This document shows positions 1-64,000 of a stretch of DNA of 64,000 bases, in pieces. The stretch is from an uncultured cyanobacterium (lineage in GTDB: Bacteria > Cyanobacteriota > Cyanobacteriia > Cyanobacteriales > CAWUOF01). The notes under the pieces are model-generated. The model saw nothing but the letters and a program-made list of their open reading frames with translations. It was not told the DNA's origin and made no database searches. The stretch is from NCBI GenBank assembly GCA_963744145.1, contig CAVUSO010000001.1, positions 6,176,001 to 6,240,000 on the forward strand, in the 5' to 3' direction. Numbering within the stretch: position 1 is the first letter of the stretch; every line of letters begins with the position of its first letter. The translations under genes and the position numbers were made by a program.

Positions 1-345
1 ATATTCACCCCCTGGTTTTTTCGATACTACTTCGATCGTCAATTGGGGTACTACTCCGTTTTCTTCCCAATTCACATAGCTTAAACGTAGATTTTCCCCC
101 TTAATTCTGGGGACTCCTAAGCTTAAGAACCCATCGGGCGCTAAACAGGGTTTTTTTGGATCAAAATGCCAAGCCATATCAATTCCAAAAAACCAATCTT
201 GCCGATCGCGCCAAATATAACTTAGTATAGATTTTAACAGATGACAAACTAAATCTTGTAATTCACTATCCACGGGTTGATCGTCAGAATATGGTAATTC
301 TGCTGCGGTTGGGAGCTTTTTTTCTAGCTGGTTGTAAGTTAGCAT
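1..345 (-). CDS. Uma2-family (DUF820) putative endonuclease, copy 1; 3' part runs off the window
   Basis: 1-423 is nearly identical to 949-1371; start CAT at 343-345 encodes MLTYNQLEKKLPTAAELPYSDDQPVD. Confidence 0.85.
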   Translation of the reverse strand, partial: MLTYNQLEKKLPTAAELPYSDDQPVDSELQDLVCHLLKSILSYIWRDRQDWFFGIDMAWHFDPKKPCLAPDGFLSLGVPRIKGENLRLSYVNWEENGVVPQLTIEVVSKKPGGEY

Positions 346-423
346 AGTTAGATATTATTCTGAGCAGAAACTAACTTTTCTATCCTGATCATACCATAAA
401 TAGTCAAAAGTTTATAATTAAGT

Positions 424-1293
424 TTAAGAAGGATCAGGCTCAATTCCCAGCGATCGCAATTGTGCCGCCAATTTCTCGGCTCGATGGTTCGCTTCTATCT
501 GGGCTAATTCTGCTAGCTGTGCTTGTTGTTGAGCTTCCCTCTGGGCTAATTCTGCTAGCTGTGCTTGTTGTTGAGCTTCCCTTCGGGCTAATTCTGCTTG
601 TTGTGCTTGTTGTTGAGCTTCCCTTCGGGCTAATTCTGCTTGTTGTGCTTGTTGTTGAGCTTCCCTTCGTGCTAATTCTTCTAGCTGTAACGCTTCTTCC
701 TGGGTTTTATATCGATCGCCTTTTTCATCATACCAATATAACCACTCTCTTCTAATTCCTTCATAACTACCAATCTCTACCCCAATTCCTAAGCCAATTT
801 CTGACATCCAGACCCGATTTCCTGGGATTAATTTATATTCACCTGCGCTCAAATGGTATACCATTAACTGCGGCTGACGACGACGGAATGGTGCATAAAT
901 CACGTAATACAATACTCCTTGTTTCTCATATTCAATTTTCTTGCGTTTATATTCACCTCCTGGTTTTTTCGATACTACTTCGATCGTCAATTGGGGTACT
1001 ACTCCGTTTTCTTCCCAATTCACATAGCTTAAACGTAGATTTTCCTCCTTAATTCTGGGGACTCCTAAGCTTAAGAACCCATCGGGCGCTAAACAGGGTT
1101 TTTTTGGATCAAAATGCCAAGCCATATCAATTCCAAAAAACCAATCTTGCCGATCGCGCCAAATATAACTTAGTATAGATTTTAACAGATGACAAACTAA
1201 ATCTTGTAATTCACTATCCACGGGTTGATCGTCAGAATATGGTAATTCTGCTGCGGTTGGGAGCTTTTTTTCTAGCTGGTTGTAAGTTAGCAT
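424..1293 (-). CDS. Uma2-family (DUF820) putative endonuclease with coiled-coil repeat tail, copy 2
   Basis: LAPDGFLSLGV / IEVVS / YEKQGVLYYVIY motifs; tail of ELARREAQQQAQQA repeats ending LAAQLRSLGIEP. Confidence 0.9.
   Translation of the reverse strand: MLTYNQLEKKLPTAAELPYSDDQPVDSELQDLVCHLLKSILSYIWRDRQDWFFGIDMAWHFDPKKPCLAPDGFLSLGVPRIKEENLRLSYVNWEENGVVPQLTIEVVSKKPGGEYKRKKIEYEKQGVLYYVIYAPFRRRQPQLMVYHLSAGEYKLIPGNRVWMSEIGLGIGVEIGSYEGIRREWLYWYDEKGDRYKTQEEALQLEELARREAQQQAQQAELARREAQQQAQQAELARREAQQQAQLAELAQREAQQQAQLAELAQIEANHRAEKLAAQLRSLGIEPDPS
500..680. repeat. 42-nt tandem repeat (14 aa) in the tail of Uma2 copy 2
   Basis: about 4 copies of gggctaattctgct..tgtgcttgttgttgagcttccct. Confidence 0.85.
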
Positions 1294-1371
1294 AGTTAGA
1301 TATTATTCTGAGCAGAAACTAACTTTTCTATCCTGATCATACCATAAATAGTCAAAAGTTTATAATTAAGT

Positions 1372-2157
1372 TTAAGAAGGATCAGGCTCAATTCCCAGCG
1401 ATCGCAATTGTGCCGCCAATTTCTCGGCTCGATGGTTCGCTTCTATCTGGGCTAATTCTGCTTGTTGTACTTTTTGTTGAGCTTCCATCCGGGCTAATTC
1501 CGCTAGCTCGGCTCGATGGTTCGCTTCCATCCGTGCTAATTCTTCTAGCTGTAAAGCTTCTTCCTGGGTTTTATATCGATCGCCCTTTTCATCATACCAA
1601 TATAACCACTCTCTCCTGATTCCTTCATAACTACCAATCTCTACCCCAATTCCTAAGCCAATTTCTGACATCCAGACCCGGTTTCCTGGGATTAATTTAT
1701 ATTCACCTGCGCTCAAATGGTACACCATTAACTGTGGCTGACGACGACGGAATGGTGCATAAATCACGTAATACAATACTCCTTGTTTTTCATACTCAAT
1801 TTTCTTGCGTTTATATTCACCCCCTGGTTTTTTCGATACTACTTCGATCGTCAATTGGGGTACTACTCCGTTTTCTTCCCAATTCACATAGCTTAAACGC
1901 AGATTTTCTCCCTTAATTCTGGGAACTCCTAAACTTAAGAACCCATCGGGTGCTAAACAGGGTTTTTTTGGATCAAAATGCCAAGCCATATCAATTCCAA
2001 AAAACCAATCTTGCCGATCGCGCCAAATATAACTTAGTATAGATTTTAACAGATGACAAACTAAATCTTGTAATTCACTATCCACGGGTTGATCGTCAGA
2101 ATATGGTAATTCTGCTGCGGTTGGGAGCTTTTTTTCTGGATGTTTGTAAGTTAGCAT
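1372..2157 (-). CDS. Uma2-family (DUF820) putative endonuclease, copy 3, shorter tail
   Basis: near-identical catalytic region to 424-1293; different upstream sequence. Confidence 0.9.
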   Translation of the reverse strand: MLTYKHPEKKLPTAAELPYSDDQPVDSELQDLVCHLLKSILSYIWRDRQDWFFGIDMAWHFDPKKPCLAPDGFLSLGVPRIKGENLRLSYVNWEENGVVPQLTIEVVSKKPGGEYKRKKIEYEKQGVLYYVIYAPFRRRQPQLMVYHLSAGEYKLIPGNRVWMSEIGLGIGVEIGSYEGIRREWLYWYDEKGDRYKTQEEALQLEELARMEANHRAELAELARMEAQQKVQQAELAQIEANHRAEKLAAQLRSLGIEPDPS

Positions 2158-2250
2158 AGATATTTAGATGATCAAAAAATAATTTTTCTATCTTTATCAT
2201 ACAATGAAGGTTCAGTTAAGAATATTTTTGATATCTCGGCTTTAGAAGAA

Positions 2251-2343
2251 GGGTGAAGCATTCGGGGATAAGATCACTGCCCTTCGACTTCGCTCAGGGT
2301 AAACTTTAATCGCTCAATTTTCGCCCGAATGCTTCACCCCTAC
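2251..2343. repeat. REP-like hairpin (GGGTGAAGCATTC...GAATGCTTCACCCCTAC) with a short dispersed repeat in its loop
   Basis: arms match the repeats at 52611-53012 and 57137-57770; loop contains cccttcgacttcgctcagggtaaac (2280-2304). Confidence 0.7.
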
Positions 2344-2393
2344 ACTATTGCGGGATAACAAAGAGAAAACTCTTCATTATCCCGTTAATGATT

Positions 2394-5300
2394 CTAACTT
2401 CCGCCGATCCGTGCTACATTACGAGAATTCTCTTCAAAGGCTGCGGTTAGAGCGTCATCACCACTTAACCCTGACTCTAAAGCTTGTTTCAATGCTTCCA
2501 ATACACGCTTATAATCGGTCGGCATAACTTTCACAAACTTCGGCACCATTTCCTTCCAATTAGCTAGAACTTGAGCTGCTTTCTCGCTCTTAGTATAGTC
2601 TGTATGCTTTTGGATCATTTCTTGGAGATCATCAATCTCTTCGGGATCTTCAAGTTTTTCTAGACCGACCATTGACATATTACAGCGAGTTGCAAAATCA
2701 CCTTGTTCATCAAGAATATAGGCAATTCCTCCACTCATTCCAGCAGCAAAATTACGACCAGTTTTTCCTAATACGACAACTTTACCACCTGTCATATATT
2801 CACAACCGTGATCACCGACACCTTCTACTACTGTGTTTACTCCCGAGTTACGCACACCAAAGCGTTCTCCTGCCATACCCCGAATATATACTTCACCAGC
2901 AGTAGCACCATAGAGAACGACATTACCAACAATGATATTTTCTTCGGCGACAAAGGTAGAAACTTTGGGTGGATAAAGAATAATTTTGCCACCACTCAAA
3001 CCTTTACCGAGGTAATCGTTAGCATCTCCTTCTAATTCCAAAGTAACACCTTTAGGAACAAAAGCACCAAAACTCTGACCGGCACTACCTTGGAAATGTA
3101 AATGTACTGTATCTTCTGGTAATCCTTCCCAATGACGTTTAGTGATCTCATTCCCCAGAATTGTTCCTACTACACGATTAATGTTGGTAATCGGTAAAGT
3201 TGCTGTGACTTTTTCACCCTGTTCGATCGCGGGTTTACATAAATCAAGCAATACTTTCATATCCAGAGACTTCTCTAGTCCGTGATCCTGGGGAATTTGA
3301 CAATACCGACCAACTTCCGGACCAACTTCTGGTTGATAGAGAATATTGGAGAAATCTAAACCCTTAGCTTTCCAATGGTCGATCGCTTTCTTTGGTTCAA
3401 GAATATCAGTCCGTCCGACCATTTCATTCACAGTTCGGAAACCAAGTTGAGCCATAATTTCCCGGAGTTCTTGAGCAACAAACGTCATAAAATTGACAGT
3501 ATGCTCAGGTTCACCAGTAAATTTTTCTCGTAATATTGGGTTTTGGGTAGCAACTCCGACAGGACAAGTATTCAAATGACACACCCGCATCATAATACAG
3601 CCTAGAGTTACCAGAGGAGCGGTAGAAAAACCAAATTCTTCAGCACCTAACAGAATTGCGATCGCGACATCTCGTCCAGTCTTTAATTGACCATCAGTTT
3701 CGACCACAATCCGACTTCGCAGATTATTTAAAACTAAGGTTTGATGGGTTTCTGCTAATCCTAATTCCCAAGGTACACCCGCGTGTTTAATGGAAGTTTG
3801 GGGTGATGCTCCTGTACCACCATCATAACCAGAAATTAACACCACATCAGCATGAGCTTTAGAAACACCAGCAGCGATCGTCCCGACACCTACTTCCGAG
3901 ACTAACTTAACACTAATCCGGGCTTGGCGATTAGCATTTTTCAAATCATGAATTAACTCAGCTAAATCCTCAATGGAATAGATATCATGGTGAGGTGGTG
4001 GTGAAATTAAACCTACACCTGGAGTCGAATGTCGGACCTTCGCGATCGATGGATATACCTTACGTCCTGGTAACTGTCCACCTTCTCCTGGTTTAGCTCC
4101 TTGAGCCATTTTAATTTGTAATTCCTTCGCTTGAGATAAATACAAGCTAGTCACTCCAAACCGACCCGATGCTACCTGTTTAATCGCACTATTTTTAGAA
4201 TCCCCCTTGTCATTTTTCCAGGTATAACGAGCGGGATCTTCTCCACCTTCACCAGTATTCGATTTTCCACCTAAACGATTCATCGCGATCGCTAAGGTTT
4301 CGTGAGCTTCTTGAGAAATGGAACCATAACTCATTGCTCCTGTTTTAAACCGTTTCACGATTGCTTCTACTGGTTCAACTTCCTCAATTGGTACGGGTTG
4401 ACGCTCTTTAAATTCCAGCAATCCCCGTAAGGTATAATGTTGTTGGTCTTGCTTATTTACCAATGTAGCATATTGCCGATAAAGATCATAATTACCAGCA
4501 CGAACTGCTTTTTGCAGAGTATGAATAGTCTCCGGACTAAATAAATGAGCTTCTCCATCTTTGCGCCATTGATATTCCCCACCCACCTCAAGAGTGCTAT
4601 CATTAACTGCACGATCGGGGAAACCGTGATGATGACGTAAAATTGCTTCTTTGGCAATTACTTCTAAATCTACACCTTCAATCCGCGAAGGAGTCCAGGT
4701 AAAATATTTGTCAATGACAGAACGATTGAGTCCGATCGCTTCAAAAATCTGGGCTCCCCGATAACTTTGCAGGGTAGAAATTCCGATCTTAGAAGCAACC
4801 TTAATTACTCCTTTAGTGGCTGCTTTGATATAGTTCTTAAAAGCAGTCTTGCTATCAATATTCACTAGCAAATGTTGACGGATCATATCATTAATCGTCT
4901 CAAATGCTAGATAAGGATTGATCGCACCACAACCATAACCGATCAATAAAGCGTAATGATGTACTTCGCGAGGTTCACCTGACTCTAGCACGAGACCAAC
5001 TCTGGTGCGTGTACCCATGCGAATTAAGTGATGATGTAACCCAGCAACTGCTAACAAAGCTGGAATCGCTGCTTGTTCTGGATTGATCCCGCGATCGCTA
5101 AGAATAATAATATTTATTCCAGCATCAATTGCTTGATTAGCGCGATCGTAAATATCAGCCATTACTTTTTCCAAACCTTGCACACCCTCTAACGGATTGA
5201 ACAGAATTGGGAAGGTAACTGACTTAAAACCATCCTCATTAATATATTTCAGTTTGGCAAGTTCTTCATTACTCAGGATCGGTGTTTTCAACTCAATCAG

Positions 5301-6983
5301 ATGACAACTTTCTGGTACTGGTTCTAACAAATTGCGCTCAGAACCAATTGTAGTTTCAGCGGAAGTAACTATTTCCTCACGAATCGAATCGATCGGTGGA
5401 TTAGTCACTTGAGCAAAAAGTTGTTGGAAATAATCGTAAAGCAGTTTCGGTCGATCTGAAAGTACCGCGAGGGGAGTATCTGTACCCATAGCACCAACTG
5501 CTTCCACTCCATCCTGAGCCATTGGTGCTAATAATAAGCGGATCTGCTCAAAAGTATAACCAAAAGCTTGATGATGCTGAATCAGAGTTTGGGGATCTAA
5601 TGTGGGTAATTCTGGTGCATCTTTTACTTTCGCAAGTTCGACCATTTGTTGATCGATCCATTCGCGATAAGGATGTTCTGTGGCAATTTTATTTTTGATT
5701 TCCTCATCAGCAATAATCCGTCCCTCTTCCATATTAACGAGGAACATCCGACCTGGTTCGAGACGACCTTTTAATTTCACCCGTTCTGGTGCAATGGGTA
5801 ATACACCTGCTTCCGATGCCATAATTACCAGATCATCTTTAGTAACATAGTATCGGGAAGGACGCAAACCATTCCGATCTAGAACTGCACCCATCATCGT
5901 TCCATCAGTGAAAGCGATCGAAGCTGGACCATCCCAAGGTTCCATTAAACATGAGTGGTATTTATAAAACGCTTTTTTTGCATCACTCATGGACTCATGA
6001 GCTGTCCAAGGTTCTGGGATCATCATCATGACCGCATGGGGTAAAGAACGTCCCCCCAAAACCAACAGTTCTAAGGCGTTATCAAAAATCGTCGAATCGC
6101 TACCATTGAGATTGATGAGATTGGGAATTTTTTTCAGATCATCCCCAAACAATTCTGATTGGAACAAAGATTGTCTGGCGTGCATCCAGTTAATATTGCC
6201 ACGTAGGGTGTTAATTTCACCATTGTGGGCAATGTAGCGATAGGGATGACTGCGTTCCCAACTGGGGAAAGTGTTAGTGCTGAAACGGGAGTGTACCAGT
6301 CCCAACGCACTTTCCATGTCAGGATCATGGAGATCGGGATAATATTCCCCGACTTGCACGGGCATCAGCATTCCCTTGTAAACCAGAGTACGACAAGAAA
6401 GACTGCATTGATACCAGAAAGAATCGTTTTTTTGTCGGTGAATTTCACGGTGAGTAAGTTTACGAATCACATAGAGTTTGCGCTCGAAACTGTCTTCATC
6501 AACTATTTCTGGCGATCGCTCGATGAACACCTGTTGCATGAAAGGTTCACTCGATTTAGCTGTATCACCAATCGATGAATTATTAGTGGGTACATTGCGC
6601 CAACCAATTACTTTTTGTCCTTCCTTGGTGACAATTTCCTCAAAAACTTTTCTACTTTGTGCCCGAATTACTGGATCAGGGGATGAATAGATCAAACCAA
6701 CTGCATATTTACCTGCTTCGGGAAGAACAATATTTTCCGCAGCAGTTACTTTTTGGAGGAATTTGTGTGGGACTTGGATTAAAATACCAGCGCCATCACC
6801 CGTATTAATTTCGCAACCACAAGCACCACGATGGTCAAGATTCAACAAAATTGTTAGTGCTTGCTCAATGATATCGTGAGATTTCTTTCCTTTCATCTGG
6901 ACGATAAACCCCACACCACAAGCATCATGCTCGAATTGTGGATCGTAAAGACCTTGTTTGGATGGCTGGTGATTTTTGTTCAT
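2394..6983 (-). CDS. gltB: glutamate synthase large subunit
   Basis: HDACGVGF N-terminal amidotransferase, [40 protein letters not shown]e-S motif; 1529 aa. Ferredoxin versus NADH type not determined. Confidence 0.97.
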
Positions 6984-7517
6984 TTTGATTGAGTAAAATT
7001 GACTAATGTTTAGTCATTGCTAGCTGATCTAACAAGACTTACAAGCAAAGATAGGGGCTGATGACAATATCCTCCTACTGAAGACTATTAGTAGGGGATG
7101 GTGTCATTTATAGTAAACGATGAGAACGGATTGACTGGAGTTATAGATCAGATTTTGTCGCTATATATGGTAATAGATACTAGATTTTAAAGAATGTTTG
7201 ATCTAATACTGTATGATTTTACACAAATTATTATTAGGGATGGCCATTGATTGACTGCTGGACATAGTTCTGGATTTCCACTCTTTCCTTGGTAGCCTGC
7301 TCACAACCCACTCAGTTTTGGTGATGACCAGAGTAATCACATCGTATTGGGTCTTTTGAGAAAGATATTTAGCGGGCCCTGGTTCTTTGGGTAACAGAAT
7401 AGGGATATGTGGCTTGAATTGTCGCGATCGCCGTCAGATGTGGAGATTAACTAACTGAACATAGCAATCATTTTGCAAAATGGTGAAGTAGTACCTACTA
7501 ACTGGAGAGAATAATTT

Positions 7518-7700
7518 ATGAGAGAGCCTACTGAATTAGAAAAAAAAAACAATACCAAAGACTTATAGAAATATTTGCCATAGCCAGACAACGATATTTA
7601 AGTGATGGGGGCGATCCTAGAAGTCCTGGTGGTATTCTCAATGGTAAAGATTGTTTGACTGCTGAGGAAAAACAAGAAATTGTGGAGTTAGGCAACCAAG
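7518..7700 (+). pseudogene. small hypothetical gene remnant
   Basis: GGAG then ATG 7518 (MREPTELEKK); frame shifts in a poly-A run into QYQRLIEIFAIARQRYL...EIVELGNQVF; cut off by the RAYT fragment. Confidence 0.4.
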
Positions 7701-7873
7701 TTTTTTTTTGAGAATATAAAGAAAGACTTGGCGACATTCTAGACGCATTAAGCGAAATTCACGCATTTTTGCATCGAGTAGTAATATGATCAGAAAAGTG
7801 ATGAGACATAAATGGTCTTTCTCGCTGATTGCTTATGTGGAATAGGCTGCGTTAAGTATACCGTTTATGGTAG
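7700..7873 (-). pseudogene. 5' fragment of the RAYT transposase with upstream sequence
   Basis: diverged copy of 13340-13515. Confidence 0.8.
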
Positions 7874-8171
7874 GATGCCTACGGCACGCTCTCGCGTTCG
7901 CCCAACTTCCGTCGATATCTCCCAAAATATCCTTAAACGAACGGGGATGGGTTCCTCTATAGGAACCTTTGCGACGTTTCAAAATTGATAGCTCTGGTTG
8001 TGGCTCTAATTTTCCATTTAACCTAATTGGAGCTTGCGATCTGGCGATCGCAATTATCAATTTTAAAGAGGATTCCTGTAAAGCCCGTAGAGTAGTATTT
8101 AAGGCATCAATTATTTTCGAGTCGCCATTGATAATATAGCTACAGTGGTTTGTGTCTAGCAGGTACGACAT
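7833..8171 (-). pseudogene. chimeric ORF: truncated PIN/VapC toxin N-terminus fused to a Uma2-like fragment
   Basis: MSYLLDTNHCSYII is a PIN start; QAPIRLNGKLEPQPELSILKRR..HP is Uma2-like; junction near HIP1 at 8044-8051. Confidence 0.65.
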
Positions 8172-8176
8172 AGTAA

Positions 8177-8434
8177 CTAAAACTGGGATTCTGAACGGGT
8201 TTCACGAACAAAGTTCAGACAGTCTTCTAGGTCGTCTCCTTGCCAATTTTTCGGATGTTTGAGTAAATCTTTTGCTTGCTTCCCTCGTTTAATGGGCGAA
8301 AGTTTACGCCGCGTGGGTGAATCTGGTGTAGCGCTTTGGATAGAGTCGAGAAAGCTACTGACGAGAGCAAGTCTGTCAGGAGAGAGTCGATCGAGTTGGC
8401 TATTAATTTTTTGGCGAAGTTGAGACTGGTTCAT
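8177..8434 (-). CDS. putative antitoxin partner of the PIN toxin
   Basis: 85 aa directly upstream of the PIN start; WQGDDLEDCL..VRETR C-terminus; AGGAG RBS. Confidence 0.6.
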   Translation of the reverse strand: MNQSQLRQKINSQLDRLSPDRLALVSSFLDSIQSATPDSPTRRKLSPIKRGKQAKDLLKHPKNWQGDDLEDCLNFVRETRSESQF

Positions 8435-8516
8435 TTTTATTTCTCCTAAATATTTATTTTATTCATAATTGCTACTGTTGACGATCGCAATTATCAATTT
8501 TAAAGGTAATATCAAC

Positions 8517-9119
8517 TTAACGTTCCTGCATCATCCAGACAAGAAACCCCAAGATTTGTTCAACGGGAGGGAGTGGATAATCAGTAAGATCAATGGATAC
8601 GCATTGCTCTTCTAGTTTAAGAAACCGCCAAACTGTACCACTACTAACCGTTCCGTAAATTGTCGATATTGGCTGTTGTTTTTGTTGGTTAAAGCGTTGA
8701 GCAGCAACCATTTCGGCAAGGCATTGTCCTAGAGCGGGTTTTAGGTCTTCTTTCTTAGCTTCCACCAAGATCACCACAGGAGCTTTGATAAATAGTTGCT
8801 CCGGAGAACGACTCAGCAGAAAGTCAACATAGCCAGTGAGTTCAGCTTCTGGTTCGACATTGAATTCTTCCCCAGAAAAAACGCTAATCTGTCCTTGAAG
8901 CTGACGCTTTACTTCTAGTAGCACAGGGTTAATTATGCCCTCAGAACGGGCTTTCTCGCTACTTACTGCAATCGCCCAGGGAATTGTTTCTTTAAGAGTA
9001 TCCTGAAGTAAAGGACTGGGAGTGATGCGGGGAATTTCTGGTAAAAAACGATCTCCTTCAATGATGGTGAGATGGAAATCTTCCACAGTTTTGCTGAGGG
9101 TAAATTTACTGTAAGCCAT
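8517..9119 (-). CDS. conserved hypothetical protein, probable PD-(D/E)XK-like fold
   Basis: GYVDFL...VEAKKED...GQCLAEMVAAQ...YGTVSSGTVWRF. Confidence 0.75.
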   Translation of the reverse strand: MAYSKFTLSKTVEDFHLTIIEGDRFLPEIPRITPSPLLQDTLKETIPWAIAVSSEKARSEGIINPVLLEVKRQLQGQISVFSGEEFNVEPEAELTGYVDFLLSRSPEQLFIKAPVVILVEAKKEDLKPALGQCLAEMVAAQRFNQQKQQPISTIYGTVSSGTVWRFLKLEEQCVSIDLTDYPLPPVEQILGFLVWMMQER

Positions 9120-9166
9120 AGATTTATACTTCCGCTTTTTAAAGAGGATTTATGAGTGATCGGTGG

Positions 9167-9228
9167 GTGGGGGCGAGTTTTGTTTAATGATCGATGGGGA
9201 TCAAACTTCTGGGTGAACTCGCCCCTAC
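9167..9228. repeat. REP-like hairpin
   Basis: GGGGCGAGTT...AACTCGCCCCTAC inverted arms. Confidence 0.5.
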
Positions 9229-9350
9229 AGCGATCGGAACTTATGGGATAAAATTCATAAATTGAACTAAAGAGGAATATTACCAACTGGGTAACGCAAC
9301 TAAAATTTCTGCTATCTATAAGTCTTCAAAAAGCGTATCGACTCTAATCG

Positions 9351-9587
9351 CTATGTCTGGAAATGAAAGAGGTGAGATGTTTTCACCACGTCTAAATTGT
9401 TGGATACTTTTATACCCAAATCATGACGAGTCCCAATCGGTGCCATATAAATAATATCCCCATCAATTAGTTCTGTCTTACCATCCCCAAGCATCCCCAA
9501 TTCACCCAGCTTGTAATATTCCTCCACCGTGAATTGCTTTCTTGTTGGTTTTGTTGCTGTTGCTACTGCGATCATCTTTCTTACCAT
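9351..9587 (-). pseudogene. truncated Uma2-family N-terminal fragment
   Basis: FTVEEYYKLGELG...ELIDGDIIYMAPIGTRH, then unrelated sequence. Confidence 0.7.
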
Positions 9588-9619
9588 CCTATTGCTTGAA
9601 TGGGGTCTACCTAACAGTT

Positions 9620-9777
9620 AATTGTACCCTAACGGATGCGAGGTAATGCTGATTGTCCCGTAGGCGATCCAGTTCTCCGTCGCATATTTGCCGATCGCAG
9701 TTAATTGTTAGAGCAATCGAGTAGCGATCGCTCCACCCGATTTGGGTGTGGTGGTTTTTTTGGGGAGCGATCGCCAA
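9620..9777. repeat. 158-bp dispersed repeat, copy 1, ending in a HIP1-closed hairpin
   Basis: near-identical to 11550-11707. Confidence 0.85.
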
Positions 9778-9957
9778 TACCCTAACGGATACCAGAGGGA
9801 CGAATACAAATACGGCTTGGTTCCGGTTTGCGATCGCTCCAAATTCCCCCAGCACAAGGTCATTTAACTAGAAGCGATCGCTCTGGGCGCGACCTAATCT
9901 GTCCCAGAAGCGACCCACCGATCTGTCCCATGCCCCACCGATCTGTCCCAGGAGCAA

Positions 9958-9995
9958 TATAGTTCAGACACTATATTAGTATCAATCACAATCAT
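9958..9995 (-). pseudogene. stub of a FitB/VapC PIN toxin
   Basis: MIVIDTNIVSEL overlaps the antitoxin stop, then is replaced by repeat DNA. Confidence 0.65.
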
Positions 9996-10245
9996 ATAAA
10001 TCTTCAAAACTAGGTGGTTCGCGTAAGGGTTCTCTAACAATAGTTGGGATCTCAAAATCTCCAAAATGGGCAAAACGTCTCTTGATAGCTAAGGCAAGAT
10101 TTAAGGGTGAGAGATGATTTTCTGTCAAAACAGTGCGGAGGATTTCTTTGGCTTCTTCTTCGAGAGAACGCCCATAATATTCAGCTCGCTTTTGCAGACG
10201 GGTTTTCAGGTCATCATCAAAGTTTTGAATCGTGATGTTGCTCAT
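9982..10245 (-). CDS. FitA-like ribbon-helix-helix antitoxin
   Basis: MSNITIQNFDDDLKTRLQKRAEYYGRSLEEEAKEIL...REPLREP. Confidence 0.8.
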   Translation of the reverse strand: MSNITIQNFDDDLKTRLQKRAEYYGRSLEEEAKEILRTVLTENHLSPLNLALAIKRRFAHFGDFEIPTIVREPLREPPSFEDLYDCD

Positions 10246-10329
10246 AATAAATTCAGTTGCTAAAGTTATATTTTTTGGCTCTAAATATCAGAATAGTATA
10301 GCATAACTGAACGCATCCCACCTAGCACT

Positions 10330-10574
10330 TTAACCAACTGCAAACTCAGTAAATTTCCGTCCATCGGGAGCTTGAAACGCCAGAACTATATCTTGCTTAG
10401 GAACTTCAGCTTCTACTAATTCATTCTTCACCCCGATTTCTGTACCATCCCGTTCAATCCAAATTTTGCCATCTTTGATTTCCACATAAATAATACAACC
10501 AAATACTCGCGTTAGCTCTTGCCAAGCAATATTAAGAACTTGATAGCGATCGCGTTCCTGATCAACTATCAATA
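10330..10574 (-). pseudogene. xisI: XisI-family protein lacking its N-terminus
   Basis: DRYQVLNIAWQ..RVFGCIIYVEIKDGKIWIERDGTEIG...VPKQDIVLAFQ; 5' end replaced by the antitoxin fragment. Confidence 0.75.
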
Positions 10575-10719
10575 GGCGAAAGTTTACGCCGCGTGGGTGA
10601 ATCTGGTGTAGTGCTTTGGATAGAGTCGAGAAAGCTACTGACGAGAGCAAGTCTGTCAGGAGAGAGTCGATCGAGTTGGCTATTAATTTTTTGGCGAAGT
10701 TGAGACTGGTTCATTTTTA
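10575..10719 (-). pseudogene. duplicated 5' part of the 8177-8434 antitoxin
   Basis: near-identical to 8295-8439. Confidence 0.85.
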
Positions 10720-10795
10720 AGCAACAGCCATAATTTCAGGATTATTTTCTAACCAAATCTCCCAAAATCTTCAAAGCTCCTTCATCTTTTTTCGG
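10715..10795 (-). pseudogene. 3' fragment of the RAYT transposase
   Basis: diverged copy of about 12687-12768, including the stop. Confidence 0.75.
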
Positions 10796-10853
10796 AGGGC
10801 GATCGCCCTTACTTTTGCTAAAATAAAAACAGCGATCGCACTTCTTACCCAAC

Positions 10854-11357
10854 TTATGAAGTGATTAATTCTCCTACTAATTGTCGGAATTCTCCTGTTT
10901 GAGGATTCAATTTAAAACTGTCACCATCCATTAATCTTATCGTTAAATTATCCTCATTTATGATAATTTGTTCTGGCAAATCGGGGAAGCCATGATTAAA
11001 TCGTAAAGAACCATTGAGGTTAAATAATAATATTTCGTGTTCCGTCAAAACTGCCGTCACTTCTTGAACGATTTTAATCTGAATTAGGTTAGCTGTTAAA
11101 GGCATGGCAACACAAATGTGACCGCTTGACAGACAAAGGGCTGCTAATTGTCGATCGATACCTATCCAAAGCAGTTTTTTATCGGTTGAATATTCAATAG
11201 TTAAATCGACTAATTCACTACACCAGCTAAGTCCATAACATCCTAAAGTTTCTCCCAAGTCTAAGCAAGCAAATTTTCGGGCATATTCGTGAACAATAAT
11301 TTGCCGAATGGCTGGAATTTGGTTGAATTCTAATTGGCTGATGGAGTGTATTTGCAT
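10854..11357 (-). CDS. hypothetical protein; probable start MQIHS
   Basis: open frame of plausible composition; the ORF-track extension to 11468 overlaps repeat-like DNA. Confidence 0.55.
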   Translation of the reverse strand: MQIHSISQLEFNQIPAIRQIIVHEYARKFACLDLGETLGCYGLSWCSELVDLTIEYSTDKKLLWIGIDRQLAALCLSSGHICVAMPLTANLIQIKIVQEVTAVLTEHEILLFNLNGSLRFNHGFPDLPEQIIINEDNLTIRLMDGDSFKLNPQTGEFRQLVGELITS

Positions 11358-11549
11358 AACTGTGATGGATCGTCTTGCATTAGTGGGGGTGGAGGTGACA
11401 CGACCGAAAAAGAAGTCGAATTTGCTAGATTTAATGGTAAATCCTATGCCTTGAATCAGTTCATCCATTTTGAAAAAGGGTTGTCACCTCTCAAAGAAGT
11501 CGAATTTGCTAGATTAATTGATGCCTAAAGCTGCGGCTAGGCTGTTGAC

Positions 11550-11707
11550 AATTGTACCCTAACAGATGCGAGGTAATGCTGATTGTCCCGTAGGTGCTCC
11601 AGTTCTCCGTCGCATATTTGCCGATCGCAGTTAATTATTAGAGTAGTCGATTAGCGATCGCTCCACCCGATTTGGGTGTGGTGGTTTTTTTGGGGAGCGA
11701 TCGCCAA
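11550..11707. repeat. 158-bp dispersed repeat, copy 2
   Basis: near-identical to 9620-9777. Confidence 0.85.
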
Positions 11708-11944
11708 AATGTCTTTCACTACTTCCAGAACCATGTCTTATAAATGCGATCGCCCCAAATCCCCCCAATCACAAGACCATTCAACTAGAAGCGATCGCAC
11801 TACTCCCAGCACCAGGTCTTTTGAATGCGATCGCTCCAAATTCCCCCAGCACAAGGCCATTAAACTAGAAGCGATCGCTCTGGGCGACCTCATCAAACCA
11901 GTAGCGACCCACCGATCTGTCCCAGTATCAATTAAGCAAATAGC

Positions 11945-12075
11945 AAATATAAAGTTAACGTGAAGTGTAATTTACAGAGTTTTATATAGTATAGGGATTT
12001 TATCTTCGAGGAAATATAAAGTTTCTGTATCTTTAGAAAAACCTGTTGACAGGAATTTAATTATTTTTGTATTCT
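11945..12075 (+). promoter_or_regulatory. putative promoter of precursor 1
   Basis: AAATATAAAGTT at 11945 and 12012; TTGACA 12046-12051, 18 nt spacer, TATTCT 12070-12075; block conserved at 20431-20563. Confidence 0.6.
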
Positions 12076-12111
12076 TTTTTTATATGACCCCTATATTAAA
12101 GGTATTCAACA

Positions 12112-12276
12112 ATGTCAATTATCAAAAACACCAAGAAGCGCGTCGTCAAAGAAGAGAATAAAAGTCTGAGTCTCATGCTGTCGGAGTCCGATTCGGAGTC
12201 CGATTTGCTGTTGCTGTCGGAGTCCGATTTGCGGGCCGTGGTCGGCGGGAAGCAATTCAATGCCCAACGGGTATAG
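12112..12276 (+). CDS. double-glycine-leader precursor peptide 1 (54 aa; predicted core KQFNAQRV)
   Basis: MSIIKNTKKRVVKEENKSLSLMLSESDSESDLLLLSESDLRAVVGG|KQFNAQRV; paralogue of 20596-20721. Confidence 0.8.
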   Translation: MSIIKNTKKRVVKEENKSLSLMLSESDSESDLLLLSESDLRAVVGGKQFNAQRV

Positions 12277-12687
12277 TGGTAGGCATTAACAAGCAGAACC
12301 CCAAAAAAAATCAAACCAACCCATATTTAATATTCACTTCAAAAAAAGCAACAGAAGAAAGCTTCTTAAAATCCTAACCCATTAGATGAGTAGCGATCGC
12401 GCCAGATTGCGCGAGAAATAGATTAGGTACGCAAATCCTTTGTTTTAGGATTTCATTACCTGCCAAGGGGGGTATTCCCACGGGAGAACCGGGCCAAAGA
12501 TGCCTGTTTCTCCCTAGATTTTTTTAACAAATCAACAAAAATGTCATCTAAAATACAGAAATTCGGCAAAAAATCGTTCCAAGAGACAAGAATCCCTAGA
12601 AAAACGCAAAAATCGCTAAAAATAGGAATAATGATTTAAAAAAACCATCATAAATTTAGGACTAAAACAATTAGCCAAAATAAATTT

Positions 12688-13446
12688 TTAAGCAACAGCC
12701 ATAATTTCGGGATTAGTTTCTAACCAAAGTTCCCAAAATCTTTGTGCTTCATCATCTTTTTTCTTCGGTGTTTTTTTGAGAGAGTTTTGGTTTTCTTTTC
12801 CGGGTTTCCTTTCCCGACTTTTTGAAGGAGTTTTAGTTAATTTTGGCAATAAACTATTTCCCCAAAAAAACCTTTTTGGAGATTTGGATTTCGGTTGATA
12901 TTGATGACAAAAACCCTGATATTTCCTCGCACAATCATCCAAAGTTTCACCCAAAGTCAAAAAAGCCGGATGCCAAGTGGTTAACCCATCATCCCCTAAT
13001 CTTTCATAAACACCATAATTAGAAAAATCATAGAAAAAATCCTGTTGCATTCCCGCAGCTTTGGGATTAGCGTGGATGTACCTCAAAGTATTTAAAGCGC
13101 GTTTTCGATCAGCATTAGAAAAACTGGTAGCATTATATCTTTTTTCCCAGAAGCTTGTGGTGAGCGAAGTCGAACCATGCCCAGTCCGGTTAAGCATTCG
13201 GTTAAAACACATAGCAGAATACCAATTAATTAAGTGCATAATTTTCGGTAAATCTTCAGCTTTTTGTGGTTCAATTAAATAATGAATGTGATTAGACATA
13301 ATACATAAACCATAAAGTTTGAAATCATATTTCTCTATGGTTTTTTTGAGAATATAAAGAAAGACTTGGCGACATTCTAGACGCATTAAGCGAAATTCAC
13401 GATTATTGCATCGAGTAGTAATATGATAAGAAAAGTGATGAGACAT
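12688..13446 (-). mobile_element. REP-associated tyrosine transposase (RAYT, Y1 HUH family)
   Basis: YHITTRCNNRE, MSNHIHYL (HUH), FWEKRY, RYIHANP (catalytic Tyr); in-frame 24-nt insertion at 13153-13176. Confidence 0.85.
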
Positions 13447-13603
13447 AAATAATGGTCTTTCTCGCTGGTTGCTTATGTGGAAAAGCTTTATCGTTAAGTA
13501 TACCGTTTATGGTAGACAGCGAGCGATCGCCGACTTCGTGGGAGTTGGAGATTGTCATCAATAAATATGGACCTTGGCAGGCTTTTTATTCCTTAGAATT
13601 ATT

Positions 13604-15232
13604 ATGGTAAACGCTCAAGATAACAAAAACAAAGAGAGGATTTTCCGGGCTGAATCTTTAGAACGCTTATCCTCACCAGAACGTCTTGACCAACTGATGC
13701 AGGTACTAGCACCCTTAGATTGGCTGATCTTGGTAGTTTTTAGTGGTTTGGGAATTTTAGGTGTCGGTTGGAGTATTCTTGGTCGCATTCCAATTACGGT
13801 CGAAGGTAAGGGGATATTTATGCAACCTCGACAAGTTGTTGAGCTTCAGTCGGCGATTAGTGGACAGTTAAAGTCTTTAAATGTCAGTAATGGTAAGTGT
13901 TTTAAAAAAGATGAAGTATTGGCTACTGTCGAGCCGCTCGAACTCCAAAATCAGTTAAAATTGTCGCAAGAAAAACTAGCTCAGTTACAGAAACAAGATT
14001 TAGAAGCAACGCTAATATTAAGCCAAAGGATGACCTTAGAAAAAACTACGATCGCGGCTAGTCAAATTAGCTTACAAAAACGGTTACAAGATGCTCAAAA
14101 TTTAACCCCGATTCTCAAGGAAAAAAGTACCGATGCGATCGGGAAACAAAAATTAAGTTTACAGCAACGATTACAGGATACAAAAGCCTTTACTCCAGCA
14201 CTGAAAGAAAAGGGATTAACAGCGATCGCTCAACAGCGAATTAGTCTGCAACAAAGATTAAAAGATGCGGAAAAGATTGCCGTTGTGCTGCAACAAAAAT
14301 TTCAGCGACATAGCGAACTTGCTAAAAGTGGAGGTATATCAATAGACTCAGTATTACAGGTAGAACAAGAATATCAAGAAGGAGTTCAGAAAATAGCCGA
14401 TCTCCAAGCTCAATTAAAACAACTGGATCTCACGGAAACTCAAACTGAGCAAACCTACCAAGATAGTGTTAATAAAATTGGCGAAATGCAAGCCCAGTTA
14501 CAAGATTTGGAAGTGCAAAGTGTAAAAACTGAGCGGGAATATTTAGATAATCTGCGCTCAATTAGTGATACTGAATCTCAGTTGCAAGAACTAGATACTA
14601 AAAATAAACGACTAGATCAAGAAACTCTAGAAACGTCAACTCAACGGAAAAAAGAACTCCAAGAAGTTCAGCGAGAAATTAGTAAGATTCAGGAACAAAT
14701 AACTAACAACAGTAGGATTTTAAGCTCTCAAGATGGCTGTATTTTAGAATTAACTGCTACTTTGGGGCAAGTGGTGCAACCTAGCAGTAAATTGGGTAGT
14801 ATCCGGGTAGGAAATGAGGAAAATCTCGGGCAAGCAATGGCTTATTTTCAGATTAAAGATGGTAAGCAAATCAAACCGAAGATGTTGATTCATGTAACAC
14901 CAGATACCTTACAAAGAGAGCGTTTTGGTGGTATTGTGGGTGAAGTGACTGCGGTTTCTGCTCTCCCCGTAACTCCCGAAGGAACCGTAGCTATGATCGG
15001 CAATTCCCAAATTGTCAAAAATCTAATTGGGGAGGGAGGAACAGCGATCGAAATTACTGCCAAATTGACGACAGACCCCCACAATCCTAGCGGTTATAAG
15101 TGGTCTTCCTCTCAAGGTCCAGACTCGCCGATTACATCAGGAACTACAGCAACAGTAAGGGTCACAATTGAAGAAAGAGCGCCAATTACTTTTGTTTTAC
15201 CTTTCTTACGGGAATTAGTTGGTACTAAATAA
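13604..15232 (+). CDS. NHLM bacteriocin-system secretion protein (HlyD-family adaptor)
   Basis: IFRAESLERLSSPERLDQLM, one TM helix, long coiled coil, RERFGGIVG, YKWSSSQGP, ERAPITFVLP. Confidence 0.9.
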   Translation: MVNAQDNKNKERIFRAESLERLSSPERLDQLMQVLAPLDWLILVVFSGLGILGVGWSILGRIPITVEGKGIFMQPRQVVELQSAISGQLKSLNVSNGKCFKKDEVLATVEPLELQNQLKLSQEKLAQLQKQDLEATLILSQRMTLEKTTIAASQISLQKRLQDAQNLTPILKEKSTDAIGKQKLSLQQRLQDTKAFTPALKEKGLTAIAQQRISLQQRLKDAEKIAVVLQQKFQRHSELAKSGGISIDSVLQVEQEYQEGVQKIADLQAQLKQLDLTETQTEQTYQDSVNKIGEMQAQLQDLEVQSVKTEREYLDNLRSISDTESQLQELDTKNKRLDQETLETSTQRKKELQEVQREISKIQEQITNNSRILSSQDGCILELTATLGQVVQPSSKLGSIRVGNEENLGQAMAYFQIKDGKQIKPKMLIHVTPDTLQRERFGGIVGEVTAVSALPVTPEGTVAMIGNSQIVKNLIGEGGTAIEITAKLTTDPHNPSGYKWSSSQGPDSPITSGTTATVRVTIEERAPITFVLPFLRELVGTK

Positions 15233-15240
15233 CTAAAAAA

Positions 15241-17472
15241 ATGCGATCGATGATGCAATGGTTCAAAAACTTCATCAACTCCAGAGAAAAACCTGAATAC
15301 GCCAACATTCGCGTTAAAACTCCTACTCTATTGCAGATGGAAGCAACTGAATGTGGTGCGGTGGCTTTAGGAATTATATTGAGCTATTACCGACGAATTG
15401 TTTCCTTACCAGAACTGCGAATTGGTTGCGGTGTTTCCCGTGATGGTGCTAACGCTTGGAACCTACTCAAAGCTGCTAAAAGCTATGGGATGATTGCCGA
15501 TGGGTTTAAGAGCGAAATCGATACCCTGCAAAAGATTGAGCCGCCTTATATTGTGTTTTGGAACTTCAATCATTTTCTAGTTGTAGAAGGTTTTGTGGGG
15601 CATCGGGTCTATCTCAATGACCCAGCAACTGGCCCCCGGCGCGTGACCATCCAGGAGTTTGATGAAGGTTTTACAGGTGTGGTTTTGATCATGGAACCCG
15701 GACCTGACTTTGCCGAATGTGGACAAAATCCCAGTATAATTGGTGCTTTATATTCACGTCTGAAAAATTCTTGGTCGGAACTATTATTTTGTATTATTAT
15801 CGGTTTTTTATTGGTAATCCCTAGTTTAGCACTGGCTGCAATGAGCCAGGTATTTGTTGATAATGTGCTGATTCAAAAGCACTACGAATGGCTAAAACCT
15901 CTTTTGCTAGGAATGGGTGGACTCTTATTTTTGCAAGCATTAATGACTTTGCTACGATTGCGAAAACTGAGATATTTGAATTTGCGCTTATCGATCAGCA
16001 TGACAGGGCAGTTTTTGTGGCATATATTGCATTTACCTGTAGAGTTCTACGCCCAACGTTTTGCAGGTGAAATTAGTAACCGAATTGGAATTAATAGTAA
16101 AGTAGCAGGGGTACTGTCGGGACAGTTGGCAAGAACTGTGATTGACGGGGTGATGATCTTTTTCTACGGCGCTGCGATGTTTGCTTATGATTGGGTGCTG
16201 ACCCTAATGGGAATAGTTGGGGTGGCGGTGGATATTATTTTTGTCCGGTTGATGTCTCGCCACTGGACTGATTTGAGTATGAGAATATCCCAGGATGGTG
16301 GGAAGTTAGCCGGGGTTGAAATTGCAGCTTTGCAAAGTATCGAAACAATTAAAGCAGGAGCTTTGGAGTCAGATTATTTTGCTCGTTGGGCCGGATATTA
16401 TGCGAAGCTAACCACAGCCCAACAGGAAATGAGCCAAAATCAACAATGGGTATCTCTGTTACCGTCTCTGGTGTCTTCTTTGATTTCAATGTCGGTGTTG
16501 GTGATGGGAGGGATACGGGTGATTGATGGACACCTGACCATTGGGATGTTAATTGCTTTTCAGGGGTTGATGGGGCGGTTTCAAGATCCTGTAAATACTT
16601 TAGTGAGCTTGGGAACGACAATTCAGACGTTGGATGGGGATATGAAACGCTTAGATGATGTATTGCGCCATCCCCTAGACCCTAGCTCTAATCAAGCCAC
16701 TCCTACTTGGTCTGCTGATCGCTATCGCTTGCAAGGATATGTAGAACTTCGTAATATTACTTTTGGCTATAGTCATGTGAATCCGCCACTAATTGAAAAT
16801 TTCAGTTGTAGACTGGAACCAGGGCAACGGGTGGCTTTTGTCGGTAGTAGTGGTTCGGGCAAATCTACACTATCGAAACTGATTACAGGATTGTATACAT
16901 CTTGGGAGGGGGAGATTTTATTTGATGGTTTATCCCGACAGAAAATTCCTCGTTCGGTAATGGCAAATTCTCTGGCACTGGTGGAACAGGAAATTTTTCT
17001 GTTTGAGGGAACAATTAGGGAAAATTTGACTCTTTGGGATGAAACAATTCCTGATCAGCAGTTAATTAGAGCTTGTCAAGATGCAGAAATTTTAGATGTA
17101 GTTATGGCAATTCCTGGTGGATTGGATGGAAAATTACTCGAAGCTGGAGCCAATTTGAGTGGAGGACAGCGCCAAAGGTTAGAAATTGCTCGCGCTTTAG
17201 TTCATAATCCGGCAATTTTGGTAATGGATGAGGCTACTTCGGCTTTGGATGCTCAAACAGAAAAGCGGATTGATCGAAATTTACGACGACGGGGTTGTAC
17301 TTGCATTATTGTTGCCCATCGTCTGAGTACAATTCGCGATTGTGATGAAATTATTGTGTTGGAACGAGGTAAAGTGGTGCAACGCGGCACCCATGAGTCA
17401 ATGAAGAGAGAAGATGGTGTTTATGCGCGATTAATTGGGATGGGTTTGCATAGCGATATGGAACTAAACTGA
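15241..17472 (+). CDS. peptidase-containing ABC transporter (C39 + TMD + ATPase), NHLM type
   Basis: LQMEATECGA (catalytic Cys), WNFNHFLVV (His), GSSGSGKS, LSGGQRQR, DEATSALD. Confidence 0.93.
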   Translation: MRSMMQWFKNFINSREKPEYANIRVKTPTLLQMEATECGAVALGIILSYYRRIVSLPELRIGCGVSRDGANAWNLLKAAKSYGMIADGFKSEIDTLQKIEPPYIVFWNFNHFLVVEGFVGHRVYLNDPATGPRRVTIQEFDEGFTGVVLIMEPGPDFAECGQNPSIIGALYSRLKNSWSELLFCIIIGFLLVIPSLALAAMSQVFVDNVLIQKHYEWLKPLLLGMGGLLFLQALMTLLRLRKLRYLNLRLSISMTGQFLWHILHLPVEFYAQRFAGEISNRIGINSKVAGVLSGQLARTVIDGVMIFFYGAAMFAYDWVLTLMGIVGVAVDIIFVRLMSRHWTDLSMRISQDGGKLAGVEIAALQSIETIKAGALESDYFARWAGYYAKLTTAQQEMSQNQQWVSLLPSLVSSLISMSVLVMGGIRVIDGHLTIGMLIAFQGLMGRFQDPVNTLVSLGTTIQTLDGDMKRLDDVLRHPLDPSSNQATPTWSADRYRLQGYVELRNITFGYSHVNPPLIENFSCRLEPGQRVAFVGSSGSGKSTLSKLITGLYTSWEGEILFDGLSRQKIPRSVMANSLALVEQEIFLFEGTIRENLTLWDETIPDQQLIRACQDAEILDVVMAIPGGLDGKLLEAGANLSGGQRQRLEIARALVHNPAILVMDEATSALDAQTEKRIDRNLRRRGCTCIIVAHRLSTIRDCDEIIVLERGKVVQRGTHESMKREDGVYARLIGMGLHSDMELN

Positions 17473-17477
17473 ATTAG

Positions 17478-20198
17478 ATGTCAAACGGTCGAAATTTTAA
17501 TGGGTCTGAATTGGTAATAAATAGCAATAGCCCTTTCCCTCTCAACATACAGGATCGGGTTTTTTGCGTAAAATCTGGATTGATCGCAGTATTTGCGATC
17601 GCTACTACCAACAACATACCGCAAGGAGCAAGGCGCTATCTATTCGATGTGAGTCCAGGGGAGATTTTATTGGGAATAGCACCAATTTGGGAGGGCCGCT
17701 CCTACCAATTGATCGCTATAGCTTATGAAGAAACGCAATTAGTTTCGATTTCGCTGATCGATTGGATTAAGCAGACACCAGTAAGACCACATTTACAACA
17801 ATGGAGCGATCGCCTAGTGGGGGTTTTCCGAGAGGCATCTATTGATTTTAATGGTATTAAATCAGCACAGCTAGATGATCTGGAATCTCAGGGGGATACT
17901 GCTGAGGAGACATGGCATAAACTCCTAGACAACCTTCACTCTAACTTTTTATTTAGCTTAAACCAACTCGAACTAGAGGAAGCATCAATACAAGCCGAAC
18001 TATTTCGATCGCGTCTAAAACTCAAGGATACTGCAAAGGAAAAAGCATTAGGGAATCTTACTGCTGTTTTTCGATCCAAAAAAATCAAATCACCCCAAGC
18101 AGAAGAAACGACATTGTTAATGGCAGCGGGGGCTGTAGGACGGGCGATGGGGATAGAGATTCGTCCACCTGCAAAATCAGAAAATCTTCAGCGAGTTAGT
18201 GATCCACTATTGGCGATCGCCCGTGCTTCACGAATTCGCACCCGTCAGATCATTTTAAGCGGAAATTGGTGGCAGTTCGATTGTGGTCCAATCTTGGCTT
18301 ATTATCAAAGATCAGAAAATGAAAATGAAACTCCTGTTGCACTCCTACCAGCAGGTAGAAACCATTATGAAATTTTCGATCCTGAAACTCAGCGTCGTAT
18401 TCCCCTAAATCAGAAAACAGCTAAACATATCTCAATTGTAGCCTTTGTTTTCTATCGTTCTTTTCCTGAAAAAGTTCTGAAAGCAATTGATATCCTCAAA
18501 TTTGCCACCCAAGGTACTCTTCAAGAAGCAGCAATAATTTTGGGTTTGGGAGCTGTGGTTTCCTTGTTGGGAATGCTGACACCCCAAGTAACAGGTATTT
18601 TAATCGATCATGCTATTCCTAGTGGCGATCGCGGTTTAATTTGGCAATTAGCACTGGGTTTATTAGCAGTTAGTTTTGGCACTATATTGTTAGATTTAGT
18701 CGAGGGCGTCGCGACGATTCGTTTACAAACATTAGCCGAAATTCAGACAGAAGCTGCTACTTGGGATCGACTCCTGAAATTACCTCCCAATTTCTTTCGT
18801 CAGTTTTCCCTCGGCGATCTGCAAATGCGGCTTTCTGGAATTACCTATCTCCACCAAATCCTTAGCAGCACTTTAATAGGAACTATTTTTCACAGTTTTT
18901 TTGCACTGTTAAATTTAGGGTTGCTGCTTTTTTATAATTTTCAATTAGCTTTAGTAGCGATCGCGATCGCCCTGCTGAATACATTAGTAACAATAGCTTC
19001 CTATTTTATCTCCCGTCAAAGTATAGCTGAAAACAAACAATTAAGCGGAGAAATCTTTGGACTGATGGTGCAATTAATCGCCGGGATATCAAAACTACGG
19101 GTAGCGGATGCAGAGGAGAGGGCTTTTGCCCATTGGTCGAAAAAATTTGGTCAGCAACAAGAAATGATGGTAAACATGGCTGCTGTCCAAGATTGGGTGA
19201 CGCTATTTAATACGATTTTGCCAACGATTAGCTCGATTTTAGTTTACGGGTTGGGCGTAGTGCTGATTACCGAAGCCCAGACTCACGGACAGACCGGGTT
19301 TTCAACAGGAACATTTTTGGCATTTAATGCAGCATTCGGCACTTTTGTAGGTGGTGTAACTGGTTTGAGTAATGCCTTTGTGAATACAATGCAAGTCTCA
19401 ATTATCTGGAAGCGGATTCAGCCGATTTTGGTGGAAAAAACGGAGGTTGATCAGAATAAAAATGATCCGGGAAGACTAACAGGTGAGGTTAAGATTGATC
19501 ATGTTAGTTTCCGCTATGGGAAAGATAGCCCATTAATCTTAAATCAGGTGACAATAGAGGCTAAACCGGGTGAATTTATCGCTTTAGTTGGTCCTTCCGG
19601 TAGTGGTAAGTCAACCATTGTCAGATTACTATTAGGGTTCGAGCAACCTGAACAGGGAAAGGTTTATTATGATCGTCAGGACTTGACTAACTTAGATATT
19701 TTAGCAGTACGACGACAGTTGGGAGTGATGTTACAGGATGGCAAGATTAATAGCGCTTCGATTTTTGAGAATATTTCTGGTGGTGCTTTAGTAACAATGG
19801 ATGAGGCTTGGGAAGCCGCCAGAATGGCTGGTTTTGCCTCGGATATTCAGGAATTCCCGATGGGGATGTATACAGTAATTTCGGAAGGGGGGACGAATAT
19901 TTCAGGGGGACAGCGCCAACGGTTATTAATAGCGCGATCGCTTGTGTTAAAGCCAAAGATTTTGATTTTTGACGAAGCGACGAGTGCTTTAGATAATCAA
20001 ACACAGACGATTATCAGTGAAAGTTTGAATAGTTTGCAAGTAACTCGGATTATTATTGCTCACCGTTTGAGTACAATTCGTTATGCTGATCGAATTTATG
20101 TAATTGTCGCAGGGAAAGTTGTACAGCAGGGCAATTTTGAGGAATTGATGGCACAATCAGGAATGTTTGCTGATTTAATGGCGCGACAATTGGTTTAG
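17478..20198 (+). CDS. NHLM bacteriocin-system ABC transporter, partner without a peptidase domain
   Basis: WWQFDCGPILA, TMD, GPSGSGKS, ISGGQRQR, DEATSALD. Confidence 0.9.
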   Translation: MSNGRNFNGSELVINSNSPFPLNIQDRVFCVKSGLIAVFAIATTNNIPQGARRYLFDVSPGEILLGIAPIWEGRSYQLIAIAYEETQLVSISLIDWIKQTPVRPHLQQWSDRLVGVFREASIDFNGIKSAQLDDLESQGDTAEETWHKLLDNLHSNFLFSLNQLELEEASIQAELFRSRLKLKDTAKEKALGNLTAVFRSKKIKSPQAEETTLLMAAGAVGRAMGIEIRPPAKSENLQRVSDPLLAIARASRIRTRQIILSGNWWQFDCGPILAYYQRSENENETPVALLPAGRNHYEIFDPETQRRIPLNQKTAKHISIVAFVFYRSFPEKVLKAIDILKFATQGTLQEAAIILGLGAVVSLLGMLTPQVTGILIDHAIPSGDRGLIWQLALGLLAVSFGTILLDLVEGVATIRLQTLAEIQTEAATWDRLLKLPPNFFRQFSLGDLQMRLSGITYLHQILSSTLIGTIFHSFFALLNLGLLLFYNFQLALVAIAIALLNTLVTIASYFISRQSIAENKQLSGEIFGLMVQLIAGISKLRVADAEERAFAHWSKKFGQQQEMMVNMAAVQDWVTLFNTILPTISSILVYGLGVVLITEAQTHGQTGFSTGTFLAFNAAFGTFVGGVTGLSNAFVNTMQVSIIWKRIQPILVEKTEVDQNKNDPGRLTGEVKIDHVSFRYGKDSPLILNQVTIEAKPGEFIALVGPSGSGKSTIVRLLLGFEQPEQGKVYYDRQDLTNLDILAVRRQLGVMLQDGKINSASIFENISGGALVTMDEAWEAARMAGFASDIQEFPMGMYTVISEGGTNISGGQRQRLLIARSLVLKPKILIFDEATSALDNQTQTIISESLNSLQVTRIIIAHRLSTIRYADRIYVIVAGKVVQQGNFEELMAQSGMFADLMARQLV

Positions 20199-20430
20199 TT
20201 TTCAAAATCTCAGCTTTGGAAATATATATCTGAGTTAGCGATCGCTCTCACCCCCACAATTTGTCTCAGTAGCGACCTATCTATCTGCTCCAGTATCGAT
20301 TTAGTAGCAACCGAAACAGAATTTATTAGTTTCTTTTATTACTTGTAAGCTATTAATTGATTTATCGCTAATAGAATAATATTGTGATTCATATCACGGT
20401 TATAATCAATACGCATCACAATACTAATAT

Positions 20431-20563
20431 AAATATAAAGTTAATGTGAAGTATGATTTATAGAGTTTTAAGGGATTATCGGGATTTTATCTTCGAGGAA
20501 ATATAAAGTTTCTGTGAGTTTAAGGAAAGTGTATTGACTATTGATTAATTATTTTTGTATCTT
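20431..20563 (+). promoter_or_regulatory. putative promoter of precursor 2
   Basis: AAATATAAAGTT at 20431 and 20499; TTGACT 20534-20539, 18 nt spacer, TATCTT 20558-20563; paralogous to 11945-12075. Confidence 0.6.
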
Positions 20564-20595
20564 TTTGATTATCAAAAGAAAAAGAGTATTCAACA

Positions 20596-20721
20596 ATGTT
20601 AATTACCAACAAAACCAAGAAGCGCGTCGTCAAGGAAGAGAATAAGGGGATTAGTCAGTTGTCGGAGTCCGATTTGCGGGGCGTCGTGGGGGGTCAGTAC
20701 AAGAACTGGAAAACTACATAG
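20596..20721 (+). CDS. double-glycine-leader precursor peptide 2 (41 aa; predicted core QYKNWKTT)
   Basis: MLITNKTKKRVVKEENKGISQLSESDLRGVVGG|QYKNWKTT. Confidence 0.82.
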   Translation: MLITNKTKKRVVKEENKGISQLSESDLRGVVGGQYKNWKTT

Positions 20722-20828
20722 AAATTGATTCGGTACACAAATTCAATGGTTAGGAATTTCACAAGCTTTTCTAATTACCGATAATTGCAACGCAAACCAA
20801 TTGTTAATAATCAAAGGAGAATAATACT

Positions 20829-20987
20829 ATGGCTAATAACCAAAAAGGGAAGAAAATTATACAAGACAAGTCAGCATCAGCATCCAGTTTGCTTCCTGAT
20901 GGTATTCAATTTTTGTCGGAGTCTGCTCTTGTGGGTGTTGTGGGGGGAGGTCCTAACTTGCAAAGAGGCAAGATTATCGAATTATAA
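20829..20987 (+). CDS. double-glycine-leader precursor peptide 3 (52 aa; predicted core GPNLQRGKIIEL)
   Basis: AAAGGAG RBS; MANNQKGKKIIQDKSASASSLLPDGIQFLSESALVGVVGG|GPNLQRGKIIEL. Confidence 0.8.
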   Translation: MANNQKGKKIIQDKSASASSLLPDGIQFLSESALVGVVGGGPNLQRGKIIEL

Positions 20988-21264
20988 TAGCATCAGCAGC
21001 GGATGAAAATTGATAAACAGGGACTCCTATTTCCTCAAAAACTTACTCTTAAACTAGAAGCGATCGCCCTCAACTACACAATCAAACCAAAAATGATCGC
21101 TCTCAGTAGCAGCAGAGTCTAATTTTCTGAGAACTGCGATCGCAAGTATATCTAGTATTATTTTCTCGCGAAGTAATGCAAATCTTATTTCAGCTAATCT
21201 AACATTAGCGAACTTAACAGCAGCAAACTTAGCTCAAGCCAATCTAAGCTCTGCTAATTTCTCA

Positions 21265-21675
21265 ATGGCAAATTTAACGGGTGCTAATTTAAGTGAAACT
21301 AATATAACTTCAGCAAATTTAACAGGAGCAGATTTGACTAAAGCTAATTTACAAAATGCTCAATTGAATCAAGTAGTATTTAATAATAATAAATTAATAG
21401 AAGTCTGTTTACTAGGAGCAAAAATTGTCAATACTAAGTTAAAGGGATTAGACTTAACCAAAGCGAATTTATGTGGTACTAATCTAAGTAATTTAGATAT
21501 GACTGAGGCAAATTTAACTTCTGCTAATTTAGTCGGAGCAAATCTACAAGGTGCCAATCTAGAAAGGGCTAACTTAAAAGAAGCAAACTTAACTGGTGCT
21601 AATCTGAAAAATGCCAAATTAAATGGTGCTATTCTAACTGGTGCAATTATGCCCGATGGGTCAATTCATGAATAG
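21265..21675 (+). pseudogene. pentapeptide-repeat protein, probably 5'-truncated
   Basis: ANLTG repeats ending GAIMPDGSIHE; repeats continue upstream to about 21175 and break at HIP1-rich DNA. Confidence 0.7.
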
Positions 21676-21809
21676 TGTTTATTGGCGATCGCTCTTAATC
21701 CCGCAACTGTGACTTATTGGTAGCGATCGCACTAAACCAGTCCCTAATCTGACAGTAGCCCCAGTAACAGCAGAGCTTAATTTTCTGAGAATTGCGATCG
21801 CCCCAATCC

Positions 21810-23281
21810 CAATACGGTTCGGTTAAGCTTTAAGCAGTATTGAGGATAGAAAAATTGAGGGTTTCATGTTTAACTCCCTGACCTCTATGAATTGGTTTCT
21901 TGGATGGAAATTTGGCGCGAGTTTTTTTAATAACACGAGGGTTACTTCTACCTTCACGTTTGGGAATTGGTTCATCCAAAATTTCCCTGATCAACCAACT
22001 AAAAAAAAGGGGAAATTCTTCTGGTTGAAGGCGCTGAAATTTGGGAATAGCACGACGGACAACATTGAGAGTACCAGTAAAACTCAATCGTAAAGGGGAG
22101 ATGTGAGCAGAGGTGGCCGCGGTCAACATGAGAGAACGAACCGCCCAATGTCCGAGGAGCCAACCATAAATTTCCTGAACCACTTCACGGGGATGAAGAG
22201 AACGAATCAGAGTTTTACGTCCCAATTGATGAACCTTCAATTCATCGATAGTATTTTCAACTTCCCAACGACGATGATATTCTGTGGCTAATAATAAAGC
22301 TGGAAATAAAGCGATGTCCGTCAAACTGGTAATCAGACGGTAAGTTTGTGCTTCGCCATTATCAATAGTGTATTCAATGACTCGAACCATAATTTTGGTC
22401 ATGCCCTGTTTTTTCGACTTGCCGTCGGGAGCAATCCAGGAGAGATAGGAACCATCATCCAATACCTGCTCCACAGGAAATTTAACATTTTTGGGGATGC
22501 GTCCCAAATAATCACATTTTTGGGACAAGGTGGCTTGCACCATTGCATAAGAATGCAATCCACGATCCCACATTAATAACATTCCAGTGGTGACTGACCG
22601 TAGTAACCTTTTCACTCTGACTCGCTCACCGATTCGGTAAGGGCAGATCAAGGCATCTACAATTAAATGTGTTCCTGCTTCAATCAATAGAACCAAACGC
22701 ACCTTGGGAAACGCGGCTCTAGTTCCAGGACGACTAGCTGGATATCCAAATACTCTGGCATTTGTGTCGCTATCTGGCACATCAAACACTGTTCCATCTA
22801 CAGCCATAATTCGCTTTTCACCTAAAAAAGCCCCTGGGGTTTCCCTAGTAGCCTGTGGTCTAACTACTATGTGAAACAGATGCCGCATTACCCCTGCACC
22901 TACTCGCTGTCTAGCTTCTGTAATTGATGATTTACATGGTATTCGCCAATAATAACTAACTCTGACCCATGCTTCATTTAAGCCATCAACCAGATTTTTC
23001 AACACTGTCCTCATTGACCCCCTAGACCATAGACTCATCCCAATGATTAGACAGATAACCAGATGCGTTGGTAATGCTCTTTGTCGTTCCTCTTTTCTAT
23101 TGGTATCTTCAATGGCTTTTTCAATTGCTGTCGATGGAATCGCTGTTTCTAACGCTTTGAGGATCATCCCTGATTCGACCACAGGTGATATTACAGTGAA
23201 TTCTTTGAGCTGCATTCCTACTCATTCCATTTAGGTGACACTTTCATTTTACCTGATTTTTAGCTTAACCGAACCGTATTG
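21810..23281 (-). mobile_element. complete IS4-family insertion sequence
   Basis: 19-bp TIRs CAATACGGTTCGGTTAAGC (21810-21828 / 23263-23281); 10-bp target duplication GCCCCAATCC (21800-21809, 23282-23291). Confidence 0.93.
21830..23215 (-). CDS. IS4-family DDE transposase
   Basis: MAVDGT, LMWDRG, YHRRWEVENTIDELK (YREK motif). Confidence 0.93.
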   Translation of the reverse strand: MQLKEFTVISPVVESGMILKALETAIPSTAIEKAIEDTNRKEERQRALPTHLVICLIIGMSLWSRGSMRTVLKNLVDGLNEAWVRVSYYWRIPCKSSITEARQRVGAGVMRHLFHIVVRPQATRETPGAFLGEKRIMAVDGTVFDVPDSDTNARVFGYPASRPGTRAAFPKVRLVLLIEAGTHLIVDALICPYRIGERVRVKRLLRSVTTGMLLMWDRGLHSYAMVQATLSQKCDYLGRIPKNVKFPVEQVLDDGSYLSWIAPDGKSKKQGMTKIMVRVIEYTIDNGEAQTYRLITSLTDIALFPALLLATEYHRRWEVENTIDELKVHQLGRKTLIRSLHPREVVQEIYGWLLGHWAVRSLMLTAATSAHISPLRLSFTGTLNVVRRAIPKFQRLQPEEFPLFFSWLIREILDEPIPKREGRSNPRVIKKTRAKFPSKKPIHRGQGVKHETLNFSILNTA

Positions 23282-23503
23282 GCCCCAATCCGTTTGACTA
23301 ACTCATACCCCATATTGGCCATTCAGAGAAAAGCGATCGCCTATTTCTAAAGAATTTTGAGCAGAATTCCAAAATTGATACAAACTCAATCGAAAGTCGA
23401 TGAATTCTCAAATACTCTATCAAGAACTCAAGTTAGTATAGATATAACTGCAATTAACAAAACCCTATTCCTAAAATAGGAAAACCAAAATAAGGAGTTA
23501 ATC

Positions 23504-24016
23504 ATGAAAAAGACACATAAAAAATGGCATCTTTTTATCTTAAGGATATTTATTATTATTTGTAGTATCGTTAGTTTATTCATATTATTAGATTGGTTTT
23601 TGAATGATTGGTTTTTTAATGATTTTTTAACGACGGCTAAAAATAGTAAGGAATCAGAGGCAAGAGGTTTTATTCATTACAGCAATAGAGCGCAACAAGC
23701 TTATTTTCTAGAAAATCGACATTTTGTTTATTCATTTGATGAATCAAAGGTAATAAATACTTATTATATTAATCCAGACAATTATAGTCGTTCAATGAAG
23801 AATCTAGGTAATGTTGTCTTTACCTATACAACTTCCCGCAATCATCATCTAAAAAGTTTTGTGGGTGTAGTTTTTATATCATCAAAAGGAAATCTTACAA
23901 CTGGTGTATGTAAAACAATTTATCCTAGTCAAATTACTGCTCCCGATCCAATTATTAAAGATGATAAAATTATTTGTGCTGATGGTACAGAGGATGAGAA
24001 CATTTACCACTATTAA
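23504..24016 (+). CDS. type IV pilin-like G/H family protein
   Basis: N-terminal TM helix, KESEARGFIHYSNRAQQAYFLEN, LKSFVGVV..C...C; AAGGAG RBS. Confidence 0.8.
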   Translation: MKKTHKKWHLFILRIFIIICSIVSLFILLDWFLNDWFFNDFLTTAKNSKESEARGFIHYSNRAQQAYFLENRHFVYSFDESKVINTYYINPDNYSRSMKNLGNVVFTYTTSRNHHLKSFVGVVFISSKGNLTTGVCKTIYPSQITAPDPIIKDDKIICADGTEDENIYHY

Positions 24017-24119
24017 TTTATAACTCTAACTATTTATTATTGGCCTGTAACCCTACCAAAACTCAGGATATTTGTATCTACCCTGCACGTTGCCGATATA
24101 TTGTTATCGATTATGTAGT

Positions 24120-24330
24120 ATGAAAAACGAATTTAATGCCAAATTCTTAGAACAACTCAACCAGAAAAAACATAATAAAGGTTTTACTATAATTGATTTG
24201 CAAATTATTCTTTTCATCGTTGGTATTTTTGGCTGTTATTACTCTACCATCTTTCCTAAATAGCGCCCCGCATTGTGACAACAAGCGAGTCGAAGGTAGG
24301 AGAGCAGTTGGTGCTGTTAACCTGTTACCT
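24120..24330 (+). pseudogene. frameshifted, truncated prepilin (G/H family)
   Basis: MKNEFNAKFLEQL..KGFTIIDL prepilin site; frameshift in a T-run into LAVITLPSFLN..EGRRAVGAVN. Confidence 0.7.
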
Positions 24331-24902
24331 ACAAACCGTGTCAGAAACTGGTATTACTTGTACTGGTGGAGCTTTAATGCAATAGTCGAAGGTGATATTT
24401 GCGATCGCTCTCATCCAACTCTGAAAAATGCGATCGCCCCCATTACCCAGTATTATTCTCTCGTGAAGGTCTGAAATATTTCAAACCTTTTGCCGTGAGC
24501 CCAGTCGAATAGTTGCACATCCATCGGCAGCCAGTATCGCACCAGCACAAATATACCACCCCGAAAATGTGATCGCCCAAATATCCCCATCGACCAGATA
24601 GCAGGACGATCATATTGCAACTAGACTTCAGAATAGCGATCGCTCTCCACCCGTCTCAACTGCGATCGCACCCAGTAGAATCAGAGTCTAATTTCCTGAG
24701 AAATGCGATCGCTCATATCAACGCGAAATTATTATTCTTCCATCAAATTTTGAAATAATTCGTAAACTGATAACCAAAAGTGGTTAATTTTTGATTTTAT
24801 TTATTAACTATAGAAAAATATTAAGAAATGTAATTGCGAAGTAAAAACCTATTAAAAATTATGTAGTATTGGTAATCAAAGAAAAATATCCGAGGTAAAA
24901 CC

Positions 24903-25835
24903 ATGTCTGATGAATTGATTACCACACTAGAAGGCCATACCAGTTGGGTTGTTGCAGTAGCATTTAGTCCTGATGGCAAACTAATTGCTTCAGCGAGTAA
25001 TGATTCTACTATCAAATTGTGGAATGCAGCTACTTATAATTTGATAGCTACCCTCACAGGTGGAAATCTTTACAATTCAGTAGTATTTAGTCCAGATAGT
25101 AAACTATTGATCTCAGCTGGTGATCATCGTCCAAAAAGCGGAACAATCCCAATATCCCCAATCGTGCTATGGGATGTAGCAAGCGGAAAGACTTTAAGAG
25201 GTTTCTTCGGTTATAACAATGTTGCCAAGTCTGTCGCATTTAGTCCAGATGGAAAACTTTTAGCGTTTGGGACTGGTGGTAACAGTGATGCTCGTAAAGT
25301 TTCAGGGATTTTAGATATCAATAATATCCGTGATGCCAAGATTGAGTTCCCTAATCAAAGTAACTTAGTAAGAGCGGTGGCTTTTAGTCCAGACAGTAAA
25401 TTTCTTGCGACGGGAACTGAGCAAAGAGTTGTTCAACTGTTTGATGCAGCAACAGGTGAGTTGAAAGCTACTGGTGATGCTCATCGAAGTCGTGTAAATT
25501 CAGTAGCATTTAGTCCTGATGGCAGCATTCTAGTATCAGTCAGTGAGGATAAGTCTTTGAAATTTTGGGATGCAACAACGTTGGTACTCAAAAGATCCTT
25601 AGATGCCCACAAGAAATCAATTACTGCTGTTGCGTTTAGCTCTGATGGCAAGCTTTTGGCTACAGGAAGTGAGGATTATTCTGCTAAGTTATGGGATGCT
25701 AATACATTAGCACTCAAAGCTACCTATGTAGGGCATCAAAATTTTGTGAATTCTGTGGCGTTTAGCCCTGATGGCACAGTTCTGGTTACTGGAAGTGATG
25801 ATAAGACACTTAAGTTATGGCAGGTAAAGCCTTGA
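24903..25835 (+). CDS. WD40-repeat protein
   Basis: about 7 GH..V.SVAFSPDG..LA.GS.D..KLW repeats; GAGG RBS. Confidence 0.92.
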   Translation: MSDELITTLEGHTSWVVAVAFSPDGKLIASASNDSTIKLWNAATYNLIATLTGGNLYNSVVFSPDSKLLISAGDHRPKSGTIPISPIVLWDVASGKTLRGFFGYNNVAKSVAFSPDGKLLAFGTGGNSDARKVSGILDINNIRDAKIEFPNQSNLVRAVAFSPDSKFLATGTEQRVVQLFDAATGELKATGDAHRSRVNSVAFSPDGSILVSVSEDKSLKFWDATTLVLKRSLDAHKKSITAVAFSSDGKLLATGSEDYSAKLWDANTLALKATYVGHQNFVNSVAFSPDGTVLVTGSDDKTLKLWQVKP

Positions 25836-26245
25836 TGTGTTTTTATTCTAACTAAAGGGAAGAAGATGAACTTGCGATCGCACCTATCCAGACCAACAAA
25901 AGCGATCGCACCCGTATCCAGACCAACAAGTGCATCGCACCCATACCCATATCAACAAAATGCGATCGCCCAAATTATCAGTTAGTGATTATTCTCTTAT
26001 CAAGGTTTAAATAACTTCAAAAGTTTCTCAAAATCAGCCATTTTGACTGGAATAGCGATCGCACTTTCCCAATATTATCTCAATTGCGATCGCACCAATC
26101 ATTTCCCTTTCATGTTCCACTTCTCCCACATTTGCCGATTGAAAGGCGATCGCTCTCCACCCGTCACAACTGCGATCGCACCTCACCGAATATGGACAAC
26201 TGAGAAATATGGGTAATTAAGGAATTACCCGATTCACCAAAATGA

Positions 26246-27070
26246 TTAACGGGAGATAGCCCCCACCTGTCGAAATTCAGGATAGCCTTTTCGTTGATTT
26301 CTAGCTAATGGTGCAGCCATTAGTAAAATCTTTTCTAATAGCCAAGGGGAAAAACGTTGACACCATACGGCTAAATGACTTTGCCATCCGACTAAGATTT
26401 CCTCAGTATCTTTAGCGAGTCCAGTGATCAGTGCTTTGGCTACTTGTTCGGGAGTCATGACCACTACCCACCGAAACCATTGTAAGTCTCTGACCATATC
26501 TGTATCCGTCAGAGATGGTAATAAAGCTATTACCCGAATATTGTATTGAGCAAGTTCTCCTCGGAGTGCTTGAGTAAAACCTAAAATGGCAAATTTGGTA
26601 GCAGAATAAGTTGCCATTGTTGGGGCTGCAACTTTACCCATTAAGCTAGAAACATTGACAATTGTACCGACATTTTGGGTTGCCATCCGTCTAGCAACTA
26701 AACGAGTAATCGCGTACATTCCGATTAAATTAATGCTAATTTCTTCCTGGACATCTGGTAGTTGCGATTTCAAAAAAGGAGCTTGGTGGGCAACTCCAGC
26801 ACAGTTAATTAACAGATGAATTGGACCATAATCGCGCCAAGCTTGAGCGATCGCAATATTCATTTCAATTAACTTACTCAGATCCACTGGTAAAATCACA
26901 ACTTCTACCCCAAGGATCTCAATTTCCCTGGCAAGTTCTGCTAAACGTTCGCGATCGCGTGCTACCAATAATAGACGCTTCATTCCTTGCTTTGCTAACT
27001 CTAACGCGATCGCTCTCCCAATACCACGGGAAGCACCTGTAATTAGAGCTGTTTTACCTTGAATGTTCAT
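26246..27070 (-). CDS. SDR-family NAD(P)-dependent oxidoreductase
   Basis: TGASRGIG, NCAG, NVSS, YSATK. Confidence 0.93.
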   Translation of the reverse strand: MNIQGKTALITGASRGIGRAIALELAKQGMKRLLLVARDRERLAELAREIEILGVEVVILPVDLSKLIEMNIAIAQAWRDYGPIHLLINCAGVAHQAPFLKSQLPDVQEEISINLIGMYAITRLVARRMATQNVGTIVNVSSLMGKVAAPTMATYSATKFAILGFTQALRGELAQYNIRVIALLPSLTDTDMVRDLQWFRWVVVMTPEQVAKALITGLAKDTEEILVGWQSHLAVWCQRFSPWLLEKILLMAAPLARNQRKGYPEFRQVGAISR

Positions 27071-27798
27071 AAATTAAACCTCATTGTATTGCCAAATTGT
27101 TACGTGACTAGACCCTATCCCTCATTAAAAAATTCATCAGTATCATATTGAGGGACAGTTATCACTCGCACAATTTGATGTCAAGATGGCTCAACATTTC
27201 TCAGTCTTACTCTTAGTAAACTTTTGATCTACTACCCTGAGAAATATTTTTGATTTAATCTTCATTAAGCTGACAATTCTAGCTTTGGGTTCATGACGAG
27301 AATCAATTAGTTGATGATGATGAGCCAGAGTGATTGTAGAGCATAGATGGCACGTCTCCTATATGCGAGCATTGACCCCAAGCAATCCATACGCATAATC
27401 TAGCAACTAAATCAAGAATTTGCAACATTTTTTTATAAATTATCTGTAACATTTCTTTACAAATACCTGAAATCCTTATATATAGGTGGTTTTAAGCCTA
27501 ATTAAGAAAATGCCAAATAAGAGTGGACATGGTGATTGTTGATGACTGTCCCACTAATGGAGTCAGGGTCTAGACCAGAAAAAACTGGAAATTTCCGTAA
27601 ACCGATCGATGCCCAATGAATTGTGTATAGTATTATCTTATACCAATTATCAGGTCATCTAAAATTTAGAAATTCCCTTATTTAAGGAGTAGAAAAATTC
27701 TCTAAAAATAGGCGATAATTTAATCAGTATTTTAAGTTCTAGACCAGATTGATTACAACTGTATTTGGATAGAAATAAATTTGTGGAAAAAGAAATAT

Positions 27799-28593
27799 AT
27801 GAGTGAAAACCAAAACATCATACCTTCGGTTTTTGAACGCAGTAGATCAGATAGCATTCTGGAAAAACTACCTCCAAAAGCTAAAGAATGGGCAGAAAGT
27901 TTACCTTGGGAGCAGCGTCGTTATTTATTGTCAATCAGTCATCTGATCTGTGCAGCTACTCCCGATCTGCAAGCAGAATTTTTAGATGATTATACAGCGG
28001 ATGGTTTAGTAGCGAGAATGCTACAAGACCGAGACACTCAAGCTAGAGTAAAAAAATATCTGAGAAGATTTCGGATTAAAACTCAACTAGATGCAACAAT
28101 TTTAAGAGGTTATATCAGACAATTTTTTATCCATTCAGCTCAAGATGCAAGAAGACAACCAGCTCTCTACCTAGAATCGGCATTACGATTAGTAGTTAGC
28201 ACAGAAGAACAAAATCATTTTTTTAATTATTCCTTAGGATTTGAGATCCTAAAAATGATATTTCAAATGAGTTGGTTACAACAAGAAAGATTAACAAAAT
28301 TACAAAAGAATCAAGAATTTTTTATTAAAACCTATATCAAACCGATTCAATATACCCACAGAATTAATCGTCTTGTTGTGCCTAAACATGAAAGAGTATT
28401 TTTTGCCAAACGGGATTATTTTGTGCAAGAACCAGAAATTTCGGAAAGAAAATTGGTCGAGCTAGTCATAGCTACCTTTACAACTGAAATAGTAACAGAA
28501 TTGGGATTCTATCTGATTCGCCATGCCGGATTTTTATTGTTTGACTACGATTATATTTATGCCGAGGAAGCAGAAGGAATTTTTCCTCAGTAA
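27799..28593 (+). CDS. conserved cyanobacterial hypothetical protein
   Basis: long ORF (EWAESLPWEQRRY...EFLDDYTADGL); no catalytic motif recognised. Confidence 0.75.
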   Translation: MSENQNIIPSVFERSRSDSILEKLPPKAKEWAESLPWEQRRYLLSISHLICAATPDLQAEFLDDYTADGLVARMLQDRDTQARVKKYLRRFRIKTQLDATILRGYIRQFFIHSAQDARRQPALYLESALRLVVSTEEQNHFFNYSLGFEILKMIFQMSWLQQERLTKLQKNQEFFIKTYIKPIQYTHRINRLVVPKHERVFFAKRDYFVQEPEISERKLVELVIATFTTEIVTELGFYLIRHAGFLLFDYDYIYAEEAEGIFPQ

Positions 28594-28684
28594 ACCAAAG
28601 ATTCTGGCTGTGGGGAGCGAGTGATCCCAATTGCTACAATCTAATGTCAAGGGTAAAATCGTGGGAAAGTCTTAGAACCGCAAC

Positions 28685-30217
28685 ATGGACTGGATTACCC
28701 CACTCAAATCCCAACAAAATGACTTTATCCTCCGACTAAAGTCTGATTCGGCCCATATCCTGGGGACAAAGATCCCTGGTTGTCATAGTGAATTGGTCAC
28801 GATCGCACCAAAGCGATTCAAAGAAATCCGTTCTCTCTGTCGCAAGCTAGTCTTAAAATCTGAGCAAACAATTCCAGTCCGAGAGGTTTTGCTCACCCAC
28901 TTACGAGTGCAATTAGCCGAAGAGGTAATATCTACCTGCTTAAATGATTTCGTCAATCAAGTCGATCCCGAATATCGACTGATGATGAAGAGTAGCAAAA
29001 GTTTTACGGTAAAAACTAATTCAAACATTGGGATTGGGGTAAAAGCTGATACTGGCAATATTGATACAATTCGATGGGTAATTACTGCCGAAGATGTGAA
29101 ACAAAATGCAGTCCTAGTCTGCATTTTCATGCCAGAAGAGGTAACTGAAGACTTATCTGAGTATAGTCCAATCCTGGCTGGATTTTTGCCGACTCAGATG
29201 CTGAAACTAGCTGATGGGGAAAGCTCCCTCGCTTTAGGAGACTTGCTCTATGGGGGTGGATTACGCGGTTATTTAGAATCCTTAAGCTCCGAACAAACAT
29301 CCCAGGAATGGCTGCGTCCACTCAAGGGACGTTTAAACTTTGGTTATCCAGTCGCCATTAGTGCTGATAGTAGCACCCTCGCTAGTTGTAGTTATGATGG
29401 GAAAATTTCCCTCTGGCTGCTCCATGATGGTAATCAAGAAACACTAGAGCGATCGCTATTAAGGACATTTTCTGGGCATTCTTGGTCATTTGGGCCAGTT
29501 TCTCTCAACCCAGAAGGACGAGTCTCTCCGAGTAGTTCTGAACCACCTATGATCCCCTGGGAAGAGTCTAAGGGACAATTAGTCAGCACCATGATCGCCC
29601 ATAATAGCGGGATCAGTTGTGTAGCCTTGAGTAGGGATGGCCAAATTCTCGCCAGTGGTGGTTATGATGGGACAATCAAGATTTGGCAGCCAGATACTGG
29701 TCAATTACGGATGACCTTACCTGGACATTCCCAAACCGTGAAACTGATCACCATTAGTAATGATGGTCACACCCTGGTCAGTGGTACAGATCAAACGATC
29801 AAGGTGTGGAGTTTGGTGAATTGTGCCTTATTACATACCTTTTCTAGTCAAACCGGGGGTGTCCTGGCGATCGCGATTAGTCCCGATGGTCATCTGCTCG
29901 CTAGTGGTGGCCAAGACGGGACCATTAAACTGCGGGACTTACATACAGGTGAATTAAGAAACACTTTTTCTGGTCATGCGGGAATGGTGCTAGGGATTAC
30001 CATGAGTCCCGATGGCCAGACTTTGGCGACAACTGGGATCGAAAAAACGATCAAAACCTGGGACTTGAACAGTGGTAAACAGAAAAGTACCCTCACCGGT
30101 CTGTCTGATCCAGTGATTGCTTTAGCGATCGATTCCGCCGAGTCTAAAGTTGCCCTAAATTTATTTCGTTATTCTGAACCAGGTTGGAGAGAATCCTCGG
30201 CTCTAACTACGGAATAA
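28685..30217 (+). CDS. WD40-repeat protein with uncharacterised N-terminal domain
   Basis: C-terminal GH..V..AISPDG..LASGG.DGTIKIW repeats. Confidence 0.85.
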   Translation: MDWITPLKSQQNDFILRLKSDSAHILGTKIPGCHSELVTIAPKRFKEIRSLCRKLVLKSEQTIPVREVLLTHLRVQLAEEVISTCLNDFVNQVDPEYRLMMKSSKSFTVKTNSNIGIGVKADTGNIDTIRWVITAEDVKQNAVLVCIFMPEEVTEDLSEYSPILAGFLPTQMLKLADGESSLALGDLLYGGGLRGYLESLSSEQTSQEWLRPLKGRLNFGYPVAISADSSTLASCSYDGKISLWLLHDGNQETLERSLLRTFSGHSWSFGPVSLNPEGRVSPSSSEPPMIPWEESKGQLVSTMIAHNSGISCVALSRDGQILASGGYDGTIKIWQPDTGQLRMTLPGHSQTVKLITISNDGHTLVSGTDQTIKVWSLVNCALLHTFSSQTGGVLAIAISPDGHLLASGGQDGTIKLRDLHTGELRNTFSGHAGMVLGITMSPDGQTLATTGIEKTIKTWDLNSGKQKSTLTGLSDPVIALAIDSAESKVALNLFRYSEPGWRESSALTTE

Positions 30218-30291
30218 TCAGGTTTTCAGCTTGAGTTAGGGGTAGTGGTCTGAACTGATCTTGAAAAAATACATAAATTTGTAAATTTTCA

Positions 30292-30305
30292 GTAAAGTAC
30301 GATAC
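30292..30305. promoter_or_regulatory. NtcA box
   Basis: GTAAAGTACGATAC = GTA-N8-TAC, about 65 nt upstream of the PirA-like gene. Confidence 0.7.
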
Positions 30306-30369
30306 ATTTACCGCAAAAGGTGCTAACTTAAAAGTTAAGAACATAAATCAATTCAAAAAACTGTCCACC

Positions 30370-30528
30370 ATGAACATTAATCGTCAAGAACTCAAACAAA
30401 CCGCACAAACCCATCGTGCTAATGTCCAAAAAAACTTACAGCGTCGGTTAGAAGTGGCCCGTGCTAACGGAGACCAAGCTTTAATTCGTCAATTAGAAGA
30501 AGAAGCCCAATATCTAAGCCACGACTAA
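30370..30528 (+). CDS. pirA: PirA-like (Ssr0692-type) PII-interacting small protein, 52 aa; absent from ORF track
   Basis: HRANVQKNLQRRLEVARANGDQALIRQLEEEAQYL plus upstream NtcA box. Confidence 0.8.
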   Translation: MNINRQELKQTAQTHRANVQKNLQRRLEVARANGDQALIRQLEEEAQYLSHD

Positions 30529-30639
30529 GTTTGATTAGTCCCATCTAATGGTGATTCACCTTAAATTTGCTCAGATTAAACAATATACCTCAATGACAAG
30601 AGACGTCATCCCCAGCGTCTCTTGTCATTTCAGGAATAT

Positions 30640-32019
30640 TTAATGACCTCCAACTACCACATTTTTAATTCGGACATGGGGACCACCGACACTAACCGGA
30701 AGGGGCATCTGTCCACCTTTACCACAGCCACCATTGGTATAAATAGAATCGTTGCCGATCGCCTCAATATCCTTAAGTGTCTGAAAAACATTACCAGTAA
30801 GAGTAACATCACTGACGGGTTCGGCTAGTTGACCATTCCGAATCATATAGCCGACTGCTGCGGCAAAAGTAAACATCTCACCATTAGTTTGTCCACCGAG
30901 CATCCGCACGGCATAGACACCTTCTTCAATATCACTAATCATGTCCTGAAAAGAGCGATCACCGGCAGTAATCGCTGTATTTGTCATGCGTACAATTGGC
31001 GGATAGGTAGCACTTAAAGCACGAGCATTACCTGTCGGGGCTTCGTGCATTTTGCCAGCAGTTTCCCGATTATGCAAACGACCAGTTAAAATCCCATCCT
31101 TAATCAAATATTTGCGTTGGGCTGGTACACCTTCATCATCATAGGTCAAAGTACCTGGTAAACCAGGAATAGTGGCATCATCAATCACATTCAACTGTGC
31201 GATCGCCATAGGTTTACCGAGTTGCAATAATTCCTGCATCCGGGGATTTTCATAGACAAAATCAGCCTCCGATAGATGTCCAAAAGCTTCATGAATAAAG
31301 ACCCCAGCCAAATAAGGGTCTAAAATTACGGTATATTGTCCACCTTTAACTGATTTGGCCTCCAACTGCCCCACCGCTCGTTCGGCAGCACTGATCACTT
31401 GGGATTCGAGGTTAGTGAAAACATTAAAATCAGAACGAGAGTGGCAAGATTCATAACCTTGTCGGACTAAACCACCTTCTCCACGGGCGATCGCGCCAAA
31501 ACCAGCCGAAATATCTAAGCGTTCTTGGGCGATATTACTACCGAGGGAATTAACTAAATAGGTGACCCCAAACCGATCGCGCATACTGGTCATCGTCGTC
31601 TGAATCCGGGGATCAAATTTCAGCAACAACTGATTATAATGGTCTAATAAGTTGCGTTTTTCAGCCAGAGAAATTCCTCGGGGATCACGTTTTAATTCTA
31701 CCGCAACATAATCTTGGACTGGTGTGCTTTGGGCTAGCTCAGTTTTTTCTTTCCCGACTAACTTAGCTTGGGAGATAGCTTCTGCCATGCGATTCGTTAA
31801 TTCGTCTAATCCATTAAAAGTGACAAAACTCCAACCACCCTGGTGACAAGCGCGAATACCTCCAGCCAGAGCAAAATTTCGATCTACAGCATCAAGGCGA
31901 TCGCCTCGATAAGAAATAGAAGTTGACTCACTTTGTTCCAAACGTATTTCTAGATAATCCACCAGATTCCGTACTGGCGCGATCGCTGCTTGTAGTTGAT
32001 CTCGAATTGAATTGTCCAC
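30640..32019 (-). CDS. tldD: TldD/PmbA-family metalloprotease
   Basis: IHEAFGHLSEAD, YDDEG, VRMTNT, GCGKGGQ.PLPVSVGGPH. Confidence 0.9.
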   Translation of the reverse strand: MDNSIRDQLQAAIAPVRNLVDYLEIRLEQSESTSISYRGDRLDAVDRNFALAGGIRACHQGGWSFVTFNGLDELTNRMAEAISQAKLVGKEKTELAQSTPVQDYVAVELKRDPRGISLAEKRNLLDHYNQLLLKFDPRIQTTMTSMRDRFGVTYLVNSLGSNIAQERLDISAGFGAIARGEGGLVRQGYESCHSRSDFNVFTNLESQVISAAERAVGQLEAKSVKGGQYTVILDPYLAGVFIHEAFGHLSEADFVYENPRMQELLQLGKPMAIAQLNVIDDATIPGLPGTLTYDDEGVPAQRKYLIKDGILTGRLHNRETAGKMHEAPTGNARALSATYPPIVRMTNTAITAGDRSFQDMISDIEEGVYAVRMLGGQTNGEMFTFAAAVGYMIRNGQLAEPVSDVTLTGNVFQTLKDIEAIGNDSIYTNGGCGKGGQMPLPVSVGGPHVRIKNVVVGGH

Positions 32020-32132
32020 GCTTTCCCACCTATTGCAAATTAATTCTGATTTAATCTCAGTCTAATCTTTGTGGGTTAAGTGTGCCGACGACAAGCTCCT
32101 AACAACTGAAAAACTCTAAGCAGCCATCATGG

Positions 32133-34475
32133 GTGATGAAAATCCATTTTTCCTCTTATTTAACAGCATTATCCGCGCTTCTACTTGTCCTGACAGGTGT
32201 TTGGTTTGTAGATAAAACCCAACAAGAACGATTTCAACAGCAAAATCGTGCCGATGTTCTCCATCAACTCAGTACAGTTCGGGCTCGACTTGAAGGTGCC
32301 TTAGATTCCCGGTTATTTTTATTACGTGGTCTGGTGGCTTTTATTTCCAACTATACCGATGTTGATCAGGTAGAATTTGAAGACTTGGCCAAAATTATCA
32401 TTGCCTACCAAACAGGGATTGACAGTATTTATTTAGCTAAAAATACTGTGGTAACTAATATTTACCCACCCCAAAAAAAAGCGGCTTTGGGGCAAAAGCT
32501 CATGGAAGAATCAGTCCAGAGACAGGGGATTCAACAAGCGATTGAGCATAAAAAAACTACGATTACTGGTCCAGTTAAAACCGCAACTGGTAGGGTAATT
32601 TTTGTGGGTAATACCCCGATTTTTCTTACTCCTCGTGGAAAAGAGCCTGAAAGTGGTGATTATTGGGGTTTAGCAGGAATCGGAATTGATCGGACTACCT
32701 TGATGAAAGAAGCAGGAATGTTAAATCCCCTGGTTAAAATTGATTATGGACTGCGGGTACATGATTCTTTATCTAATTCAGAGCGGATGTTGTTTGGACA
32801 AGAAAAGATTTTTTATGAAGATCCAGTTTTATTAGATGTGTCTTTACCGAACGGTTGGTGGCAATTGGCTGCAATTCCCCTAGATGGATGGCCATCTAAT
32901 TATCCCCATCAATGGTGGGTGCAAAATGGGGGTGTTTTGTTGGCTTTATTAACTGGAATTATTGTGTTTAGATTGGTTAATGCCCCTTTCTATTTGCGCG
33001 AAGCGATCGCTCAGGCAACATCTACTTTAAATGCTAATGAAGCTAAGTATCGTGAACTGGTGGAAAATGCTAATAGTATTATTTTGCGGATCGATCATCA
33101 GGGGAATATTACTTTTTTTAATGAATTTGCTCAAGGTTTTTTTGGGTATTCAGAACAGGAAATTATTGGTAAAAACATCATCGGGACAATTATGGCCCAG
33201 GTTGATGGGGCTGGAAAAGATTTGGGGGTAATGCTAATCAATTGCTTACAAAATCCCGCACAATATACTAGCTATGAAAATGAAAATATTCGTCGTAATG
33301 GTGAACGAGTTTGGATTTCTTGGACAAATAAAGCACTGTTAGATCACCAGGGAATATTTCGCGGTATATTATGTATTGGGACGGATATTAGCGATCGCAA
33401 ATGGGCAGAGCAAGAGTTACAAAGAGCTAATGAAGAATTAGAAACCCGAGTTGAGGAACGGACTACAGAATTAAAACAAAAAGCTTTCCAACTAGAAACA
33501 GCTTTGCATCAACTTCAACTAACTCAAACTCAATTAGTTCACTCTGAAAAAATGTCTAGTCTCGGACAATTGATTGCAGGGATTGCCCATGAAATCAATA
33601 ATCCGGTTAATTTTATTCACGGCAATCTTTCTTATATTATTGATTATACTCAAGACTTTTTGAAATTAATTAATGTCTATCAACAGGAATATTCTCAGAC
33701 TAATCCCCGGATTGAAGCAGTTTTAGAAGAAATTGAGTGGGATTTTATTCGGGAAGATTTAGGCAAAATTGTGTCTTCTATGCAAATCGGTACGGAACGA
33801 ATCCGTCAAATTGTGCTATCTTTAAGAAATTTTTCTCGTTTAGATGAATCAGATATGAAACCGGTGGATATTCATGAGGGGATTGAAAGTACCTTATTAA
33901 TTTTACAAAACCGTCTGAAACCTCATCATAGTGTGACTGATATTCAGATTATTAAGGAATATGGTGATTTGCCTTTAGTAGAATGCTATGCTGGTCAATT
34001 AAATCAAGTATTTATGAATATCCTTAGTAATGCTCTTGATGCTTTACAGACGAAAAGATTTAATTATCTACAAGTCAATTTGGCAGCAATTGAGCAACAA
34101 ATGATTCCAGCTAAACCAGACGAGGGTAGAACTGAAGAAGCAATAAATCAGGAAAGAGGAAATTCAGATTATCCCCAATTTGATCTACCCACAATTCGGA
34201 TTCGGACTAAAGTGATGGATAGCGATCGGATCAGAATTGAAATTGCTGATAATGGGATGGGGATGACCGAGGAAATCAAAAATAATATTTTTAATCCCTT
34301 TTTTACGACTAAAGATGTGGGTAAAGGAACTGGGTTAGGTTTATCCATCAGTTATCAAATTGTGGTGGAAAAGCACTTAGGTGAATTGCAGTGTCGATCA
34401 GCTCCAGAGCTAGGCACACTATTCATAATTGAATTGCCCAGGAAATGTGTCCGGACTCTGGCAGTTCAGAAGTAG
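32133..34475 (+). CDS. membrane sensor histidine kinase (CHASE, PAS, HisKA, HATPase)
   Basis: two TM helices around a CHASE-like domain, PAS, AHEINNP, NQVFMNILSNA, GKGTGLGL. Confidence 0.92.
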   Translation: MMKIHFSSYLTALSALLLVLTGVWFVDKTQQERFQQQNRADVLHQLSTVRARLEGALDSRLFLLRGLVAFISNYTDVDQVEFEDLAKIIIAYQTGIDSIYLAKNTVVTNIYPPQKKAALGQKLMEESVQRQGIQQAIEHKKTTITGPVKTATGRVIFVGNTPIFLTPRGKEPESGDYWGLAGIGIDRTTLMKEAGMLNPLVKIDYGLRVHDSLSNSERMLFGQEKIFYEDPVLLDVSLPNGWWQLAAIPLDGWPSNYPHQWWVQNGGVLLALLTGIIVFRLVNAPFYLREAIAQATSTLNANEAKYRELVENANSIILRIDHQGNITFFNEFAQGFFGYSEQEIIGKNIIGTIMAQVDGAGKDLGVMLINCLQNPAQYTSYENENIRRNGERVWISWTNKALLDHQGIFRGILCIGTDISDRKWAEQELQRANEELETRVEERTTELKQKAFQLETALHQLQLTQTQLVHSEKMSSLGQLIAGIAHEINNPVNFIHGNLSYIIDYTQDFLKLINVYQQEYSQTNPRIEAVLEEIEWDFIREDLGKIVSSMQIGTERIRQIVLSLRNFSRLDESDMKPVDIHEGIESTLLILQNRLKPHHSVTDIQIIKEYGDLPLVECYAGQLNQVFMNILSNALDALQTKRFNYLQVNLAAIEQQMIPAKPDEGRTEEAINQERGNSDYPQFDLPTIRIRTKVMDSDRIRIEIADNGMGMTEEIKNNIFNPFFTTKDVGKGTGLGLSISYQIVVEKHLGELQCRSAPELGTLFIIELPRKCVRTLAVQK

Positions 34476-34558
34476 GGATGGTTATAATATGCTTAGAGAC
34501 TATAACTATACACAGGACTGAAACTGACTCAACTAGATGATGCTGGAATTGGATATTT

Positions 34559-35209
34559 ATGAAAGCTGAACTGACTGGTTTAATACATTTGGGTTGGCGC
34601 TTTTTCTGGCAGAATATTCCATCTATGAGTAGGAATATTTTTTTAGCCTTAATTCCTTTCGGGTTAAGTATTTGGTTGTTCCGACGCGATCGCCCCCGCT
34701 CGGCTTACTGGTGGTTAGGATTGTTGATTTTTATCGCTTTTTTGCCCAATGCACCCTATGTACTCACCGATATTATTCATTTAATCTATCAAATTCAACA
34801 CCGTCCATCGGTGTGGGTGATTACCCTAATTCTCATTCCTCAATATTTTGTGTTTTGTTTATTGGGATTGGAAGCTTATGTACTATCTCTGATGAATCTG
34901 GGCTTTTATTTGCGACGGATTGGTCGAAGTAAATGGATTTTGTGGTCTGAATTGGCTTTACACTTTCTCAGTGCGGTTGGGATTTATTTGGGTAGGTTTA
35001 ACCGGTGGAATACTTGGGACTTACTGACTGAAACTGATGGAGTATTTAATAGTGTCATTGATAATTTAATTGGGGCACGTCCAGCCTTAGTGATTTTCGT
35101 CACAGTTATAGTGATTGCAGGGTTGTATTGGTTGATGAAACAGCTCAGTTTAGCGATCGCAATCCAACATAAACTGGGAAAATTCTATACGGAAGTGAGT
35201 CAAATCTGA
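34559..35209 (+). CDS. DUF1361-family membrane protein
   Basis: NIFLALIP, FLPNAPYVLTDIIHL, GIYLGRF.RWNTWD. Confidence 0.85.
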   Translation: MKAELTGLIHLGWRFFWQNIPSMSRNIFLALIPFGLSIWLFRRDRPRSAYWWLGLLIFIAFLPNAPYVLTDIIHLIYQIQHRPSVWVITLILIPQYFVFCLLGLEAYVLSLMNLGFYLRRIGRSKWILWSELALHFLSAVGIYLGRFNRWNTWDLLTETDGVFNSVIDNLIGARPALVIFVTVIVIAGLYWLMKQLSLAIAIQHKLGKFYTEVSQI

Positions 35210-35234
35210 AGTAGTTTATAGGACAACATACATA

Positions 35235-36935
35235 ATGGAGCTGGACTTAGGCGATCGCATGAACCTGAACATCCTCAATTTTTTGCCACCAGACGCTAAA
35301 CTCTTGCTAGAAATTGGTTGTGGAATCGGGACTCTGGGCAAAGAATACCAACAAATTAATCCCGATTGTCAATATATGGGGATGGAAAGCGATCGGTCCC
35401 AGGCTGAAATTGCTGCCCAAAAACTAGATCGGGTATTTACCTCAAACTGCTGGGAAATCAATGAAACTGACTCCAATTTATTGATGGGTAGAGTAGATTG
35501 CCTGATCTACGGACATATTTTGCCCTATCTGAGCGATCCTTGGGGATTACTTAAGCAACATATAGCCTTACTGAAGGATAATGGTCAAGTGCTAGCGCGG
35601 ATTCCCAATGTCCAACATTGGGGACGATTGCTGAATCTAATCCAAGGAAAATGGGAAGATCAGGAACAAGATTGGTCATCTGGTCAAATTTTACGTTATT
35701 TTACCCTAGATACCATCAACCAAATGTTTACTGAAGCTGGGTTACAGGTTTTTGATATTCAAAATCAGGAAAGTAACTCAGAAGATTTTCAGAAATTACA
35801 GTCTTTACTTGTCCCTGTTTTAAATTTTTTCCAAATCAACCCAAAAACTTTTGCTGAACAATGTAAACCATCTGATTATCTGGTCCGAGCGTTCAAATCT
35901 CCCACCCCACCTCGTCGTTTACTAATTCAAACTCTAATTCGCTCACCGACAGGACGCGATCGAGTGCGTGTTTTTGATCCAGATCGTTTCAGTTCCACAA
36001 TTCCCGGTGTGCGAACTATTGCTTCAATGCAACCTGTTAATTTAAACGCTGCATTACCACAGGAAGAGAAAGTTTTTATTTGGCAAGCGGCAATTCTTGA
36101 ATATCCAAAAGATATTCCGGGACTCAAGAGATTATTAGAATATGGCTATTTAATTGTTGCTGAATTTGATGATGATCCCCTCCATCGTTCTGAGTATGCA
36201 GAGAATCAATTTTTGAGTTTTCGTGGTAGTCACTGTGTGCAGACTACGACTAAACCTTTAGCTAATTATCTGCGAGAACTCAATCCTAATGTCGCGATTT
36301 TTGCTAATCAACTGGCTTATTTACCACCAGTACGAACTTATAGTAATGATAATTCTGTCACCTTATTTTTTGGTGCTTTATTACGGGAAAAAGATTGGCC
36401 CGAAATTATGCCAGCTTTAAATCGGATTTTAGCTGACTATCCCAATCAAGTTAGGGTGAAAGTGATTCATGATCGACTTTTCTTTGATGCTTTACAAACG
36501 GAGCAAAAAGAATTTGAACCATTTTGCCCTTATGAAAAGTATGAAGCAATTATGCGCTCTTGTGATATTGGGATTTTACCTCTTGCTCCCAATCGCTATA
36601 ATAGCATGAAGTCAGATTTAAAGTTTATTCAATGTGCAGGTCATGGAGTCGCAGCATTAGCTAGTCCTACAGTGTATGAAAATTCGATTATTGAAGGAGA
36701 GACAGGATTAATCTATCGTTCCGCAGCAGATTTTGAAGTTAAACTAAGAACCCTGATTGAAAATTGTAGTTTACGTCACCAGTTGACAGCTAATGCTTAT
36801 GAATATGTGCGTCACAATCGTTTACTATCTCAACATTATCGAGAACGTCGTGAGTGGTATTTGCAGATGCGCGATGATTTACCACGCTTGAATGAAGAAC
36901 TCTACAGTCGTTTTCCTGAATTATTTAAAAATTAA
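35235..36935 (+). CDS. SAM methyltransferase fused to a glycosyltransferase-like domain
   Basis: LEIGCGIG, IPNVQHW; C-terminal EFDDD, DIGILPL..N.MKSDLK. Confidence 0.8.
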   Translation: MELDLGDRMNLNILNFLPPDAKLLLEIGCGIGTLGKEYQQINPDCQYMGMESDRSQAEIAAQKLDRVFTSNCWEINETDSNLLMGRVDCLIYGHILPYLSDPWGLLKQHIALLKDNGQVLARIPNVQHWGRLLNLIQGKWEDQEQDWSSGQILRYFTLDTINQMFTEAGLQVFDIQNQESNSEDFQKLQSLLVPVLNFFQINPKTFAEQCKPSDYLVRAFKSPTPPRRLLIQTLIRSPTGRDRVRVFDPDRFSSTIPGVRTIASMQPVNLNAALPQEEKVFIWQAAILEYPKDIPGLKRLLEYGYLIVAEFDDDPLHRSEYAENQFLSFRGSHCVQTTTKPLANYLRELNPNVAIFANQLAYLPPVRTYSNDNSVTLFFGALLREKDWPEIMPALNRILADYPNQVRVKVIHDRLFFDALQTEQKEFEPFCPYEKYEAIMRSCDIGILPLAPNRYNSMKSDLKFIQCAGHGVAALASPTVYENSIIEGETGLIYRSAADFEVKLRTLIENCSLRHQLTANAYEYVRHNRLLSQHYRERREWYLQMRDDLPRLNEELYSRFPELFKN

Positions 36936-37025
36936 GCGCTGGCAGCTGATTTTTTTTAAATTAGATATAATCGAAAAGGGGTTGTTGTAGAACTAAATTA
37001 GCCCAAATTATGGAGATGAAAGAAC

Positions 37026-37655
37026 ATGAATCATATATTATCGGCAATTGGACTTTCTTTGTCTTCTAATTCTGACAGTTTTGCGGTTGGAGTTGCTTAT
37101 GGAACGAAAAGAATCAGAATTGGGACATTGAGTAATTTACTCATGGCATTTATTTCGGCACTAGGTACCTATCTTTCCATGAGTCTAGGAGAAAAAATTA
37201 CTCAATTTTTAGATCATGACGTTGCTAATTTTCTTGGTAGTTTTGTATTGGTAGCTATTGGAGTTTGGGGAATTTTAAATACATTAAGAGCTGAGATCAA
37301 AAGCAAAAGAAAAAAAGAAACACCATCATCATTAATAGATGAACTTGATTATGAGGTATTTGTCGAAGATCCAAGTCTAGCTGATTTAGACAATTCTAAA
37401 GTGATTGATGTCCGAGAATCAATTCCTTTAGGTTTGGCTTTAACTATTAATAATTTAGCTAATGGAATTGGAGCAGGGTTGTCAGGTATCAATATTTATT
37501 TAACTACTTTCCTGTGTTTTATATTCAGTATACTCAGCATTGTAATTGGATATATAATTGGGGAAAAGCTTACAGCCCGGCTCTCTGGAAAATGGCTAGA
37601 TTTGATTTCAGGTTCAATGATGATCGCGATCGGGATTTATGAGTATTATAGTTAA
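37026..37655 (+). CDS. YtaF/MntP-family membrane protein
   Basis: SSNSDSFAVGVAYG, ADLDNSKVID..E...LGLALTINNLANGIGAG. Confidence 0.75.
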   Translation: MNHILSAIGLSLSSNSDSFAVGVAYGTKRIRIGTLSNLLMAFISALGTYLSMSLGEKITQFLDHDVANFLGSFVLVAIGVWGILNTLRAEIKSKRKKETPSSLIDELDYEVFVEDPSLADLDNSKVIDVRESIPLGLALTINNLANGIGAGLSGINIYLTTFLCFIFSILSIVIGYIIGEKLTARLSGKWLDLISGSMMIAIGIYEYYS

Positions 37656-37670
37656 TCTTGGCCTAATTTT

Positions 37671-38819
37671 TCATTTAATTTGTGCGAGCATTCGCGTCAA
37701 AACTTTTTGAGAATCAAAATATTCTTCGGCGATTAATCTGGCGGTATGATAATGTTGAGCATAGTTATTTTCGATCGCTTCTAAAGCAGAGATAGCTTCT
37801 TCTAAATTAGAAAAAACTTGTAATCCTGTCCCAATTGGTAACCAAGTTGAAAAATTAGTATCTTGAGTGATGACTGGACGTCCAGTAGCAAGATATTGAG
37901 CACTACGTTCACTAAACCAACCACAACGTCCCCGGACATATCCATTTTTCGCGATCGCCAATTCTCCCCGAGATAAAGTAATATATTGTTGATATGCTGT
38001 TAAATTTTTAGTAACCTGATTAGCATCAACTATCCTCCATCCTTTTGACTCTAATAACTGTTTTGGAGCACCATTAGCGATCGCTAATTCTAACTCGATA
38101 TTAGTTTGTTGAGGTAAATTCTCATAAACTGCAAATTCAACATCTTTTTGACCATAAATTTGTCCTTGAAATTCCACATTGCGATAACTTTTCCAATTCA
38201 TGACTGTTGTATAAGCACAAGGTGACGGAGCGGGAGGTACAAATTTCCAGAAATCTAAAAATATTGGTTGTGGAGTTTTTAACCAAGTTAAACCTACATC
38301 GGGGATTGGACAATCAGCATCACCTAAATTCATTGCGATCGTAAATCGAAAATCATGTTCTGCATAAAACTGACGAAAATGAGGTTCTTGTAACATCCGA
38401 ATTTGATTAAATCCGGGATCAGTATCAATAATTACAGTACATTGAGCTTGACGATAGCGATCGCGTAAAGGATTGACTCCGGAGACATTAATAAATAAAT
38501 CAGCACTCTGACATAAAGCATCTAATTGTTTTTCGCTCATGCCATAATATTGATTAAAAAACTGACTATAATAACACCAACGTCCATCTAGTCCAAAGTA
38601 GTGAAAAATTGCTTGGATGTATTTTAATCCATAAGCTGGACTTTCATATTCTCCGCAATTATAGGTTTCAGGATTATATACCCAAGAATAATCACCGCTA
38701 TCTTCTAAAAAATAAACATCATGTCCGAGTTGACGTAATCCTAAGATAAAATGTAATCCTTGCCATGTTGGTCCAGCAAAGGGATATGCAACCATATAAC
38801 CAGCGATAATAATTTTCAT
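37671..38819 (-). CDS. glycosyltransferase-like protein
   Basis: GLRQLGHDVYFLED, IDTDPGFNQ, GWFSERSAQYLATGRPVITQDT. Confidence 0.75.
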   Translation of the reverse strand: MKIIIAGYMVAYPFAGPTWQGLHFILGLRQLGHDVYFLEDSGDYSWVYNPETYNCGEYESPAYGLKYIQAIFHYFGLDGRWCYYSQFFNQYYGMSEKQLDALCQSADLFINVSGVNPLRDRYRQAQCTVIIDTDPGFNQIRMLQEPHFRQFYAEHDFRFTIAMNLGDADCPIPDVGLTWLKTPQPIFLDFWKFVPPAPSPCAYTTVMNWKSYRNVEFQGQIYGQKDVEFAVYENLPQQTNIELELAIANGAPKQLLESKGWRIVDANQVTKNLTAYQQYITLSRGELAIAKNGYVRGRCGWFSERSAQYLATGRPVITQDTNFSTWLPIGTGLQVFSNLEEAISALEAIENNYAQHYHTARLIAEEYFDSQKVLTRMLAQIK

Positions 38820-38837
38820 TTTAATGATATAAGATTG

Positions 38838-40040
38838 TTATAATTGATCTAATAGTTTACCTAAAACTTGATTAGCATCAAAATATTCTCGGGCGATTTC
38901 TCTAGCCCGATCAGCATGAATTGCATAATCGTAACTAACTTTTTCCAGATAAAAAACAGCTTCTTCTAAATTATTAAATCCAAATAATCCGGTTCCGGTG
39001 GGGAGAAATTTTGTCCAAGCTGTATCTTGTACTATTGCTGGTTTACCTGATGCTAAATAACAAGCTGTTCGACAACTAAACCAACCACTACGAGTCGCGA
39101 CATAAGCTTGTTTAGCTACACTCCATTCCCCCATAGAAGCAGAGATATAATCTCGATAATGAGCAGGTGTACGTGAGATCAGATAACCATCTATTATTTG
39201 CCAACCATAAGATTTTAATAGTTGGTGGGGTGCAGCACCGGAAATTGCTATTTCTAAGTTAGCACAGATATTTCTCAATTTTAACCGCTCAGGTAATAGA
39301 AAATAAGCCGGAAATTCTAAATCTTTTCCTCCTAATGTTTGGTGATTGATGATAGGAGGAGTTTCATCAATTTGCCAACTCATTACCGTTGTCCAACTTC
39401 GCGATCGAGTGGGCATGGTTATGGGTAAATTCAGCCACCAATCGAGGACAATTGGTTGATGGGTCGGGTGCCATTTTAATGAATTAGTAGGGATAGTACA
39501 ATCGGGATTATGAATATTTTCAGCAAAGGTGAAAAAATAATCATGGGCTAAAATAGTGTTAACTCGTTCTATTGTTTCTTGATTAGCAGTTCCTGACCTA
39601 ACTGCTGCTATTTTTGATTGACTATAAGCTGGATCGGAATCTAGATAAATTTTACAGGGAATATCTATATATAAATTTCGCAAAGATGCACAACCAGAAA
39701 GATTCAGAAAAATATCTGCACTTTGACACCATTCTTTTACCTGACTCCGTTCTAATCCCCAATAATAATGTTGCAGATCGCGTAATGTCCATAATGCGTC
39801 TGGAGCATAGGTGCGAAATATTTTGGCTAAATAATTAAGATTTTTTGCTGGATTGTCGATATAAGTTTGTAAAACTGGATCATAAAACCAACGTCCGGTA
39901 TCTTCTAAATAAAGCACTTGATGTCCTAAACGCAATAATCCGATAATATAATGTAAGTAATCCCAAGCTAATCCTCCTAAGGGATAGGTAGCAATTAAAC
40001 CTGTAATAATTATCCGCATATTCTTGTAACTAGAATTCAC
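38838..40040 (-). CDS. glycosyltransferase-like protein, paralogue of 37671-38819
   Basis: GLLRLGHQVLYLED, LDSDPAYSQ, GWFSCRTACYLASGKPAIVQDT. Confidence 0.75.
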   Translation of the reverse strand: MNSSYKNMRIIITGLIATYPLGGLAWDYLHYIIGLLRLGHQVLYLEDTGRWFYDPVLQTYIDNPAKNLNYLAKIFRTYAPDALWTLRDLQHYYWGLERSQVKEWCQSADIFLNLSGCASLRNLYIDIPCKIYLDSDPAYSQSKIAAVRSGTANQETIERVNTILAHDYFFTFAENIHNPDCTIPTNSLKWHPTHQPIVLDWWLNLPITMPTRSRSWTTVMSWQIDETPPIINHQTLGGKDLEFPAYFLLPERLKLRNICANLEIAISGAAPHQLLKSYGWQIIDGYLISRTPAHYRDYISASMGEWSVAKQAYVATRSGWFSCRTACYLASGKPAIVQDTAWTKFLPTGTGLFGFNNLEEAVFYLEKVSYDYAIHADRAREIAREYFDANQVLGKLLDQL

Positions 40041-40855
40041 TCAAATAGAACATTATATCGACTGGGTAAATCAGCATTTTGCTCTAACTGTTCTAAGGTG
40101 TGAAAATAGGTAGGGTAATTTTGACAAAATGATTGTATTAATGGAGCGGTTAAGTCTAACTTGGTGAACAGATTTGGTTGGTAAAGATGATTGAGGATGT
40201 CTGGAGATAAGTCTAATTTGCTTAACCAAGATAACTGCGATCGCAATAAATTGAGAAATTGATCTGGTGAGGTTAATAAACTATTAATATTAACTAATAA
40301 ACATCGAGCGCGGTGAGTTTGATAAAATTTTAATAAATGAGAATTATAATATTGCCAGATTTGCAGAGCATTCAGAGCTTTAAAACAACCAAGTCCACTC
40401 GATCGCTTAATGGAATCAGCAACATCCCAAGGAAAGCGATAAATTAATAAATAATTAGCTTGAGGAATCAATTGATCCCAAAAATCAAGTAATAGAGAAG
40501 TTCTGGGATCTTTCCAACCCCAAATTTCTGCGCGATCGCTTCTAGTGGTGATTAATTGTTGAGCAGATGCTCGATAAGTGGTGAATTGATCTCGATCTAA
40601 CCATTCACTCTCAGTCCAACCCCAATCACTCCAACCCGGTTCTGAGGGATGACAACAAGCTTGGAGGAGCGATCGCTGGAATTTGAGAAAATCGACATCT
40701 TCAAAATAACCTGGAGGATTAAATGAATCACCGACCAGTAAATTCTGACCTAAATCTACCCCTAATGCTTGCATAAATGCTGCGACGAGGGAAGTACCAG
40801 AGCGGTGCATTCCTGTAATAATCAGAACTGAAGACAACATATTGACACTGAACAC
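40037..40855 (-). CDS. sulfotransferase-family protein
   Basis: GMHRSGTS (5'-PSB loop), WGWKDPR, YRFPWDVADS. Confidence 0.85.
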   Translation of the reverse strand: MFSVNMLSSVLIITGMHRSGTSLVAAFMQALGVDLGQNLLVGDSFNPPGYFEDVDFLKFQRSLLQACCHPSEPGWSDWGWTESEWLDRDQFTTYRASAQQLITTRSDRAEIWGWKDPRTSLLLDFWDQLIPQANYLLIYRFPWDVADSIKRSSGLGCFKALNALQIWQYYNSHLLKFYQTHRARCLLVNINSLLTSPDQFLNLLRSQLSWLSKLDLSPDILNHLYQPNLFTKLDLTAPLIQSFCQNYPTYFHTLEQLEQNADLPSRYNVLFE

Positions 40856-41101
40856 AAATTATATTATTCCAAATCATACCATCTTGAGCAACTTGGGATG
40901 AATAGATCAACTCTTTTTGGTGTAAAATCTAGAAAGACGAAGGTAGTTTTAATCACCTCGAATTTTTACAAGGTAATATCTAGTGACAAATATCCAAGTC
41001 CTATGCTATAAATATGATTGATTAAACTGCTACTTAATTGCCAGCAGCATTCTCAAGTTAGCAAAAATATAAAAAAATCATATCCTGAGAGAACTTCTAA
41101 A

Positions 41102-41387
41102 ATGTCCAGATCGTCTTCATATCAAGGTTGGGAAATTACTGAAGAACAAAGAGAAGCTTATCGACAATGTTCAAAAGAATCTAGTAAAGCTAAAGCACAA
41201 GCTCTTCGAGGTGAAGGGAGCAAACCGATCCATCCCATTAATAATCCTCAATTAAAACCTGAGCAATTAATGCCACAATTACCCGAAAATGGATGGCGAT
41301 CGCTTTCTTTGTTTAGTGGTGGTGGTGGTTTGGATCTTGGCTTTGATCGAGCAGGTTTCCATCACATCGCTTCCTATGATATTCTCC
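41102..41387 (+). pseudogene. 5' part of a C5 cytosine DNA methyltransferase interrupted by IS607
   Basis: motif I SLFSGGGGLDLGF, ending ASYDIL at the insertion site. Confidence 0.88.
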
Positions 41388-41899
41388 GCTTCTAAAAATC
41401 TATGTAAACCTACGCAAAGGCAGAAATGAATAGACAAGACTCAGCGGTTTAAGTTTCTGAAGCATTATTTCTTAGTGCTTGCGCTTCCCCAGTATTGAGG
41501 TTGGCCAAGAAATCCCAGTTAGAAACGGTATAATAATCGTGTCTACGTTTGATTACACCGGAATGCTTGATTTGGTTATTTAGTTGATGCCACTGACTCC
41601 AAACGTGCTTAGTTAAGTTCACCTCAACAAAGGCGGTTAAGGAGTCAGGTAATTTTTCCGATAGTTTCATGGCACGTCTGCCAATCACAAAGGCTGCGGC
41701 TTCATCACTGGCGAGGGCATACATCCGCAGATATTTGACCAGGCCAATCACGCTCGAATAAGCAGGATTGACCGTGATTAGTTCAATGCCTCGGTTGGCC
41801 AAGATTGAACTTAGTTGTTTAAAAAACTCAGAATATGCCCAGCCAGAAAGCATCCTGGCATATTTCCGACCAAGTTCTCTCAGCTGTTCTTTCTTAGTA

Positions 41900-43479
41900 A
41901 GTAGTCGGACATAAATAAAGTTAACTATGTTAACTTTATTTAAGAGTAAATTTGACCCACAAATTTACCAGAGAAAAGCATATAAAAGTATTCCCTCCGT
42001 CCAACTGAATAGGTTTCACTAGAGAGTAAGAAAACTGCATTTCCAGATTTTCTATTAACTATAAATATGGTCAGTTTTGCCTCAGCCTCTCATTAAACAA
42101 TTAATGGAATTTTTCCGGTTGACTAGAACTAGAATAAACCCGATTAGGATTTTTGTTCATCCTGGCTAGGCTGACCACCAAATCTAAATCTTTTTACTTC
42201 TAAGCCCTTACTAGTTTGACGAGCTTCGATTGCTGCTCTTACCGCGATGGTTAATTCATATTCATTCTCAAACATTTGACCAGCTAATTCATCTTCTTTG
42301 ATTCTTTCCCACTCCGTTTCAATCAGATTTAATTCGGGAGAGTAACTGGATAATAGGAATATATATAATCCTTGTTTTTCCCATTGATCATAGTTGCTCT
42401 TCGTCAATTTACTTACGTGAACGGAATATTGGTCTTGGACAATTACAGTTATTTTGCCCGTTTCTTTCAATCTAGTTTCCGCTTGCGCGGCTTGCCAATC
42501 CATTAATTTGATATAATTCTTACTGTCAAAACTCTTAAAACTTAATCCATATTCAAAGCTTTCTCCCACGGCCAAAAATCCACATATATTTAATCTTTTC
42601 CCTTTCTTTTTAGGCTGTTTGATCTGTTTCTGTTGGCCGATTTTCCCCCAGGTATATACAGGTTCAGCCCACAGGCTAAATCCTGATTCATCCAAATATT
42701 TTAAACATATTTCACCCGCGGCTGCCGCGAATTCCAACATCTCTAAATCATTTCTTTTAGTTGCTCTTTTTTCCTGGTCTTGCTTTCCTTTTAGAGATGT
42801 TCTCGTTCTTTTCCACCGATAGTTTTTTTTGAGGATTCGACGCAACTGTCTTTGGCTCAGTTTTACTTGCCTTTCCTGGGCTAGATATTTCACTAACTGA
42901 CGACTATTATAAGCTCGTTCCTCTGTCTCTAGTTTTTTTTCAATTTCTGCCAAATCTGCCTGACTCCATTTTCTTTTCCTGCCCGGACGAGGCGCATCCC
43001 ATAATCCTGCTAATCCCTGTTTTTCCCAACGATGTATTGTGGCTCTCACTGTCTTAATTGACCAGTTCAGATACTTGCCGATCTGTTCCACTTTCCATCC
43101 CATTGATGATAATCTCAAGGTCGCAGCCCGATCTCTTGTTCTTAGTGGAACTCCCTCGGCTCTATTTAATTCCCATAAGGTTTGATTTTCCGCAGATGTT
43201 AAAAATATTCTCAAAGGAGGAGATGACATTTTCTTCAAACTTTTAAGTTAGCTCTATAATTATTTCACAATCAGGGTGTTTTTTTTGAAGCTAAAATCGA
43301 CCTCACTTATCCCCTTAATTACCAAAATAAGTCTAATTTTTTGCTCCCATTGTCCAGCCACTTCTTTGGCCAATCTTCCCCAGATTGGACTAATTTTTCG
43401 ATGACTTTGTCCAGCTTATTGCTTGACCCATACGTTTTACAAAAGTTAATACAGTACCTATTACTTTTGTCCGACTACT
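41900..43479 (-). mobile_element. IS630-family insertion sequence
   Basis: TIRs AGTAGTCGGACA; TA duplication at 41898-41899 and 43480-43481. Confidence 0.9.
42144..43238 (-). CDS. IS630-family transposase
   Basis: HTH N-terminus, YLDESGF, IVQDQYSVH, YSPELNLIE.EW. Confidence 0.92.
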   Translation of the reverse strand: MKKMSSPPLRIFLTSAENQTLWELNRAEGVPLRTRDRAATLRLSSMGWKVEQIGKYLNWSIKTVRATIHRWEKQGLAGLWDAPRPGRKRKWSQADLAEIEKKLETEERAYNSRQLVKYLAQERQVKLSQRQLRRILKKNYRWKRTRTSLKGKQDQEKRATKRNDLEMLEFAAAAGEICLKYLDESGFSLWAEPVYTWGKIGQQKQIKQPKKKGKRLNICGFLAVGESFEYGLSFKSFDSKNYIKLMDWQAAQAETRLKETGKITVIVQDQYSVHVSKLTKSNYDQWEKQGLYIFLLSSYSPELNLIETEWERIKEDELAGQMFENEYELTIAVRAAIEARQTSKGLEVKRFRFGGQPSQDEQKS

Positions 43480-44561
43480 TAGAAAAGTCTAACTGTTCGC
43501 AAACAATGGGGCATTGATATCTGATTGCTAATCTGGCTAGTTGCAGACAAGCCTCAACAATTTGAGCTTGTTGTTGGCCGTTGGGTAATCCAGTTTGTAA
43601 CGAGATCTGACCATGTGCTTTGAGATTACCTTCAGGGTCAAGGTATGCCCATCCAATTGAGCCAGGATTTAGGTCAATGCCGATACATCCATAGTTTACA
43701 GAACGCGATATTTGCTTAACTGGTTTTGGGGTAAATTGGACGGCAGTACACCATTTTCCCTCTTTGTAATAAAAGTGCCAAGTCTTAGCACCTGTTGCTG
43801 GTAATCGGTCAATATTTCTGGGGAAATCACCAATGTTGGACTCAACATATTTACCAAATTGGGACTCTAAACAAGCAGGGACTCTAAACTTTAAATTATT
43901 GCCGTCCCATTGGCAAGATTGATTTCCAAAAGATTCACTCTTAGAGCCAACTACAAAGACTTGATTCCTTGGTACGAAAACCCGAATGGGGATAGTTTTT
44001 AGTTTGGCAATCCTTTGTTGATATCGGAACAGTTTTCGTTTCTTATTGTGGATTTGAAACCGTAAATGTTGCCAATTAGTTTGGCGATATTTTAATGAAC
44101 TGGAGAGTGGAAAACCACAGCCAGTCTTACTATTGACCCAATTCTTTTGACGATAAAACTTCCGGGCATCTTTCAGTTTCTTTTCAGCTTTCTTTAACCA
44201 TTGCTCACAAGACTTCGCCTTACCTTCTAAGGTTTTGATATGTAAATCCCTACATTCCTTAGCACTATCAACTGCCCCCTTAGCTGATGCAACTACACCA
44301 GCAGCATGACGTTTGTTTATTTGATAAATATGCTGTAGATGTCTATTCCAATCGGATTTATTGAACGTTTGTCCTGATAACAAATGATTAACAGTTTCAC
44401 ATACTGCCTGACGGAATATTGGCGCATAAGCATTCAAAAACATCTCGCTTCTGAGTTTTGCCAATGGCGTTTAACTCTTCTAGTGGTGTTGGTAGTCCTT
44501 TGCAGTACGTTAGCCTTGTCATTTAGACTTTTAAATCTTTTTTTATATCTGGATCTTAGCA

Positions 44562-45154
44562 TCATTGCTGAGATTCTGCAAGCTTTTCCAAAAGTTTTTT
44601 ATTTTTGTTTGAGCGAGAGCCATAGAGTCGAGCCGAAAATACAGTGATAATCTCTAAAACATCGGAAGCTAGGTCTTCTTCAAAGGTGGCATCTTCTTTT
44701 TTGTTCAGAATGACAATCTCAATGTCGTGATACTCGCAAACAGCAAAGATCAACTCCGCCCCAAATCGTAGTAATCTATCCTTATGTGTTACTACCAAAC
44801 GGGCGATATCCCCATCTAAAATCGCTGTCAGTAGTTTGGCTAAACCTTTTTTCCGATAGTTCATTCCACTACCTAGATCCCTAATTACCTCATATTCCCA
44901 TCCCTTGGACTGGCAATAACCAGACAGCACGGCATCTTGTCTATCAAGGTCTGCTTTTTGGTCTAGGGTAGAAACACGGGCATAGGCGAGGGTTTTGCCT
45001 GGTTTTTGTTCTACAAAGTCTGATAAACGATCAATCTATGTCCTCCATCAGTCCTGACTGATTTAATTTTCCCGTCATTCTCCCATCGTCTGATGGTGTC
45101 TACGCTGACAGCCTTAAGCTCGGCCAGTTCCCCAATACTAATTAATCTATCCAC
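44562..45154 (-). pseudogene. tnpA: IS607 TnpA serine recombinase, frameshifted
   Basis: GTG start, MerR-like HTH (SVDTIRRWE..RTDGGHR), frameshift near 45032, then AYARVS, DLGSGMNY, KDRLLRFG, FSARLYG. Confidence 0.85.
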
Positions 45155-45221
45155 CGTTTTGCCTAGAATTTATCCTCTCAATTATAGGTAAACCTAGGTA
45201 TTTTGGCAACAGTGATCATCC

Positions 45222-46141
45222 CCATTGCTGGAATAACTTTAAGTAATGTTAGACCATCCTGGAGGATATTTGCAGGAGAAGAAGGAGATGTCACCAAAAT
45301 AGATTGGTGTCAATATCGCGGTTTAGTTGACATTATTCATGGTGGTCCACCCTGTCAACCTTTTTCTATTGCAGGTCATCAAAAAGGTCAAAATGACAGC
45401 CGAGATATGTTTCCTGAATTTGTTCGAGCTATATTGGCAATAGAGCCAATGGCATTTGTGGCTGAAAATGTTACTGCGTTAGTTAGCCAAAAGTTCAGTC
45501 AATATGTAAAAGAAAATATCGAAACCCCACTTCTGCCCAAGTATAACTTAACTAAATTTATTATAAACGCTTCATCTTTCGGAATTCCCCAAATTAGAAA
45601 GCGTGTTTTTTTTGTCGGATTTCGAGATGAAAAAATTGCTGCTAAATATCAGCCACCTTTACCCACACATTATTGGCCAGATTCAGCAATAAAAGTATTT
45701 AATTCACCTGTTCAGCTAGATTTATTTTCTCTACCAGAACAACCAAATACCTTACAACGTTGTTTCGGAGTTCGGGAAGCTTTAGGATTACCTGATATTG
45801 GATTCGATGCTTTATCACCAACGATTCGGAGTTCTCTAACTGGAATACGTCATACCACATCTGTTTTAAGCAGTGTTTCCGCCCAAAAAACCTGGGCTAA
45901 AATGGAAATATGGCCAAATGGAGTTGCTGCAAATCGTGAACAAGCGCGTTTATTTGTTGCCAAAAATGGTCATTTTCGTTTATCTATACCAGATTGTGCA
46001 ATTTTACAAGGTTTTCCCGAAGATTGGCCTATTTGTGGTGCTGTTTATATGGCTTTAGGTCAAATTGGCAATGCTGTCCCACCTCCAATGGCTTATCGAG
46101 TTGCTCTATCTATTGCTCAATCGTTATTTGGATGTTTCTAG
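45222..46141 (+). pseudogene. 3' part of the C5 cytosine DNA methyltransferase
   Basis: GGPPCQPFS (IV), ENV (VI), QIRKRVF (VIII), QIGNAVPP (X). Confidence 0.9.
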
Positions 46142-46147
46142 ATCAGA

Positions 46148-47755
46148 TTATTTCCTCACTGCTACTAATGATTTTTCTGTAACTGTGAGTGGTGCTGTTA
46201 AAGCTGACTCCAAATCAGCACAACCAAATCTTGCTTCCAAAATTGCCATTACTTCGCGACCAAAATCATGAGGATTCTGATTCCAAGCATCTAGACAAAC
46301 TTCTCCAAATAAGGAACCATTAGGCTCGGGATTCCAGAGTAATTTCCGAGCATTCCACGGCATTAAACTCATCGGATTATAACCCGGTTTGAGGATATTT
46401 TGCTCAAAGGCATATTCTTCTAAAAGAGTATGGGGCTGGAGTCCAATAAAGAAAATCGCAGGTTCAACTTTATCAGCTCCAAAAATCCTTTCTAATTCGC
46501 GATGATAGGCTATTGTTTGCTGAATTGTTTCCGGTCGTTCATCAATTACATTAAAAGAATAATTAACAGAAACTAAATCGTTAAACCCAGCGGCTTTTAA
46601 ATCACGGCAATTTTCCAAAACTATCCGTAAGTTATAGCCCATTCGCATTTTTCTCACCAATTCTTGAGAACCGCTAGTAATTCCGATTTCAAAATAATTC
46701 ATCCCAGTTCTCACCATCAGATCGCATAGTTGGGGAGTGAGATTATCAGCGCGAATATAAGCAGCCCAATGGATGTCTTTCATCCCAGCATCAAGAATTT
46801 TTTGTAATAATTCAATGGTATCGTCAATAAATTTTCGAGCGGGAATAAATTGAGCATCGGTAAACCAGAAATTTCTGATTCCTAGATCATATAGTTGACG
46901 CATTTCTGCTACTACTTCATCCGCAGGATTTAGCCGTACTTGCTTACCTTCGATCACTGTATAGATACAGTAGCAACAATTATGAGGACAACCTCGCTTC
47001 GTTTGGACACCGACATAAAAATCTTCGTCTTGGAGATAATAGGCAAATTCTGACCAAATTGATTGAATATATTGGTAGTTACAAGCAGTTTTTTGGATGG
47101 GAGTGGGGTTTTCGTGGATCATGCGATCGCGTGAGGTAGTTTTTCCCACCACATAACAACGTTCATCGCTAAAATCCTGATTTTTGAGAATTTTTTCTAG
47201 TAACACTTCTCCTTCACCGACCGAAACTATTGTCCCGAACGGTAAACTGTGACCGAGCTGCTCATAGAAAACACTGACAGCTCCACCACCTACCACTAAT
47301 TTTGCTTGGGGGTCATATTTTTGGGCTCGTTTTAACCCCCGTTTAATTAAGTGCAAATTGCCCCACAGCTCAGTATAATAAGAGGTGGCTAAACGCAAAC
47401 CACCTAATGCCCCTTTTAATTTAATCAGGGGATTTTTGGCATAGTAGAATTCAAAAGCATTTTGGAGAGGATTACCCCCACGACCACCAACAGGAGCATA
47501 AATTTGGATATCTCGCCAAGAAAAAACGAGTAAATTGGGTTTAAATTCATCAATACAAGCATCGAGGGCACGGTTAAAATCAAGTGGAGGAACAGTACCC
47601 AAATCAAAAATGCGCTGTTTAATGTCTGGAAACATTTTATGGACATAATCTGCCAGATAAACAACACCAATGGGAAAAATCGGATTGCAGGGAAGACGAA
47701 CGTAGAGAATATGATCAGACATATCTTTATATATAGATTGTTCCAGAGAGTTCAT
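46148..47755 (-). CDS. B12-binding-like radical SAM protein (Slr0320-like, photosystem II high-light acclimation family)
   Basis: VRLPCNPIFPIGVVYL, RGCPHNCCYC. Confidence 0.85.
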   Translation of the reverse strand: MNSLEQSIYKDMSDHILYVRLPCNPIFPIGVVYLADYVHKMFPDIKQRIFDLGTVPPLDFNRALDACIDEFKPNLLVFSWRDIQIYAPVGGRGGNPLQNAFEFYYAKNPLIKLKGALGGLRLATSYYTELWGNLHLIKRGLKRAQKYDPQAKLVVGGGAVSVFYEQLGHSLPFGTIVSVGEGEVLLEKILKNQDFSDERCYVVGKTTSRDRMIHENPTPIQKTACNYQYIQSIWSEFAYYLQDEDFYVGVQTKRGCPHNCCYCIYTVIEGKQVRLNPADEVVAEMRQLYDLGIRNFWFTDAQFIPARKFIDDTIELLQKILDAGMKDIHWAAYIRADNLTPQLCDLMVRTGMNYFEIGITSGSQELVRKMRMGYNLRIVLENCRDLKAAGFNDLVSVNYSFNVIDERPETIQQTIAYHRELERIFGADKVEPAIFFIGLQPHTLLEEYAFEQNILKPGYNPMSLMPWNARKLLWNPEPNGSLFGEVCLDAWNQNPHDFGREVMAILEARFGCADLESALTAPLTVTEKSLVAVRK

Positions 47756-48065
47756 TTATTTTTCTTAATTATACTCCTCAGTGGCAACAATCCGAACTAA
47801 TGCTTACCCGGATGAACCTTTTATTTTTATAAAAAAAATTAATCTTTAGATAATGTTTAGATAATTTTAGCAGAAACATCCTGACTGTCTGAGTTAGGGG
47901 CAACAAATAAAAGCTGAAAAAATAAACGGTCAAAAAAGAATTTGATGATCAAGAAGCTAAAAAAAAATCAGTTGGTAGTCATGTTTACAGCACACGGGGA
48001 TCAGAGAGTGTTAATCTAAAAGAGTAATCCTAAAGTGTTGGCGCAGTTAGCTCCTCAGTATTGTT

Positions 48066-48461
48066 ATGGCTCAAATTCTTGATCCCCTACCATCTGAACA
48101 ACCCAGTGGTATAGTCTGCTGCTATGTAAATGCAACAAGCAAGGTTCAGATTGCTCGGATCTGTAATATTCCCAACTGGTACTTTGAGAGGGTGGTTTTT
48201 CCAGGACAGCGCCTGGTCTTTGAAGCACTGCCAGAAGCTGCGCTAGAAATTCACACTGGTATGATGGCTAGCGCAATTCTATCAGATAAAATTTCTTGCG
48301 ATCGCCTTCGAGTTAGTGAAGACAATAATTCGGTCTTTACTCCTACTCCCGAGGAGAGAGTGCCAGAAATAGATAAGAAACAGCGCATAGAACCAATTTC
48401 TAAAAAACATTGGGCCATCTCCGAGCCTTTAACACTGGCGGTTTTAACCGCAGTTGATTGA
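48066..48461 (+). CDS. DUF1830-family protein
   Basis: CCYVNATSKVQIARI.NIPNWYFERVVFPGQRLVFEA. Confidence 0.88.
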   Translation: MAQILDPLPSEQPSGIVCCYVNATSKVQIARICNIPNWYFERVVFPGQRLVFEALPEAALEIHTGMMASAILSDKISCDRLRVSEDNNSVFTPTPEERVPEIDKKQRIEPISKKHWAISEPLTLAVLTAVD

Positions 48462-48626
48462 GATCCAATTTTAACAAACTGACAATTTTTTTCTAGTCCA
48501 GGAACACTTTTGGGTGTTTCTGGACTTTTAAATTTGTGGAAATTGCACGACTAGCGGCTAAACTACTAAAGGTACAAATCCCAATTGGGAAGACCATACT
48601 TTCCCCCGCAGACGGAGATTGAAGTT

Positions 48627-49268
48627 TTGGCGATCGAACTACGTAGTTATGTCTATTTGGACAATTTACAACCGCAGCACGCTGCTTACATGGGAACGGT
48701 GGCACTGGGATTTTTACCATTACCAGGAGATGCGTCCCTGTGGATTGAGATTTCACCAGGGATTGAAATTAATCGCATTACAGATGTTGCGCTCAAATCA
48801 ACTTCTGTACGTCCTGGAGTACAGGTGGTAGAACGTCTTTATGGTCTTCTGGAAGTTCATTCGAGTAAACAAGGGGAAACCCGTACTGCCGGTAAAGCGA
48901 TTTTGGATGCTTTGGGTGTTCACCAACAAGATTGTCTGAAGCCCCGGGTTATTTCTAGCCAAATTATTCGCAATATTGATGCTCACCAAACTCAATTGAT
49001 CAATCGGACCAGACGCGGTCAGATGATTTTAGCGGGACAAACTCTTTATGTGCTTGAAGTCCAACCAGCTGCTTATGCGGCTTTAGCAGCAAATGAAGCA
49101 GAAAAAGCTGCTTCGATTAATATTTTAGAAATTCAGGCTGTTGGGATTTTTGGTCGTCTCTATTTAGGTGGTGAAGAACGTGATATTATGGCTGGTTCTG
49201 GGGCCGCATTGATGGCCATCAAAAATAGTGTTGGTCGGGAAGAGCATCCGGGCGATCGCCCATCCTAA
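48627..49268 (+). CDS. ccmP: carboxysome tandem-BMC shell protein CcmP
   Basis: [22 protein letters not shown]...[12 protein letters not shown]...[11 protein letters not shown] start after GGAG. Confidence 0.88.
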
Positions 49269-49318
49269 TTCCCATGAATTGCCATTGTTTAGTTGGTGTT
49301 GAATTTTATTAACTCTGT

Positions 49319-50164
49319 ATGAAAGAACATCTTAAGATCCTAAATTCAGGTCCTGTACGTTGGATTGAATGGAGACAAAAAAATCCAGATCTAGAACCAG
49401 ACTTGAGTGCCGCTCACCTAAATGGAGCTAATCTCAGAGGAGCTTATTTAGAAAAAACTTGCTTGAGTCGCGCTAATTTGAGTAAGGCTTTATTGATTAC
49501 AGCTAATCTGAAACAAGCTAATCTTAGTAATGCCAATCTTGAAGCGGCTGAACTAATTGAAGCTAATCTAAGCCGAGCTAATCTGAGCATTGCTAGTTTG
49601 ATCTGTGCTAGTTTGAGTGGAGCTAATCTCAGTGAAGCTAATTTGATTGGGGCTGATTTGAGAGGGGCTAATTTGAGCGATGCTGATCTGGGTGATGCTA
49701 ATTTAATTGGCACTGATCTGACTGGAGCTAATCTGAAAGGAGCAGACTTACAAAGAGCTTTATTAACTAGAACTAATCTCAGCATGGCTGATCTTTATCA
49801 GGCTAATCTTAATCACGCTAACTTAAATAATGCTAATCTTTATGCAGCCGAGTTAAGTGGAGCTTATCTTTATCACGTTGACTTTACTCAAGCTAATCTC
49901 AGTCAGGTTCATCTTAATGGAGCTTATCTATTTGGATCTAATTTCAGTGAGGCTAATTTATTTCGTGCTGATTTGAGATGGACAAATCTTAGTAAAAGTA
50001 ATTTTAATGGTGCTAATCTCAGTTCTGCTAATCTCAGAGGTGCTAACTTAACCAAAGCTAGTATCATCGGTGCTAATCTTCTTGATGCTAATCTTGATGG
50101 TGTAGACCTCAGTAAATGTAATCTTCACGGAACAATTATGCCGGATGGGATCATTCATAATTAA
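49319..50164 (+). CDS. pentapeptide-repeat protein
   Basis: WIEWRQKNP..PDLS followed by ANLS repeats, ending MPDG. Confidence 0.92.
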   Translation: MKEHLKILNSGPVRWIEWRQKNPDLEPDLSAAHLNGANLRGAYLEKTCLSRANLSKALLITANLKQANLSNANLEAAELIEANLSRANLSIASLICASLSGANLSEANLIGADLRGANLSDADLGDANLIGTDLTGANLKGADLQRALLTRTNLSMADLYQANLNHANLNNANLYAAELSGAYLYHVDFTQANLSQVHLNGAYLFGSNFSEANLFRADLRWTNLSKSNFNGANLSSANLRGANLTKASIIGANLLDANLDGVDLSKCNLHGTIMPDGIIHN

Positions 50165-50230
50165 TGTCCTATCGATGGAAAAATCAATCTAGCGATCGCT
50201 GGCAATGATCCGTTAAGTTTAGTAAGCACC

Positions 50231-52522
50231 ATGATTTTTCAATTTTTCCAGAAATATCGCCCATGGCTGTTAATGATCTTACTAACGGGATTAGCAATTT
50301 TATCAATTAAATATATCCCTTTAATTTATGTTCCACAAGCTCCCCAAATATCAACTAATCAAAATCCTGTTTATTTTACGGTTAAAGCCGATCAGATTCG
50401 GATAGATTGGTCTGAAAAAATCGCGAAAATTAGTGAACACCAATTATTTGTCGATGGGAGTAATGGGAATGACGATAACGACGGGGAAACTCTCTTAACA
50501 GCTTTTAAAACTATTCAAAAGTGTGCCGATGCAGCACCTAGTGGTTCTGTTTGTTTGATTCGTGGTGGGGTATATCGCGAAACTGTTATTCCTGCTCATG
50601 ATCAGGTAATTTACCGCAATTATAATCAGGAAAAAGTAACTGTAACTGGTGCTGATTTAATTACTGGATGGCTACCTTTTGATCTTCAGGATCATAAAAA
50701 AATCTATCGCGCTCACCAAGATTGGAATTTAGGGTTAGGTCTGGAGCAAATTATTGTCGATGGGAAAATGATGGTAGCCGCCCGGTGGCCCAATATTTCG
50801 ATCGCTCAGGTTACTACTTTAAAAAATACTGATAAAGCTAGATCTAATGATCGTAATGGTGGAGGACACAGTAGCGATCGGATTGGTTGGTATAATGATA
50901 GTGACCTCAAGGAAGCTGGAGTAAACTGGCAAGGAGGTAAAATTACTTTTGCTCCAGGTTGGTTGTGGAATAATTATACTTGTGATGTGACTAATTCTAC
51001 TCGCGATCGCGTAGATTTTCAATGTCCATTTCCTAGCTTAGAGCAGGAATGGAGTTTTCCTGGTAATAAAGACTATTTTTTTTTATGGGGTAAGTACCAA
51101 GGGTTAGATTATCCGGGGGAATTTTTTCAAGACCCAAAGAACAATAACTTATTTCTTTGGACAGCTGATAGTAGCAATCCGAATACCAAAACAGTTGAGT
51201 CTAAAAAACGCAATTATTGGTTTGTTTTAGATGATCGATCGCAGATTACGATCGAGGGCATAAATTTTATCGCTGGTACTTTCAAATTTAATAATAAAAG
51301 TAACAATAATCTTCTTAATAAGATCAAAGCTAAGTATGTTGGTCACTACATGGATATAGCTCTGATTAACTATACCGATCGCCAGCCAAGAACTATTAAC
51401 ATTCAAGGACATGGTAACCAAATTATTAATAGTGAATTAAGTGACAGCTCAACTAGTATGATATTTTTAGATCATGGCGCTATTAATACTAAAATTGCTA
51501 ATAACATCATCTACAACGTGAATTATAACGGTACAGTTAATGATGGAGCGATCGCTGGAATTGCAACTAATGTGGGAGGAAATGAAACTAATATGGGAGG
51601 AAATGAAACTAATGAGTTTGGGCAAAATACAGTTTTTAATAGTGGCTACAATGGAGTCATGATGGATTCTGGTTTAGATATAAAAAATAATGATGTTTAC
51701 AACACTCATTTTCAAGGTACTGATAGCGGTGCGATTAGTATGAGTCCCGATACAGATGGTAAAGGACTAGAAGTTGCTTATAACTACGTCCATGATGCAA
51801 TGGGTGAAATAGATAAAGATTTAAATCGTTTTGGAGGTCATGGAATTTATGCAGATATTCACACTAAAAACTTTCTTTGGCACCACAATGTAATTTGGCA
51901 TAATTCCGCCGAAAATTTACTAATATTGACCAAGCAAGATGGTCAAACAGGTCTAGTTTATCATAATACATCTGATGGAGAAATAGGTGCTGATGGGAAA
52001 GATATGGACGGGTTAGACTTTAAAAATAACTTAGCGAAAAGCTTTTTGAAAAATTCCCTTGGCTCAGTACCCCAAAGCAATAATTATTGGTACGGTAATA
52101 ATGATCCAAAATTCGTAGACTCAGATCACCATGACTATCGCTTATTACCAAATTCCCCTGCTAAAAATATCGGACAACCAATTCAGATCAACTTCTTCGG
52201 TAAAAATATTAATGTTACTGGTGAATTTGGACAAAATCAACCAGATGTAGGTGCTTTTGAAGGAGAAACCCAAAATTGGGTAGCTGGTGCTATTATATTG
52301 CCGGAAAATGTCGAGAGTTTAAAGATTAATTGTGTTAGCATGGGTAACGATCGGGCTAATTGTGATATTACTAATTTACCAATGGGGCGCAAAATACCTG
52401 CCCAGTTTCAAATGAATGGTTTTGGAGAGATGATTCATTGTATTAATATCACTAACTATACTACTAATATTAGCACTGGTAAATGCTCTAATATCCCAGT
52501 GCTGAAAAAGAAGTTAAACTAA
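50231..52522 (+). CDS. exported right-handed beta-helix (pectin-lyase-like) protein
   Basis: N-terminal TM/signal, GNDDNDG..AFKTIQ, IRGGVYRE, ARWPN, Asn-rich beta-helix repeats, PDVGAFE. Confidence 0.8.
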   Translation: MIFQFFQKYRPWLLMILLTGLAILSIKYIPLIYVPQAPQISTNQNPVYFTVKADQIRIDWSEKIAKISEHQLFVDGSNGNDDNDGETLLTAFKTIQKCADAAPSGSVCLIRGGVYRETVIPAHDQVIYRNYNQEKVTVTGADLITGWLPFDLQDHKKIYRAHQDWNLGLGLEQIIVDGKMMVAARWPNISIAQVTTLKNTDKARSNDRNGGGHSSDRIGWYNDSDLKEAGVNWQGGKITFAPGWLWNNYTCDVTNSTRDRVDFQCPFPSLEQEWSFPGNKDYFFLWGKYQGLDYPGEFFQDPKNNNLFLWTADSSNPNTKTVESKKRNYWFVLDDRSQITIEGINFIAGTFKFNNKSNNNLLNKIKAKYVGHYMDIALINYTDRQPRTINIQGHGNQIINSELSDSSTSMIFLDHGAINTKIANNIIYNVNYNGTVNDGAIAGIATNVGGNETNMGGNETNEFGQNTVFNSGYNGVMMDSGLDIKNNDVYNTHFQGTDSGAISMSPDTDGKGLEVAYNYVHDAMGEIDKDLNRFGGHGIYADIHTKNFLWHHNVIWHNSAENLLILTKQDGQTGLVYHNTSDGEIGADGKDMDGLDFKNNLAKSFLKNSLGSVPQSNNYWYGNNDPKFVDSDHHDYRLLPNSPAKNIGQPIQINFFGKNINVTGEFGQNQPDVGAFEGETQNWVAGAIILPENVESLKINCVSMGNDRANCDITNLPMGRKIPAQFQMNGFGEMIHCINITNYTTNISTGKCSNIPVLKKKLN

Positions 52523-52610
52523 AAGCGAAGCATTCCGGAACTATTTTTGCGCTCAAGCGATCGCTAAATACCAGTCTATTAATTGCAATTGACAGCCATC
52601 AACATAATGT

Positions 52611-53012
52611 GTAGGGGCGAAGCATTCCGGCAGATCAGTCATAGGTAAACACCAGTAACTTTATCCCGGAATGCTTCGCCCTTCTTTGAGGGTGGTGGAA
52701 TGTAGGGGCGAAGCATTCCGGCAGATCAGTCATAGGTAAACACCAGTAACTTTATCCCGGAATGCTTCGCCCTTCTTGCCGACAGATCAGTTATATGTCA
52801 ATACATTCAGTTAAGAATATTTTGGAGGATACGGGCAAATCAGGGCGAAGCATTCGGATATAATGTTAACCGTTGTGAACGATCGCTTATCGCCCGAATG
52901 CTTCGCCCCTACAATCGATCGCTTGGGGATACGGGCAAATCAGGGCGAAGCATTCGGATATAATATTAACCGTTGTAAACGATCGCTTGTCGCCCGAATG
53001 CTTCGCCCCTAC
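52611..53012. repeat. REP/REPIN-like hairpin array (2 type A + 2 type B units)
   Basis: GTAGGGGCGAAGCATTC...GAATGCTTCGCCC(CTAC) units. Confidence 0.88.
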
Positions 53013-53140
53013 AATTAACCGAACCATATTGAGTGCGAAGCGATCGCATTAAATTAATCTCTATCTATAGTATTTTTTTTGAGTGCGATCACCATAAATA
53101 TATCTCAAACTCAATGATATTTGCTTAGGAACTTAGGCTG

Positions 53141-64000: not shown

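Follow-up and report, generated by a model that had tools for sequence, protein, structure and literature searches.

Short double-glycine peptide genes with conserved leaders and hypervariable cores around an NHLM-type export cassette in an uncultured cyanobacterium

Three short genes around an export cassette, pep1, pep2 and pep3, probably encode genuine double-glycine precursors, members of a small family for which no model existed. The cassette, a self-contained module of type-I-like character, would export them as its dedicated cargo. The genes lie on the + strand of the window, the whole stretch of 64,000 nucleotides that was analysed, with the cassette between them and with leaders ending in LSES(D/A)L..VVGG (Table 1). 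The sequence-only reading had described three double-glycine micro-ORFs flanking an exporter of the HlyD, C39-ABC and ABC kind, with short leaders, tiny, Cys-free and mutually unrelated cores, and intact C39 Cys and His. This description was borne out: the ORFs are present as described, the leaders (33-46 aa) match neither NHLP nor Nif11 models, the cores measure 8-12 aa here and 6-14 aa at four orthologous loci, all three curated NHLM models are passed, and the catalytic Cys, His and Asp and the oxyanion Gln are kept in 13 of 13 orthologues.

Table 1. Features of the peptide and export locus, by position in the window
Feature	Position	Strand	Details
pep1 upstream region	11945-12111	+	in common with pep2 (DNA alignment)
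pep1	12112-12276	+	54 aa: 46-aa leader ending LSESDLRAVVGG, 8-aa core KQFNAQRV
IS200/RAYT-like Y1 transposase gene	12688-13446	-	between pep1 and hlyD; PF01797, 68.3 bits, over cut-off
HlyD-type periplasmic adaptor	13574-15232	+	TIGR03794, 321.6 bits (cut-off 156.2)
ABC1, C39 peptidase/permease/ATPase exporter	15241-17472	+	TIGR03796, 1090.1 bits (cut-off 853.3)
ABC2, second permease/ATPase without peptidase domain	17478-20198	+	TIGR03797, 936.4 bits (cut-off 709.4), residues 211-905
pep2 upstream region	20381-20595	+	promoter-like site 20534-20563
pep2	20596-20721	+	41 aa: 33-aa leader ending LSESDLRGVVGG, 8-aa core QYKNWKTT
pep3	20829-20987	+	52 aa: 40-aa leader ending LSESALVGVVGG, 12-aa core GPNLQRGKIIEL

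No Pfam or NCBIfam model was reached at its cut-off by any of the three peptides. For pep1 and pep3 the number of matched families was zero, and pep2 matched only TIGR04149 (15.6 bits, cut-off 25; E 0.011). Neither TIGR03793 (NHLP) nor TIGR03798 (Nif11) was matched at E<=0.1, nor was TIGR01847 (bacteriocin_sig), below whose cut-off pep4 and the homologue P0004 also fall. A profile of the leader recovered only four ORFs in the 7.7-Mb genome at E<=1e-15 (next best E=0.11), three of them within 1.3 kb of the cassette and the fourth, pep4, an orphan elsewhere in the genome, so that the set is not a product of chance. All four paralogues retain LSES.L..VVGG, and their V-V-G-G codons vary only at third positions; the leader motif is under purifying selection among them. 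In a related family (f19), the peptide is encoded in 4 of 11 genomes, in one copy each and always directly 3' of ABC1, and these four are the genomes with an ABC1 orthologue of ~80% identity. Because of the fourth paralogue, the codon changes confined to third positions of VVGG and the single homologue 3' of ABC1 in four related genomes, the pep ORFs are judged to be real genes. The linkage of leader homologues to the exporter, for which a search had been proposed from the letters of the window, recurs in f19, and the cores there are variable. The peptide was not found in two further genomes, G133 and, from the same family, G001 (the G001 contig is only 7.6 kb), whose ABC1 orthologues are 73% and 71% identical, which means that the cassette is able to carry other cargo. 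Among 1.84 billion database representatives, 18 proteins were retrieved at E<=0.001, eight of them family members, including three from the genome itself. The peptide family is tiny.

The upstream and leader DNA of pep1 and pep2 is 87-90% identical (87% over the aligned upstream 200 nt), and their cores agree at 8 of 24 nt. The 12-mer AAATATAAAGTT stands in two copies ahead of pep1 (at 11945 and 12012) and again as a pair ahead of pep2 (at 20431 and 20499). The region ahead of pep2 also has an element of ~85 nt (about 20381-20465) that recurs upstream of the orphan pep4. A promoter scan placed a promoter-like site, as a consensus match only, ahead of pep1 (12046-12075; TTGACA, 18 nt, TATTCT), and a further promoter-like site precedes pep3 (20758-20785), whose ATG is preceded by AAGGAG at 8-9 nt. 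The leader of pep1 contains a tandem duplication of 12 nt (12181-12205; SESD SESD). The transposase gene between pep1 and hlyD, which the sequence-only reading had not mentioned and which reached 57 bits against NF047646 (under the cut-off of 80), is a mobile element and does not belong to the export module. An IS4 element at 21830-23215 also flanks the locus.

The HlyD, ABC1 and ABC2 genes, all over their curated cut-offs and contiguous on the + strand, form an NHLM-type three-gene cassette; the N-terminal domain of ABC2, roughly 210 aa, matched no family when its N-terminal 215 aa were searched. The peptidase domain of ABC1 (about residues 27-155; PF03412, 110.5 bits) scores 150 bits against LahT150 (6MPZ), and its Q32, C38, H111 and D127, unchanged in all orthologues compared, align to Gln21, Cys27, His101 and Asp117 of LahT. 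For LahT150, the last 13-14 leader residues are enough (PMC6363468), and the residues named for its leader recognition are present in every leader here; in the numbering of that study, L-12, L-7, V-4, G-2 and G-1 occur in four of four paralogues and four of four f19 orthologues. A predicted complex of the C39 domain (residues 20-165) with pep2 scored 0.67, against 0.01 for the best of three controls, and passed a mark that 116 of 157 solved complexes had reached, as had 2 of 215 mismatched pairs. At least 70% of contacts were common to the runs, partner pLDDT was at least 56, and residues 26-35 of pep2 were placed against C39 residues 35-39 and 110-112. This pass may reflect likeness only, because similar complexes have been solved (6MPZ, 6V9Z). 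It is reasonable to suggest that, once a precursor is translated, its last 12 leader residues would dock through these five positions in the C39 domain of ABC1, that the domain would cleave after Gly-Gly, and that the mostly cationic, Cys-free core of 8-12 residues would exit the cell, most likely linear and unmodified.

The cores are hypervariable. Among the four f19 orthologues, leader DNA is identical at 91-99 of 102 nt (89-97%) and the first 15 core nt at 4-7 of 15 (mean 0.39), so that the argument for selection draws on four orthologues and about 15 nt. Third codon positions of the adjacent ABC1 in these genomes are 0.87-0.90 identical, and conservation returns in the 3' flank (0.79-0.91 identity among three genomes), where a hairpin followed by a U-run makes up a conserved terminator (-22.9 kcal/mol, z -2.9). 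The best explanation would be that diversifying selection or cassette replacement acts on the core, with leader and flanks conserved. A conserved secretion leader joined to a fully divergent tail of 8-12 residues points to putative secreted peptides of recognition or competition. Given a core that appears to diversify next to a conserved leader and conserved flanks, the product probably targets a fast-changing partner outside the cell, and we slightly favour a strain-specific recognition or signal receptor over a competitor in that role.

More specifically, although we would put this forward tentatively, the cores could be unmodified, strain-specific 'pherotype' peptides of filamentous cyanobacteria, that is, secreted signals of 4-14 residues for self/non-self or developmental communication. 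The four genes would then form a plug-in module whose diversity is selected and whose receptor is encoded elsewhere. If so, a Gram-negative phototroph would have a pheromone system of the double-glycine/PCAT kind. The known double-glycine pheromone products of Gram-positive bacteria are far longer than 4-14 residues, and we know of no PCAT cargo of 4-8 residues. Beside the module, neither a receptor kinase nor a regulator is conserved, in the window or at the f19 loci, and the nearest kinase gene (32133-34475) is 11 kb off.

It seems unlikely that the peptides are micro-RiPPs modified in trans, for example through dehydration by LanM, cross-linking of aromatic or Lys residues by a radical-SAM enzyme, or epimerisation, and then exported by the cassette. 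Such an arrangement has a precedent in Prochlorococcus MIT9313, where group V cassettes were proposed to work with a stand-alone LanM (PMC3140520). One LanM and two YcaO genes occur elsewhere in the genome, a GG peptide with a short leader and a Cys-free core of 9 aa (RAAQSAKSL) is encoded directly upstream of the LanM gene, and the match of pep2 to TIGR04149, under its cut-off, is a weak likeness to an rSAM-target leader model. However, the LanM cluster comes with a HlyD and a C39-ABC of its own. Cys, Ser and Thr are absent from the cores of pep1 and pep3, which would therefore offer no substrate for LanM or YcaO chemistry (that of pep2 contains two Thr but lacks Cys), and the cores vary in length and composition and thus present no fixed motif for a site-specific enzyme. 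Tailoring families were absent among ORFs of at least 110 aa at window positions 1-40000, and none of the five loci examined has a conserved tailoring gene. Around the f19 module, the flanks differ from genome to genome, and no neighbour in the window recurs at the four closest orthologous loci, so the earlier claim that no modifier is adjacent applies to the orthologous loci as well. The alternative that true Nif11 or NHLP substrates elsewhere account for the transporter did not hold up: the two Nif11-model matches in the genome are without a Gly-Gly end, NHLP matches at cut-off are absent from the genome, and every other NHLM transporter in it has its own GG peptide close by.

Equally improbable, in our estimate, is that the cores are unmodified bacteriocin-like toxins that kill or inhibit competitors, with hypervariability as the outcome of an arms race. 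Antagonism would fit fast core evolution, and many cores are rich in Arg and Lys (RDRAIKK, SVRIRS, GRRAVR, GGRR, ...ARVRRLR). P0005, P0007 and P0008 pass TIGR01847 (18.3, 19.1 and 16.4 bits; cut-off 15.7), and the f19 homologue is labelled 'bacteriocin' or 'bacteriocin-like protein' by NCBI and JGI, a name that depends solely on a 15-position leader model. Known class II bacteriocins are far longer than these cores of 4-12 residues. No immunity gene is conserved beside the module across loci, where a small unrecognised immunity ORF is possible, and the pentapeptide-repeat gene at 21265-21675 is missing from 20 of 20 orthologous loci.

That the genes are decaying remnants or by-products, either truncated longer precursors or leaders that alone matter as regulator or primer of the exporter and carry a meaningless tail, is most improbable: the leader is indeed the conserved part, the locus is flanked by mobile elements, P0004 and P0016 have 29-aa cores, and P0027, a pep1 homologue from a 915-nt contig, has 119 residues beyond Gly-Gly, but cores measure 4-18 aa in 10 of 12 distinct family loci (our count), a meaningless tail should show the ~12% divergence of neutral ABC1 third positions rather than the about 60% seen, the leader motif is under purifying selection in the four paralogues, and all four orthologues stop within 6-14 codons ahead of the conserved terminator, which contradicts truncation. 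By eye, the P0027 tail is like translations, in shifting frames, of the stop-rich DNA downstream of pep1, and from the protein sequence alone we read it as probable read-through.

Hundreds of cyanobacterial double-glycine precursors have been catalogued since 2011, and the products of most were unknown according to the authors of that catalogue (PMC3140520). The family of pep1-3 offers an unusually tractable entry point, with a four-gene module and no apparent tailoring step. Its predicted products, plain peptides of 6-12 residues, could be purchased and added to cultures, and natural alleles that are wholly different amid conserved surroundings would serve as built-in specificity controls. 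Should the cores be signals, cyanobacteria would join the organisms with peptide pheromones; should they be toxins, few ribosomal toxins would be as small.

The ComC/ComAB and BlpC/BlpAB systems of streptococci likewise have a small GG precursor that is cut and exported by a C39-ABC protein, with a strain-variable mature part behind a conserved leader. In those systems, a cognate histidine kinase and response regulator are adjacent and the mature pheromones are 17 aa or longer, whereas here no kinase or regulator is conserved and the predicted mature part has 4-14 aa. The host here, moreover, is Gram-negative, and its module includes a HlyD adaptor and a second ABC protein.

With LahT, a promiscuous C39 domain, and the prochlorosin-type ProcA precursors, the locus has in common identical catalytic residues, hydrophobic anchors at -4, -7 and -12, and a conserved leader with a variable core, but its leader is short and K/N-rich, unlike the long Nif11-like leaders and Cys-containing LanM-substrate cores of ProcA (PMC6363468); two of the three cores here could not be lanthionine substrates. 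EbfG1-4 and PteB of Synechococcus elongatus resemble it as a cyanobacterial system with small secreted products that bear GG secretion motifs, whose role in biofilm development is non-antibiotic, and are set apart by description, since the abstract speaks of small proteins and not of micro-peptides (PMC4997328).

The closest likeness in gene order is to the group V bacteriocin clusters, whose exporter is the three-gene NHLM cassette described in 2010 by Haft et al. (PMC2887384) and whose order, with short, often unannotated precursors that are neither NHLP nor N11P, was already catalogued by Wang, Fewer and Sivonen in 2011 (PMC3140520). Against this catalogue, and with a homologue already named 'bacteriocin', the novelty claimed in the sequence-only reading was overstated; no description of the ultra-short hypervariable cores or of the leader family turned up in the literature searched. 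Ultra-short cores receive no special mention in the Results and Discussion of the 2011 paper, which also give no measure of core variability, and the supplementary files searched yielded no matching sequences (PMC3140520). As listed there, group V precursors have 28-151 aa, with 16 of 37 outside both NHLP and N11P, and nine were unannotated; for Prochlorococcus, the authors suggest that the cassettes export the products of a LanM acting in trans (PMC3140520). Both arrangements comprise HlyD, a short C39-ABC, a second ABC protein without peptidase and several small double-glycine precursors around the cassette (PMC3140520). They differ in the precursors themselves, with leaders of 33-46 aa here and with short, Cys-free cores in place of the Cys/Ser/Thr/Gly-rich ones described for group V.

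The peptide locus of this uncultured cyanobacterium (G000; 7.7 Mb in four contigs) is real, narrowly distributed and a variant of a known locus type. The sequence-only reading had described three small double-glycine ORFs, pep1 to pep3, around an NHLM-type cassette consisting of an HlyD adaptor, a C39 peptidase exporter (ABC1) and a second ABC protein without peptidase (ABC2), and its account of ORFs, leaders and cores proved correct, with six plus-strand features in the order pep1, HlyD, ABC1, ABC2, pep2 and pep3.

Features of the peptide locus in window coordinates
Feature	Position	Strand	Details
pep1	12112-12276	+	54 aa; predicted core KQFNAQRV
IS200/RAYT-like transposase gene	12688-13446	-	between pep1 and hlyD
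HlyD-type adaptor	13574-15232	+	TIGR03794, 321.6 bits (cut-off 156.2)
ABC1, C39-ABC exporter	15241-17472	+	TIGR03796, 1090.1 bits (cut-off 853.3)
ABC2, second ABC protein	17478-20198	+	TIGR03797, 936.4 bits (cut-off 709.4)
pep2	20596-20721	+	41 aa; predicted core QYKNWKTT
pep3	20829-20987	+	52 aa; predicted core GPNLQRGKIIEL
Pentapeptide-repeat gene	21265-21675		after pep3
IS4 transposase gene	21830-23215		after pep3

The octamer GCGATCGC, the cyanobacterial HIP1 hallmark, has 90 copies in the window where 0.41 would be expected. It forms clusters with a spacing of roughly 30-50 nt at 9724-9881, 11654-11878 (just upstream of pep1), 24401-24712 and 25874-26179, among which a tandem-array score was reached only by 25874-25969 (period 29). 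An adjacent paralogous pair of Uma2-family putative restriction endonuclease genes lies on the minus strand at 424-1293 and 1372-2157.

A leader profile run against the whole genome recovered four ORFs at E<=1e-15, the next best match standing at E=0.11; besides pep1 to pep3 these include an orphan paralogue, pep4 (C1:4972559-4972738; core RPDGAAAGPAPAGPAQAS), which is remote from all five C39 matches in the genome. The 12 residues preceding the cut site read LSES(D/A/E)L..VVGG in 4/4 paralogues, and every copy differs from the others at the third positions of its V-V-G-G codons, so that purifying selection acts on the protein motif. Over the 200 nt aligned upstream, pep1 and pep2 are ~87% identical, with a promoter-like site at the same position, and their leader DNA is 90% identical, compared with 8 matches in 24 core positions; AAGGAG sits 8-9 nt ahead of the pep3 ATG. 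A pair of AAATATAAAGTT upstream of pep1 and pep2 was rejected as independent evidence of a binding site, since it falls within the duplicated DNA and the motif has 14 genomic copies against about 6 expected. An element of ~85 nt, shared by the upstream regions of pep2 (window 20381-20465) and pep4 (C1:4972448-4972530) and present nowhere else in the genome, suggests common regulation of these two genes; it contains TGTGA-N6-TCAC, which resembles a CRP-type site. For the 9.2-kb stretch of the locus, no RNA run is on record, and the single DNA run containing it yielded identical contigs.

Of 301 genomes of the order, 73 have an ABC1 orthologue (E<=1e-200), G000 counted, and 20 kb around the 20 best of them was fetched and scanned for small double-glycine ORFs. 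The four closest loci (G469, G534, G482 and G547; ABC1 ~80% identical to that of the window) all belong to one related family, f19, and each holds a single small ORF, immediately 3' of ABC1, with the leader MK(A/V)RNSKIEQKNL(S/E)AKEA(Q/K)V(E/M)ELSE(E/D)QL(A/T)AVSGG and the cores RDRAIKK, ASGKGSEARVRRLR, AAPGHL and SVRIRS; whole-genome searches confirmed a single copy per carrier. Both the exporter linkage and the core variability for which a leader search had been proposed were borne out here, as peptide and ABC1 orthologue are found in the same 4 of 11 f19 genomes and the four cores all differ behind near-identical leaders. No such peptide was found in G133 (ABC1 73% identical) or in G001 (71%; its contig just 7.6 kb long), the only other member of G000's family. 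At the other 16 fetched loci, regex output assessed by eye gave plausible double-glycine precursors at 7 (L099, L100, L101, L105, L106, L110 and L111), 6 of them with cores of 7-16 aa, indicating that short cores recur around the NHLM cassette. The orthologous cassettes at L099:1976-2618 and L100:2686-3003, from another cyanobacterial genus, have 76-aa leaders and Arg/Trp-rich cores of 14-15 aa (GWARRAWR..) that are conserved between species, unlike those of pep1 to pep3 and f19.

Aligning the DNA of the four f19 loci gave pairwise identities of 91-99 of 102 nt over the 102-nt leader, 4-7 of 15 (mean 0.39) in the first 15 nt past the Gly-Gly codons and, among three genomes, 0.79-0.91 in the next 70 nt past the stop region, where the conserved 3' flank includes a hairpin (-22.9 kcal/mol, z -2.9) with a U-run behind it; the adjacent ABC1 reached 0.934-0.952 over all nucleotides and 0.87-0.90 at third codon positions. 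Were the core to drift as fast as third codon positions do, P for at most 7 matches in 15 would be <=2e-4 per pair, the pairs being non-independent and derived from four sequences. By these alignments the f19 core evidently evolves several-fold faster than nearby silent sites with both flanks held, a signature of diversifying selection or allele replacement rather than of gene decay or a tail that carries no meaning. A search of the f19 HlyD, ABC1 and ABC2 for a co-varying hypervariable segment found none; about 140 aa at the N-terminus of ABC2 are simply less conserved there (0.53-1.00 per 30-aa window). Lowering the threshold to E<=5 still brought no Pfam/NCBIfam match for the N-terminal 215 aa of G000's ABC2.

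Searched exhaustively with a profile, 1.84 billion representative proteins yielded 18 at E<=0.001, of which 8 are family members, 3 of them G000's own. The protein collections contributed P0004 and P0016 (29-aa core), P0007 (core GGRR), P0008 (GRRAVR), P0017 (GRRALR) and P0027, and a close homologue of the peptide family was named from an Oscillatoria MAG. By our count there are 12 distinct family loci, 10 of them with cores of 4-18 residues. Leader profile A1 gave no match at E<=0.01 in 60 relatives, and profile A3, run on 400 genomes of the phylum, matched weakly seven times (E 0.005-0.03): five were long Nif11-type precursors and nothing was seen at the other two. A degenerate DNA pattern for LSES.L..VVGG retrieved 28 metagenome loci, none from the pep1 to pep4 leader family; at nine (L039, L044-L047, L056, L057, L059 and L061) the motif was read inside long ORFs after ordinary protein sequence, and a few were other double-glycine peptides. 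Polyprotein-like precursors were also encountered (P0019, from a cyanobacterial MAG, P0021, P0024, P0026, P0028 and P0029), with 3-9 tandem units each comprising a mini-leader (..ELSEEDLEAIVGG), a short Gly/Cys-rich stretch and a conserved NHNETL motif.

There is good inferential support for export and for cleavage after Gly-Gly. ABC1 has an N-terminal domain that scores 150 bits to the double-glycine protease LahT150 (6MPZ), and its Q32, C38, H111 and D127, invariant in 13/13 orthologues, align to Gln21, Cys27, His101 and Asp117 of LahT, residues named in PMC6363468. Hydrophobic leader residues at -4, -7 and -12, positions taken from that paper, are present in every member of the pep/f19 family. 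When C39(20-165) and pep2 were modelled together, the predicted complex scored 0.67, whereas the best of 3 controls scored 0.01; on this scale 116 of 157 solved complexes reach the mark, as do 2 of 215 mismatched pairs. The runs share 70% or more of their contacts, with a partner pLDDT of 56 or higher, and place pep2 residues 26-35 next to C39 residues 35-39 and 110-112. Because like complexes have been solved (6MPZ, 6V9Z), the model shows likeness, not proof.

The module is surrounded by chemotaxis-like and cyclase genes and a Phd/PIN pair in G469 and by NdhN and ribosomal protein genes in G534, and, of seven neighbours in the window, not one is found again at the four closest loci, so that the conserved unit comprises HlyD, ABC1, peptide and ABC2, with ABC2 convergent with ABC1 in f19 and co-directional with it in the window. 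The pentapeptide-repeat gene was rejected as an immunity factor, having a homologue at 0/20 orthologous loci.

As to the biological role, we slightly favour a signal over a toxin or a product modified in trans. LanM, YcaO, radical-SAM or similar families were not found among ORFs of at least 110 aa in window 1-40000, and Cys, Ser and Thr are absent from the pep1 and pep3 cores; elsewhere, the genome holds one LanM gene, two YcaO genes and three more TIGR03796 exporters. That true Nif11/NHLP substrates elsewhere account for the transporter, as the sequence-only reading had allowed, is not borne out by the genome: its two Nif11-model matches are without a Gly-Gly end, no NHLP match reaches cut-off, and a position-specific scan of all small ORFs placed 5 of 20 double-glycine candidates within 15 kb of an NHLM exporter (pep1 to pep3, one upstream of LanM and one with a Cys-rich core), indicating that each exporter has local cargo. 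Its other reservation, that the peptides are truncated remnants of longer precursors, is contradicted by the orthologues' short cores and conserved terminators, the lone counter-example being P0027 (915-nt contig), whose 119-residue tail resembles, by eye, what the stop-rich DNA 3' of pep1 gives when translated in shifting frames and is probably read-through.

The candidate upstream of LanM (C1:5147563-5147715; L028:1564-1716, +) is a short-leader peptide, MSAQKESKKSKSTKPETAKPDSSELSMVELDTIAGG before the cut and the 9-aa core RAAQSAKSL after it, immediately upstream of the sole LanM gene in the genome, which has its own HlyD/C39-ABC; its core has Ser and is without Cys, so no lanthionine ring could form. 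The Cys-rich candidate (C1:7135225-7135452, minus strand) is a GG/GA-type precursor with a 21-aa core, CACGDSVCPCYAQPTQPSNPF, beside a third NHLM cassette near 7.13 Mb, whose HlyD appears fragmented.

No paper on ultra-short-core double-glycine peptides in cyanobacteria was found within the literature collection and terms searched, and, within that literature, the pep1 to pep4 leader family, cores of 4-8 residues, measured core hypervariability and a self-contained four-gene module were not found described. The G547 allele bears the NCBI name 'bacteriocin' because it passes the 15-position model TIGR01847, and pep1 to pep3 pass no curated model. The accessible supplementary files of PMC3140520 hold no matching leader strings. 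The gene order of the locus is the 'group V' arrangement that Wang et al. (PMC3140520) describe, with precursors of 28-151 aa, 16/37 of them neither NHLP nor N11P and 9 unannotated, and its export cassette is the one that Haft et al. (PMC2887384) describe.
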